Assembly (NCBI GenBank): GCA_000004695.1 | Contig: CM000153.2 | Location: 4,800,001 to 4,864,000, forward strand | Source: Dictyostelium discoideum | Taxonomy: Eukaryota | Direction: 5' to 3' | DNA length: 64,000 nucleotides | In this document: piece after piece, positions 1 to 64,000 of the stretch | How the letters are laid out: every line of letters starts with the position of its first letter | How positions within the stretch are numbered: the first letter of the stretch is position 1 | Program-made: the position numbers and the translations under genes | The notes under the pieces: model-generated | Seen by the model: only the letters and a program-made list of their open reading frames with translations | Databases searched by the model: none | What the model was told of the DNA's origin: nothing

Positions 1-130
1 TAAAAAATAATATCTTCTTTCAATTTTAATATTTTTATATTTTTAATATTCCAATATTTTACTTTTATTATTTACAATTTTTCAATTATTATTATTTTTC
101 ATTGACTTTTTATTTTACTTTTTTTTATTT

Positions 131-509
131 TTATTTTTTATCTTTCCAAAAGGCAATACAACAAGTAATATAAGAAGATACTGTAATAAAGGGTAATAAT
201 GCAACTAATGGTCTTCTATCTCCATAATGTAGTCTATAAAGCGAAAAGGTTAATGCAATTGGAGTCGCAATAAAACTATATAGACATCCATACTGAAATC
301 TGTTTTTGAATCTACCACTAAAAATTAAATTTTGTAAGAAACAAAAATAATATAATAACAATAAAAATAATTATAAAAATTATAATAATTTACCTATCAT
401 TCATCATTAAAGTTGCAAGTAATACACCTGTTCCCCATATTGGTGTTGCCACTAATGCAAGACCATATACTACCTTTAAAGAGGTATATAATGCTTCTTT
501 ATTTAACAT
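131..509 (-). CDS. Small 4-TM membrane protein, TMEM14-like, copy 1; exons 394..509 and 131..317, about 100 aa
   Basis: ATG at 509 (rc of cat 507-509). Donor GTAAAT follows ...LLATLMMND. Acceptor is TTTTTAG, with exon 2 starting at 317; stop at 131 as in the ORF track. Protein MLNKEALYTSLKVVYGLALVATPIWGTGVLLATLMMNDS/GRFKNRFQYGCLYSFIATPIALTFSLYRLHYGDRRPLVALLPFITVSSYITCCIAFWKDKK. Weak, from-memory similarity to TMEM14 (YxxLVAxxxxG and RxxYxGxxxP segments). Confidence 0.4.
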
Positions 510-600
510 TTAATTGGTTAATAAAATTTAATGATGTGGTGGTGGTTTTAAAAAAAAATAAAAAAAAAAATTATTGCGAAGGTAGTTTAAAAAAAAAAAA

Positions 601-636
<36 letters not shown>

Positions 637-813
637 TGTAAAATTGTGGATCTGATTTCAAATCAAGATTCACTTTTTTTTTTTTAAAAAATTAAAACCA
701 AAAAATAAAAAAAAATAATAAAATTAAATATGTCACATTTTTGTATACTTAAAATTTTATTATTTTTTACAACTTTATTTATAAATTTTTTTATTTTTTT
801 ATTTTTTTTATTT

Positions 814-1228
814 TTATTTGTTTTTTTTATCACTAAAAAAAGCATTACAACAAATTACATATGTTGAAATTGGTATTAAAGGTAAATAAATAAAAAATGG
901 TAATTTATGACCTTTGTGTATACCAACAACACTTGAAGCTAAACAAAAAGGAGTGGCCACTAAACTTTCTAAACATCCATTTTGAAATCTATCTTTATAT
1001 GAATCACTATAAAATAAGTAATAAAAATAATAATAATCATAATAATAATAATATTAGTGATTGTGGAGAGAATAAACAAATAATTAATTGAAAATTATAA
1101 TACCTGTCATTCATCATAAAAGTTGCAAGTAATGCACCTGAACCCCATACTGGTGTTGCCACCAACGCAAGACCATAAACTACCTTAACTGAAGTATAAA
1201 CTGTGTTTTTTAAAGAAATTTTTGACAT
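814..1228 (-). CDS. Small 4-TM membrane protein, TMEM14-like, copy 2, tandem paralog of 131..509; exons 1104..1228 and 814..1006
   Basis: ATG at 1228, protein MSKISLKNTVYTSVKVVYGLALVATPVWGSGALLATFMMND. Donor GTATTA; acceptor TTTTATAG, exon 2 starts at 1006. Exon 2 encodes S-DSYKDRFQNGCLESLVATPFCLASSVVGIHKGHKLPFFIYLPLIPISTYVICCNAFFSDKKNK. Exon structure and splice phases (2/1) match copy 1. Confidence 0.4.
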
Positions 1229-1560
1229 TCTATTTTTAATTAAAAAAAAAAAAAAAAAAAAAAGTCAAAAGTAATCATTTCTCAAATTTGCATTTAGCGA
1301 AAAAAAAAAAAAAAGAAAAAAAAAAGATATTTTTTGTTTTTGATTATCTCAATTCAAACAATAAATATAAATTTTTTCAAAGAATGGTAACAATCTCAGA
1401 TTTGATTGATTTTTTTTTTTTTTTTTTTTTTTTTTTGATTTTTTTTTTTTTTTTATTAGAATATGCAAATTTGCTTTTTTATTAAAATTAGAACATCAAC
1501 TTTTTAATCATTAATCTCAAAAATTAAAAAATATTTTGTCACTATAACAAATCTAGATGT

Positions 1561-1591
<31 letters not shown>

Positions 1592-1885
1592 AAAATATAA
1601 AAAATAATAATTATACTACTACATTAATAATTAGATTTGATTTTTATTATTAAAATCAAATATCCATTAATGTAATAAATAAAAAATATATAAATTCTTT
1701 TAAAAAAATAAAAAAAAATTTATTACCTAATTTAATTTCAATTTCCCTTTTTTAATATATTTTTTTTATTTTTTATTTTTTAATTTTTTTTTTTATTTTT
1801 TTTTATATTTTTTTTTTAATTTTTTTTTTAAAATTTTTTATTTTACACCATTTTTTTTTTTTTTTTCCCAAAGTCAATAGTAAAA

Positions 1886-3027
1886 ATGGATAATGATAAA
1901 GAAAGAGATAATAAACCAATTGATATAGAAAAAACGTCCACAAATAATAATAATAATAACAATATCAATAATAACAATAATAATAATAATAATAATAATA
2001 ATACAAATAACAATGCACCTGCCAAATCCTCTGGTGGATGGTAAGAATATTTTTACATATATAAAATAAAAGAGAAAAAAAAAAAAATATATAGATAAAG
2101 AAATAAAAAATTAACACAAATAAAACAAAATAAAAAAATAAAATAGGGGGTTTTGGGGATTTAATAATATTATAGAATCAGTTCAAAAGATTAATATTAT
2201 GGAGACTGTAACACAACAAGTTCAACAAATTCAACAAATGAATATTATGGAGACTGTACAACAAATGAATTCAGATTTAGTCGACACAATAAAGACTAAA
2301 TCCGATCAAATGGTTAATCTATATAAAGAAGATTTAAAGGAATTTTCAAGTTCATTAATGACTGATACTTCTCAAATAATTCAATCTCAATATGATAATG
2401 TAAAACAATATATACCCGAAACCATATCAAATGCAGTAGAGGATTTTAGTAGCAATAACAATAATAATAACAATAACAATAGCAATAATAACAATAATGA
2501 TAATAATAGTAATTTATCTTCAACACCACTTAAATCACCAGCAAATATATTATTAAAGAGTATTTCATTCTTTACATCTGATCCAAGTGATATTCAAGAG
2601 TTTGAACAATGGTCAGTAGAGTTTGGTGATGTAGATAATCATAATTTAGAGATAAATACAATACTATCAGGTGATGATGGTGTAAAAACTTTATACTTAA
2701 ACTATGTACCATCAAAGATTTCTCATCAACAATTTTGGCTTAAATATTTTTATAAACAATATAAAACTCAAAAAGAGGAAGAAAAGAGACAATTAATCTT
2801 TCAACGTAAGTTTTTTTTTAAAAAAAAAAAAATAATAAAAACCATTACACCAAAATTATATTTATAATATAATTAACACTTATTCATTCATTCATTGTAG
2901 AAGTCTCACAATCAAAAGAAGAAGAAGAAGTTGGTTGGGATGATTTCGATGATAGTGAAAATTTAGATAACAATAGCAATATAAATAATAGCGATATTAA
3001 CAACGATGTAAATGAACCAATTAATGT

Positions 3028-3067
<40 letters not shown>

Positions 3068-3571
3068 AATAATGAAGAAATAGTGGATGGTGATGAAATA
3101 TCAAATTCTGCAACTATTGCAACATCAATAACTACAACAACAACAACAACAACAGCCTCATCCTTTACAAATACAGAAAATAAATCAGAAGAATTCATTG
3201 ATAGTGATGATGAATTGGATAGAGAAATTGAAAGAAAGTATCAAGAAGAACAAAGATTATTAGAAATAGAGAAACAAGAAAAATTAAGAAAGTCATTAAG
3301 CGCAAATTTTAATGATGTTAAAAAAGAAGAAGAAGAAGAAGAAGAAGAAAAAGAAGAAGAAGAAAAAGAAAATTTACAAGTTAATGAACAATTTGAAGAG
3401 AAACAAATAGAACAACCAATTGAACAATCAATTGAAAAACAAAATGAAGAACAAATAATAGAACAAATAATAGAACAAACAATAGAACAAAAAGAATTAG
3501 TTTTTGATAATGAAAATAATAATAGTAACATTCAAGCCAATGAAGATGATGAAGAGTTAGGTTGGGATTAA
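1886..3571 (+). CDS. BSD domain-containing protein; exons 1886..2040, 2147..2805, 2901..3571
   Basis: ATG at 1886. Donor GTAAGA at 2041 and acceptor AATAG at 2145-2146 give tg+g=Trp. Donor GTAAGT at 2806 and acceptor TTGTAG at 2899-2900 give c+aa=Gln, in frame with the ORF ending 3571 (...EELGWD*). Exon 2 carries the BSD hallmark ...ISHQQFWLKYFYKQY (conserved F-W pair). The protein has poly-N, poly-Q, poly-T and poly-E tracts and conserved W-D/FDD acidic tails. Confidence 0.55.
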
Positions 3572-4108
3572 AAAACAAAAACATAACCAAAAATAAAATT
3601 AAAAATAAAAAAAACATAACCAAAAACAAAAAATTTTTGGAAATTGGGAAATAAAATTTCTTTATTAGTGTTTTTTTGAGCGAAAATATTTTTTAATTTT
3701 TTTATTTTTAATTTTTTTTTTTTTTTTTATTTTTTTTTTTTTTTTTTTTTTAATTTATTTTTTTTTTTATTTTTTTTTTTAAAAATTTTTTTTTTTTCAA
3801 GATAATTGAAAATTTTTTATATTAATTCTCTCACCAAATCACCTTAAAAAAAAAAAAAAAATTTATAATATCATTTTTATTATTTATTCGTATACATTAA
3901 ACAAATATTAATAACTTCGTTTTTTACACATAAAAAAAATTAATAAAAATAAAAAAATATAATTTTAATAAAAAAAAATTACATATAAATATAAATAAAA
4001 ATATTACCCCTAATTTTCACTATTGCACAAAAACTAAACAATAAATAAAATAAATAAATAAAATAAATAAATACATATATATATATATACAAAAAAATCT
4101 TTTAGGAA

Positions 4109-4172
4109 ATGACAGATACTGAAAAAAGTTTTAAAGTTGTCCTTCTTGGTGAAGGTAATTTCATAGATTTAA

Positions 4173-4203
<31 letters not shown>

Positions 4204-4727
4204 TATATATATATTAAATATTTACTAATTTGAATCAAATTCAATAAATAGGTTGTGTTGGTAAAACATCAATAGTTTTTAGATATATAGACAATATATT
4301 TAACGATAAACATTTAATGACTCAACACGCAGGTTTCTTTCAAAAACATATAAATATAGGTGGTAAAAGAATTTGTTTGACAATTTGGGATACAGGTAAT
4401 TTTATAATATATATATAACATATATATATTTACATATTTTTATTTATATTAAATATTCACTATATAAATGTACTAATATTATTTTTATTTTAACAATAAC
4501 AGCAGGACAAGAAAGATTTCATGCACTAGGACCAATTTATTATAGAGGTTCACAAGGTGCACTTGTTGTTTACGATATTACAGATAATGATTCATTTATT
4601 AAAGCAAAAAATTGGATTAAAGAATTAAAAACTATGTTGGGAAATGATATCTCTCTTTGTATTATTGGTAATAAATGTGATCTAGAAAAAACTCGTGTCA
4701 TTCCTTTGGCTGACGCAGAAGCGTAAG

Positions 4728-4760
<33 letters not shown>

Positions 4761-5187
4761 ACAAAACTAAATATTTGAGTGGATTATCAAAAGTATTCTT
4801 TTACTAACTAATTTAAATTTTCTTTTAAAACATTTTAGTTATGCAAAATCAGTAGGTGCAATTCATTATAGTACATCAGCAAAATTAAATAAGGGTATTG
4901 AGGAACTTTTCTTAGATCTCACAAGACGTATGTATATTTTAAAAATACACTCATATTATCATTCCTTTTGTTGTGTTCTTCCACTATTTTCCACATACTT
5001 TTTTTTTTTTTTTTTTTTTTTTCAAAGTCGGCAACCTAAAAATTTGAACTTTTTTTTTTGTTTAAGAAAATTCCAAAATATCTATTTTTTTTTTTTATAT
5101 TTTTTTTTTTTATTTTTATTTTCTTTTAAAACAGATCATCTAACTTAAATCTAAAAAAAAAATTATCTTATTAAAAAAAAAAAAAAA

Positions 5188-5281
<94 letters not shown>

Positions 5282-5424
5282 TAGGAATGATCTTAAATTC
5301 TTCAGGTGTCGTAATTCATTCAAATACCAACACTACAGGTCAAACTACAAATAGATCAGAAAGAATTCCAATTGTACCAGATAGCGATTCAGGTAATAAA
5401 CAACCAGGTTGTTGTTCAAATTAA
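4109..5424 (+). CDS. rab21: Rab family small GTPase Rab21; exons 4109..4154, 4252..4395, 4503..4722, 4839..4927, 5285..5424
   Basis: Spliced protein MTDTEKSFKVVLLGEGCVGKTSIVFRYIDNIFNDKHLMTQHAGFFQKHINIGGKRICLTIWDTAGQERFHALGPIYYRGSQGALVVYDITDNDSFIKAKNWIKELKTMLGNDISLCIIGNKCDLEKTRVIPLADAEAYAKSVGAIHYSTSAKLNKGIEELFLDLTRRMILNSS...GCCSN*. It aligns almost residue-for-residue with Rab21 as I remember it (GEGCVGKTS, WDTAGQERF, NKxD, SAK, LxKRMI) and ends in a CC prenylation motif. Donors are GTAATT, GTAATT, GTAAGT, GTATGT; splice phases checked arithmetically. Confidence 0.8.
5187..5280. repeat. (AAT)n microsatellite, about 31 units, inside rab21 intron 4
   Basis: A perfect aat repeat lies directly upstream of the acceptor ATAG at 5283-5284. 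Confidence 0.9.
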
Positions 5425-5668
5425 TTTAAAAAACAATAATATCAAATAAATATCAATATGAACCCAAATTAATATCACATCGTTGTTGTCATTTTTATTC
5501 TTATCATACCGCAATTTCGTCATCATTCATTTACATTACTATAAACAATTCTTATCTCATCACCATCATCATTATATCAACAATACGTTTCCATCCTCGC
5601 AATAACCAAGTTTTAAAAAAAAAAAAAAACAAGAAAAGAAAAAAAGAAAAAAAAAAAAAGAAGAAAAG

Positions 5669-5699
<31 letters not shown>

Positions 5700-6033
5700 G
5701 AAAAAAAAAAGGAAAAAAAAAGAAAAAACATATAAAATAGATAAAATTAAATTTTAATTTTTTAAACCTTGTAAAATTTTTATATAAACATTAAGAATAT
5801 AATTTTACCTATTTTTTAATTTTATATTATTTTTTTTTTAAATAAAGTTTACTTTTTCTTTTAAAGTGAATAAAAAAAAGAAAAAAAAAAAAAAAGCAAA
5901 AGATTTTTGTTTATAGTTTTTTTTTATTTGTAAAGTTAATAGAATAAAAAGGATTTTTTAAATAAATTGTTAGATTGATATATATATATAATAAAATAAA
6001 ATTTATATATATTGTGATTGTTATTGATTATTT

Positions 6034-6948
6034 TTAAGCTTTAACAATTTTAACAGTTGAAAATGATGGATTTAAAGTTGCAGATACAAAACCAAATGAG
6101 AAAGAATCGCCAGCTTGAAGATTAACAACAAATGGTGGGAAACTTAAATTACCAGTTTTTTGACTTCTTACAATATTCCAAAATTCAGTTGGATTCCAAT
6201 TATCAGAATGAATTTCAATTGATTTAATTGGTGAACTTTCATTATTGGTTAATGTGACTTTATATTGATAATATGTTACACCATTGGCTACCCAATTACT
6301 ATCAGTATCTAATTTATAATTGATTTTTGGTGTTCCAACTGGTGGTGTTGTTGGAGCAACTGTTGGTGTTGGTGTAACTGTTGGAGTAACTGTTGGTGTA
6401 TTACAAGGTTCACCATAATTAAGTTTTGGACATGTATCATATGATTTTAACTAAAAAATTTATTATATTAAATAATTGATTTGAATTAAATTAATGATAA
6501 TAGTTATAATTATAATAATAATAAAAATACATACTGCAACTGTATAATAAAAGTTATTTAAATTGAAGAAACCAACATTACCATTACAAGTAAGTTGAGT
6601 ATTAGTTTGTTTTAATCTAAGATTACCATCACTTAATCTAATACTAAAATCATCAACACGGAATTGATAATCAGCTGCAAATGGTTGAACTAATCCACGA
6701 GAACTACATGTTGTTTCATAGGTTTGTAAATTGTATAATGATTCCCTTAATACAAATTCACCAGATGCAAAAACTAAATTACCTTTATAACCTTCTTGAG
6801 CCAATGATTGATAATGAACACCAGAGATTGAAACTTGAACACATTTTGATGGATCAGCTAATGATGAAAGTAATTGATTACAACTGGTATCACCAAATGC
6901 AACTGATGAAACACCTAATAATGCAACTAATGAATATAATAATTTCAT
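6034..6948 (-). CDS. Secreted protein with Pro/Thr-rich linker and C-terminal carbohydrate-binding-like domain; exons 6535..6948 and 6034..6450
   Basis: ATG at 6948, signal peptide MKLLYSLVALLGVSSVAFG. Donor GTATGT sits at 6534-6533 (rc) after ...FYYTVA. Acceptor TTTTTTAG, exon 2 starts at 6450, stop TAA at 6034-6036. Exon 2 encodes LKSYDTCPKLNYGEPCNTPTVTPTVTPTPTVAPTTPPVGTPKINYKLDTDSNWVANGVTYYQYKVTLTNNESSPIKSIEIHSDNWNPTEFWNIVRSQKTGNLSFPPFVVNLQAGDSFSFGFVSATLNPSFSTVKIVKA. A PT-linker followed by an aromatic-rich beta domain is typical of Dictyostelium cellulose-binding or cell-wall proteins; this is a domain guess. Confidence 0.5.
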
Positions 6949-7486
6949 TTTTTATTTTTCTTTTTTTCTTTTTTTTTTTTTGATAAATAAATAAATATAA
7001 AATTTAATAGGATTTAAAATAATAAATAAATAAATATTTAATGTTTTATGTTTAATATTTAATGAAAATTATATTTTTTTTTTTTCCTTTTTATAATTTT
7101 TTTCCTTTTTTTTTTTTTTTCCTTTTTATAATTTTTTTTTCCTTTTTTTATTGTTATAATATTTTTTTATTTTTTTAAAGTTTACATAAATTATAAAAAC
7201 CAGTGTCATTTTATATTGATTTTTTTTCTATAATTGTATATTCGAGAATGTGTTGGTGTGAATGTAATAAATTGTGTGAGTGGGTTGGAGTTTGAAAAAA
7301 AAAAGTTTTTTTGACATGCATAACAACGACAAGCTCGTTTGGATAATACAAAATTTAATTTAACTAAACACATAATTAAAAAAAAAAAATACATTGTTGT
7401 AAAGAAATACAGATTAAAGATTTTATCCTTTTTTATATTATAAAAAAAAATAACAACATCTATGATAATTGATGATATCATTAAAA

Positions 7487-7517
<31 letters not shown>

Positions 7518-7532
7518 TAAGGGGTTTGCTCC

Positions 7533-7568
<36 letters not shown>

Positions 7569-7813
7569 GGCGAGTGATAATAAATTCATATGATTGATTT
7601 AATGTCTTAGTATTTGAGTAATATTTTTATTTACATTATTTTTTATTATATTTTTTTTTTTTTATTCAGATTTACAATTAACAATTCTCTTTTTAATTGT
7701 TTCAACATCTCTTTCAATTTCATTAAATAATCTTTTTTAAAAAAAAAATAAAGGATTAATATGTTTTTTTTTTTTTTTTTTTTTTTTTCTGGAAAATAAT
7801 AATAAAAATAAAC

Positions 7814-11421
<3,608 letters not shown>

Positions 11422-11872
11422 TGGGTGGTTTTGTATCTGTTTTAGTGATAAAGTTACTATATTCGCGCCTAATTATTTGAAAATTTAAATTTTAACAGTT
11501 TCCAAAATAAAAAAAAAAACAAAAAAAAAAAAAAAAAAATTTTTAAAAAAAAAAATAATAAAAAAATTTTTAAAAAAAAAAAATGATATAAATTTGGGTT
11601 TAAAATTTTTTGGTTTGATTTGGTATTTATTTTAAAAATTAGTTAACCAATCGATCCGTTTTTTTTTTTAAAAAATAAAATTAAAAAAAATAAAAAGCAA
11701 TCTAGATTTCTTTTTATACAAAATTTATTCCCAACTCATTGTTCTTAAAAATAAAAATCAATTACAAAAAATGAATAGTAAATAGTTAAATTACAAAAAT
11801 AATTATTTATTAAAAAAATAAAATATATATATTTATATTGAGAAATATCCATTCTCAACGAAATTTAGCCAA

Positions 11873-12232
11873 TTGCAATTAATTTTATCCGCAACTGCTA
11901 TAATTAATTCAGATTCAGATTCATGTTTAAATATAGAATTTGATAAGACAACGAGTCAAGGTTCAGATTTTATTAAATTATCAATATCAAATAAAAGTTT
12001 ATATGGTAGACTAATTAAAAGAGCATTGGTTGGTTCAGTTCCAATTACAATTTCAAATGAATTATTAGATAAATCATTAGGTGTAATTAGTGATTCTCAC
12101 ACATCTCAATCATTTATTGGTATTAATGTATCAATTTATAATAAAAATGTAATAATTGATCCAGATTTCTCATTACTTATCAATTCAAATCCATCGACAA
12201 CAAATGATAATGAAAATTTAAAACATATATAA
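11873..12232 (+). CDS. Unassigned ORF, Ser/Ile/Asn-rich, no in-frame ATG; possible internal exon or spurious
   Basis: 119-codon open frame. The start listed in the ORF track is TTG. The frame opens at 11822 with no ATG, and no phase-compatible upstream exon was found. Confidence 0.15.
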   Translation: MQLILSATAIINSDSDSCLNIEFDKTTSQGSDFIKLSISNKSLYGRLIKRALVGSVPITISNELLDKSLGVISDSHTSQSFIGINVSIYNKNVIIDPDFSLLINSNPSTTNDNENLKHI

Positions 12233-12412
12233 AAACACACAAATAAAAAAACAAATAAAAAACACTAAATAGGGTTTTTTATTTTTTGAATTTAATTTTA
12301 AACAATTTTACATTGGTAATATTTATTTATTTTCTTTTTTTATTGATACATTTTGAAATGACGAAGGAAATAATTTCCTTGGTTGAATTAATTAATTAAT
12401 TAATTAATTTAG

Positions 12413-12787
12413 TTAATGGCATAGTGAGTGACAGCTTCCAGTTGCAATTCCAACAGATGAACTATAACCAACTGAACTTGAGTAGCTTGAGTTATAAGAA
12501 AAACCTGAACCTGAACTTTGATAGCTTGAGCTATATGAATAACTTGAGCCTCCACAAGCAGTAATACATGCAACTGAATTAGAACTCAACGACAATGAAG
12601 CACCTCCATTTGATGAAACAACAGATTTACTAATTTTATTTGGTCTTGAAATTGAAGTAATTGCAGCTATTTATTAGAAATTAAAAAAAAAAAAAAAGTT
12701 TAAAAAAAGAAAGGAACTAATTAGTTTTTTATTTTTTTTTTTTTTTTTAGTATTTTATTTTATTTTGAACATACATAAAATTGTCAT
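12413..12787 (-). CDS. HssA/2C/7E-family small Ser/Gly/Tyr-rich protein; exons 12775..12787 and 12413..12666, about 88 aa
   Basis: 13-nt first exon ATGACAATTTTAT followed by GTATGT. The 108-nt AT-rich intron ends in AAATAG. The protein is [88 protein letters not shown]. Exon 1 length and splice phase match the array at 45.5-50 kb. Confidence 0.55.
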
Positions 12788-13696
12788 TTTTTTAAGATTT
12801 TTTTTTTTATTTTATTAATCAAATAATTTATTTTTTGAATTTATCTAATATTGAAATTTATATTTTTAATTTCAATTTATACTTTTTTTTTTTATTAAAA
12901 ATAAAAAATAAAAATAAAAATTAAATTTAATTATTTATTATTATTTATTTACATAAACATATATATATTTATATATGATTAATGGTAGAAATAATATTTT
13001 TTAATTTGCCAATACGTGTGGGAAATTAATTTTAAAATACAATTTTTTAACAACATAATAAAAAAAAAACAATAAGCAGTTCACCACTTAAGTTATTTAT
13101 AGCAGTTTTTTAAAAAAAGCTATTTATAGTAGATTCCAAAATAATACATTGCAACAATATCTAGATAAGTTTGGTAGTTTATACTATCACTATCTGTTTT
13201 GTAATAAAAAAAAAAAAAAAAAAATTATGTCATATTTGGGTAAAAAATTAAAAAAAAAAAAAAAAATAATATTTTTTTATTTATTATCTATACTTGTATT
13301 TTTTATTAATAATAACAATGGTATTCACGAGTTTGGTATTTACCACTATCAATGTGGCACCAAAATTTTTTTTATATTTTTTTTTTTATTTATTAATTCC
13401 TTTTTTATTAGTGAACCGAATAATTTTTTTAGGGAGTGCATTTCAATTTATTCCAAGTTTGTTAATTAATTCTCTTTAATCCTCAATATATTAATAATAA
13501 TTTCATCAATATTTAAATATTTCTTTTTTAAATTTATTATTATTGCTATTTTTTATTTTGGTTTTGATTAATTTTATCTTTAACCATTTTTTTTCACATC
13601 CATGTTTATTTAAAAAAAAAAAAATTCTTCACACTTGATTTTTTTTTTCCCAAATAAGATACTTTTTTAAGCAAAAAAAAATTGTTTATTATTTAT

Positions 13697-13739
<43 letters not shown>

Positions 13740-13820
13740 GTAAACATTTTATTTTTATTTTTTATTTTTTATTTTTTATTTTTTAATTATTTGAAATTTG
13801 TTGATTAGTTATTTTATTAA

Positions 13821-14650
13821 TCATATAGTCTTTGAAAACTGGGAAACTTGAGAAAGGTAATTTAAAATTGATTTTGAATTTGAATTGAATTCTTTAACAC
13901 TTGATAGTTTGTCAATGAATTTTGATATCTTTTCACTATCTTGAATTGAACAATCTTTGAAATAATCTTTATTTAATGGATTTTCAACTTCAATTTTAAA
14001 TATTAAATTTCTTTCATGATCTGAATGAAATTCATTTAAAAATTGGTCAAGTAATTCTACATCTGCTGTTTTAATAATATTCGAATTATAAAAACATTGT
14101 GGAATTAATTCTGCCTTTGAAACATGTTCCACTGAAGATTTTAAACCATTGAAAATGAATTTTGTAGATTCTAATGTTAATGAATCAATTGGAAACATTA
14201 AAACTTGAAATAGCTTGTAAAATCTCTACTTTTTGACCTGCTTTAAAACTTTTTAGATTATGTGATAATGTTTTAAAATCAATTTTTAAATCGGGAATTT
14301 TATAAAATTTGGTTGCAATATTAACGAAATCTTTTAAAATTGAAAGAGAATCTTCTTTTTCAGGATATTCTATTAATATTTTAAAAAAATAAAAACTTGA
14401 AATGATAGAATCTTGATATAGTTCCTTCTTTTGATAACTCTTTTCTAAATAACTATAAACTGATTGTGGAGGATATGATCGATTTCGAAATGTTTCAGTA
14501 ATATAATCACCATCAAAATATAAATTATTTTCATTTTTAACGAATCCTCTATTAAGTAATTCAATTTTAATTTTTTCTGGTATCTTTAACCTAGTTGCAA
14601 GTTTAAAAAATTGTTTTGATGTATACTACTATTATTATTATTATTATTAT
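13821..14650 (-). pseudogene. Decayed partial paralog of the 21852..25148 gene, matching its residues about 270-530
   Basis: The minus-strand translation gives TSKQFFKLATRLKIPEKIKIELLNRGFVKNENNLYFDGDYITETF...ILIEYPEKEDSLSILKDFVNIATKF...AGQKVEILQAISSFN. It then frameshifts into MFPIDSLTLESTKFIFNGLKSSVEHVSKAELIPQCFYNSNIIKTADVELLDQFLNEFHSDHERNLIFKIEVENPLNKDYFKDCSIQDSEKISKFIDKLSSVKEFNSNSKS. The second stretch is more than 80% identical to the big gene. A TAG lies just upstream and there is a non-triplet deletion relative to the parent. Confidence 0.6.
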
Positions 14651-14847
14651 TATTAATTCTTTGATTTCATATATGAGATGATTATTTTTTTTTTTTTTTT
14701 TTTTTCATATTAATACGGCTAAATGATAATGAAAAAAAAAAATGATTGGAAAAGGAATTTATTTTTTTAAACAATAATAATTAAATTGCCTGAATTTTTT
14801 ATTTAAATTTTTTATTTTGAGGATATTGTGGATTAGGATTAATAAAT

Positions 14848-16796
14848 TTACAATTTAGATTGAATATAATTATCTTTAGTGAAAGGACCACCAACTTGGT
14901 TACAAATATTTTCATAGAGATCACCATCCTCCATACCTAAAGGTGAATTCATTAAGTATTCTTCATTACCAAAACCTTTAACTAAAAGCATAGCTTGTTG
15001 AGAGAGATCAGAACATAATTGACCGATTAATTTGATGATAGCTTTAGCTTTACCTTTCTTTAAGTAGTTACTATTTCTAAAGAATTCGAAATCCTCTCTA
15101 ATGATGTAAAGACCATAGAGTTGGCAAAGTTTCTTTAGGATGGAAGCCAATTCGAGATCCTTTTCAGATTGAATTTTTTCAATAAACTTTTGAAGGATGA
15201 TAGTTTCAGTGTGAGCTTTAGCCAAATGAATTAAAATCTCTAAAGATTGATTCCATGCTGTGAATGATTCTTTTGATTTTTTATAATTCTTACTAACGGT
15301 TTGAGCAGATTGAATTAAAAGTTTTGAAGATCTAAATTCCATGCAATCCAAAAGGAATTGGAAAGAGAGTAAATGGTTGTCATCACTACGCATGGTGGTG
15401 ATTGGGTTCATGCCGCTGAGGAGGAGACTGGTGTTTTTGCCCAAATATTTCAATGTGCCAGTGAACTTGTTTCCACTGTACTCCTTCTTGAATTGTGTGA
15501 GTAAATCCTTGGCAACCTGTTGGAGCAATAGTGTGTTATCACCCTCGAATGTTCTACCTACATCGATTGCGGCCACCAATTTACCCAAACGTGAATAGCC
15601 GCCATAACCATGACCGCCACATAATCTTCTCAATTCCATTAGAGACACAGTGGTGAATTGTGAAGTGATTGCTTTGAGACCCGATGCCAATACATGGATT
15701 TCCGCCTCATCAGTTCTCTCTTGGAATCTCTTACCCAAATAGATTTTAATAGCATCGAATGCATAGGTAGATGCAATCATTGGCATGATGGTGAGTTGAT
15801 GTGTTGGGTATGAAAGAATTGGTATCTCTGGTCCTGTTGAGGTTGGTCCGAATTGTAATCTTTTACATGCATAACGGGTGGCAATTATCAAACCAGACTT
15901 TAAAGTACGAGTTGACCCAAAACTAATGGTGATTCTACCAGTGATCATTTGAGCTAAAATATTTGCAAAACGTCTTGATGGATTCTTAATTGGTGATGAG
16001 TAAATTCCATTCTCTACAGACCCAAAACGATCTAATAAATTTGATGCTGGAATTCTAACATTATCAAATTGAATCCAACCATTATCAACACCATGCAAAC
16101 CAAACTTTGAGCCTACATCACCAATTTTCACACCTGGAAGTAAATCTACTCCATTGGATTTACGAATTGGTACTAAAAAACAATGAACCTCATGATCTTT
16201 ACCATCATCCATTATCAATCTTGCAAATACCGATGAAATCTGTGCATGGCCAGCATTACCAATCCACCATTTAGTCGAAGTTCTATAAGGTGTTTGAATT
16301 ATAAATTCATCGGTCTTTGGATCATAAGTAGCAGTAGTCTCTAATGATCTAACATTACTACCATGTCCTAATTCTGTCATTGCAAAACATCCTAATAATC
16401 TTCCTGATTGAATATCTGGTAATAGTTTATGATGTCTCTCTGTTCCTAAATTAAATACTGCGGCACCAAATAAAAAATTATTTACAATTAATTTTGTCAT
16501 TAAACCTATATTTAAAATACAAATATAATTATAAAAATAAATATTAGTATAAACTATTCTCCTCCCAATTTAGAATTAGGATATGTTTTTTATTACTTAC
16601 TTGCATCATCAAATTGTGATACTATATCAATAAATGCTAAAATTTTACTTGGATCATCACGAAGATCTGAAATTTGTATTAAGCCTTTTTCAAAAACACC
16701 ACGAGTAATTTCTAAAACTTGTTTTAATACCAACACTCTATTAGCCTCTTTTGTCATATCCAATTCTTTTACTTTAAAAACTTCACTAGTTGACAT
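14848..16796 (-). CDS. Peroxisomal acyl-CoA oxidase; exons 16601..16796 and 14848..16505
   Basis: First in-frame ATG at 16796 (MSTSEVFKVKELDMTKEANRVLVLKQVLEITRGVFEKGL...). Donor GTAAGT at 16600-16599; acceptor ATATAG; a+gt=Ser. Exon 2 contains ...CFAMTELGHGSNVRSLETTATYDPKTDEFIIQTPYRTSTKWWIGN...GDNTLLLQQVAK... and ends in -SKL* (PTS1). LETTATYDP and the overall layout match ACOX1/ACX enzymes. Confidence 0.8.
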
Positions 16797-16958
16797 AATT
16801 CTATTTAATTCATCTCTAATCTATATAGAAATAAAAATTAAAAATGAAAAAAAAAAAAAAAATTATTATTATTATTATTTTAATATTAATATTAAAATTT
16901 TAATTAATAATAATAATAATAATAATAATAATGGAAAATTTGAAATTATGATATTTAC

Positions 16959-17135
16959 ATTATGATTTTCAAAACCTTGAATTGACCAATTTTTTAATTT
17001 ATCTGATAATGATAATTTACTTTTTGAATTTTGATCATTTATTTTTTGTTGAACATCATTATTTGATGGTTTAAATTGTAACATTGCTTTATATCCATCT
17101 CCGATTTTATAAGTTTCAATAAATTGGCCTGCCAC
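16959..17135 (-). other. Possible additional 5' coding exon of the acyl-CoA oxidase gene, or an upstream ORF
   Basis: Open frame ...AGQFIETYKIGDGYKAMLQFKPSNNDVQQKINDQNSKSKLSLSDKLKNWSIQGFENHN ends at donor GTAAAT (16958-16957). It is phase-0 compatible with acceptor TATATAG at 16821-16823, which lies directly upstream of, and in frame with, ATG 16796. The frame has no ATG at its 5' end (GTG at 17135; internal ATG at the M of KAML). Confidence 0.25.
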
Positions 17136-18680
17136 TTTTTTTTTTTTTTTTTTTCCTTTTATGTCTGTATATATATATTTTTTTATTTAAATTAGTATGT
17201 GTGTTGTAAAAAAAAATTAAAAAAATAAAAATAAAAATAGTGATTAAAATTTCTACTTTTACTAATTTTTTTTTTTTTTTTTTTTTTTTTTTTGGTTTAA
17301 ATTGTATATTTTAATAATTTATAATGAGTATTTTTTTTATTTTTTTAATTTATTATTTTTTTATTTTTTTATTTTTTTATTTTTTTATTTTTTTATAAAA
17401 AAAAGTAGTTTGAGTGTTAATAGATTTAAAAGTTAATTAACTTTTTGTTAATGCGGAATGTTTTTTTTTTTTTTTTTTTTTTATTCGAGTTTTCAAAAAT
17501 AAAAAATTGGGGTGAATAAATAATTTTTTTAATTTTCTTTTTTTTAATAAATCATGCAGTTTCAAACCCAATTATGGGAATTTTTATTATTTTTTTTATA
17601 TTTTTTGGAATAATACAATGGATTTTGTTTTAAAGAAAAAAAAAAGTAATTAAAAAAAGGTTATTAAAAAAATGTAGAAAATTATTTTTACATACTTTAT
17701 AAATTGTTTTAATAATTTTTTTTTATTTTTTTTATTATTATTATTTACACAATACACAACAACACACAAAAAACAAAAACTAACAAAAATTAAAAAAAAT
17801 ATAAAAAAATAAAAAAAAAATAAAAAAAAAAAAATTATGTAAAGCGAAGGAAACCTTACACTTTAAAAATAAAAAAAAAAATCAAAAAATGATGGGTGTT
17901 TTATGGAAACATACCATTATTTTTAAAAAAAAAATAATTTCAAACAGATATTTTGATTAAAAAAAATAAAAAAAAAAATAAAAATTTAAAAAAAAAAAAA
18001 AAATCGTTTTTGTGACTCAATTTTTTGCAGATGGGCGAGATTAACAAAAATTTAAATAAAAAAAAAATAAAAATTTAAAAAAAAAAAAGTGATTTGCCTG
18101 GGTTTATGTCTCTTTATTATAAATTTCAACCATATCAAAAAAAAACACTTAAAATAAAATTAAACATTGAATGTTTAAAGATATTTTTCATTGGTGTCAT
18201 GTAACCCCATTTTTAAAAAGAATGAATAAAAAAGTTTTTTTTTTTTTAATTCGTTCCTTTTTTTTAATTTATATTATTATTTTTTTTTTTTTTTTTTTTT
18301 CTTTTCTAGACATAACGGTTAAAAAAATAAAAAAAAAAAAAAAAGATTTTATCATTTTGTAAAAATAAAATATAATAATAAAATTAAAACTGGTTAAATT
18401 GGTGGGATTCAAAAAAAAAAAGAAGTTCAGATTTATGGCAAAAAAAAAATAAATAAAATATTAATTTTATATTTTTTATATTTTTTATTCTGGCAAATAA
18501 TTATTATTTTCCAGGTGTGGTTAAAATATTCAAAGAATTTTTTTTTTTGAAAATATCATTTTTCAATTAATTGTTTTCAAAAAATGAGAATAAAGATTTG
18601 TTTTTTTTTTTTTTATTTTTTTTTTTCAATTTTTTTATAAATTTTTTTTTTTTTTTTTTAATTAACAAACATAAAATAAC

Positions 18681-18870
18681 ATGATTAATATATTAAAGGA
18701 CATTCTTTATAAATCATATAGCTATTTAGCATTTCCTTTTTTTTATTTGGGTTGGGCAATAAAAAACTCTTATCAACCTAATAAAACTATAAAAGAAGAA
18801 GAATCAAAACCACCCAAATATCCAAAAGAATGGAGTGATTTATTTATCCATTCTTATAATAATGAACATG

Positions 18871-18903
<33 letters not shown>

Positions 18904-18961
18904 ATTTTTTTTTTTTTTTTTAAAATTCTAAGATATTAAATGTTTAATTAATTTAATTAAA

Positions 18962-19000
<39 letters not shown>

Positions 19001-20247
19001 GGAAAAAGTTTTAGAAATAATTCAAAAGGAACCAAATAGTATAAATTCAGTAGATTCATTAAATTGGACACCTTTACATGTTGCTGTTTCAAATAAATCA
19101 ATTGAAGTTGTTACTTTATTATTAGAAAGAAATATTGAAATTTCAATTAAAAGTTTGTATTGTACAATTATAATTAATTCTTTTTTTTTTATATTTTTTT
19201 TTTAATTTTTTTTTTAATTATTAACTTTTTTTTTTTTTTTTTTATAATTTTTAAATAATAAAGGATATACAGCATTTCATATTGCAGCATGTAATGGTGA
19301 TTTAAATATAATTGAAAAGATGATTACAATGAATAGAGTGCCAAATGGTAATATATTATCAAATGATATGGAGACAAGTTTATTTTTATCAATTACAAAT
19401 AATCATTTTGAAATTTCAGAAAAGATAATGGACTATTATCAAAGTAGTATGAATAGTAATGAATTTAAAAAGATGATTGATCAATTTAATGTCCATGGTG
19501 TATCACCATTGATAATGTCAGTATTAAGAAAGAATTTAAAGATGATAAAGAAATTGATTGAAGAGGGTGATGCAGATATCAATAGTTTTAAAAAGGATAA
19601 TTCAACATCACTACATTGTGCAGCAATAATCGATTTCACCGAAGCAATTGAGTATCTATTAGATATTGGTGGTATTGAACTAATGAATTCAATTAATAGA
19701 TATGGTAATTCACCAATTCATGAAGCTGCAATTAAAGGTAACTTTAAATCAATTCAAACTTTTATAAATCAATTAAAAAAGATAATAATTAAAAATAATT
19801 GTAGTGATGGTGATAGTGATAAAGATAAATTAAATTTATTATTATTGGAAATTATTGATAAAAAAGATAAAGATGGTTCAACACCGTTACATTTATGTTG
19901 TAATTGTGTAAATTCTGATAATATTGAAAATAATTTAAAATCATGTAAAGTTTTAATTGAAGAAGGTGGTGTTCAAGTAAATGGTATCGATAGTGGTAAT
20001 GCAACAGCTTTGCATATATTAGCATGTGTTGGTGAAGATAAATCATTACCATTGGTTAAATATTTCCTTAGTATTGGTTCTGATCCAACAATTGAAAATA
20101 AATATGGGTGGACACCAATTCATCAAGCTTATAATAATAAAAATATTCAAATTTATCAATTACTTTTAGATCATTTAAAATTAACAAATTCAACATATAA
20201 ATTAGATATTGAAAAGAAAAGAGTATTTCAATCATCATCAACATCAA

Positions 20248-20304
<57 letters not shown>

Positions 20305-21260
20305 TATTATTAAATAAAGAAGAATTAAAATTAAAAGGAATTGAAAGATTAAAAAATGTAATTAATGGAATTAAAAAAGGTGAATTTAAAAATGTAATTG
20401 TATTAAGTGGTGCAGGTATAAGTGCCAATGCAGGTATACCACCATATAGAACTAAAGATGGATTGTTGGCAAAGAATAAACAATTTTCATTCTCAATGGA
20501 GATATTAGAGAAACATCCAGATGTATTTTATCAAGCGATAAGAGATCACTTTTATCCCATTATTAAAGCATCAAATGATAATGATCGTGATGATGGTATT
20601 AGTGCAGGTATTAAATCAACGAAATCCCATTATTTCATTAATGATTTAAATGAAAAGTATGGATGTTTATTAAGAAATTATACTCAAAATGTTGACCCTT
20701 TACAAGAGAGAACAGGCACTCCTACCGATAAGATCATTCATGCTCATGGTTCATTCGATCAATGGTATTGTACAGTTTGTCAAAAACAATACACTGATAA
20801 GAGTGATAGAATTTGGAGAGAAATTGGTAGAGGTGGTTTACCATTTTGTACGGAACCTGAATGCAGACATGTCATCAGACCAAATGTTGTGTTCTTTGGT
20901 GAACCACTCTCTCAAGACTTTAGAGTAAATACAATCACAGATTTTAGAAAAGCTGATCTATTAATTGTAATGGGTACAAGTTTAATAGTTTATCCATTCG
21001 CTTCACTTGTTAATGATGTTGCTTCTGATGTTCCAAGATTACTATTCAATTTCGAATCAACTGGTCCATTTGTAAATACAATGGATTTAGAAAGAAAGGA
21101 AAAATTAAAACAACAACAAGAAAATGAAAGTGGTGAATCATCAAATGATAATGATAATAATGAATTAATAGTTGAAGCAAGAGGTAATAGAGATATAGTA
21201 ATTTTAGGTGATTGTGATAAAGGTGTTGATTATTTCAATACTCTATTTAATTCATTTTAA
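18681..21260 (+). CDS. Sir2-family NAD-dependent protein deacetylase with N-terminal ankyrin repeats; exons 18681..18869, 19002..19152, 19264..21260
   Basis: ATG at 18681. Both donors are GTTTGT (18870 and 19153); acceptors are AAATTAG and AATAAAG. Ankyrin repeats (NWTPLHVAVSNKSIEVVTLLLERN, RYTAFHIAACNGDLNIIEKMI, GNSPIHEAAIKGN, GSTPLHLCC, GWTPIHQAY) are followed by the sirtuin core GAGISANAGIPPYR...TQNVDPLQERTG...HGSF...C..C...C..C...VVFFGE...GTSLIVYPF. The protein has a poly-Ser run of about 27 residues. Confidence 0.75.
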
Positions 21261-21851
21261 ATAATAATTAAATAAAAAAAAAAAAAGTAAAAAAAAAAAA
21301 TAAAAGAATAAAAAAAAAAAAAAAAAAAAAAAAATATTATTGTTTAATTTTACTCAACCAAACACTGCATCATTTTACTCAGTCCAACCCCACATTATTT
21401 TATAAAAAAAAAAAACAAAATATCTTCAGTAGTTTTTTTTTTTTCACAGATAATGATATCATTTTTATAAAATTAAAAATATATTATTGTTTAATTTTAC
21501 CCAATCCAACCCCACATCATTTTATAAAAAAAAAAAAGAACAAAATATCTTCGGTAGTTTTTTTTTTCACAAATAATATCATTTTGATAAAATTAAAATA
21601 AAAATATCTTCTTATGTTTTTTTTTTTACAAACAATAACATTTTCATAAAATCCCAAAAAAATTAAAAATTAAAAATAAAAAAAAACATTTTTTTGACCC
21701 AGATATTTATTTTTGAATTATTAGGATAATAACAAAAGATATTTTTTTGTTTTTTATTTTTTTTTTTTTTTATTTTTTTTTATACTTTAAAAAGCTTGTT
21801 TTTTTTTTTTTTTTTCATTCCAATTTTTTTTTTTACACTAAAGATTATAAA

Positions 21852-24800
21852 ATGAATTTACACACAAATAATAATAATAATAATAATAATTATGTAGATG
21901 AAAATCTATTTTGGAAAGTTTATAAAAATTTGTTTATTAGAAATTTAATATTTTATAAAATCATTTCAACAACAGTCATTTATAAATATGATGATGATGA
22001 TAGTCTTAGTAGTGGTAAATTTATTGTACCTTCTGATAGAGTACAATTTAAAAATATAATTTCTTTATCATGGATTGTTAAAAGAAATTTATGGTCATTA
22101 TTAAAGTATAAATTAATTAGTAATGAAGAATTAATTATAAAGAAAAAAGCAATAGAATTACTATTACAAGAATGTAAACATGATAAAGATTTATTAAAAC
22201 TAATCTATCAAAACAAGTATTATCAAATGAATCAAATCGATTTAATTTTAAATTCAATTAAACATTCAAATTTAATGGCATTAAAATTATTCATTGAAGA
22301 ATATAATTTACCGACAAATAATAATTCAATGGATATGGCATTAGAAATTGCAAGTAAACAATATTATAGAAATGAAGAAGAACAAAAACAATCATTTGAA
22401 GTTTTTCAATTTTTTTGGGAAAAGAAAAAAGATACTCTTCAATGCACTCAATCAGAGTTATTCAATCAAAATAGAAATTATAATGCATATATGTTACAAT
22501 TAATTTTAAATAATCCAAGTTTATATGGTGAATCTTTACAATCAAATAATAATAATAATAATAATAGTAGTAGTAATAATATTGGTTTAATGACATCAAG
22601 AGAATTTTTTAATCTTGCAGTTATGTCAGTAATACCTGAAAAAATTAAAATTGAATTACTTAATAGAGGATTCGTTAAAAATGAAAAAAGTATATATCGT
22701 GATGGTGATTATATTGCTAAAACAATTCAAAAGCAATCACCATATCTTCCAAAATCAATTTATAGTTATTTAGAAAAGAGTTATCAAAAGAATGAATTAT
22801 ATGAAAATCGTACCATTTCAGTTTTTTATTTTTTTAAAATATTAATTGAATATCCTGAAAAAGAAGATTCTCTTTCAATTTTAAAAGATTTCGTTAATGT
22901 AGCATACAAATTTACAGATTTAGAAATTAGATCATATAATACATTATCACTTAATCCAAATAGTTATAAAGCAGGTCAAAAAGTAGAAATTTTACAAGCT
23001 ATTTCAAGTTTTAATTTTACATTGAAAATTAAGATAATTGAGTCACTATTTCCAATTGATTCATTAACATTAGAATCTACACGATTCATTTTCGATAGAT
23101 TAAAATCTTCAATTGATAATGCTGGAACAATGAAACATGTTTCAAAGGCAGAATTAATTCCACAAAGTTTATATCATTTGAATATTATAAAAACAGCAGA
23201 TGTAGAATTACTTGACCAATTTTTAAATCACTTTCATTCAGATGCTGAAAGAAATTTAATATTTAAAATTGATGATGAAAATCCATTAAATAAAGATTAT
23301 TTCAAAGATTGCTCAATTCAAGATAGTGAAAAGATATCAAAATTCATTGACAAACTATCAAGTGTTAAAGAATTCAATTCAAATTCAAAATCATTTTTAA
23401 ATTGTTTAAAATCAAAACTTTTACCAATTTCGAGTGAATTATATATTTCAAGTTTATTAAAATTTAAAGAAACATCACGTAAACAAACCTATGTACACGC
23501 AAAAGTTTTAGATGAAACATTGTGTGATTTCTTTTCAGAAAAGAATAATTTTAAATCAAATTTAACATCATTTATTAAATTCATTAATTTTAGAAGTTTA
23601 TCAATTACATATCTCGTTGAAAAAGTTTTATTTTCCAATGATTTTGAACTTATAGAATTATTATTAAATACAATATGTAATAATAATAATAATTATGGCG
23701 CAGGTATTATAATGGTTCCAGTTTCATTTAAAACATCTAATCCTGACATAATTAAATTAATCATTTCGAAAAGTAATTGGCATAAATTATTTGATTTTAA
23801 AGGTTTAATCGATACAGTTATTAGTGATAGCAATGTTTGTAATATTAGTAATCCAAATACCGATTCTCAAACCATTGAATTAATTGAAACTGTTATTGAT
23901 TTTTTACATTCAAATAAAATTTATCAAAGAAATTCAAAAGAAGGATTTGGATTTGGATTTGGATTTGGAACAACGAATCAACAAGAAAATCACACTGAAA
24001 AAACAATAATTTCCAACGATGCAACAAAGATTGCACTTTTAAAAAAGAAATCCATTAAAATTTTACAACTTTTATTAAAATATAAAAATTTGTTTGATTG
24101 GGATTCACAATTATTTCCAAAACTTCCAAAATTACCAACAATTCAATTGGATGATGAAATACTTCCAAAATCAGATAAACCAATAATGTCAATTTATGAA
24201 CAACAAGAATTAGAAGACCAAGATTTATATCAATCTAGAAGAAGAAAGCCAAAAAATAAACATGGTGGTGGACGTGGTAGAAGAAGAATTGATACCTATA
24301 ATGACACTGCTTATGATGGCACCAATAACAACATTCCCTATATCGGTAGTATTGGTGGTAGTGTTTTTGCAAGTACTGAAGATTCAGTCAATGGTGGTGG
24401 TAGTGGTTTTTATAGTAGTAGTAGTAGTATTGGTAGTATTAGTAGTATTAGTAGTATTAGTAGTATTAGTAGTAGTAATAATAATAATGAATTAGGTAGT
24501 GATCAAAGTCAATTTATTCTAGGTGGTAATTTCACAGGTTTTAGTGGCAATTATCAGAGTAAAAGTAAAGATAAAAAAAAGATTAGAAATCTATACAATA
24601 CCAATTTCCTTGATAAATTTAAAACACATCAAGCTCAATCAATATTTGATACAATGGACCAATTATTCACTAGAAATTATACGTTTTCATTTGCATACAC
24701 GAGTGATAGTGTTTTTCAAGATTCAATATATCATTCAATAAAGAATAGAAGAATTGATGTAATTGAAAAATTAATAACTATTCAAATGTTTACAGATAAT

Positions 24801-25148
24801 CATGCAAAATTAATTTATTCAGATTTTTTAAAAAGAATTATTAGAAATGATGACGGTGTTGATTTAGTAACTTTTAAATACCTTTTTTCTCATAGATTCC
24901 TCAAGATATTCAGTACAGAGTTTTTACAAACAATGTCACAAGAATTATTAATTTGTGCTGTTTCAGAATGTTGTTTTCATCTTTGTCATTGGTTATTGTC
25001 AACAGATAATCCATGTAATGTATATGTTGAATTCTTGCCATTTAAAACGACCTACATTTTAAATGTCGAGAAAAAATTATCATATTGTGCATCACCAGTT
25101 TTCAAAGATTATATGATGAAAAAAATAAAACCTTTTATTAAATACTAA
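21852..25148 (+). CDS. Large orphan protein, 1099 aa, single exon, low-complexity rich (GFGFGFGF, SISSISSIS); founder of a locally duplicated family
   Basis: One uninterrupted frame. First ATG at 21852 (MNLHTNNNN...); the ORF-track start at 21747 is in poly-T and probably not used. Three degenerate partial copies of this gene occur elsewhere in the window. Confidence 0.6.
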   Translation: MNLHTNNNNNNNNYVDENLFWKVYKNLFIRNLIFYKIISTTVIYKYDDDDSLSSGKFIVPSDRVQFKNIISLSWIVKRNLWSLLKYKLISNEELIIKKKAIELLLQECKHDKDLLKLIYQNKYYQMNQIDLILNSIKHSNLMALKLFIEEYNLPTNNNSMDMALEIASKQYYRNEEEQKQSFEVFQFFWEKKKDTLQCTQSELFNQNRNYNAYMLQLILNNPSLYGESLQSNNNNNNNSSSNNIGLMTSREFFNLAVMSVIPEKIKIELLNRGFVKNEKSIYRDGDYIAKTIQKQSPYLPKSIYSYLEKSYQKNELYENRTISVFYFFKILIEYPEKEDSLSILKDFVNVAYKFTDLEIRSYNTLSLNPNSYKAGQKVEILQAISSFNFTLKIKIIESLFPIDSLTLESTRFIFDRLKSSIDNAGTMKHVSKAELIPQSLYHLNIIKTADVELLDQFLNHFHSDAERNLIFKIDDENPLNKDYFKDCSIQDSEKISKFIDKLSSVKEFNSNSKSFLNCLKSKLLPISSELYISSLLKFKETSRKQTYVHAKVLDETLCDFFSEKNNFKSNLTSFIKFINFRSLSITYLVEKVLFSNDFELIELLLNTICNNNNNYGAGIIMVPVSFKTSNPDIIKLIISKSNWHKLFDFKGLIDTVISDSNVCNISNPNTDSQTIELIETVIDFLHSNKIYQRNSKEGFGFGFGFGTTNQQENHTEKTIISNDATKIALLKKKSIKILQLLLKYKNLFDWDSQLFPKLPKLPTIQLDDEILPKSDKPIMSIYEQQELEDQDLYQSRRRKPKNKHGGGRGRRRIDTYNDTAYDGTNNNIPYIGSIGGSVFASTEDSVNGGGSGFYSSSSSIGSISSISSISSISSSNNNNELGSDQSQFILGGNFTGFSGNYQSKSKDKKKIRNLYNTNFLDKFKTHQAQSIFDTMDQLFTRNYTFSFAYTSDSVFQDSIYHSIKNRRIDVIEKLITIQMFTDNHAKLIYSDFLKRIIRNDDGVDLVTFKYLFSHRFLKIFSTEFLQTMSQELLICAVSECCFHLCHWLLSTDNPCNVYVEFLPFKTTYILNVEKKLSYCASPVFKDYMMKKIKPFIKY

Positions 25149-25227
25149 ATAACAAAATAAAAAATAAATCATAAAATAAAAAAAATTAAATAAATTTAAA
25201 ATACACGTAATATTATCCTCACACATT

Positions 25228-25268
<41 letters not shown>

Positions 25269-25284
25269 CAAAAAAATATATTTG

Positions 25285-25326
<42 letters not shown>

Positions 25327-25894
25327 ATTAGAAATTACAACAAAAACAACCATTTGAAATTTTTCAATATTAAGTTAAAAATTTTCTTGAGTATTGAAGT
25401 TAAAATATAATTTTTGTCACTGCCCAAAATATAATACTTTGTACAAAAAAAAAAAAATTTCACCCTTTCAAAACTGTTATATTTTAATAAAGATTGGTTT
25501 GTTTTGAAAATAATATTAAATTTTGGTCAAAAAAAAAAAAACTCATTAAAACGAAAGTTTTTTTTTTTTAAACCAAAAAAAAAAAAAAAAAAAAAATTAC
25601 TTATTGATTAATAATAGTTTATACATTAAAGGTAGGGATTTTTCACTGTAAAACTGGATAAAAAGTTTTTTGATTATCTATATCCAATTTTTTTTTTTTT
25701 TTTTAAAGCTATTGTTACTGCCATTTAAGATATTTGCAATCGTTTTTTTTTTTGCGTCATTGTGACCACTAAATCCATTTTCCATTTAATTCAAAAAAGT
25801 TTGCTAGGTAAATTAAAAATATAATGTTTAAAAAAATTAAATTGCATAGGAAATTTATTTTTAATGGAATTTTTTTATTTATTAAAAATCTATT

Positions 25895-26186
25895 TTAATA
25901 TTTATAATGGCATCTTGGTTCTGGACGACATGGTGGACATGGACGACAAATTGGACGTGGTGGTGGACATGGATGACAACTATTCCAATGGTGGCTACCC
26001 CATCCCGATGTTTCATTTGAACCAAATGAACCACTTGAACTACCAGTTTCAATTGATGAAACACTTGATTTCAAAGAACCAGTGCTTAATGATGATAATG
26101 ATGCTTTTAAAAATTATTTATTAATAAAATAATAAATTTAAATAATTTTTTTTTTTTTAGGAAAAAAACTTACAAAATAGGGTCAT
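25895..26186 (-). CDS. HssA/2C/7E-family small protein; exons 26174..26186 and 25895..26103, about 73 aa
   Basis: First exon ATGACCCTATTTT followed by GTAAGT; 70-nt intron ending TTTTTAAAAG. Protein [73 protein letters not shown]. The frame is not in the ORF track because the 13-nt first exon holds the only ATG. Confidence 0.5.
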
Positions 26187-26630
26187 TTTAAAATTTTAAT
26201 AGTTTCTTGTTTAAAAATTAGAGTTTGATTTAATATTTTTTTTTTCTAATTTGGTTACAATTTATAGTTTTTTTTTTTAAAAAAAAGAATAGAAAAACAA
26301 ATAATTTTTTAATTTTATTTTTTAAAATCATACTTTTTGTTTTTTCATTTTTATTTTTTTTTATATCAAAAAACACAATCTCCCCCCATTATATTTTTCT
26401 ATTTGACTTGTGAATTATTTATTCATAAATGATTACTTGTTATATTAATTATTATTATAAATGGGCCTTTGGATTTTGAAATATCAAGAATTCTTAAAAT
26501 AAAAAAGTCTTAAAAAAAAAAAAAAAAAATTTATGGCCACACCAAAAAAGATAATTTTTTTTTTTTTTTTAATCTCAATTGTTTTATTTCAATTTTTATT
26601 TTTAAAATATTATTGTAAAGGTTCACCTTC

Positions 26631-26880
26631 TCCAACACCGTATAAACTTGAATTATATCAAGATCCTATCATTTCAGTTTTTTATTTTTAAAATATTAAT
26701 AGAATATCCTGAAAAAGAAGATTCTCTTTCAATTTTAAAAGATTTCGTTAATATTTCATCCGAATTCCCAATTTTGAAATTAGATTATATAACACTTTTC
26801 ACCGGAGAAAATACCTAAGAAATTTTACTATTTTGTGAGAAATTAAACTACCGCAAAAACTCATATTTTAAGAAACGACA
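26631..26880 (+). pseudogene. Short degenerate fragment homologous to the 21852..25148 family (region ...YENRTISVFYFFKILIEYPEKEDSLSILKDFVN...)
   Basis: About 110 nt are near-identical to 22810-22900 and to the minus-strand copy at about 14380-14470. Similarity then decays, with no continuing ORF. Confidence 0.5.
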
Positions 26881-28017
26881 GTATAATTTAATAAAATTTA
26901 AAACAAACTAATATCAATTTCTAATAAATATTTAATCACACTTTATTATTAAATTATCATAAAATAATAAAAAAGAATCTGGCCATAAAAAAAATATTAA
27001 TGTAAATTAAAAATTGATAAAATCTAATATTATTTAATAAAAATTGAATATTAATTTGTCATTAAATTATAAAAAATTTATTGATTTACAACAATTAATA
27101 GGAAATAATACTATTGTAATTTCTCATTTTTTAAAACATAAAACTATAGTTTAATATATGATATTATATATTATTAAAAACTTTAATAAAATAATAAAAA
27201 ATAAATAAAAAATATTAAAATATAAGAATTTTTATTTTTTTAAATAATTTTTTCCTTATTTATTATAAAAATTAATCAAAAAATAATATTATTTAGTGAA
27301 TAATAATAATTTAATAATCATTTATTTATAATTTAAATATTAAAAAAATACTAATAATAAAATTTATTAAATATTAATTAATAATTTTAAAATATGTTAA
27401 AAAAAAAGAAATTTTCTATATTACTAATTTTTTAAATAAAAAGAAATAATTAATATTAAAGCTATTTTGATTTAATTATTATTTGAAACTAACTAAATTT
27501 ATTGGACATTGTTGTGCCAAAAAAGCAAAATTATTTTTGTAAATTTTTTTTATTTTTTTTTTTTTATTTTTTTTTTTTTGTATCTTATTTTTATTAATTC
27601 AATTCCTATATTTTTTAAAAATAATAAAAATATATATAAATATTTTTTTTTTTTTAAAATTTATTATTTTTTATATAAAAAAAGATAAATTTTATTAATT
27701 TTATTATTTTATATCCTATTTTTTTGGGATTACATATATTTTAAATAAATATGTTGAATATTATAAAATTTTCCAATTTATAATTTATTTTATTATTTTT
27801 TAAACATCTTATTCTCCAAAAATTAAAATTGATTACTTAAATCACCAGTGATGATTTTCCATAAGATTCAAGATTTTTTTATATATTATATTTTAATAAA
27901 ATATCCTATTTTCTAATAATTATTATAATTATTTTTAAAAAAAAAATAACCCGAATATCTTTTAGTATTAATTAAATTTTAATAAAAAATGCTATTTATT
28001 TTTTTATAATAAGTTTG

Positions 28018-28020
<3 letters not shown>

Positions 28021-28108
<88 letters not shown>
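28021..28108. repeat. (AAT)n microsatellite, about 29 units
   Basis: Perfect aat run. Confidence 0.9.
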
Positions 28109-28109
<1 letters not shown>

Positions 28110-28139
28110 TATAGTTATAATAATAATAAAACATTTACA

Positions 28140-28560
28140 GTTCCATTTTTATTAAACATCAAATCCTGAATTAATTATATTAATCATTTCAAATAGTGAT
28201 TGGCACCTATTCTTTGATTTTAAAAGTTTAATCGATACTGTTATTAATGATAGTATTGTTTGTAATGTTAATTGTAACACAGATTCTCAAACCATTGAAT
28301 TACTTGAAACTATTATTAATTTTTTACATTCAAAATTAAATGATCAAACGAAAACAAACAATTTTATTCAACTTAGGATTGGAACGATTTTATCATATGA
28401 AGCAACGAATACTGTATTTTTAAAAAAGAAATTAATTAATATTTTACAATTATTATTATTCCCAATTATTATTATTCCCAATTATTATTATTCCCAATTA
28501 TTATTATTCCCAATTATTTCCAGAACTTCCAATTTTACCAGCAATAAATTACCAAGAAAA
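28140..28560 (+). pseudogene. Degenerate fragment homologous to residues about 630-760 of the 21852..25148 gene
   Basis: ...IILISNSDWHLFFDFKSLIDTVINDSIVCNVNCNTDSQTIELLETIINFLHSKLNDQ... parallels ...IKLIISKSNWHKLFDFKGLIDTVISDSNVCNISNPNTDSQTIELIETVIDFLHSNKIYQ... of the intact gene. It is interrupted and has a 17-nt cccaattattattatt tandem repeat (4 copies, 28441-28507). Confidence 0.5.
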
Positions 28561-28904
28561 AATAAAATTGAAACAAGATCCCTTTAAGAAGAAAATTAAA
28601 AAATAAAACTATATAAAATAAAAATTATGAATAATAAAACTGATCAACAAAATTCAAATAATTAAAAATTATCTTTTTCAAGTTTAGCAGTTTTCAAACA
28701 ATATATGATTAAGAAATTAAATAATACATTATCATACCAAATAATTGGAAATTAATTAAATGGTAGATTTATATTCCAAAATCTGTAAAAATATATAATA
28801 TATTTATAACCAATCCCAAATTGAAATAGTTTTCAAAAACTATTTAAAAAATAAATAAAATTAACAAGTTATAAAAATAATAATTAATAAATTTTTTTTT
28901 TTAT

Positions 28905-31900
28905 TTAATGTTTGATTAAAGATCTTAAATATTGAGAGTTTTGAGTACCAGTTTCATCAATTAACCAATTGAATAAACTATTTTCATTTTGAGCCAATAT
29001 TGATGGTTTATTAAATTCGACGATTGAACCAGAATCTAAAACCATAATTCTATCACTTTCAACAATGGTGTTTAGTCTATGAGCGATTGTTAAAATGATT
29101 GCATCCTTAAACTTTTCACGAATAATTCTTTGAATTAATTCATCACTTAGAGAATCGACACTTGCTGTTGCTTCGTCGCATACTAAAATTTTAGGTTTCT
29201 TTAATAATGCACGACCAAGACCAATGAGTTGTTTTTGACCTTGTGACCAATTATCATTAACCCTAAGATCTAAACCCTCATCAGCGACCGATACCTTTTT
29301 AACATGTTCATATAACTGAATCTCTTTTAGGACATCCCATAACTCTGAATCTGTATGCTCTGATAAACTATCTAAATTACTTCTGAGAGTACCAGTGAAC
29401 ATTACTGGTTCTTGAGGGATAATAGCCAATTGACTACGTAAATCTTTTAAACCAATCTTTGATATATCAAGGCCATCAATGATAATTCTACCACTTGATA
29501 ACTCTACGATACGAAACAATGCCAACAATAAACTACTCTTACCACTACCTGTTCTACCACAAATTCCAATCTTTTCACCTGCTTTAATTTCAAATGAAAT
29601 ACCTTTCAATACTGCAGGTAAACCTTGACGATAACTCATTACAACATTTTCGAAAATGATGGGTGGAGTATGATTTGAATTTGTAAGTGATGGCCAACCC
29701 ATTGGTGGTCTATTTGATTCAATGATTTGATCGGGTTCCTGTGGTACATTTTCAGTGTAATAGCTAATTCTTTCGATAGAGTTCATTTTAGTTTCTAATT
29801 CTGCCAATTGTTGAGTTGCTTTATTTAAATTGGTTGTAAGACTAAGTGTATAACTAATTGATAAACCTACACTTGCAATTGCAATACTTGAACGATCGAC
29901 CGTAATAAAAATACAACTAAGGAGTGTAATTAAATTACCAAGTACACTTAAACGTAAACCTAACCATTGATTCATTGCTTGTAATGTTAAATAACATTTA
30001 TTATTATCATCCAACAATGCTTGATTCTTTAAAACATTTTCACCCATTTTTCTAAACGCTCTTAAAGTGATCACACCATTCAATGTCTCTGCAAAATGTG
30101 AGAAAATTGGTGATCTAGTAATTGATTCGATTCTTTGAATTTGAATTGAAGTTCTTCTATAAAAGTATTGAATAAAGTAGAATAAAATTATAATTGGTGT
30201 CATTGGTAATAATAACCAAGGTGTTGCTATCGATATGATTACTAAAATCGCTATACAATTGGTTGAAAAATTTAAAAATTGATTTAAAGAATTTGTTAAC
30301 AACATATCCACAATATCGGTATCTCTTGTAAATCTATTTAAAATACGTCCCAATGGTACAGTATCAAAGAACCACATTGGTGCTCTAAGAATTGACCAAA
30401 ATAATCTCTTATGAATTTCTGTTGTTGCTCTAATTGAATATTCAAAGAATACAATTGTACGAACAATAATTAATAAAACTGTAAGTACACCAATTGCAAT
30501 AAATACTCCAAGAAATTCACCTGCATTTTCAATATCACCATCTTCATTTATATTTAAACTACTTAAACTATCAATAATATAACTACTACTACTACTAATA
30601 CTATTACTACTACTACTATTATTATTATTAATACCTGTTGATGTATGTTTTGATGACCAATTACTTAACCACCAATTTGTAAATGTTGAAGTTGAAGTAT
30701 CAATACAATAACCAAGTAGTGCAATTAAAAATAAGAAACCACCACCAGCAGTTACATAATACATATAATGTTTAAAAGATACCGAACCTTCTTCTCTTTC
30801 TTCGATTGTTGTTAATTTACCATCGTAAAGATCATTGTTGTTTTCTTTTGATTTTATCATTTCATCATCAACGATTTCATCACTATCTTTATCACTATCA
30901 CCAGCCATGTGAGCATATTGTTTTAAAAGTTCGCTGAATAAACTACTATTACCATAAGCAGAATTGATTGTTGAAATTATATTTTCAAAGGTATCATATT
31001 GTTCGACTTCACCACCAGTTTTCAATATTAAAGTTTGAGTTGAATATGGACAATAGTTTAACTGATTCGTTGCTAATACTACTATTTTCTCCTTTAGAAT
31101 ACCTTTGATACAATTATAGAAAAGGTGTTTACCAACATGTGCATCGACAGCTGATAAAATATCATCTAAAATATAGATATCTGAATCAGAGTAAACTGCA
31201 CGTGCAATTGCGACACGTTGTTTTTGACCACCAGATAAATTAATACCACGTTCACCAATCTCAATAAGATCACCTTGTGGGAATAATGCAAGATCGGGTA
31301 AAAGTGCACAACAATTCAATACCATTTCATATCTCTCCTTATTATACTCTTTACCAAATAGAATATTATCCTTTAACGATGCATTCATAATCCATGCACT
31401 CTGTGAAACATATGCAATACTACCAACCACTCTTAAAGATCCATTATTCTCTAATTCCATCTCACCTAACAATGCTTGACAAAATGATGATTTACCACTA
31501 CCAACTGGTCCGATTACCATTAATAATGATCCTTTTTCTTTAACTTGACAACTTGTATTTTTTAATGAAAATGATACTTGAACTTCTTTTTTTTCATTAT
31601 TACTATTATTGCCACTAGGTGAACTTTTATCATTACTTGGTGTTGTTCTTGGTGGTGGTGGATTAGTTTGAGGTTTAATTGCCCAAGAAAAAGTAGTATT
31701 ATCCATATAAATCCCAATATCAGTTTGTTGTTGTTTTTGTTGATCACAAACATTAACATTAATTTCATTATTTTTATCATCACCTTGATTAATTTCATCC
31801 ATATTTAAAAAATTAACAACACGTTCAATTGAAACCTTAAATTGAATGTAAATATTATAACCATATGGTAAGAAAGTGAATGGAACACGAATAATATTTA

Positions 31901-32072
31901 AATATGCAACAGCTGCAAATATTTTATCCGCTGGTAATTTACTATTAACTAAATAATAAACTGTAAACATAAATATTGAAATAATTGTTGGAATTGATTG
32001 AACAACAACAATTAAACTATATCTAAATCTAACAAATTGTGTTAAAAATTTAATTTCTTCACCACGTTTTGC

Positions 32073-32151
<79 letters not shown>

Positions 32152-33029
32152 TTGAATTAATAGAAATTTCTTTTTTTTTTTTTTTGTGAATAAATAAAAT
32201 TTAAAAATTTAAAAAAAAAAACTTACACATCATTTTTTGAGAGAAATAATCTTCCCATGCATATAATTTAATAGTTTTAATTGCTTGAAACATTTCATTA
32301 ACAACTTTAATACGTTGATCAGTGAAACCAACTAATTTTCTTCTATAGATTGATAATTGTGAACCTCTATTTAAACTGTATGGTAATGATATACCCATAA
32401 CTAATAATGCTACAAATGATGGCCATCCAACACAATCATATAATAATATCATTGAAACTATAATCATAGGTACTGCAAATATTAAAGTATTAACCATTTG
32501 AAATAACTCTAATAATCTTTGTGCATCGTTACTCATTAAATTTACAATTTCACCATTACTTTTTTTTGATCTACTTGAATTTGTTAATTTTAATGATTTT
32601 TTATAAACATATAATACAATTAATGATTTTAACTTTTTATTATTATTATTATTATAATTATTATAAAGAAATTTTTATTATTATTATTATTAGTATTATA
32701 TATAAACAATGAAAATGAATAATATATCTATGTATTAATATACATACTCTATTACCAGTTCTTGAAGTTATCATATTAGATTGATAAAGGAATATCGAAC
32801 CTAACATTGAATTTACAAATAAAATTAACGCATAATAATAACCTAAATTTGGATCAACTGATCCAGGATTCTCTCTATATTGAATTACGAATGAAACAAT
32901 TTTCTTTAAAAATATTGGTCCAATAAATTGACTAATTACATTTAATCCAAAATGAACCCAACTTAATGCAAAATGTTTTCCAAATGATTTAAATGCTGCT
33001 TTCATAAAATTTGGTCTTTTGAAAAAATA

Positions 33030-33074
<45 letters not shown>

Positions 33075-33706
33075 TAATAATAAAAATAAAAATAAAATAT
33101 TAATAATTATTTCTAAAATAAAAAAAATAAAAAATAAAAAATAAAACAAACAAACATAAATTACTTTTTACTATTTTTTAATTCATTTTGCCAATTTTTA
33201 TCCATTATATCAAATAGGTAACTTGATTTATCATAACTTGCTAATTCCCAAATTTCATCCAATTGTAAAATATTTTTGAAACAATATAAAACGAATTTAT
33301 CTGCCCATAAATATGTCATACTCGATAAGAAATTTGCATTCTCTTCTAATGATTTTAATCCTCCAAATCCTTTTTTGGGAAGTGGTAAATCTTTAAACTC
33401 ATTATCATGTCCATATGTAAATGATGATGTTTCATTCTCACCATTTTCTACCTTTTTATCATTTATATCTTCTTCTTCATTTAATATTACATATTTTTTA
33501 TTGTTCTTTTTTTTACTACCTTTATTATTTTCATAATCTAGACTATCATTATTATTATTAATATTATTATTATTATTAATATCATTATTATTATTACCTT
33601 CTAAGTTTATTTCCTCCAATTCAATTAAACTATCTCCTTCACTTTCATTGTTATTGTTGTTATTGTGGATGTCACTATCATCATTCTCCAAATTGTTATA
33701 TTTCAT
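28905..33706 (-). CDS. ABC transporter, ABCC (MRP-like) subfamily, full length; exons 33165..33706, 32748..33015, 32227..32632, 28905..32071
   Basis: ATG at 33706. Donors GTAATT, GTATGT and GTAAGT and acceptors TCAAAAG, AAAAAG and TTATTAG are all phase-consistent with the ORF-track frames. TMD1 motifs align to MRP1 as remembered (...SNGEIVNLMSNDAQR..., ...IKLYAWEDYF...). NBD1 has GPVGSGKSS...LSGGQKQRVAIARAVY...ILDDILSAVD; NBD2 has GRTGSGKSSLLLALFR...LSQGQKQLIGLGRALL...VCDEATASVD. Intron 3 contains an (AAT)n run. Confidence 0.8.
32077..32150. repeat. (AAT)n microsatellite in ABCC intron 3
   Basis: Perfect aat run, about 25 units. Confidence 0.9.
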
Positions 33707-34847
33707 TTTATTAGATTTTATTTTATTTTATTTTATTTTATAATATTATATGTTATATATTATATTATATTATATTATATTATATTATATTATATTATAA
33801 TATATTATATTATATTATTATATGCTATATAGCATATATGTTTTATAATATTATATGTTATATGTTATATTTTATTTTTATTTTATTTTATTTTTATTTT
33901 ATTTTATTTTATTTTATTTTATTTTTTTTTATTTATTTTTTTATTTATTTTTTTTTTTTATTTCTTTATTTATTTTATTTTATTTGTTTAAAATTAATTC
34001 TTTTTTTTTTATTTTTATTTTTTTTGTGTGTGCCTCACACAATGACTTTTTGTATGTCGATTGATGTGAATGATTTGACATGTGTCATGAAAATGAATAA
34101 AAAATTTTAAAAAAAAATCTTTTTTTTAAAAAAAAATATAAAAAAAAAAAAAAAAGTTTATTTTTGCACAATTAATTTCTATGGAAAATTCAAAATTTTC
34201 GACATGTTACTAAATTTGATTGTGGTTACACAAAAAAATTATATTGATGCATCAATCAAAATAATGATAATAAAAAAAAAAAAAAAATTTAAAAAAAAAA
34301 AAAGTTAAAAAAACAGTGTTGAGTAAAAAAAAAAAAAAAAAATGAAAAAATTAAAATAAAAACCAAATATTAATCAATTAAAAAGCAATGTAATAATCTT
34401 TGTTCACAGATTTTTTAAATAATTCAAAATTATTTTTTTTTTTTTTTTTTTTTATACTTAACACTGTTTTTCTATTAAACTGCCAGTTTTCTTTTTTATA
34501 AAAAGAAATTCACTGAAGCTCCATTAAAAAGAAATCAATTGGCATAGCTTCAGAGTTGGCCAAAATTAAAAAAACTAAATAACAAACTAATAAATAATTA
34601 ATAAATTATTTAAAAAAATTTTTAAATAAAAATTATTCACTAAAATCAAATTTATTTTAAAAAATTGTAATAAATACATGTAAATTTTTTTTTTTTTTTT
34701 ATTTCCAAAAAATAAAAAATAAATAAAAATTAGAAAAAAAAAATAAAAAAAATAAAATAAAAATAACCGAAAATGTTACTAAAAAATTTATTAAAAATTA
34801 ATTCTGATGGAGAAAAACTTCAAAATAGAATAAATAAACGTAAAGAG

Positions 34848-34888
<41 letters not shown>

Positions 34889-35532
34889 GTTCATTGAAAA
34901 AAAATAGATATTGATAATTTAAAATTACCAAGCACTAAATAATCAAAATAAAAAAAAATAAAAAAAAATAGGAATGGTGACAAAATAAATAAATAAAAAT
35001 GCAAAAATAATATTAAATTAAAATTAAAATAAAAAAAAAAAACAAAACAACGAAAAAAAAAAAAAACCATCAAAATTAGTCCACTTCGGTTGGAATTAGA
35101 ATAATTGATTTTTTTTTTTTTTTTTGCATATTATCTAAAAAAAATCTAATGGAAAAAAAAAACTTTTGGAACCTTTTCCCACCTATTTTTTAATCTAACG
35201 CAAATTTTTTGCTTTGTTCCGTGTTTAGGTTGATTTTTTTTTTTTTTTTAGTTAACTTTTTTTTTTTTAATATTATATTGCCACCTTGTGGCCAATTGAT
35301 CTAAAACAATCAAAAAAAAAAAAAAAGGTAGAAAGTAAAAAAATGTTTTTTAAATAAAAAAAAAAAAAAAAAAAAAAATTAAAAAATAAAAAAAAAAAAA
35401 AACAAACCAAAACAAAATAAAACAAAACAAAACAAAACAAAACAAGCAAAAAATCAAATAAATAAATTTTCATTTTAATTATTTTATTTTTATTTTAAAA
35501 AATATAAAATAAAATAAAATAAAATAAAAAAA

Positions 35533-38500
35533 ATGAAAAACCAAATAATATTTTATTTTTTGATTTTATTATTTTCAACATTTTATATTTCATTTTCTAA
35601 TTCCCAAACCTTACAAGAATATAATTGTTTAGCCAATATTTTTGCCAAATTTAATTTATCAAATGCTTACCCAAAAAATGCAACTGGTGGACATACAAAT
35701 ATTTGTTCAAGTCCTGGTATTACATGTTCTAGTGGCACTGTTTTGTAAGTTTTATAAAACAAATTTTAAATTATTAATAAAATTGATATTAACAAATTTT
35801 GAATTATTATTTTTTTATTTTTTTTATTTTTATTTTTTTTTTAAATTATAGGGGAATAGAAATTACAGCTAATTTAGAATATCCACCTCCAAATGCGGTT
35901 CTTACACCAAACGATGTATTTTGTTTACCAAATTTATATTCTCTTAAATTTGAAAAAATGAAAGTCAACACAGATTTTATTTTTACAAAGTTTGGCAATG
36001 CAAAGTCATTCACTTTGTACCAAGTGCCTAGAGGTGGAATTGATATTAATATAATTGATAGACCTTTCCCTTCATACGATAACTAGTAATTATTATTATT
36101 AAAAAAAAAAAAACAAAAAAAAAAAACAAAACAATTTTATAGCAAAACTAATATTTTTATTATAAAAAAAAAAAAAAAAAAATTTACAGTTTCATAGCAA
36201 TTGAAGAATTTAATAATACAATTTTATATTCTTCATATTTAAATAATATTAAAAATTTTTATTTTCAATTATCTTTTGTTAGATTTATTATTAACGAAGG
36301 AACCAATTTTACAAATCTTAGTTTACTTTCTTTATGGTCTCTAAATATCCCAGATTTATCATCATACAAATCACTCAATTCAGTAGTTTTAACTTTAAGA
36401 GGAGATTATGATACATCATCAGTAAGCAATTATGCTAACATTAAATCATCAAAAATCCAAATTACATCCCTAGGAGGTCCAGCAGTCCCAAGTATTATTG
36501 AAACTAATCGTATGGTAAGTTCTGTTTCAATTTACTCCCTAAAATTTACTAAACCATCTGGTATAATTGATATGTCAACAGGTTATAATCTAAGAGATCT
36601 TATATTGAATGGTGTTGGTACAGATTTTAATGTGAATGGAGAATTTCCAATTATGTTTTCAAGTACTGTTCTTTCTGTAACAGTTAATGGTGGTCCATGG
36701 AAAACTGTCCCAGCCTTTGCTAATGTTTCAAATGGAGCAATCGCAGTTAGATCTTCAGGTTTAACAGATTTACCAGTTTTTTATACTGGAAATGCAACCA
36801 TTTTAGATTTTTCTAGTAACGCTTTGACAGGCACAATAGATAGATCTTATTGTGACTCTGAATTGATTGTTTCAAATAATAAATTAACAGGAACCATCCC
36901 AACATGTTACACTTGTTATTTTGGGTTTCCAATTACTACATCATACGGATCATGGTCAAAAACAGCATTTTACAATAGATTTAGTGGTAACACATTCACA
37001 AACTATGTATCAAATCCAGGTTGTACAACATTTGCTCCTCAAGTGAGAGCAAATGATAATTTATCAGGTTTCATTATTTCTGGTAATGATATTGGGTGGG
37101 AAGGTACACCTTATAAAATTAATGGTAGTTATTCATGTCCAAACGCTCTTGGTAGAGAAAAAAGAGCGTTTAATTGTGTTATAGCAAACAATATCATAAG
37201 AGGTGTTAGATATGCCAGTATTTTAAACACATGGCATAATACAAATTATACTTTCTCAATTATTAGTAGTCCACCAGATGCAACCTCAGTTTCAATTTCA
37301 ACCAATACTCTTACCATCGATGGTACTTACTTTTCATCTTATCTTGGTCAATCAATTCAAACTGTTAAAGTTGCCACTGTTGGTTGTACCATTAGTTCAA
37401 CCGATTTCTTTAAAATCGTTTGTACCACTGCTTCTTCGATTCCATCTTCTGCCTCGGCTAGTCAATTACTCACAATCGCAACCGCAAATGAAACTAAAAA
37501 ATTCTATATTCAAACTTCAAATGGCTACAAAAATACAAAAGTTTGTCCAAACGATTGTTCCACTAATTCAAGAGGTATTTGTGATTTAAGTACTGGTGCT
37601 TGTGTTTGTAACCAAGGTTTTAGGGGTAGTGATTGTAGTGAAATTCCATGTCCAACCTTTAATTCATTAGAATGTAATGGTAGTCCAAACGTTTGTAATA
37701 CTACAACTGGTGTTTGTCAATGCTCTGGAAGAAACTTTGGTTCTGCCTGTGGTTCTATCCAATGTGTTGTTCCAAGTTGCTCAAATTTCGGTACCTGTGA
37801 CACAACAATTGGTGTTTGTAAATGTGATTCATCTCATCAAGGTGGCGATTGTTCATTACCATTAATCCAATGTCCAACTTTTAATTCACTAGCATGTAAT
37901 GGTGGTTTAAATCAATGTAATAATCAAACTGGTATTTGCTCATGTGATTCATCTCATCAAGGTAAAGATTGTTCATTACCACTAATCCAATGTCCAACTT
38001 TTAATTCATTATCATGTAATGGTGGTTCTAACCAATGTAATAATCAAACTGGTATTTGCTCATGTGATTCATCTCATCAAGGTATTGATTGTTCATTACC
38101 ATTAATCAAATGTCCAACTTTTAATTCATTATCATGTAATGGTGGCTCAAATCAATGTAATAATCAAACTGGTACTTGCTCATGTGATTCATCTCATCAA
38201 GGTATTGATTGTTCATTACCATTAATCCAATGTCCAACTTTTAATTCATTAGCATGTAATGGTGGTTTAAATCAATGTAATAATCAAACTGGTACTTGTT
38301 CATGTGATTCATCTCATCAAGGTAAAGATTGTTCATTACCATTAATCCAATGTCCAACTTTTAATTCATTAGCATGTAATGGTGGTTCAAACTCTTGTAA
38401 TAATCAAACTGGTACTTGCTCATGTGATTCATCTCATCAAGGTATTGATTGTTCATTACCATTAATCCAATGTCCAGCTGTCAATTCTTTACCATGCAAT

Positions 38501-40527
38501 GGTGGTTCAAACTCTTGTAATAATCAAACTGGTACTTGCTCATGTGATTCATCCCTTCAAGGTGGTGATTGTTCATTACCATTAATCCAATGTCCAACTT
38601 TTAATTCATTATCATGTAATGGTGGTTCAAATCAATGTAATAATCAAACTGGTATTTGCTCATGTGACTCATCCCATCAAGGTAGCGATTGTTCATTACC
38701 ATTAATCGAATGTCCAAATGTTAATTCTTTACCATGTAATGGTGGTTCAAACTCTTGTAATAATCAAACTGGTAGTTGCTCTTGTGATTCATCTCACCAA
38801 GGTATTGATTGTTCATTACCATTAATCCAATGTCCAACTTTTAATTCATTACCATGTAATGGTGGTTCAAACTCTTGTGATGATCAAACTGGTACTTGTT
38901 CATGTGATTCATCCCATCAAGGTAACGATTGTTCATTACCATTAATCCAATGTCCAACTGTCAATTCATTATCATGTAATGGTGGTTCCAATCAATGTAA
39001 TAATCAAACTGGTACTTGCTCATGTGATTCATCCCATCAAGGTGGTGATTGTTCATTACCATTAATTGAATGTTTAAATGATTGCAGTGGAAATGGTATT
39101 TGTGATACATACAAAGGAAAATGTCAATGCACTCCAGGTAAATTTATTGGTGAAGATTGTTCAATCATTTATCATTATGTTACATCAGTTAAACCATCAA
39201 CAACCAAAGGTGGATTAGCTTCATTTTATGGTGTTTTTGGTAATGTTCATGATTCATTAACTATTAAAATTGGTGGATTGGATTGTAAAATTGAAATTGA
39301 CCAAGTTTCAGATAATCAAATCGATTGTATTGCACCAGCTGGAACAGGTATTAAATCAATCAATGTAACACAAAATGGAGTAACTTATTTCAAAAATAAC
39401 TATTACCAATATCAATCAATTGAAACAGTTTTACAATGTCCAAAAGATTGTTCAGGAGCAAACAATGGTATTTGTAATACTACAACAGGTCAATGTACAT
39501 GTATTAATGGTTATGGTTCACACGATTGTAGCGAACTTTCAAATAACAACAATAATAATAGTAACGGAGGTGGTAGTGATAGTGATTCAGAACTTCCACC
39601 AACAGTTATCGTTGTTGATCCAGGAAAGACAAATATTACAAATGGAGAAACCAACTTTTTAATTTACATTAAATCAATTTCAGAAATTGATTATGAAGGA
39701 AATATTTTAAAAACTTTCCCACTTAATAATGTTTGGGAAAAAGTTAATTCAACAGATTCAAATACCTATATTTACAAACAAAAATTGGAAAACACAAATT
39801 GTATTGTTGAATCAAAGATTGAAGAAATTACAAATAAAGATGGAAAATTATTTTCATTCGCAGATGTTGATTTTAAAGTTGAAAGTGGTTCAGTTAAATT
39901 CTCAATTTCAGTTAGTAATTATACATATATTAGTAATTTAAATAATCTTCAAATTGAATTAATTTCGGAAACATCACAATTAGCTCAAGATGATAATAAT
40001 TGTAATGAAGTTGATACATCATTAGATACATCAAATTTTAATAGTGAATCAAATTTGAACTATATTAAAATTTCAAAGAATAATAAAGTACTCTCTGGTA
40101 GATTCATTAATAAAGTAGTTTCAGATGGTAAAGTTACTTTCCTCGACTCAATAGCAACAAAATCAACATCAGATTCAATTTCAATTACATTAAATTTACC
40201 ACATTGTACATCTCAATGTTTAGTTGATCCAGGTATGTTTTTTTTTTTTTTTTTTAAATTTCTAAACTAAAACCAAAGTAAAATACTAATTTTTTTATTT
40301 TTATTTTTTATTTTTATTAAAAAATAGATTTTTCTGTTTTACTTTCATCAGATTTCAAATCAAAATGTGGTGAAAAAGATGATAAGAAATCATATGTTAT
40401 TCCAGTAGCAGTTGTCTCATCAGTTGTTGGTGTAGCTTCAATTGGTGCTGCTAGTTTTATTATTTACAAAAAGAAATACATTGAAAATCCATTAAAAAAG
40501 AAATTAAGCAGAGCTTCACAAAATTAA
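35533..40527 (+). CDS. Type I membrane protein with plant-type LRRs, about 13 tenascin-type EGF-like repeats and an IPT/TIG domain; exons 35533..35744, 35852..36085, 36190..40232, 40328..40527
   Basis: ATG at 35533 with signal peptide MKNQIIFYFLILLFSTFYISFSNS. Donors GTAAGT (35745), GTAATT (36086) and GTATGT (40233); acceptors TTATAG, TTTACAG and AAAATAG; phases checked against ORF-track ends. LRR-like segments (DFSSNALTGTID, SNNKLTGTIP) precede an EGF array CPTFNSLxCNGGxNxCNNQTGxCSCDSSHQGxDCSLPLIQ repeated about 13 times. An IPT-like segment (IKIGGLDCKIEIDQVSDNQIDCIAPAGTGIKSINVTQNGV) follows. The last exon encodes a TM helix VIPVAVVSSVVGVASIGAASFIIY and a basic tail ...KKKLSRASQN*. Confidence 0.7.
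37810..39060 (+). repeat. Intragenic tandem array of 108-nt / 36-codon EGF-like repeat units, about 11 near-identical copies at DNA level
   Basis: Recurrent ...gattgttcattaccattaatccaatgtccaacttttaattcattatcatgtaatggtggttcaaatcaatgtaataatcaaactggtacttgctcatgtgattcatctcatcaaggt... with only scattered substitutions. Confidence 0.85.
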
Positions 40528-40733
40528 AACCTTAATAATAATAATAATAATAATAATAATATATAAACAAATAAAAAATTTATAAAATTATTTAATAATT
40601 TTATAAAAAAAATTATTCACTAACAACAAATTTATTTTAATATATTAATAATAATAATAATAATATTTTAATAAATTTTAAAAATTGTATTTTTAAAAAA
40701 AAAAATAATAAAATATATTTATATATTTATTTA

Positions 40734-41072
40734 TTAATTCTCTTGGTGATAATTTATATAATTTAAACAATTTAATACTGTTTTAATTTTATCCATATCT
40801 TCAACTGGTACTTGAATATCAAACTCTTTCTCTATTTTAGCATATAATTCAAATAGTTTCCCATATGGTCTTGTTTCTGCAGTATTGGTAATTAATGTTG
40901 AAAGTTCGATTTTCTCTATTTTTGTACCTAAATATTTTGCTATAATCTTTTTTAATTTTTCTTCATTTTTACTTTTATCCTTTAATAGAAAAAAAAAAAA
41001 AAATTATTAATAATTAAATATATATCAATTATATTATATATAATAAACAATAATAATTACAATTTTGCCCAT
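40734..41072 (-). CDS. Acyl carrier protein-like protein lacking the canonical phosphopantetheine serine; exons 41061..41072 and 40734..40979, about 85 aa
   Basis: 12-nt first exon ATGGGCAAAATT followed by GTAATT; 81-nt intron ending TATTAAAG. Protein MGKI/DKSKNEEKLKKIIAKYLGTKIEKIELSTLITNTAETRPYGKLFELYAKIEKEFDIQVPVEDMDKIKTVLNCLNYINYHQEN*. It parallels bacterial or mitochondrial ACP (EERVKKIIGEQLGVK...[47 protein letters not shown]), but the DSL motif reads AETRPY. Confidence 0.5.
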
Positions 41073-41267
41073 AGTTTTATATATAAAATATTTTTTTGAC
41101 TTTATTTTAAAAATAAACTAAAAAATAAAAATATTGTGTGTGTGGTTTGTTTTTTTTTTTTTTTTTTTTTTTAAATTATTTGTTTTTATTTTATATTTTT
41201 ATTTTTAATCATGTGATGAAAAATAAATAATTTTTATTTATAATTAATATTTTTTATAATTTAAAAT

Positions 41268-43802
41268 TTAATTTAAAGATTCTTCAACAAAATCATCATT
41301 TTGTGGTGATTGTGTTGAAGTTTGAACTGGTGAATCAATTTGTTGTGGTTGTTGTGATGAATCTTGTTGTTGTTGTTGTTGTTCTTCATTCTTTGGTTGT
41401 TGTTGTTGTTGTTGTTGTTGTTGTAAATTTATAGATTGTGGTGGTTGTTGTTGTTGTGGTGGTTTAGTTGAAGTTATTGATTTTGGAGAATTCATAGTAT
41501 TTGAAATTGCAGCTTCATTTCTTTTTCTAGTAACAGCTTTATTAATAGCATCTTTCATTTTTCTTAAATTATTATTAATAATTTGAGATTGAATATCAGA
41601 AGCCAATTGAGTAACTCTTTGTTGAACTGTTGTAGTGGTATCGACTAAACGAAGACGTTCTTTTATCATTTGCATTGATGGTGAATTCTCTGGTTGTTTT
41701 AAGAAATCAGCAATATCTAAAACCAACATTGGCATATGTTGAATTGATTGATTACGTTTGAAACCAATTGAGAAATATTCTAAACCTACTGTAGTTGTTA
41801 AATTTTCATCCCAATATAAAGTTTTAATAGTTTTATTTACTTGAATTACACGACCTAAAGTAATGGCTAAATCATCACCAGCATGATGACCAGAGATATC
41901 GATTTCAGTGATTGTATCATTTTTTAAGAGAGCATGAGCCAATGGTATAATGTCACCCTTTACACGACCATTATTTTGACCAGCAAAATGTAAAGTTTCC
42001 AATGGACATAAACTAAAAGATGATGGTGAAATTAATTTAACCAATGATTTAACTGCATTACCTAATGAACCACTACCAACACCACCACCACTACCACCAC
42101 TACCACCACTTGAATCACCTGTAAGTTTTGAAGTTACTTTTGAAATTGATAATTTATTCATAATATCGGTATTGATAGTGAAATTACGATTTATATAAAG
42201 ATGTTTTAATTTTGGTAGGGTAGTATGACAGAGTATATCTACCAATGTAACAATACCCTCTTCCTCTAATTCATTATCAGAAAGATTCAAACGAATTAAG
42301 TTGATAACTGATGAAAGAATTGTATAGATTGAATTTGGTGATGGACAAGTTGATGATAAATCTATATCTGCAAGATTTGGACAAATCATTGAAAGGAACA
42401 ATGAAAGATCATTAGCATTTTGTTCGAGTTGTTGTTTATTTGATGCATTGAAATTCAATTTATTAGCAGATAAATCAAGTTTTGAAATGATTCTAGTCTC
42501 TTTTGATTTTTGAATGGTTGGTGGTGGTTTAATAGCTGACCAAGTTGGTTGACAATTAGACATTTCAAATTGACGCAATGCAGTTGCCTCTGATAAAAAC
42601 AATACCATATCAGAGGCAGCATCCTCCATACGATTACCAGAGACTGAAAGGAATTTCAAGTTCTTTGAAATCCATTTATTTTGTCTAAAAGCTCTGAAAA
42701 GGTTGGAAAGACCTTGCTTACCGATATTACATTTCGATAGATTGATGGAATGAATCTCATGAGAGATCGTAGATAACCAATCGTTACAAAGGAATTGCAC
42801 ACCACGATCTTCGATTGAATTATTTGATAAATCAACTTGAGTTAAATAGTTATTGAATGCCAATGACATCCAAGTCTCTGGTGTTATCCAAGATTCTCTT
42901 GCATTGATATTAGAAAGTTGTAATCTCGATATCTTTCTATTGGTTTCCAATACCCTATTGACTGAATGCACGCCATCATTACCAATCTTACATTGAGTCG
43001 ATGGTGTTGAGTTTGCCACAGTCACCGATTCAAACCATTGATTATACTTTAATGCATCAATCATTGCTCTACCTTGTTGAGGTGTTGGTGATTCTGGCCA
43101 ATCACTTAAATTTAAATCTTTAATATTATTAGACTCAAATAAATTATCAACTTCCCAACAAATATCCTCTCTAACTTGAATACCATAAAAATCTGAACAA
43201 CAACGATATGTTCTTGAAAATCCACCACATGCTCCAATATTTAAATTATTATTATTATTTGATGTTGTTGTTGTTGTCGTATTACCATTTTTACTCTCTT
43301 GCATACCAGGGAAATTTAATGAAAACATTTTCTTTATTGCAATTGATAATTCTTGAACTTTTTCAGAATTATTAAAGTTAATTGTAATTTGATTAAATTT
43401 TAAGGTTGCCTCTTGTTCTGAACTACCTTCAGTTGTTATTTGATAATCTAATAAATCTAATATATGTGCATCGAATAATGGTTTACTACTTGATGATGTT
43501 GAAAATACATGAAATCTAAATGATGAAACTATTAATATCTTTTGTTCTTCTTGTTGTTGTTTTGATGATGAAAAGAAATTCTTTTTTTTTAATTCTGTAT
43601 ATATTCCACTAAAATAAATTTGTTTTCCTCTTAAATATTGTTCAATATTTTCTTTTTAATTTTTTAATTTTTTTTTTTTTTTTATTATTTAATTAGTATT
43701 AAAATGAAGTTCAATTTTTGTTATTATTTTTATATTTTATATACTTTTTTCACTTGGACCAAAACTGGAGTCTGTTGGAAATATTAAACGATTTTCATCC
43801 AT
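41268..43802 (-). CDS. CARMIL-like leucine-rich-repeat protein (capping protein/Arp2/3/myosin-I linker family); exons 43745..43802 and 41268..43651
   Basis: ATG at 43802 (MDENRLIFPTDSSFGPSEK). Donor GTATAT (phase 1), 93-nt intron, acceptor TTAAAAAG. The N-terminal PH-like region (KILIVSSFRFHVFSTSSSSK...LDYQITTEGSSEQEATLKFNQITINF) precedes the conserved CARMIL block ...NIGACGGFSRTYRCCSDFYGIQVREDICWEVDNLFESNNIKDLNLSDWPESPTPQQGRAMIDALKYNQWFESV. That block matches human CARMIL1 [32 protein letters not shown]...IIAALEYNQWF. LRRs follow, with a Q-rich C-terminus. It is shorter than the classical 1050-aa CARMIL. Confidence 0.65.
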
Positions 43803-44156
43803 TTTTTTTTTTTTTTTTTTTTTTTGGTTTGTAATAAAACAATGATAAAAAATAAATAAAATAACAAAAAATAAAAAAAAAAAATAAAAAAATAAAAATC
43901 CCAAAAGGTGGTGAAAAAAAAAAAATAAAAAAAAAAAAAAAAAATAAAAAAATTTATTTGAAAAGAAATCAAAAAAAAAAAAAAAAACTGGTTCCCAAAA
44001 AATGTTATTTTTTATTTATTGTTTACATTTTTAAATAAATTTAATAAAAAAAAAAAAAACAAAATAAATAGAAAAAGATGTTTTTGCAAATTATAAAAAG
44101 ATATTATTATAAATAAAAAGAAAGTAAAAAGGTAAAATAAATTAATTATCATCAAA

Positions 44157-44240
44157 CCGGCTTTGGCGCAATGGTAGCGCGATTGACTGTAGTATTAATT
44201 AGTGATCAATCGGTTGCTAGTTCGAATCTGGCAAGCCGGA
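44157..44240 (+). tRNA. tRNA-Tyr (anticodon GUA) with 12-nt intron
   Basis: Acceptor stem CCGGCTT/AAGCCGG; D-arm GCGC-AATGGTA-GCGC; anticodon stem ATTGA/TCAAT with loop CTGTAG. The intron TATTAATTAGTG sits after position 37. T-arm GCTAG-TTCGAAT-CTGGC; discriminator A. An intron at 37/38 is canonical for eukaryotic tRNA-Tyr. Confidence 0.8.
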
Positions 44241-44269
44241 CTTTTAAAAAAGGATTACTTGAGATCACA

Positions 44270-44282
44270 GGTTCGAATCTCC
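44270..44282 (+). promoter_or_regulatory. External B-box (exB) downstream of the tRNA gene
   Basis: GGTTCGAATCTCC, a second B-box-like motif about 30 nt 3' of the tRNA. Dictyostelium tRNA genes frequently carry this extra B-box. Confidence 0.45.
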
Positions 44283-44700
44283 TTTTAACATTCAGGTTGA
44301 AATCTATATTAGCCTCTATTAACGTCCATAAAAAACAAATACTGGAGTGGGACCGCTTTTGGGCAGTCCAATATTAATATTTAATTACTTAATCTTATAA
44401 TATAAAAAAAAACCCAAAATAATAAAGATTATTAGTTAATCTTATAAAATTTTAAAAAAAATCTTCAAAAAAAATGAAAATAATTTATCAAGTAATATTT
44501 ATGTTTATTTTAAAAAAAAAAAAATAATTTCAAATAAAATTACAATTGTTTTATTCATGATGATATCACTTTTTGTCACTAATTATTTTTTTTTTTTTAT
44601 TTTTTTTTTTTTTATAATCCACATAAACAAAAAAAAAAAAAAAACTCATTATATTAAAAAAAAAAAACTCGTTATATTAAAAAAAAAAAAAAAAAAAAAA

Positions 44701-45410
44701 ATGAACATTGTAACAATTAAAAAACTATCAAATAAATTAAAAAAATTAAAATCTTTATATGTTTTGATTCCAACAATTATTATATTATATTTTAATAATA
44801 AATTAATATATGAAAATGTTGTTTTAAAACTTAATGGACCAGTAAATATTTTAAATTAATCAACAACTAGTATATATATATATATTAAAACTATAAAATT
44901 AATAAATTTTTTTATTTTAAATAATTTATATAGGTATTGGATTCATTTTTGAAAGGGTATACTAAAGAAGAGGCAATAATGACATTAACAAATTTAGGAG
45001 ATGATGGAAGAGAAATTTATAAAACACTTTATTCAAGTTATTATGATATTACATTTCCAATAATTTTAGCAATAACATTAACTTCATTATTATCATTGAA
45101 TTATCCATTGTACAAAAAAGAGAAATCAACATCTACTTTGGGTATTTTCAATCTCTTACCTGTTTGTTATATGGTTTTCGATGAATTGGAGAATTATTGT
45201 CATATTCAAATTTTAAAATTCTTTAAACCAACACTATCATCAACTTCAATTGATAACTATTTATTCTTTGGTTCATACTTTTGTTTTTTAAAATATATAT
45301 TTTTTTTCACATGTTTATTTTTATTATTTTTAGGTATTTTAATCAATTTTGTACTTTTTGTAAACTTTAAAATTAATAATAATAATAAAAAAAATAAAAA
45401 ATTAATTTAA
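44701..45410 (+). CDS. Multi-pass membrane protein, uncharacterized; exons 44701..44841 and 44934..45410, about 205 aa
   Basis: ATG at 44701 (MNIVTIKKLSNKLKKLKSLYVLIPTIIILYFNNKLIYENVVLKLNGP). Donor GTAAAT at 44842, 92-nt intron, acceptor TATATAG. Exon 2 (VLDSFLKGYTKEEAIMTLTNLGDDGREIYKTLYSSYYDITFPIILAITLTSLLSL...) is in phase 0 and has several hydrophobic helices. Confidence 0.4.
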
Positions 45411-45532
45411 ACAATACATATATATTGTAAAATAATAAATAAAAATAAAAAAAAAAAAATAATTAAAATAAATAAATAAATTTATTAATTGGGAGGGGGA
45501 AAGGTTAAAAGTAACAATATGAATTTTAAAAT

Positions 45533-45826
45533 TTAGAGAACTTTAGCTTTAATATGAATTCCAAGTAAACCTAATAAATTGGCCATAATATCAGCATTGA
45601 TTAAACTTGTTGATTGATTACCACCAAATGAAGAAGTCATTCCTTTGGTATTACTTGAATTTACAGAGATTGTTTTGTTCAAAGAATTACCATTTTGAAT
45701 TGAACCAATGCTAGAAATTGAAGCTAAATAATTAAATAATTAAAATTTAGAAATCGAGGAGTTGTAATAAAAAAAAAAAAAAAAAAGAAATAATAATAAT
45801 ATTTTATATTTACAAATTAATGTCAT
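45533..45826 (-). CDS. HssA/2C/7E-family small protein, array copy A; exons 45814..45826 and 45533..45723
   Basis: ATGACATTAATTT followed by GTAAAT; 90-nt intron; acceptor TTATTTAG. Protein MTLI-S-SISSIGSIQNGNSLNKTISVNSSNTKGMTSSFGGNQSTSLINADIMANLLGLLGIHIKAKVL*. Confidence 0.6.
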
Positions 45827-45875
45827 TTTGTTTGTTTGTTTGTTTGTTTGTTTGTTTGTTTGTTTGTTTGTTGAT
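45827..45875. repeat. (GTTT)n, about 11 units, abutting the start codon of copy A on the opposite strand
   Basis: ttgtttgtttgtttg... run. Confidence 0.85.
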
Positions 45876-46919
45876 TTGTTTATTTAAATTTTTGATTTAG
45901 TGAAAAAAAAAGTTTAATTTATAGAAAAAAAAAAAAAAAATACATTATTAAGAAAAATGATAATAATATTTAAAAATAATACAATAGTACAGTTTTTTAC
46001 TAAAAATATTTGAAATACATTTGATTATTAAAGAAGTAAAATTATTTTAAAAAGGAATAGATCAGTTTTGTTGAACTTTCTTTCTAATAATAATTTTAAA
46101 ATCTAGATAAAATATCTAATTTCAATTAATCAATATAAAGATCTAACTTTATTAAGTGGGAAAATAAATAAATGATATTTGTAAACAGAACAATGTTTTA
46201 GTGCCCTATTAAAAAAAAAATTAAAAAATTAAATCTCACCCACTTTTCTTTAACCACACAAACACAAAAAATTTTTTTTTTTCTCTTTTTAGTTTCAAGA
46301 TTTACCAATTTCTTTTAATAATCAATGTATATTGTGATATATTTGTTTGTTTGAAATTATTATTAATTTTAATTAATGATAGTTTATATATATTAAAAGA
46401 AGGAAGAAAATTTAATATCCAATTATAATAAAAAAAAAACAATAAAACTATTAATGTACAACCACTGAACATTAAAAAATAAAACTGTTTCTAGAATAAT
46501 TTTGGTTTATTTTATTAAAAAGAAAACCCTTAGAATATGTTGATAATATTGATAGTCAATATGTAATTGAAAAAAATAAAAATAAAATAAAATAAAATAA
46601 AATAAAATAAAATCACAAACCCACAGATTCTATTTTTTTATTTTTCTTTTTTTTTTTTTCCTTTTTTTTTTTTAAAACAAAATTAAACCCCCAAAAGTTT
46701 ACTATAATTTTATATATAAAAAAATTAATAAAAAGTAAAAATGGAAAATAATTGTAGAAAATTTTTTCTTTTATTTTTTATTTTTATAGTTAATTTAATT
46801 CTGAAAAATGATTAATTTAATCAAACTATAATAATTATAATTATAATCTATAGTAGAATTAATAATTTTATATTTTAAAATATATTTAATAAATTTAATA
46901 TTAAATTTGGCTTTTAATA

Positions 46920-47186
46920 TTAAAGTTGGGTAAATTGAATATATTTCAAGTAATTTGATCTATTAGGTATTCTTAAAATAGATATTGTAGATTGATTTCC
47001 ACTAAATGATGTTAATCCTTTTGCTCCATTATTGGAAATTGTACTGTTAGTTTTATTCAAAGAATTAAAGTTTTGAATTGAACCAATTTTAGAAATTGAA
47101 GCTAGATTCGAAAAAAAAAAAGATTTAAAATCAATACTAATTAATTAATATTAAAAATATAATTAATAATTACAAAATAAAGTCAT
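46920..47186 (-). CDS. HssA/2C/7E-family small protein, array copy B; exons 47174..47186 and 46920..47101
   Basis: ATGACTTTATTTT followed by GTAATT; 72-nt intron; acceptor AATCTAG. Protein MTLF-S-SISKIGSIQNFNSLNKTNSTISNNGAKGLTSFSGNQSTISILRIPNRSNYLKYIQFTQL*. Exon 2 is 182 nt, as 2 + 60 codons, consistent. Confidence 0.5.
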
Positions 47187-47815
47187 TTTTAAAGTTTTAG
47201 TTTTTTGTTTTTTGTTTTTTAATAATTTTATTTAATGATAAAAAAAAAGTTTAATTTATACAAATAAAATTTATAATTATAAATTAAATAATTAAAATTA
47301 AAAAATATTATTTTGAAAGATAAATTTAATAAAAAATAAAAAAATTCCCCTTTTGGAAAGTGAATTACAAGGTTTCAGTGAACAAGAGGATAATCTGTGC
47401 ACATGTTTTATATATTTTGAAATAATTTCATTTCAAAACCATTTGCTATTTTTAAAAAAAAAATATTTTTAATTTAATAAAAATCTAAAGAATAAAAAAA
47501 AAAATTCAACAATTTCAAATAACATAACCGAACATTTTTTTAAAAAAAAAAGAAATTAATATGAACACAACCACACCAAAACTCCTGGCACACAAATCAA
47601 CACAGCCACAAAAACTAAAAAAAATTGTGATGTTTGGTTTTTAAAGAGCATTATTCAATTAAATAGGGTGGTACACAAGAAATTCTTCATTGTTTTTCTT
47701 TTTTATCATTACATCTTTTTTTTTTAAAAATAATAATTAAGCTTTTAAAATAATTTATTGTTATTCATTTTTTTTTTTTGTTTTTTTTTTTTTTTTTTAA
47801 TTTCAAATCGGTTCA

Positions 47816-48078
47816 TCAAAAAAGCTTTCCAAAAAAGTAATAAGATCTACCCATATATATGGTAGATTGATTTCCACTAAATGAGGTTAATCCTTTTGCT
47901 TCATTATTAGACATTGTACTGTTAGTTTTGTTTTCGTTAATAGAATTACCGTTTTGAATTGAACCAATTTTGGAAACTGAAGCTAAATTTTAAAAAAAAA
48001 AAAAAAAATTTAAAAAATCAATACTATTTAATTAAAATTAAAATTAAAATTTATTTAATATTTCCAAAATAAAGTCAT
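47816..48078 (-). pseudogene. hssA-family array copy C with destroyed first-intron donor
   Basis: First exon ATGACTTTATTTT is followed by GG instead of GT; the plus strand has tcc where copies B, D and E have tac. The read-through frame stops after MTLFWKY. The exon-2 homolog 47816..47982 still encodes SSVSKIGSIQNGNSINENKTNSTMSNNEAKGLTSFSGNQSTIYMGRSYYFFGKLF*. Confidence 0.5.
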
Positions 48079-48738
48079 TTTAAAGTTTTTGTTTTTTGTT
48101 TTTGATTTTGATTTGTTAAAAAATATTTTAATGATAAAAAAAAAGTTTAATTTATGCAAATAAAATTTATAATTAAAAATTAAAATAATTAATTTTAATA
48201 CTTATTTTGAATAACATTTCTTTGTTCAATGATGCAAGGTCTATATTAATTTTTAAACCAAACATGAAAAAAAGCTCTTCCTTTTTGGTTAGTGAATTAC
48301 AAAGTTCCAGTTACAATTATGACGCAATTCAGTGTGTGTTTTATTTATTTGGAAAAAAAAAAAATACTTCATTTGTAATTTTTCATAAATAAAAATAAAT
48401 TTGAAAATAAAAATAAAAATAAAAAATAAAACTTTTGACCAACCACAAAAATAAAACACTTGAAAAAATAATAAAAAATTTTCTCATTTGGTGGGTGATG
48501 CAATAAACAATGTGTGTTGAGATATGCGCTATTTATTTTATAAAAAATTATTTTTATTATTTAAAAAAAGAATAAATTATCAATTGTCCCATTACAATTT
48601 TATCACTTTAATCTCATAAGCCCTATTAATATCAGGTAAAGTTATTTAATCAACTGCTTCAGGTCAATATTGTAATTATCGATTTTTTATTGTTCTTACA
48701 ACCAAAGTTGAACATTATTAAAACAAAATAACCAAAAC

Positions 48739-48960
48739 TTTAAAAAAAATAATCTAGGTTTTTAATATTAAATCCTTTTACTTCATTATTAGAAATTGTA
48801 CTGTTAGTTTTGTTCAAAGAAATACCATTTTGAATTGAACCAATTTTAGAAATTGAAGCTATATTAAAAAAAAAAAAAAAAAAAAAGATTTAAAAATCAA
48901 TACTAATTAATTAATTAATTAACATTAAAAATATAAATAATAATTACAAAATAAAGTCAT
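48739..48960 (-). pseudogene. hssA-family array copy D, frameshifted and truncated
   Basis: Exon 1 ATGACTTTATTTT followed by GTAATT is intact (48948..48960). Exon 2 from 48858 reads SSISKIGSIQNGISLNKTNSTISNNEGKRI* because an indel after ...AATGAAG shifts the frame; the downstream portion is also deleted. Confidence 0.45.
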
Positions 48961-49723
48961 TTTGAAGTTTTAGTTTTTTGTTTCTGATTTGTTAATAATT
49001 AATTTTAATGATTAAAAAAAGTTTTATTTATACAAATAAAATTTATGATTAAAAATTAAATAAATCAAATTATATTATTTTCAATTTAAATTTAATTCAA
49101 AAAAATTAATTTTAAAATAATTAATTTTAATACTTATTTTGATTAACATTTGTTTGTTCAATGATGTAAGGTCTATATTTATTTATAAACTCAACACAAA
49201 AATTTACCCATTTGTTAACTGAATTACCAAGTTTCTGTGACCTCGAGGATAACACAATTCGGTGTGTTTTATTTATTTAAAAAGTAAAAAATAATAATAT
49301 TTATTATTATTTTTTTTTTTTTTTTTTAGTTAATTTTTTTATTTATTTATTTAAAATCAATGCTAGGTTTGAAGTGTAATAGTAATAAATTTTATTTATT
49401 TGAACTTTAATTTTTTGATTAATAGAATTTTTATTATTTGGAAACACAATGTAGTTCCAAAGTTTTGCTTTTTTTTTTTTTTTATTTTTTTTTTTAAATT
49501 TTTTTTTTTTATTTTTAAATTTTTTTTTATTTTATTTTATTTATGGTTAAAATCACTGCAGGGAAATTTACAAATATATTTAAAGCGATTTGATATATTT
49601 GGAAGTCACTCACTAAAAGAGAAAAAAGTGGGATAACTCATTAAAAAAGAAGAAAAAAATTGGAATTAAAAAAAAATAAATTGTTTATTTTTGTTTTTTT
49701 TTTTTTTAGAGAAAAAGATGGGC

Positions 49724-49992
49724 TTATTTATTTTTTGTTGTGGCTTTAGTAATTATAGCAATTTGAAGTAATAAATCCCCTATAGATTTTGTTGATTGAT
49801 TTCCGCTAAATGATGGTGATCCTTTAGCTTCATTGTTAGAAATTGTACTGGTAATTTCGTTCAAAGAATTACCGTTTTTAATTGTGCCAATTTTAGAAAT
49901 TGAGGCTAAATTAAAAAAAAAAAAAAAAATTTAAAATCAATACCAATTAATTAATTTTAAAAATATAATTAATAATTACATAACAAAGTCAT
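49724..49992 (-). CDS. HssA/2C/7E-family small protein, array copy E; exons 49980..49992 and 49724..49905
   Basis: ATGACTTTGTTAT followed by GTAATT; 74-nt intron; acceptor AATTTAG. Protein MTLL-S-SISKIGTIKNGNSLNEITSTISNNEAKGSPSFSGNQSTKSIGDLLLQIAIITKATTKNK*. Exon 2 is 182 nt, verified by count. Confidence 0.5.
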
Positions 49993-50910
49993 TTTAAAGT
50001 TTTAGTTTTTTGATTTTTATTTAAGGTTTTTGTTTTGTTTCTGATTTGTTAATAATTATTTAATGATGAAAAAAAAAGTTTAATTTATACAAATAAAATT
50101 TATAATTAAAAATTAAATAATTTAAATTAAAAAATATTATTTTGAAAGATAAATTTAATAAAAAATAAAAATAATTAATTTAATACTTATTTTGATTAAC
50201 ATTTCTTTGTTCAATGATGTAAGGTCTATATTAATTTTTAAACCAAACACAAAAAAAAACTATACCCTTTTGAGAACTGAATTACAAAGTTCCAGTTACG
50301 CTATTCGGTGTGTGTTTTATTTTTTTGGAAAAAAAAAAAAAAAAATACATAATTTGTAATTTTTCATAAATAAAAATAAAAATAAAAATAAAAATAAAAA
50401 TAAAATAAAAAATATATTTTTAAAACTTTTGATCAACCACAAAGATTAAACACAATCATAATAAAAAATTTCTGTTGGTAAGTGACGCAATAATCAATGT
50501 GTGTGTTGAGATATGTGCTATTTATTAAAAAAAATTATTTTTAATTTAATAATTATAATTAAAAAAGAGAATAAATTATTTCAAACTACATAATTGAACA
50601 TTTTTTTAAAAAAATGAAATTTATATGAACAAAAACACACCAAAACTCCTTATACACCAACCCGCACAGCCACAAAAATCACCAAAACTTTGTGATGATT
50701 GTTTTTTAGAGCATTGGATTAAATGGGTTGGTGCACAAGAAATTCTTCATTTTTTTTTTTTATCAATTGCCCCATGCCAATTTTATCACATTAATTTCAT
50801 TTATTATTATACATTTTTGGATTTATGAAAGCAAATAAAAAATAAACAAATTTTCGAGAAAAAAGGCTTTTTTGAAAAAAAAATAAGGGAAAATTTTTTT
50901 TTGTTTTTAA

Positions 50911-51410
50911 TATGAACGTTTTTGGAAAAGAAGAATCAGATGAACCATTATTACCAGGTGTCCAAATTATTATTACATCAAATAGAACCTCAATTGCTGA
51001 TTAAAATGGTAAATACTCATTAAAAGATCAAGTACCAGGTTCATATTGTAAAAATGATTTTCCAGATCATTACATTCCACTCAAATATCAATTACATTAC
51101 CAATAGTCTTCAACAATCACCTATATTGATGGTGAGTTTCAATCATTTATAAGTAGGTGATTATTGCATCAAAGCAACACAACCAGATATATACCCATTT
51201 GTTGTAACTTCAAATGATTCAGTTGTTGACTCAACAGGCTAATTTTGTTTCAAACTAACACATTTAATCCAACTACAGCAACAACCTCGGCAACATGATT
51301 AAACTTCACAAACTCTATTTTAATAATGTCAAATTTGAATCAGTTACTAAATTAGGTTATGGATTCAATAGAAATTTAAACCTCCGATGACAACACCATT
51401 TGGAAAGAAT
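50911..51410 (+). pseudogene. Decayed fragment of a colossin/CarboxypepD_reg-like repeat protein with multiple in-frame stops
   Basis: The frame from ATG 50911 reads NVFGKEESDEPLLPGVQIIITSNRTSIAD*NGKYSLKDQVPGSYCKNDFPDHYIPLKYQLHYQ*SSTITYIDGEFQSFISR*... This is the carboxypeptidase-regulatory-like beta-sandwich pattern (P-G-V-x-I...T-D-x-x-G-x-Y-x-L...PG-x-Y), with TAA, TAG and TGA at positions where sense codons are expected. Confidence 0.35.
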
Positions 51411-52456
51411 GTTAATAGTAATAGTAATAGTAATAGTAATAGCATTAATAAGTAACCACAACTAATACAAACACAACGGCCAACTAACACAACAGCCGCC
51501 ACAAGTTCTTTTACAATATAATCAAATTGAACAATCAATGAAAATGTGTTATCTTGTAAATTTAAATCATCTATCAAAATCATTAGATTCAATTAAACTT
51601 AGTGGTGTGAATTAGTTTCTAAGTAATTAATAATCAAATTAGTGCTCTTAGTAATAGTGATATTTTAGCAAAAACTAAAATCGGTTATTTTAAATGTTTT
51701 TTTTTATTAATTCATCTTTTTTTAAAAATAATAATAAAACTTTTTAAATAAATATTTATTATTTATTGTTTTTTATTATTTTTATTTTTATTTATTTTAT
51801 CAGTTAATTTTTTTCTTTCCTAAATTTAATTTAATTTTTTATTTTTAAAACCTATAATTTTGTTTATTTGCAAATTTTGGGTAATCTGATTATTTAATCA
51901 AAGTTTGAATTAAATAATAATAGAAATAAATTTTTTTTTTTTTTTTTGAACGTTAATTTTTAATTTTAAAAAAGGGAATAGATTTTGATTAAAAATTCTA
52001 TTAACAATTAAAAATGAAGAAAGAATAGAATTAGTAAAGGATTAAACTTTGTCAGAAACTAAACCTTTAAATCTAGATTTAAAAATAAAAATAAAGATTA
52101 AATCCCAATCAATAAAAACAAATTAATTAAATCATTTAAGTAAACATATAAAAAAACAAAAAAAAAAAAAAAAACGTGTGTTTTAAAACTTTTGAATAAC
52201 CACACTATATTAAAAAAAAAATTCTTTTAATATTTTAGATTTGAAGATTTACAAATATATAAAAAATGATGCAATAATAAATGCAAATGATGAGATGATA
52301 AAAGAAAAAACTATTTTTCATTTGTAAGTTAGATTTTATTTTTTTTTTTAAAAAAGTATTGTTTGTTTGTTAAAAAAAAAAAATATAAAAAGGGATAAAG
52401 AAAATTTATAAATCATTTCAAAATAAAAAAAACAACAATCAAATAAATAATTTAAA

Positions 52457-52497
52457 ATGACACTTATTTGTACGTTTCATCTTTATTTTTGTCTTTC

Positions 52498-52534
<37 letters not shown>

Positions 52535-52748
52535 TAATACTGACATTTAAATTTAAATTATAATAGCTTCAATTTCAAAGATTAGCTCAGTTAATATTAA
52601 TTGTTTAAATAATACAATTTCAAATGGTGTTTCTAGCCAATCATTAACATCTTATGGTGGTAGTGAATCAACAAGTTTGGTTAATGCAGATATTATGGCT
52701 AATTTATTAGGTATTCTTGGTATTAGAATTAAAGCTGAAGTTCTCTAA
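52457..52748 (+). CDS. HssA/2C/7E-family small protein, plus-strand member; exons 52457..52469 and 52567..52748
   Basis: ATGACACTTATTT followed by GTACGT; 97-nt intron with a long poly-T; acceptor TAATAG. Protein MTLI-S-SISKISSVNINCLNNTISNGVSSQSLTSYGGSESTSLVNADIMANLLGILGIRIKAEVL*. Its C-terminus is nearly identical to array copy A. Confidence 0.6.
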
Positions 52749-52996
52749 ATTTGCACTGTATATTGTTTATACCACATTTATTTAAAAAATAATAATAATA
52801 ATCTTTGTAAAACTATATTTCACAATTAATAAAATAATTTAATTTTATGATTCACCAAATTTATTTTTTTTTTTTTTTTTTTTTTCAGATATTTTTCTTT
52901 ATTGGATTTTTTTTGATTAAAAAAAAATGGGTTAAAATTTGATTTTTTTTTTTTTTTTTAATTTTTTTTTTTTTTTTTTTTTTTTTTATATATTAA

Positions 52997-53404
52997 ATGA
53001 ATCCAAAAGAAAGAATTTCAATCATTTCAAATCATTTAACAATGTCAGATACATCATCAAATTTAAAAACACATTCAACAATATCAACACATGTTTTAGA
53101 TACAACCACTGGATTACCAGCAATGGATATGAAAGTTATATTAGAAAAAGATAATGGTAATGGTCAATATATAACAATAAAAAGTGTTTTAACCAATTCT
53201 GATGGTAGATCAAGAGAATTTCCAGAATTAGAAAATGGAATTTATAAAATTACTTTCTTTACAGAAGAATACTTTAAAAATCAAAATGTTTCAAATTATT
53301 TCTTTCCAAAAGCAAGTGTTGATTTTATAATTAATCAAGCAAAACATTATCATGTGCCTTTATTATTATCACCATATAGCTTTTCAACTTATAGAGGTAG
53401 TTAA
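52997..53404 (+). CDS. 5-hydroxyisourate hydrolase (transthyretin-like protein) with N-terminal PTS2
   Basis: Single exon. It has ...HVLDTTTGLPAMDMKVILEK... and the C-terminal YRGS* tetrapeptide that defines HIUases. The N-terminal extension MNPKERISIISNHLT fits the PTS2 consensus R-[LIVQ]-x-x-[LIVH]-[LSGA]-x-[HQ]-[LA]. Confidence 0.8.
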   Translation: MNPKERISIISNHLTMSDTSSNLKTHSTISTHVLDTTTGLPAMDMKVILEKDNGNGQYITIKSVLTNSDGRSREFPELENGIYKITFFTEEYFKNQNVSNYFFPKASVDFIINQAKHYHVPLLLSPYSFSTYRGS

Positions 53405-53621
53405 ATAAATAAATAAATAAAAAAAAATTAAAAAAATTAAAAAAAAAAAAGAAGTTGAACTTTATAATTAAAAACTGAATATATATTTTATTTTATTTTA
53501 TTTTATTATAATTTATAATTTTTAAATAATTTATAAAATATATTATTATTTATGAAAATTATTTATTTACTTTATTATTTTTTATTATTTATATTATTTA
53601 TATTATTTATTTTTTCATTAT

Positions 53622-54902
53622 TTATAAATGAACTAAATATGGTGGTTTATAAACTTTTTTCTTTGAAAATACATTTTGAAGTGGTAGACCATTTTTAAAA
53701 GGTAAAATAGAACTATTAATATTACTACCATAGATTGAATTTGATGATTCAGCTTTGACAGCATCAAAACACATTAAACAAATTCTAACCTTATTGTTCA
53801 CACCAAAACCATATAAACAAACCTTTTGATTTGAACAAGCTTCACAAAACACACCACCACAAGCTCTACAATGATGAGTTCTCCTTATGATTGTAAATGT
53901 ATTATCACAAAGATTACAATTTGTAATTGATGATTCATCTTTCCATTTTGGTAACCATAATACTTTCCATTCTTTTGGTGGATTTAATTTAAATCTATCA
54001 TTATCTTCGTCGTCTTCATCATCATAAAATTCATCATCATAATTTTGTTGTTGTTGTTCATCTAAATTCTCTTCTTGTTCATTTAAATAATTACTACTAC
54101 TATGATTACTATTGCTATTACTACTACCACTACCACTACCACTACCACTACTACTATAACTATTTCTAATATTACCAAAACTATTACTTGTATGAAATGG
54201 TAAAGAATGAATATTATTACTAATTGTTGTGAAATTATTATCATCAAAACGTTGCCATAAATGAACTGGTATTTTTAATTTAAAATTTGAGATTGAAGGA
54301 ATAGAAATGATGAAAAAATGTTTAACAGTTGATAAAAAACCTCTAGTAGTTGGAAAAACTTGGTCATCTTCAATTTTAAATGGTATTAATATTTGTAAAT
54401 TAGTTGAACATAATATCTCTTGTGATGATGATGATGATGTTGTTGTTTGATTTTTAAATAATTCTCTACAATCATAATTATGTAATAGTATTTGAGTTTG
54501 TGATACTTTAGTTTTATCAATATTATGATCACTACTATTATTTCTATAATGATATCTATGACTACCACTACTCTTTTTATTTGATTTTTGAATATTTGAA
54601 ATACGATCATTACCAATACCGCCACCATTATTATTTTTATTACTACTACCACCACTACTACTACTATTACTATTTGATAATGTTTTTATAAATGAAATTT
54701 GTTGAAATAATTCAACACGAATTGAATTAATCTTTAAATTTAATGGATTCTTTAATTGTATGAAAAATGTTGCTTTTGATCCAATATAACAATTATTCTC
54801 TCTTAAACAAATTGCCATTTCAATTGGATTTGATTTATAATTATTACTAATACCAATATTATTATTATTATTAATATTATTATTAGTTATTGTAGAGGGT
54901 TG

Positions 54903-54997
<95 letters not shown>

Positions 54998-56076
54998 TAT
55001 TACTATTTGTATTAGTACCAAATGATAACCAATTTAAATAATGAGCAAGTTTATGAGAAGTGAAATGAGTTTTATTATATAATAGATAATCTTGATATTG
55101 TTTATTAATACCTGATATCCATAATTCAGAACTTTTCATAACTTTTTGATCTTTCCATTCTCTACCTTTTGAATAATCAACTTTACAATGCACTAAATAA
55201 AATATTGATAAATAACCAATATAATTCAATGATGGTGCTAAATATTTTGGTAATTGAAATGAAAATGGGTATTCATAAACACCACTTTCAAATTCATGTA
55301 TTGGTGTTGTTAATTGTTGTGAAAATGATGATGATAATGATGATACTGATGACATCATTCCTGTTGTTGTCGTTGTTGTTGTTGATGATTTTGAATTTAA
55401 ATTTGACGATAATAAAGTTGGTGATAAAGTTGAATTTTGTGTAGAAGTTGTTGTTGGTAATAATATTGGACTATTATTCTCTGAATTTGAAATTGGTAAT
55501 GAATTTAATGATGTAGTCTCAATATTTACATTCAATGGAGGTATATTTAAATTACCACTATAAAATTTAAATGTTTGATAGGTATTATTTGAATGTTGTG
55601 CATGTTGAAATATCTTTTCATATCCACATAATTGTAATTTCACCCTCTTTATACATTGTCTCTCTGTTAATAATATATTCACCTTACCACTTATTGTTTC
55701 TCCATTTGTAAAATATGATTTATCTAAATTAATCTTTAAATTACATCTATATATATATATATATAAAATATAAAGTAGAGTAATTAGTATTATAATAATA
55801 AATAATAAATAATAATAATAGTTTTTATATATATTTATATTACATTTGACCTTTTTCTGAAAGCTCCAATGGATATTTTGAAGAAGATGAAGGTGGTGGG
55901 GGTGGAATACTTGTTGAATTTAATGTTGGTGATAATTTCTTTTGTGGTGAAATAGAGTTAAATAATGAAGACGGCTGATTACTCTCATTTTGATTACTAT
56001 TAATTAAAACATGTTGTTGTGATATTTGTATTGGTAGTGAATTATTATTATGATGATTATTTAACAAAGTCGTCAT
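53622..56076 (-). CDS. Arrestin-domain protein with C-terminal FYVE zinc finger (AdcA-like); exons 55844..56076 and 53622..55746
   Basis: ATG at 56076 (MTTLLNNHHNNN...PPPPPSSSSKYPLELSEKGQ). Donor GTAATA is phase 2; 97-nt intron; acceptor ATATAG gives at+a=Ile. Exon 2 starts CNLKINLDKSYFTNGETISGKVNILLTERQCIKRVKLQLCGYEKIF (arrestin-N-like beta strands). It ends with the FYVE signature WKVLWLPKWKDESSITNCNLCDNTFTIIRRTHHCRACGGVFCEACS...RICLMCF. There are long poly-N and poly-S tracts. Confidence 0.65.
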
Positions 56077-56851
56077 TTTCTTTATATGCTTTTTCTTTAT
56101 ATGTTTTTTCTTTTTCTTTTTTTTTTTATTTTTTTTTTCCTCTCTCTACTAAGTAAAAAGTTTTTATATAAATAAATTTCTTTGGAAAAGTTTTTTTGTT
56201 TTTTTGTTTTTTTTTTTTTTTTTTAATTTTTTTTTTTTAATTTTTTTTGCCGAGAAAAACAAATAAATTCAAATAAATTTTGGTGTGTGTTTGTGTGTTA
56301 GTGTGTGATATAAAAGTATTAAATATTTTATTTTATAATTTTTTTTTTTTTTTTTTATAATTTTTTTTTTTGTTTTGTTTTGTTTTTGTTTTTCTATGCA
56401 GTTCCATAAGAACATTCAATCGAATTATATTTTTTTGTGAAATTAAAAAATTAAAAATATCTGAATTGTTTTTTTTTTTATTTTTTTTTTATTTTTTTTT
56501 TCATTTTTTTTATTTTCATTTTTTTTTATTGAATTCAAAAATAATGAATTATAATTTATTAATAAATAAATGAATTAAAAAATAGAAAAAAATAAAAAAA
56601 ATAAAAAAAACTTTATTTGTGATAATTAAAAACCAATTTAGATTAATTTACATAATTTTTATTTAATTTTTTAAAAAAAAAATTTATTTGCATGGTTTGG
56701 TTGAGATTGTTTATTGTTTTTTTTTTTTTTTTATTTTAACTATTTAAAAAAATAAAAAAGGATTGTTTTTAAAAAAAAAAAAGTGAAAAAAATGTTTAAA
56801 TAATAAATAATAAATAATAAATAATAAATAATAAATAATAATAAATGATAA

Positions 56852-57664
56852 TTATGGACTATTTCTTTTTGAAGATAATCTGGTATTTATAATCCAAATT
56901 AATAATTGTTGATAATTATCACAACTTATTAAATAACGTCTTTTTGGAGTTGAAATGATAAAACAAAAAGTACGACCTTCCAATTCTTGAATACTATCAA
57001 TTTGACCACAATCATGTAAACTAATTGAACCACAAGGCGTTTTATCTTGTTCATTTTTAAAATATTCCAAACGGTCATCACCTATAAATTTCATAAATCT
57101 TCTCTTCCAATTCTTTACAATTATACCTTTTTTATATACATATCCTTCTCTCTTTGAAAAATTTAATCTTTTCGCTCCAGGTACATCCTCTGGTACAAAT
57201 GCTTTATCTTCATATTTACATCTAATCCATGCCTCTTTTAATCCATTTGAATCAGCATATGTTGGTCTAATGAAATCAGATGGTACCAATGATTCCCAAT
57301 ATTCTTTAGCTTTAAGATTGGTGGTTTCTTTAAATGCTTCAATTTCACTCTTTAACCAATTATCAAGTTCACAACTTTTAACACGTGATATATGAGTACC
57401 TAATTATTATTATTAATTACTATTATTAATATATTATTTTTATTTATTATTTTATTATTTTATTATTTTTTACATACCTAATCGTCTATGTAAACCTGCA
57501 CAACTTAAACATATAAATATTCCTAAATTAACAGATGCCCATTGTGGTTCAATCATACCACATTCACCACAAAATTGATTCTCTGGTAATTTTAATAATC
57601 CTCTTATTATCTCTTTATTAACTGTATCTATATTAATATCATTAATTGATGATGTCATTGGCAT
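56852..57664 (-). CDS. ArfGAP domain plus PH domain protein (centaurin/ADAP-like); exons 57478..57664 and 56852..57399
   Basis: ATG at 57664 (MPMTSSINDINIDTVNKEIIRGLLKLPENQFCGECGMIEPQWASVNLGIFICLSCAGLHRRLG). This is an ArfGAP C4 zinc finger. Donor GTATGT, 78-nt intron, acceptor AATTAG give g+gt=Gly. The protein continues THISRVKSCELDNWLKSEIEAF... and then a PH domain GYVYKKGIIVKNWKRRFMKFIGDDRLEYFKN...GSISL...FCFIISTPKRRYLISCDNYQQLLIWI. Confidence 0.7.
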
Positions 57665-58447
57665 TTTTATTTATTTATTTATTTTATTTATTTATTTTTA
57701 TTTATTTACAAGGGACTAATAGTTAAATTAATTTTTTTTTTTAAAAAAAAAAAAAAAAATTCTCTTTATCTTTTTTTTTTTTTTTTTTAATTTTTTTTTT
57801 TTTTTTTTTATTATTTATAATAAAAAGAGATTGGGTTGGGTAGTACTTTTTTTTTTTTTAAAAAAAAAATGTGTGTCTATTTTTTTTGAAAACTTATAAT
57901 AATTGAAAATAAAAAATAAAATATAAAAAAAAAATGAAATTGTAAAAAAAAAATTATAGATATCGGTGTTAAAAAAAATAAAAAAAAAAAAAATAAAAAA
58001 AAATAAAATAAAAATAATTTAGATTTTTTTTTTTAAATTTTATAAAATTGTTTGGGACCCATTTTAATTTAAAAATCCCAAAAAAAGAACACCCCATCCC
58101 ATTTTAAAAAAAAAAGATTTTTATTCCAAAAAAAAAAAAAAATAAAAAAATAAAAAAAAAATAAAATTAAAAATAAAAAAGATATCTTATTTGTAAAAAC
58201 GATCTTTTTTTTAACAAAAACTGGAATTAACACACCAACTGAAAATTAAAAATTCATTGTGATTTGTCATTTACATTTTTTATTTTTTTTTTTTTAAAAG
58301 TTACCACAACAATTATTCAAAATAAAATCTATAATAATCCGTTTTTGTCAACCCAATTAAATCAATCAAATCAAATCAAATCAAACTAAATCAAAAAAAA
58401 ATAAAAAATAAAAAATAAAAAAAGTTGATTTATTTTTTTATTTTATT

Positions 58448-58561
58448 TTATTTTTTTTTTAAAAATGACAATTCTAAAACTAAAGTTTTTAAATTAAATT
58501 CTTCAACTGATAAAACTACATTATGACCAACTGAGAATGGAATATCTTTTGAATGATCATA

Positions 58562-58651
<90 letters not shown>

Positions 58652-61600
58652 TTTAAAAGGTTTCTTTGAATTTGAGAATTTACTAAAAGAAGCTAATGAA
58701 GAATATTTATATTTTAATAATTCAACAGTAAAAGTTTTAGCACCATAGTCAATTGATTGTACAAGACCAACTAAAATTGGTTTAAATTTTGGATTACTTG
58801 AATTTTTAATTCTTTGACTTGAAATATCTTTATTAATTGATTGAAGTACGAAATAATCAACTAATTTCGATTCAAATGCTTGTTTTAAATCTAAAGTTTT
58901 AATAACTTCATTACCAATCGATGAAATATTATTCCAATTGAAAATTGGGTAAATATCATTTTGATTTTGATATTTTTTAATTAAAATTGAAGTTAATTGA
59001 ATTTGGTTAAATAAATGTGGGAAATTTCTAAGTGGTGAAGTTGCAGCTATAAATGTATTTGTGTTTGAAATACGTTGATAAGTCATTTGGCCAAACCTTT
59101 TATAAAATCCATGAATGCCATTCTTTTTGAAGAAATCTGTTAAAACATCATCGGTTGATGATAAGAATTCGTCGACTATTTCATTACCGATTGAGTGAAA
59201 TGATTTACTGACTTTGAAATCGACGTTACCATGATTAAAAGTGACAGAGTTGTCATTATCGAAAACGACAGTCTTTTTATCATTATCGTTGATGTAAAAA
59301 CCCTGTCTTTTAACTACCAATGAATTCTTGTCATTTGGAATTCTACTGAAATTTTCTAAATTTTTATTATTCTCAATACGGAATTGTTTTCTACGATTTA
59401 ATAAATCATATGCATCATATAATAATTTTTGACCAACACTAAATGATTCAATTACAGTATCGCCATCGGACTTAATTGAATTTAATGAATCCTCAATATA
59501 CCTTGTAGCTTGACCCTTTGTTAATGATACAACATTTGTTAAATAGGTTGGATAAATCTTATAAGAATCAATTTTACCACTACCTTTCAAAAAATTCATT
59601 TCAACAGTAATTGCTGAAATTGGTCTTTCTTTTGATGCACTTGATAATGAAATTGATAAAATTAATTCTGGTGGGAATAAATGATATGTACCTTGTGGGA
59701 AATAAGTTGATTTTAAATTCATAAAACTTGTTTTATATAAAATATTATTTAAAACTGATTCCTGTTCTTCTTTTTGTACTTCTTCTTGTTGTCGTTGTTG
59801 TTGTTGTTGTTCTTGTTGTTGTTCTTGTGGTATCCAACGAGAAACATCAGCAATATGAACATATAATTTATCAAATGTATCACTACTATTAAAATCAATG
59901 CTAAATGCATCATCGACAGCGATGGTTGTTTTATTATCAAGTGCAACCACTGGTAAATTTTCATTAAATATAACTCTATTTTCACTTAATTGATCTTTAA
60001 TTTCATTTGGTTGATTTATAATTTTTTCAATATATTCAAATAATTCGGTACTCCATAACCCAAAATTTGATTTGAATATTCTATCATTTCCATCATATAA
60101 ACAGTCACTATCTTTATCAAGGAAACCAATTGATTTTAATAATTTATTTGCACCTTTTGGAGACACTTCAAATTTTAATTCTGTTAAAATCTTTCTAAAT
60201 GCTTGATCATCTGAAAATGAATTAAATGGTGATAATGCTGCAACCTTTAATAAATTTAAATAATAAACATCACCAATACTTAATTGATTCTCTTTTGAAA
60301 TTATTGATTTATTATTAATTCTATTTTTTTTTAAAATTTTAATTTCTTTTTTTAAAATATCATTTTTTTTTTCTTGATCTTCTTCTTCTTCTTCAGATTC
60401 AGCTTCATTTTCTTCATCCTCTTCAGAATATTCATCTATACTTTCCTTTTCTTCTTCTTCTTCTTCCACTTCTTCTACTTCTTCTTCATCTTTAATAAAT
60501 TCATTATAATTATCAGTTTTATTTAAACTATTTTCTGTATAAATATTTAAAAATTCTTTAAGGAAATCTTCTTCCTCTTCTTCTTCCTCTTCTTCAACTT
60601 GTTCTAAATCATCTTCTAAATCATTAAATTCATCAAGTTGTTTTGAAATATTATTTTGTTTTTCAATTAAATAATTATTGATTTTCTTTATAAAACTATC
60701 TAAAAACTCATTTGTAGTAATAAATTGGAAACCATTTTTAGCTTCTTTTGATTTAATAACATTTGTATTTGTTGAAAGATATTTAAAAGCGAAATAAATT
60801 TGTTTTTTAGTTGGTATTGATGTATTGAAAATTAATTTTGAAACTGTGTTTGAAGTAAATTCTAATTCATTTTTAAATTTTGTATTTAATGAACTTGCTG
60901 ATAAATAACTATTAAATTCATAACTTTCCTTTCTATATTGTTTTTCCAATTCAATTAATTCTGAAATTTTAATTTCACCATATCTTTTTGTGCCCCATAA
61001 ATCAACAATATCAAATTTATTAACATAAATTATATCTGTTGAATAATCGTTATCTTGATCATTATTTTCATTATTATTATTATTGTCAAATGTTTTTAAT
61101 CTTTCAACTTTAAATACTCTCTTATCAGATGACACATCTAATACAATACCAATATAAAATTTATCACCAAATGAGAACTCAATTACTGAATTAATCAAAT
61201 TATAACTACCATCATTATAATAATCATTTAATGGTTTTTTAATTTCATTTACAATTTCTTTACCAAATAATAATCCCATATGTTTTAAACTTTCATTGTT
61301 TTTTTCCAAAATATTAAATTGTTTATTTTTATTGAAAATATCGGAACTGTTTAGTTGTTGTTCTTTTTCTTGTTGAAGTTTTTGACCATTAAATTCTTTT
61401 TCAAGTTGAGTTTGTTCAAATGAATTTTCATTTAAAATTTGTAATTTTTTTTTCATATTACTAGTAACTGAATTTGGATAGAGTAATCTAATTCCCATTG
61501 GTAATCTTTCAATACTTTTAATTGATTCATTTAATTGGTTTTTCTTTTCTTGATTTTTTTTATTCATTTTCTCTCTTTCCAATTCTAATCTTTTCACTTC

Positions 61601-61861
61601 CTTTTTTCTAGCTCTATTTTCTCTTTTTTCAACATCTGTTAATTTCTTTTTATCTTCAATAGATAATGAACTTTTAATTTTTGGTAATGGTAAACTTGAT
61701 ATTCTCTTCACTGTATCATTAATTTGTTGATCATTAAATGTTTCAAAATTTTCATTATTTTTAATATAAAAACGTTTAATTTGTGTTGTTGTTGATATTG
61801 ATGTTGTTACATTATAAATTTTTAAATTATTTTTTATTAAATTTACATTAACTTTTAACAT
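58448..61861 (-). CDS. RNase II/RNB-family 3'-5' exoribonuclease, probably mitochondrial Dss1-like, 1137 aa, single exon
   Basis: ATG at 61861. The N-terminus (MLKVNVNLIKNNLKIYNVTTSISTTTQIKRFYIKNN) is basic and hydroxylated, like a presequence. RNB motifs include ...VVALDNKTTIAVDDAFSIDFN... and ...LYVHIADVSRWIP... An acidic E-rich insert and a C-terminal poly-N tract are present. Confidence 0.6.
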
Positions 61862-62285
61862 TATTTAAAAATAATTTATTAATTAATTAAAAAAAAAAAA
61901 AAAATTAAAAAAAAATTAAAAAATAAAAAACTAAAAAACTAAAAAACTAAAAAAACGAGGAAAAAAAAATAAAAATAAAAAAAAAATAAAAATAAAAATA
62001 AAAATAAAAATAAAAAAAAACGAAAGGTTTTTGGTATTAAAAAAATATATTAATTATTTTAAATCATTTTTTTTTTTTTTTCTAAACACTTTTTTAATTT
62101 TTCAATTATTATATTACTTTTTTAATTTTTTATATAAAAAATATTATTATTATTATCCCGAAACCAAATATACATCCAATCAAAATTAATTTTTATATTT
62201 TTATTTTATTTTGATTTTCCCACTTATTTTTTTTTTTTTTTATTTTTCAACAGAAAATTCTGTTGATTAAAAGGCGAAAAAAAAA

Positions 62286-62323
<38 letters not shown>

Positions 62324-62449
62324 AATTTTTTTTATTTTATTTTTTTATTTTTTTAAACGGTTTAAAATTGGGAAATAGTAAATTAAAAAAAATATTATAT
62401 ATAATATATATCTATTTTTTTTGTTTTTCTATAAATAATTAAAATAAAA

Positions 62450-62818
62450 ATGAAATTCATTTTAATTGGAATTTTTTTGATTTCTTTATTGATTTCATCA
62501 GGAAATGCAGATTCAATTATTACATCAAAAGGTTCTCAAATTGATTTAACTACTTTTACACTTCCAACAACAAACACAAGGTAAATTTTTTTTTTTTTTA
62601 TTTTCACTTTTTATAATTATTTTATTTTATTTTTTTTTAGATATTTCAAATTTTTGTGTTTGCACCACACCAAAAATAAATAATTAACCAATTTTTTTTT
62701 TTTTTAATCAACGAAACACTCAAAAAAAAAAAAAAAAAAAAAAAAAAGTTACTCTTATACTGTCGCATCAACCAAGAATATAGTATGTCTTTATTTTTAT
62801 TACTTTAACAAAATTTAG

Positions 62819-62862
<44 letters not shown>

Positions 62863-63567
62863 AAAACTAACTTCAGTTAAATAATAATAGTATTATTTTA
62901 ATGTTATGGATTTTGCAGTTCCATGTAATACTAAAACAGCAGATAAAAACTCATCAATTTGTCAATATATTCCAGGTGCAAATCCACCAACTTCTGAAAA
63001 ATATTATTCATTTGGATCATTTACCAATTCATCAGCATCAGCACTTTCAAGTGGTTATGGCGCACAAATTTCATACAGTTCTTTCACTAATTGCGGTAAA
63101 AATGGTTATAGAACAACCTATATGAACCTTTTTTGCGCAAAACCTGATACTCAATTAGAAGTTACCAGTATTGTTGAACCACAATCTGAGGGTGGTGTTT
63201 CATGTCAACTCACTATTAATATCAATATTCCATGTAAATCAACTTTTATTGGTGGCGGTTGGATTTTCGTAATTGTGTATGTATTAATATATATTAAAAA
63301 AAAAAATTATTTAATTATAATAAATTATTAATTTTATAATTAATTTATTTATTTATTTATTTATTTATTAGACTTTTATCAGTTATAGTTCTTTATATTA
63401 TAATTGGTTCAATTATTAATTGGAAAGTTAGACATCAACATGGTGCAGAAATTTTCCCAAATGTTCATTTTTGGAGAAACTTTGGTGGTTTAATAAAAGA
63501 TGGTGTATTTTTTATCAAAGGAAAAATTACCGGTTCAAGTCAAACACCAGGTTACAGTCAAATTTAA
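62450..63567 (+). CDS. Type I membrane protein with mannose-6-phosphate-receptor-homology-like luminal domain and YxxPhi tail (Atg27/MPR-like); exons 62450..62580, 62749..62782, 62891..63276, 63372..63567
   Basis: ATG at 62450 with signal peptide MKFILIGIFLISLLISSGNA. Donor GTAAAT is phase 2. A 34-nt micro-exon ttactcttatactgtcgcatcaaccaagaata lies between acceptor AAAAAAG and donor GTATGT. It is needed to restore the frame into exon 3, since no single acceptor is phase-compatible with exon 1. Exon 3 (YYFNVMDFAVPCNTKTADKNSSICQYIPG...YSFGSF...CGKNGYRTTYMNLFCAKPDTQLEVTSIVEPQSEGGVSCQLTININIPCKS) has an MRH-like Cys and Tyr pattern. Donor GTATGT at 63277. The last exon encodes the TM helix LLSVIVLYIIIGSII and tail ...SSQTPGYSQI*. 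Confidence 0.5.
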
Positions 63568-63742
63568 AAATAAAATTAAATATAAAATAAATTAATTTAT
63601 TATAATAACTTTACCAATTTTTTAAAATTTTTTTTTGTGTGTGTCTGTGTGTGTATGTGTGTAATAAATAAAATAAATAAATAAATTTAAAAAGTTTTTT
63701 TTTTTTTTTAATAAATATATATGTAATTTTTTTTTTTTTATT

Positions 63743-64000
63743 TTATTTTTTTTTATTTTTTGGTTTTAATGGATCACCAAATTGTGAAAAAGTTTCTTTA
63801 TAAATTTGAGATTTTAAAAAGTTTTTATAAGAACCAACTCTAATCATTTCTAAAACAGATTGACCAGCAGATTTAAATGCTTCATGAATATGATCATCAT
63901 TATTTTTAGTTACTGCTTGTTTACATTGAGCTCTGATATCGTATTCAATGTTTACTTCTAATGGTGAACCATCACGAATAAAAGTTTCATAAATGTTATA
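63743..64000 (-). CDS. RGS (regulator of G-protein signaling) domain protein, 3' part only; the gene continues beyond the window end
   Basis: The minus-strand frame reads ...YNIYETFIRDGSPLEVNIEYDIRAQCKQAVTKNNDDHIHEAFKSAGQSVLEMIRVGSYKNFLKSQIYKETFSQFGDPLKPKNKKK*. This is the RGS helix alpha7-9 consensus (SPxEVNI...F..AQ..V...M...SY..FL.S..Y); stop at 63743. Confidence 0.55.
   Translation of the reverse strand, partial: YNIYETFIRDGSPLEVNIEYDIRAQCKQAVTKNNDDHIHEAFKSAGQSVLEMIRVGSYKNFLKSQIYKETFSQFGDPLKPKNKKK

Follow-up and report, generated by a model that had tools for sequence, protein, structure and literature searches.

A dictyostelid acyl carrier protein homologue that has lost the phosphopantetheine serine, with likely bacterial ancestry

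The window, that is the whole stretch of 64,000 nucleotides analysed here from Dictyostelium discoideum, has a GC content of 21.7% and carries on its minus strand a small two-exon gene. Its architecture is MGKI, an 81-nt GT..AG intron and then 81 codons (Table 1). The spliced product of 85 residues, MGKIDKSKNEEKLKKIIAKYLGTKIEKIELSTLITNTAETRPYGKLFELYAKIEKEFDIQVPVEDMDKIKTVLNCLNYINYHQEN, is identical to the D. discoideum AX4 protein XP_637617.1 (DDB_G0286679, UniProt Q54LE4). The coordinates, two-exon structure and length given in a preliminary description of this DNA were exact. The coding sequence has 23% GC and a GC3 of 14%, similar to the neighbour genes.

The gene is thus already annotated but uncharacterised. 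Its existing labels are merely 'hypothetical protein' or 'Carrier domain-containing protein', and full-text literature searches gave no match to DDB_G0286679 or Q54LE4. The literature on horizontal gene transfer (HGT) of acyl carrier protein (ACP) genes in Dictyostelia holds nothing about DDB_G0286679. Sequencing error and contamination as sources of the gene are ruled out by the exact RefSeq match, the occurrence in four species, the introns and the eukaryotic neighbours.

Table 1. The ACP-like gene and other features of the window, in window positions
Feature	Position	Strand	Remarks
ACP-like gene, two exons	40734..41072	-	DDB_G0286679
Exon 1	41061..41072	-	ATGGGCAAAATT = Met-Gly-Lys-Ile
Intron, 81 nt	40980..41060	-	GTAATT...TAAAG, 6% GC
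Exon 2, 246 nt, uninterrupted	40734..40979	-	codons 5-85 and TAA stop; entire ACP-like four-helix domain
Rebuilt loop/helix-II N-terminus	40857..40874	-	Thr40-Arg41-Pro42-Tyr43-Gly44-Lys45; stands where G-A-D-S-L-D is canonical (alignments)
C-terminal motif YINYHQ	40743..40760	-	codons Tyr78-Gln83; matches enterobacterial AcpP YINGHQ
Spacer, 195 bp, upstream LRR gene stop to ATG	41073..41267	-	long A/T run; presumed promoter and 5′ UTR
(TAA)n microsatellites	40535..40562, 40648..40668		3′ intergenic region
Pure A/T homopolymer, >20 nt	41150..41173		5′ spacer
ComC-family protein	36512..40527	+	very large; convergent with the ACP-like gene
Apparent short intron of the ComC-family gene	~40270..40330	+	followed by TM-containing last exon
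RNI-type LRR protein	41268..43328	-	686 aa
CAA/TTG repeat	~41340..41460		encodes C-terminal poly-Gln of the LRR protein
Acyl-CoA oxidase	14848..16500	-	Pfam
Ankyrin-repeat Sir2 deacetylase	19320..21260	+	Pfam
ORF of 1133 aa	21747..25148		no Pfam match
ABC transporter	28905..31970	-	Pfam
Arrestin-N + FYVE protein	53622..55682	-	Pfam
RNB-domain exoribonuclease	58448..61861	-	Pfam

The LRR gene ends only 195 bp upstream of the ATG, so the promoter of the ACP-like gene must be very compact. The microsatellites and the A/T homopolymer on its two sides are typical Dictyostelium intergenic features. The convergent ComC-family protein, which is encoded beside the D. firmibasis orthologue too, combines an LRR_ComC domain and a pair of beta-sandwich domains with some 11 EGF-like repeats that are almost identical (CPTFNSL.CNGG.N.CNNQTG.CSCDSSHQG.DCSLPLI) and with a ComC supersandwich domain. 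None of the neighbours in the window hints at a functional link to the ACP-like gene.

The product is a genuine ACP homologue, with similarity well past chance. A single-sequence phmmer search of all PDB chains matched residues 7-83 to Escherichia coli AcpP at an E-value of 1e-8, and a profile of four orthologues matched the same protein at 3e-17 (66 bits). The two proteins are equal in length and about 36% identical across it. Among the 29 invariant columns of the four-species family are Y78, I79, H82 and Q83 of the C-terminal motif. The earlier observation that the termini track canonical ACP, including Y-I-N-x-H-Q, agrees with all of this.

The curated family models respond less strongly. 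The NCBIfam AcpP models match at an E-value of 8e-11, yet with 41.6 bits against a curated cut-off of 71, below the equivalog threshold. The Pfam PP-binding model (PF00550) aligns solely with the C-terminal half, where its 21.2 bits barely exceed the gathering score of 20.8; a rewritten domain centre would be expected to give such a result. The profile search that the preliminary description proposed thus returned significant ACP similarity, though a borderline Pfam score. Other matches, to Pfam DUF1955 (weak) and to the NCBIfam reverse gyrase and colicin Z models, had E-values of 0.03-0.05 and were discarded as noise.

The predicted fold is that of ACP. An AF2 model made from a 46-sequence alignment is a four-helix bundle with a pLDDT of 80.7, and its helices span residues 2-17, 38-53, 59-62 and 68-80 in exon-2 numbering. 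The top Foldseek matches of the model are E. coli AcpP chains, with TM scores of 0.77-0.83 and an rmsd of about 2 Å. The Foldseek and phmmer matches in the PDB also include ACP as a structural subunit, namely in complex I, the Nfs1-ISD11 complex, MukBEF and the FtsHi motor.

Three relatives, from D. firmibasis (91% identical), D. purpureum (56%) and Polysphondylium violaceum (47%), rose clearly above the ACP background when 1.84 billion representative proteins were scanned in full with HMMER. A word-indexed search with the single protein found only the first of them. The D. firmibasis locus conserves the flanking LRR and ComC-like genes as well as the intron. Synteny is not kept beyond this closest species, and the P. 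violaceum and D. purpureum loci have ordinary eukaryotic neighbour genes. As far as detected, the family is limited to group-4 dictyostelids and P. violaceum. Its absence from groups 1-3 could come from missed annotation of so tiny a gene.

The 5′ intron is common to all four species, its 3′ boundary falling directly before a conserved Asp codon. The D. purpureum protein (XP_003293298) is flagged as partial and begins at this exon-2 Asp codon. About 70 nt upstream, at GL871351.1 5927-6003, there is an ATG followed by GTATAAT...AAATAG, as in P. violaceum. The D. purpureum gene therefore probably has a first exon of one codon.

Between D. discoideum and D. firmibasis, dS is 0.50 and dN is 0.044, giving a dN/dS of 0.089. 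Such purifying selection and the conservation in four species together mark it as a functional nuclear gene, older than the divergence of the four species. It is no relic or pseudogene, and neither a contaminant nor an error.

The site that defines an acyl carrier is lost from this selected gene. The D-S-L serine is kept in 40 of the 42 aligned relatives outside the family and in none of the four orthologues. In D. discoideum, GADSLD has become ETRPYGK with a one-residue insertion at the junction of the loop and helix II. The family motifs are TRPYGK (D. discoideum), TRPFGK (D. firmibasis), TRPWGK (D. purpureum) and IHFMGK (P. violaceum), so that Gly44 and Lys45 are invariant and Gly44 is preceded by Y, F, W or M. 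Across the four orthologues no Ser or Thr near the motif is conserved, the P. violaceum stretch being EGIHFMGK. The replacement of DSL (by AETRPY) and the loss of the phosphopantetheine (Ppant) serine were thus correctly recognised from the single sequence.

The counterpart of E. coli Ser36 depends on how it is sought. It is Pro42 by MAFFT and HMMER, and Tyr43 when the helix-II register is counted back from the invariant Phe57 (E. coli Phe50). Helix II starts at Pro42 in the AF2 model, where the motif loop is the least confident region (pLDDT of about 57 at exon-2 residues 31-40), so both the exact counterpart and its exposure are uncertain. Neither Pro42 nor Tyr43 can take phosphopantetheine. 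It is therefore well supported that the product would be unable to carry acyl groups, and it is predicted never to be holo since it has no acceptor serine.

An alternative splice or frame restoring DSL, the correction foreseen in the preliminary description, was considered and rejected. Codons 22-56 contain no GT dinucleotide and hence no splice donor near the motif, so no alternative splice can restore DSL. Moreover, exon 2 is one ORF, the other frames are filled with stops, and the orthologues agree in being without DSL.

Other ACP-like proteins without the serine came up among the metagenomic sequences. One of 99 aa on a 59.6-kb ENA contig (P0006) has LGAHPLD, with Ser replaced by Pro, and is still acidic; another (P0050) has LEAEDYD, with Ser replaced by Asp. 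A third (P0008) consists of two tandem ACP-like repeats with LGAKPAD and LKAKAAD, and two more (P0011 and P0024) contain many repeats, with ACP-like modules in alternation with repeats of the AEEAQRKAAEE type. Serine loss in ACP folds may be wider than appreciated.

A second change, beyond what was described earlier, is the loss of charge. All four family members have a net charge of +1 and a pI of 7.8-8.0, against -15 and about 4 for E. coli AcpP. Human mitochondrial ACP has a net charge of -14, likewise with a pI of about 4. The ACP of an AT-rich insect endosymbiont still has a net charge of -8, so AT-driven composition alone does not account for the change. In helix II, E. coli Asp38 corresponds to the invariant Lys45 and Glu48 to Lys or Arg, and Asp35 is lost. 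With these substitutions, the amoebal family has lost the acidic helix-II surface by which AcpS, FAS enzymes and LYR proteins recognise an ACP.

The affinity to bacterial ACPs is likewise a new feature. We ranked it by scoring the family profile against PDB chains, with organisms taken from the structure-match descriptions and the amoeba's own canonical ACP, DDB0184099, outside the comparison. E. coli AcpP stands first at 66 bits, followed by the ACPs of Pseudomonas putida (60), Vibrio harveyi (59), Aquifex (56) and Acinetobacter (49), the apicoplast ACPs (41) and the Gram-positive ACPs (38). PDB entries 2lol and 2n57, which we take to be alphaproteobacterial ACPs, scored 34-36 bits. The mitochondrial ACPs (Yarrowia ACPM1/2, NDUFAB1-alpha, SDAP1/2 and others) come last at 29 bits or less, a distance that is inflated by their fast evolution.

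The large protein scan points the same way. All 56 matches outside the family look like bacterial-type, stand-alone ACPs, and no organellar ACP is recognisable among them. The family-invariant strings NE.+.KKII.K.LG.K near the N-terminus and YI..HQ near the C-terminus are of the proteobacterial AcpP type. No bacterial donor nearer than about 37-41% identity came to light. A search of 185k prokaryotic genomes and the JGI metagenomes for a donor without the serine or for more family members found none, all matches being canonical DSL ACPs.

The top profile matches outside the family include ACPs of Donacia symbionts, which are AT-rich Enterobacteriaceae (P0064, P0069, P0070, P0074, P0079 and P0135). 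These matches probably point to no specific donor but to a gammaproteobacterial backbone whose composition is likewise rich in Lys, Ile and Asn. This composition effect calls for caution in any inference of an HGT donor.

We infer the origin from the ranking of similarity scores, not from a tree. On that basis it is fairly likely that a proteobacterial acpP was acquired horizontally by a bacterivorous ancestor, and that intron gain and full conversion to the host composition followed.

The main competitor is vertical origin, by which the gene would be a diverged non-carrier duplicate of the amoeba's own mitochondrial ACP (mACP) or of a FAS/PKS carrier domain, with the presequence lost. The intron, the host-like GC content and the eukaryotic neighbours all fit it, as does the lack of a close bacterial donor (top identity outside the family of about 37-41%), and similarity ranking can mislead for short, fast-evolving sequences. 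However, the profile scores 66 bits with E. coli AcpP and 29 or less with mitochondrial ACPs, and the scores of the two presumably alphaproteobacterial structures also speak against it. The family-invariant residues match the AcpP-specific strings EERVKKII.EQLG.K and YIN.HQ, and the best matches are stand-alone type-II ACPs, not type-I domains. We regard vertical descent as rather unlikely, while keeping it as a serious competitor.

Whatever its origin, the product has no mitochondrial presequence, judging by its N-terminal length and architecture. In all four species helix I starts no more than about 6-10 residues after Met1 and the N-termini are short, and the 195-bp upstream spacer has no ORF able to add a targeting peptide. 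This bears out the earlier expectation that a presequence is unlikely.

A canonical mitochondrial ACP, for which a search was suggested earlier, does exist in D. discoideum. DDB0184099 stands alone as an ACP, bears an import signal for mitochondria and receives its phosphopantetheine from DiAcpS. It was the only stand-alone ACP identified in the study of the phosphopantetheinyl transferases (PPTases), both of which are essential (PMC3171403). With it present, DDB_G0286679 is an extra protein and not a replacement.

Taking these results together, we moderately favour the reading that DDB_G0286679 is a functional nuclear ACP-fold gene whose product is no carrier, serving instead as a Ppant-free binding module outside mitochondria and likely descending from a bacterial AcpP. 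The binding role and the cytosolic location are the inferred parts of this reading. Its ancestor would be a type-II AcpP of the gammaproteobacterial kind, transferred horizontally before the species split, with the intron and the host base composition coming later. The Ppant serine and the acidic helix-II residues recognised by AcpS and partners have given way to the conserved hydrophobic-Gly-Lys motif, and the strongly negative charge to a nearly neutral one.

The product would then work as a small adaptor or regulatory subunit, free of the prosthetic group and extra-mitochondrial. The Y/F/W/M-Gly-Lys tip of helix II may be a built-in stand-in for the Ppant arm, by analogy with the mACP of Plasmodium, its putatively exposed aromatic or hydrophobic residue sitting at the point from which the arm would emerge in an ordinary ACP. 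In the P. falciparum protein the serine is replaced by Phe, which binds Isd11 without Ppant, and the mutation F113A abolishes the binding (PMC8547962). The remodelled helix-II face of the amoebal protein would hold a candidate partner outside the classical clients of ACP with basic patches, a partner for which no acidic ACP is needed.

A more specific form of this proposal is speculative and, to us, doubtful. By it, the AcpP captured in the group-4 ancestor would have turned into a permanently 'armed', charge-inverted cytosolic adaptor that is independent of the acyl state, the aromatic-Gly-Lys replacing the arm. Possible targets are bacterial ACP-binding proteins encountered in phagocytosis. 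If true, the trick of Plasmodium mACP would have been invented a second time, independently, from an HGT gene and outside mitochondria.

The preliminary description proposed a structural role in the manner of mitochondrial ACP, with binding to LYR proteins or complex I. The first part stands, in that the serine is lost and the protein appears to be a non-carrier without a prosthetic group. The likeness to mitochondrial ACP is not supported, in view of the missing presequence and the scores of 29 bits or less. A Ppant-free ACP binding LYR proteins (Isd11 or the LYRM of complex I), convergent with the apicomplexan mACP, would be in line with the binding of Isd11 by the Ser-less Plasmodium protein through Phe at the serine position (PMC8547962), with the Y, F, W or M that the amoebal family has there or at the adjacent position, and with the repeated use of ACP as a structural subunit in the four assemblies named above.

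We nevertheless hold this model to be improbable. A presequence is missing from all four orthologues, and mitochondrial ACPs are the least similar class. Basic LYR residues pair with an acidic ACP surface that is neutralised here (D38 to K, E48 to K or R), and this charge reversal at interface positions argues against LYR-protein binding. Moreover, D. discoideum, unlike Plasmodium, still has AcpS and a canonical mitochondrial ACP that is modified.

Still less probable is an ACP mimic or decoy that binds and titrates an ACP-recognising enzyme without being its substrate. The target might be a PPTase, part of a FAS/PKS system or an ACP-dependent protein from bacteria that are ingested or live inside the cell. 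A bacterial-type ACP ancestry within a bacterivore would suit such a function, the protein keeps the fold and many positions of the hydrophobic core, and apo-ACP is inhibitory in E. coli. But the acidic helix read by PPTases and FAS enzymes is largely erased, and the protein has neither a signal peptide nor an obvious path into the bacterial cytoplasm, nor any linked gene context.

A non-functional relic or artefact, either an ACP pseudogene in decay or an ORF that arose by chance in AT-rich DNA, might be suspected from a tiny gene with no literature, a borderline Pfam score and no defining residue, but is very improbable given the dN/dS of 0.089 at a dS of 0.50, the intact ORFs, conserved intron and 29 invariant columns in four species, and the ACP E-values of 1e-8 to 3e-17.

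Few small proteins are as conserved or as connected as ACP, and nearly all its known roles need the Ppant serine. To our knowledge, the only natural Ser-less ACPs studied are the apicomplexan mitochondrial ones, which are explained by the loss of mitochondrial fatty-acid synthesis. This kind of protein is therefore already known; what is new here is a case that would be non-mitochondrial, charge-neutral and apparently bacterial-derived, beside a canonical system. The amoebal case offers a clean natural experiment, an ACP fold without cofactor or charge, and a candidate for bacterial gene domestication in a tractable model organism, in which knockout, tagging and AP-MS are routinely done. If it is merely a minor lineage-specific adaptor, the value lies in correcting the label of Q54LE4 to 'ACP-like, not a carrier'.

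Among the known systems, the bacterial type-II AcpP shares the four-helix fold (TM of about 0.8), about 36% identity, the length and the strings EE+VKKII..LG.K and YIN.HQ with the amoebal protein. The latter differs in having no Ser36/DSL, an insertion of one residue, a net charge of +1 against -15 and the loss of D35, D38 and E48, and its gene is eukaryotic and intron-bearing. The NDUFAB1 or mitochondrial ACP has in common with the amoebal protein the fold of the superfamily and the idea of a subunit that acts structurally. In contrast to it, the amoebal protein has no presequence, no serine and no acidic character, and this is its class of lowest similarity.

The P. falciparum mACP (PMC8547962) is alike in being an unmodifiable ACP fold, conserved and under selection, whose serine site, or the position beside it, is taken by a hydrophobic or aromatic residue. 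It is, however, mitochondrial and the sole mACP of a lineage that lost the mitochondrial FASII and the PPTase, whereas the amoebal protein lacks a presequence and exists alongside a canonical, modified mACP and AcpS. The amoebal protein also differs from it in being non-acidic and nearest to bacterial AcpP.

Follow-up and report, generated by a model that had tools for sequence, protein, structure and literature searches.

Tandem sigN/hssA/2C/7E-type mini-genes in Dictyostelium discoideum: a young local expansion on chromosome 4 beside members of a conserved subfamily

A region of chromosome 4 of D. discoideum AX4 carries a tandem cluster of mini-genes of the sigN/hssA/2C/7E type. Four of its copies (A to D) are a younger local expansion of a gene resembling copy E, and all four are without the conserved tail of E, which belongs with locus F to a subfamily that occurs in every major group of dictyostelids and is characterised by a strongly constrained, hydrophobic C-terminal helix. 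The full explanation, in which the expansion is partly decaying and the promoters and products have the properties proposed below, has in our estimate a probability of about 85%. Reading the region as an array is correct but already known: papers of 2008 and 2018 had described the family with its 13-nt first exon, its clustering in tandem and its expression in prestalk cells. The cluster is thus an ordinary one, since the 2008 catalogue already covers the family, the short first exon and most of the copies; of the five array copies (A to E), four had previously been catalogued or annotated. The new detail lies in the age of A to D, the older subfamily of E and F, the pseudogene C, the truncation of B and the tail frameshift of D.

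Eight loci (A to H) were located by pattern search within the window, i.e., the whole 64-kb stretch of DNA analysed, and were then modelled (Table 1). All eight have the structure of a 13-nt exon, a short intron and a second exon, with a mutated donor in C, and their products range from 43 to 88 aa. In the array genes, the coding exon 1 (MTLx plus one base) is followed by a single short, AT-rich, phase-1 intron and an exon 2 of about 120-190 nt. In all eight copies, base 13 of exon 1 (a T) and two bases of exon 2 make up the Ser codon across the junction. The joining of the two exons in the array copies is predicted from canonical sites, family precedent and reference annotation. These gene models agree with the preliminary description of the region, which had proposed five minus-strand copies with a common architecture (13-nt exon 1, intron of 72-90 nt, phase-1 acceptor restoring Ser); its length for exon 1 holds, but the consensus typed for it has 14 nt, one T too many. 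The three outlying members that it had placed at 12413-12787, 25895-26186 and 52457-52748 were recovered exactly, and its total of eight loci in 64 kb stands, tblastn having found no ninth member in the window. A weak match at 24414-24566 was rejected as a family member because it is a SSSIGSISS low-complexity run within a long ORF. An Rfam scan of the window returned one tRNA only; none of the known ncRNA families was seen in the array. As had also been noted, the array is absent from the list of open reading frames: at the 60-aa cut-off no exon-2 frame is listed, and these frames surface only as fragments of 32-49 aa starting with TTG or ATG. The array is visible to the field: the AX4 annotation includes A, B, E and F, and A, B, D and E are among the genes listed by Vicente et al. 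2008 (PMC2257962).

Table 1. Gene models and upstream blocks, in positions of the window (exon 2 includes the stop codon).
Feature	Strand	Start codon, start and end, or extent	Exon 1	Intron	Exon 2	Product or other details
Copy A	-	49992	49980-49992	49906-49979, 74 nt, GT..AG	49724-49905	64 aa
Copy B	-	48960	48948-48960	48859-48947, 89 nt	48740-48858	43 aa
Copy C	-	48078	48066-48078	83 nt, donor GG	47816-47982	59 aa
Copy D	-	47186	47174-47186	47102-47173, 72 nt	46920-47101	64 aa
Copy E	-	45826	45814-45826	45724-45813, 90 nt	45533-45723	67 aa
Locus F	+	start 52457, end 52748		97 nt		64 aa
Locus G	-	start 26186, end 25895		70 nt		73 aa
Locus H	-	start 12787, end 12413		108 nt		88 aa
Unit A proximal promoter, shared type	-	50044-50364				TATAAA 50084-50089, then oligo-T run
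Distal upstream block	-	50513-50765				higher G+C, GTG-rich G-box-like motifs

The start-to-start distances from A to E are 1032, 882, 892 and 1360 nt. When unit A was compared with the window by BLAST with dust low-complexity filtering (AT-rich low-complexity matches swamp the unfiltered result), units A to D proved to be 73-84% identical to one another across 350-850 nt (344-600 bits), as tandem duplicates should be, whereas unit E is only 68-71% identical to them. The proximal promoter of unit A contains the block AAAACACACACCGAAT..ACTGGAACTTTGTAATTCA, which includes a G-box (50307-50315). This promoter has homologous blocks upstream of B (~49000-49314) and C (~48120-48383), and one with deletions upstream of D (~47230-47400). 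The distal block recurs upstream of D (47441-47708, 78% identical) and in pieces upstream of C (48480-48620), and had no match in the D. firmibasis locus. A plus-strand ORF inside it (50625-50828), with no Pfam match and no D. firmibasis counterpart, was taken as non-coding promoter DNA. Matches to KGKGKGK, the motif that bears on the SrfA and GBF dependence of the family, are concentrated in this region: 46254-50641 holds 13 of the window's 51, where its share of the length would predict about 3.5, and several recur at homologous sites upstream of A, B and C. The array may have grown by unequal crossing-over, the unit being promoter plus gene (~0.9-1 kb), and transcription would start from the TATA/oligo-T core promoter with GBF-type G-boxes, an arrangement known from other sigN genes.

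Copies A, B, E, F and G have exact protein matches among AX4 entries. A is UniProt 'Protein sigN173' (DDB_G0286781, XP_637623, Q54LD8) and B is annotated as a protein-coding gene of 43 aa (XP_637622, Q54LD9); both are residue for residue NCBI entries named 'hssA/2C/7E family protein', the assignment originally proposed. E is sigN175 (DDB_G0286685, XP_637620), and for F (DDB_G0286689, XP_637624) and G (DDB_G0286675) the annotation says no more than 'hypothetical'. Exon, intron and product sizes agree with the sigN catalogue (PMC2257962) for A, B, D, E and H; by these sizes and by chromosome, B, D and H correspond to sigN178, sigN181 (entered as 13//181, 64 aa) and sigN164. The array shares with the sigN/hssA/2C/7E family (PMC2257962; Shimada et al. 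2008; PF05710) the 13-nt exon, which is found in 89 of 96 family genes (PMC2257962; likewise stated in PMC6198379), the lone short intron and the product below 120 aa. It also shares the N-terminus MT(L/I)xS(S/A)I(S/T)xIG, the tandem clustering, the upstream G-box motifs, the induction at 8-12 h and the prestalk enrichment. It differs in that A to F are Ser/Asn-rich (~40% Ser+Asn+Thr, 0-1 Cys) instead of Gly/Ser/Cys-rich and have no C-terminal cysteines, which are present in G and H. Catalogue identity to SigN1 is only 14-22%, and A to F fall below the gathering score of PF05710 ('Coiled', 21.4 bits): B reaches 11 bits, and A, C, D, E and F have no match to it. Only H passes it (47.7 bits), G being just below (19.8 bits). 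A profile of A to F aligned with canonical members by hhalign (probability 73%, E = 3e-5) over 28 N-terminal columns, and the similarity is confined to these ~28 residues. The sigN Group 1 and Group 2 clusters of chromosome 2 (Vicente et al. 2008) are likewise multi-kb mini-gene arrays born of local duplication, with shared promoters carrying GBF-type sites; within each of those groups, however, identity is ~95%, and the genes are all intact and duplicated as head-to-head pairs, whereas the copies here are head-to-tail, 73-84% identical and show lesions in three of the four young ones.

The tail of E (SLINADIMANLLGLLGIHIKAKVL) is conserved. The consensus SL(I/A)(N/D)x(N/D)I(L/M)ANLLGILGIxIxAKVL describes E, F and relatives in five species (D. 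firmibasis, D. purpureum, P. violaceum, A. subglobosum and C. fasciculata), but not A to D, where A retains just a diverged remnant, in frame with the E-type tail and recognisably homologous to it (GDLLLQIAIITKA vs ANLLGLLGIHIKA). In the last four of these species, a profile search returned relatives of 64-66 aa, every one encoded by a gene with a 13-nt first exon and a phase-1 intron. Among E/F-type genes, dN/dS is 0.02-0.22 in the tail and 0.3-1.06 in the N-terminal block. An AlphaFold2 model of E, used for the tail helix only (mean pLDDT 56), has a helix at residues 48-66 as its sole modelled structure. The array products are predicted to be disordered Ser/Asn-rich peptides of ~65 aa, and E and F might act through their C-terminal helix, by membrane association or self-association, in analogy with SigN proteins, for which a hydrophobic C-terminal segment and staining of vesicles have been reported.

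The age of the copies follows from comparison with D. firmibasis. Its syntenic locus holds one E-type and three tandem F-type copies in 2.9 kb, against E, A to D, a gene relic and F in the 6.6 kb of the D. discoideum interval; E has an orthologue there, and no copy of the A-D type was found in that locus. The units being head-to-tail and their number differing from that at the syntenic site, the region fits the birth-and-death array of the preliminary description, which had, however, treated the five units as one set: this holds for A to D, and E is an older conserved paralogue and no sibling of them. We tentatively propose, at somewhat less than even odds, that E and F represent an ancient small-protein lineage (13-nt first exon, phase-1 intron, a disordered Ser/Asn-rich body of ~65 aa and the conserved hydrophobic C-terminal helix) that predates the dictyostelid radiation and is possibly ancestral to the large group-4 hssA/sigN expansion; A would then be a young, very highly expressed, helix-less derivative that arose by neofunctionalisation or by a shift to the RNA level.

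The four young copies are in different states. C is a pseudogene, apparently unannotated: as first described, its exon 1 is followed by GG and not GT, so that the unspliced read-through is MTLFWKY*. Its TATA box is altered to CATAAA (48151-48156), it has a 6-nt in-frame insertion and a tail frameshifted relative to A, and its product is absent from the protein collection searched; we infer that it is dead. B had been called intact but is truncated: beyond codon 33 (near 48772) it is no longer homologous to the other copies, and its frame closes at 43 aa. For D, the proposed frameshift and deletion are only partly borne out: an indel and frameshift relative to A affect the tail and ~90 nt of the promoter are deleted, but the first 45 codons are unbroken. 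This copy also carries a G16F substitution and a mutated G-box, and the current protein collection has no exact match to its product; D is probably dying. Decay is what we infer for B and D rather than what we observe, since D has good, canonical splice sites and an open 64-codon frame and B is annotated as protein-coding. A seems to persist as a highly expressed, diverged copy. Decay at the protein level may also not equal loss of function, because a frameshifted hssA still rescues the STATa mutant (Shimada 2008, as summarised in PMC6198379).

Published gene-level RNA-seq values for A, E and F (PMC6198379 supplementary file 5; PMC3386910 Table S2) place these genes with the family in their developmental induction near 10 h and their prestalk expression: they are silent in growing cells, peak at 8-12 h of development and are RblA-dependent. 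A reaches 1244 at hr08, the highest value in the cluster, and 793 at hr12, with 64 in prestalk vs 10 in prespore cells (PMC6198379 supplementary file 5). The prestalk/prespore ratios are 6.5 for A, 2.7 for E and 10.7 for F (same file). For B, C and D, the published tables searched gave no expression values.

These data bear on three other readings. Since the window has 21.7% G+C and unfiltered BLAST yields many spurious AT-rich matches, the similarity could have been chance in low-complexity DNA without genes. This is refuted: the filtered units still match at the scores given above, products are identical to annotated, expressed genes, and orthologues exist in five other species. A reading that we regard as unlikely, though worth weighing, is that only E and F function at the protein level and that A to D are transcribed relics or RNAs, for which loss of the tail is immaterial. 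None of A to D has the pan-dictyostelid tail, their exons are no more conserved than their introns (for A, 83-86% vs 89-95%), and hssA is, in the summary of PMC6198379, active even when frameshifted. Against this, the tail of A is still in frame and recognisably homologous to that of E, pairwise comparisons of A with B, C and D give a dN/dS of ~0.3, and A peaks at the cluster maximum. Branch-wise dN/dS weighs on neither side, the 1-6 synonymous and 2-9 nonsynonymous changes per copy being too few to tell constraint from neutrality.

Slightly less probable again is that B and D still work, with the N-terminal 33-45 residues as the active part and the tails free to vary, so that the array would be diversifying and not decaying. 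In both genes the frame is open, the splice sites are canonical and a TATA box is present; B is annotated and D catalogued as described above, and B, C and D share 91-92% identity over their N-terminal blocks. In the conserved subfamily, however, the most constrained part is the tail and not the N-terminus; D has lost promoter blocks and a G-box, its product is missing from the protein collection, and neither B nor D has expression values in the tables searched.

For curators, C can be recorded as an apparently unannotated pseudogene (GG donor, mutated TATA box, frameshifted tail), and E and F could drop the name 'hypothetical' and be named as members of a Dictyostelia-wide, helix-defined subfamily. 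Automated annotation overlooks genes of this type: at the D. firmibasis locus only two of the four copies are called. Gene-finding programs used on social amoebae therefore need to provide explicitly for first exons of 13 nt.

The two remaining loci are of other kinds. H is a canonical hssA/B-type gene, for which relatives were found. G, with a Cys/Pro-rich tail, is a member of the hssA clade specific to cup cells (Kin et al. 2018, PMC6198379): it shares a 90%-identity cluster with DDB_G0276687 and reaches 50,520 TPM in cup cells (PMC6198379 supplementary file 5), whereas A, E and F are mid-development prestalk/stalk genes with almost no cup expression.

A pattern search for the 13-nt first exon returned exactly eight loci in the window (21.7% G+C), the number in the preliminary description, whose coordinates were all correct, and tblastn found no additional family member there. 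When each exon was spliced to the nearest in-frame AG, the phase-1 acceptor restored a serine in all eight predicted models, as had been proposed for the five array copies. Direct-repeat search, multiple alignment and dust-filtered BLAST agree that copies A to D form head-to-tail units, 73-84% identical across 350-850 nt, in which the aligned part comprises promoter, 5' UTR, exon 1, intron and most of exon 2. The claim of five tandem duplicates holds for these four; identity between them and E is only 68-71%. A local birth-and-death cluster is the best reading of the array: an E-like gene would have duplicated head-to-tail together with its promoter within the D. discoideum lineage, one derivative, A, is still strongly expressed, B, C and D carry disabling or suspicious lesions, and the E and F genes, ancestral in this reading, remain constrained. 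Minisatellites of (ATTTT)n/(ATTTTT)n occur in similar places across units.

Predicted mini-gene models (A-E, array; F-H, outlying loci; position is the start, with the span in brackets where available) and other features of the window. Catalogue entries (sigN numbers after ~) were matched by exon, intron and product sizes.
Feature	Position	Strand	Intron (nt)	Product (aa)	Database or catalogue identity
A	49992	-	74	64	XP_637623/Q54LD8, 'Protein sigN173'; ~sigN173
B	48960	-	89	43	XP_637622/Q54LD9; ~sigN178
C	48078	-	83 (donor GG)	59	
D	47186	-	72	64	~sigN181
E	45826	-	90	67	DDB_G0286685; ~sigN175
F	52457	+	97	64	DDB_G0286689
G	26186 (25895-26186)	-	70	73	DDB_G0286675
H	12787 (12413-12787)	-	108	88	~sigN164
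Distal upstream block, unit A	50513-50765				
Distal upstream block, unit D	47441-47708				
67-codon ORF in A-unit block	50625-50828	+			
(ATTTT)n/(ATTTTT)n minisatellites	50372-50425, 48391-48431, 46570-46620				
(CAAA)n microsatellite, E leader	45836-45880	-			
tRNA gene	44157-44240	+			
Gene relic between A and F	50907-51650	+			

E and F are of a different, older kind than A-D. At L001, the syntenic locus in D. firmibasis, the genes flanking the array align on both sides. It contains one E-type gene and a tandem of three F-type genes, each of the four intact, and no copy of the A-D type. The tail STSLI(N/D)xDIMANLLGILGIHIKAKVL is common to E, F, the D. firmibasis genes and a paralogue on chromosome 3, DDB_G0282551; its dN/dS is 0.02-0.22, against 0.3-1.06 in the N-terminal block. 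A full HMMER profile search against 1.84 billion representatives added relatives of 64-66 aa in D. purpureum (two genes in tandem), Polysphondylium violaceum (three clustered genes), Acytostelium subglobosum and Cavenderia fasciculata, and all their loci have the 13-nt first exon, the GT donor and the phase-1 acceptor. The family alignment keeps MTLISxISxxGS at the N-terminus and LxxLGxxGIxxxAxVL at the C-terminus. In E, AlphaFold2 predicts a helix at residues 48-66 only (mean pLDDT 56), a segment of moderate hydrophobicity (Kyte-Doolittle 19-residue mean 1.43) without amphipathic character (hydrophobic moment 0.11), which A-D have lost. The membership of E and F in a Dictyostelia-wide subfamily whose conserved tail is missing from A-D is a modestly new point. 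Two of the four D. firmibasis mini-genes, at L001 8149 (-) and 9302 (-), are uncalled, only 6795-7048 and 10001-10280 being annotated, which shows that genes whose first exon is 13 nt long escape automated annotation.

The younger copies differ in their lesions. In C, the loss of the GT donor to GG is confirmed, and unspliced read-through ends after MTLFWKY; the promoter has CATAAA for TATAAA, an indel puts the tail out of frame with that of A, and there is also an in-frame 6-nt insertion. This unannotated pseudogene is a modestly new point. So is the truncation of B, which corrects the earlier judgement that this copy is intact: homology is gone past codon 33 and the frame closes at 43 aa. 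D had been described as carrying a frameshift and a deletion, and it does have an insertion and frameshift in the tail relative to A and a deletion of ~90 nt in the promoter, where the proximal G-box is mutated, but its splice sites are canonical and its 64-codon frame, with a G16F substitution, is still open. A has the most diverged exon of the four (83-86% identity) and an in-frame tail recognisably akin to the E type. Per-branch substitution counts are too small to separate constraint from neutrality.

A, B, D and E have a TATAAA box and then an oligo-T run 67-97 nt before the ATG, an arrangement usual for Dictyostelium core promoters. [quoted passage not shown] From these motifs we infer that the TATA/oligo-T core and GBF elements may regulate the array. 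Units A and D have in common a distal upstream block of higher G+C content, with 78% identity between the two copies; it is probably not coding sequence but promoter DNA that contains GTG-rich motifs. The ORF in the A-unit block has no Pfam match. The microsatellite in the E 5' leader (~11 units) abuts the ATG, and the other copies are without it.

Expression values are from Additional file 5 of PMC6198379, in which the time-course, prespore and prestalk columns are those of Parikh 2010. A, E and F are all at 0 in growing cells (hr00; PMC6198379), and sigN173, sigN175 and DDB_G0286689 are listed as 'RblA-activated during development' in Strasser et al. 2012 (PMC3386910). The literature searched gave no expression values for copies B, C and D. 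Expression of G is near nil before 24 h and reaches its maximum, 50,520 TPM, in cup cells; the gene shares a 90%-identity cluster with the cup marker DDB_G0276687 (PMC6198379) and is a member of a cup-cell-specific hssA clade.

Expression of A, E and F (PMC6198379).
Gene	hr08	hr12	hr16	Prespore	Prestalk	Stalk (TPM)
A	1244	793	262	10	64	14.6
E	74	448	166	17	46	34.7
F	13	228	102	1	11	22.6

The array is an already known entity, and its earlier interpretation was essentially right. Its assignment to the hssA/2C/7E family is borne out by exact protein matches, curator names and the 2008 catalogue: five predicted products match D. discoideum AX4 proteins exactly, A and B bear the database name hssA/2C/7E family protein, and two supplementary tables (PMC3386910, PMC6198379) equate DDB_G0286781 with sigN173 and DDB_G0286685 with sigN175. 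The products of C and D have no entry in the protein collection. Vicente et al. 2008 listed 96 sigN-related genes, 89 with the 13-nt first-exon ORF (PMC2257962), and Kin et al. 2018 also noted this exon (PMC6198379); the gene family, its architecture and most of the array were therefore already known. Introns in the catalogue (Additional file 1 of PMC2257962, chromosome 4 entries) are always 1 base shorter than in our models. The H product has no exact match in the protein collection; the closest entry, at 93% identity, is 90 aa long and comes from a different D. discoideum assembly (ACTFIR_011565), and there may be a difference in the AX4 model or sequence.

A-F score below the Pfam PF05710 cut-off, with G just under it and H alone above; in a profile-profile comparison, the match to canonical members has a probability of 73% (E = 3e-5) and is confined to 28 N-terminal columns. 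Membership of A-F, whose products have one cysteine at most, thus rests on gene structure, N-terminal motif, expression and curator naming, and the domain model of the family is not its basis. Antibody, vesicle-staining and transmembrane-segment data on SigN proteins suggest putative roles in secretion or adhesion, and the tolerance of hssA rescue to a frameshift (PMC6198379) suggests putative RNA-level roles.

The frame-broken gene relic between A and F begins MNVFGKEESDEPLLPGVQIIITSNRTSIAD* and then goes on in other frames, with sub-threshold CarboxypepD_reg-like Pfam matches (22 bits, cut-off 32) and no counterpart in the syntenic D. firmibasis interval. The tRNA gene (Rfam tRNA, 57.8 bits), whose anticodon ARAGORN does not cleanly assign ('gtag'), may contain an intron; it is 94% conserved at D. 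firmibasis L001 12555-12657.
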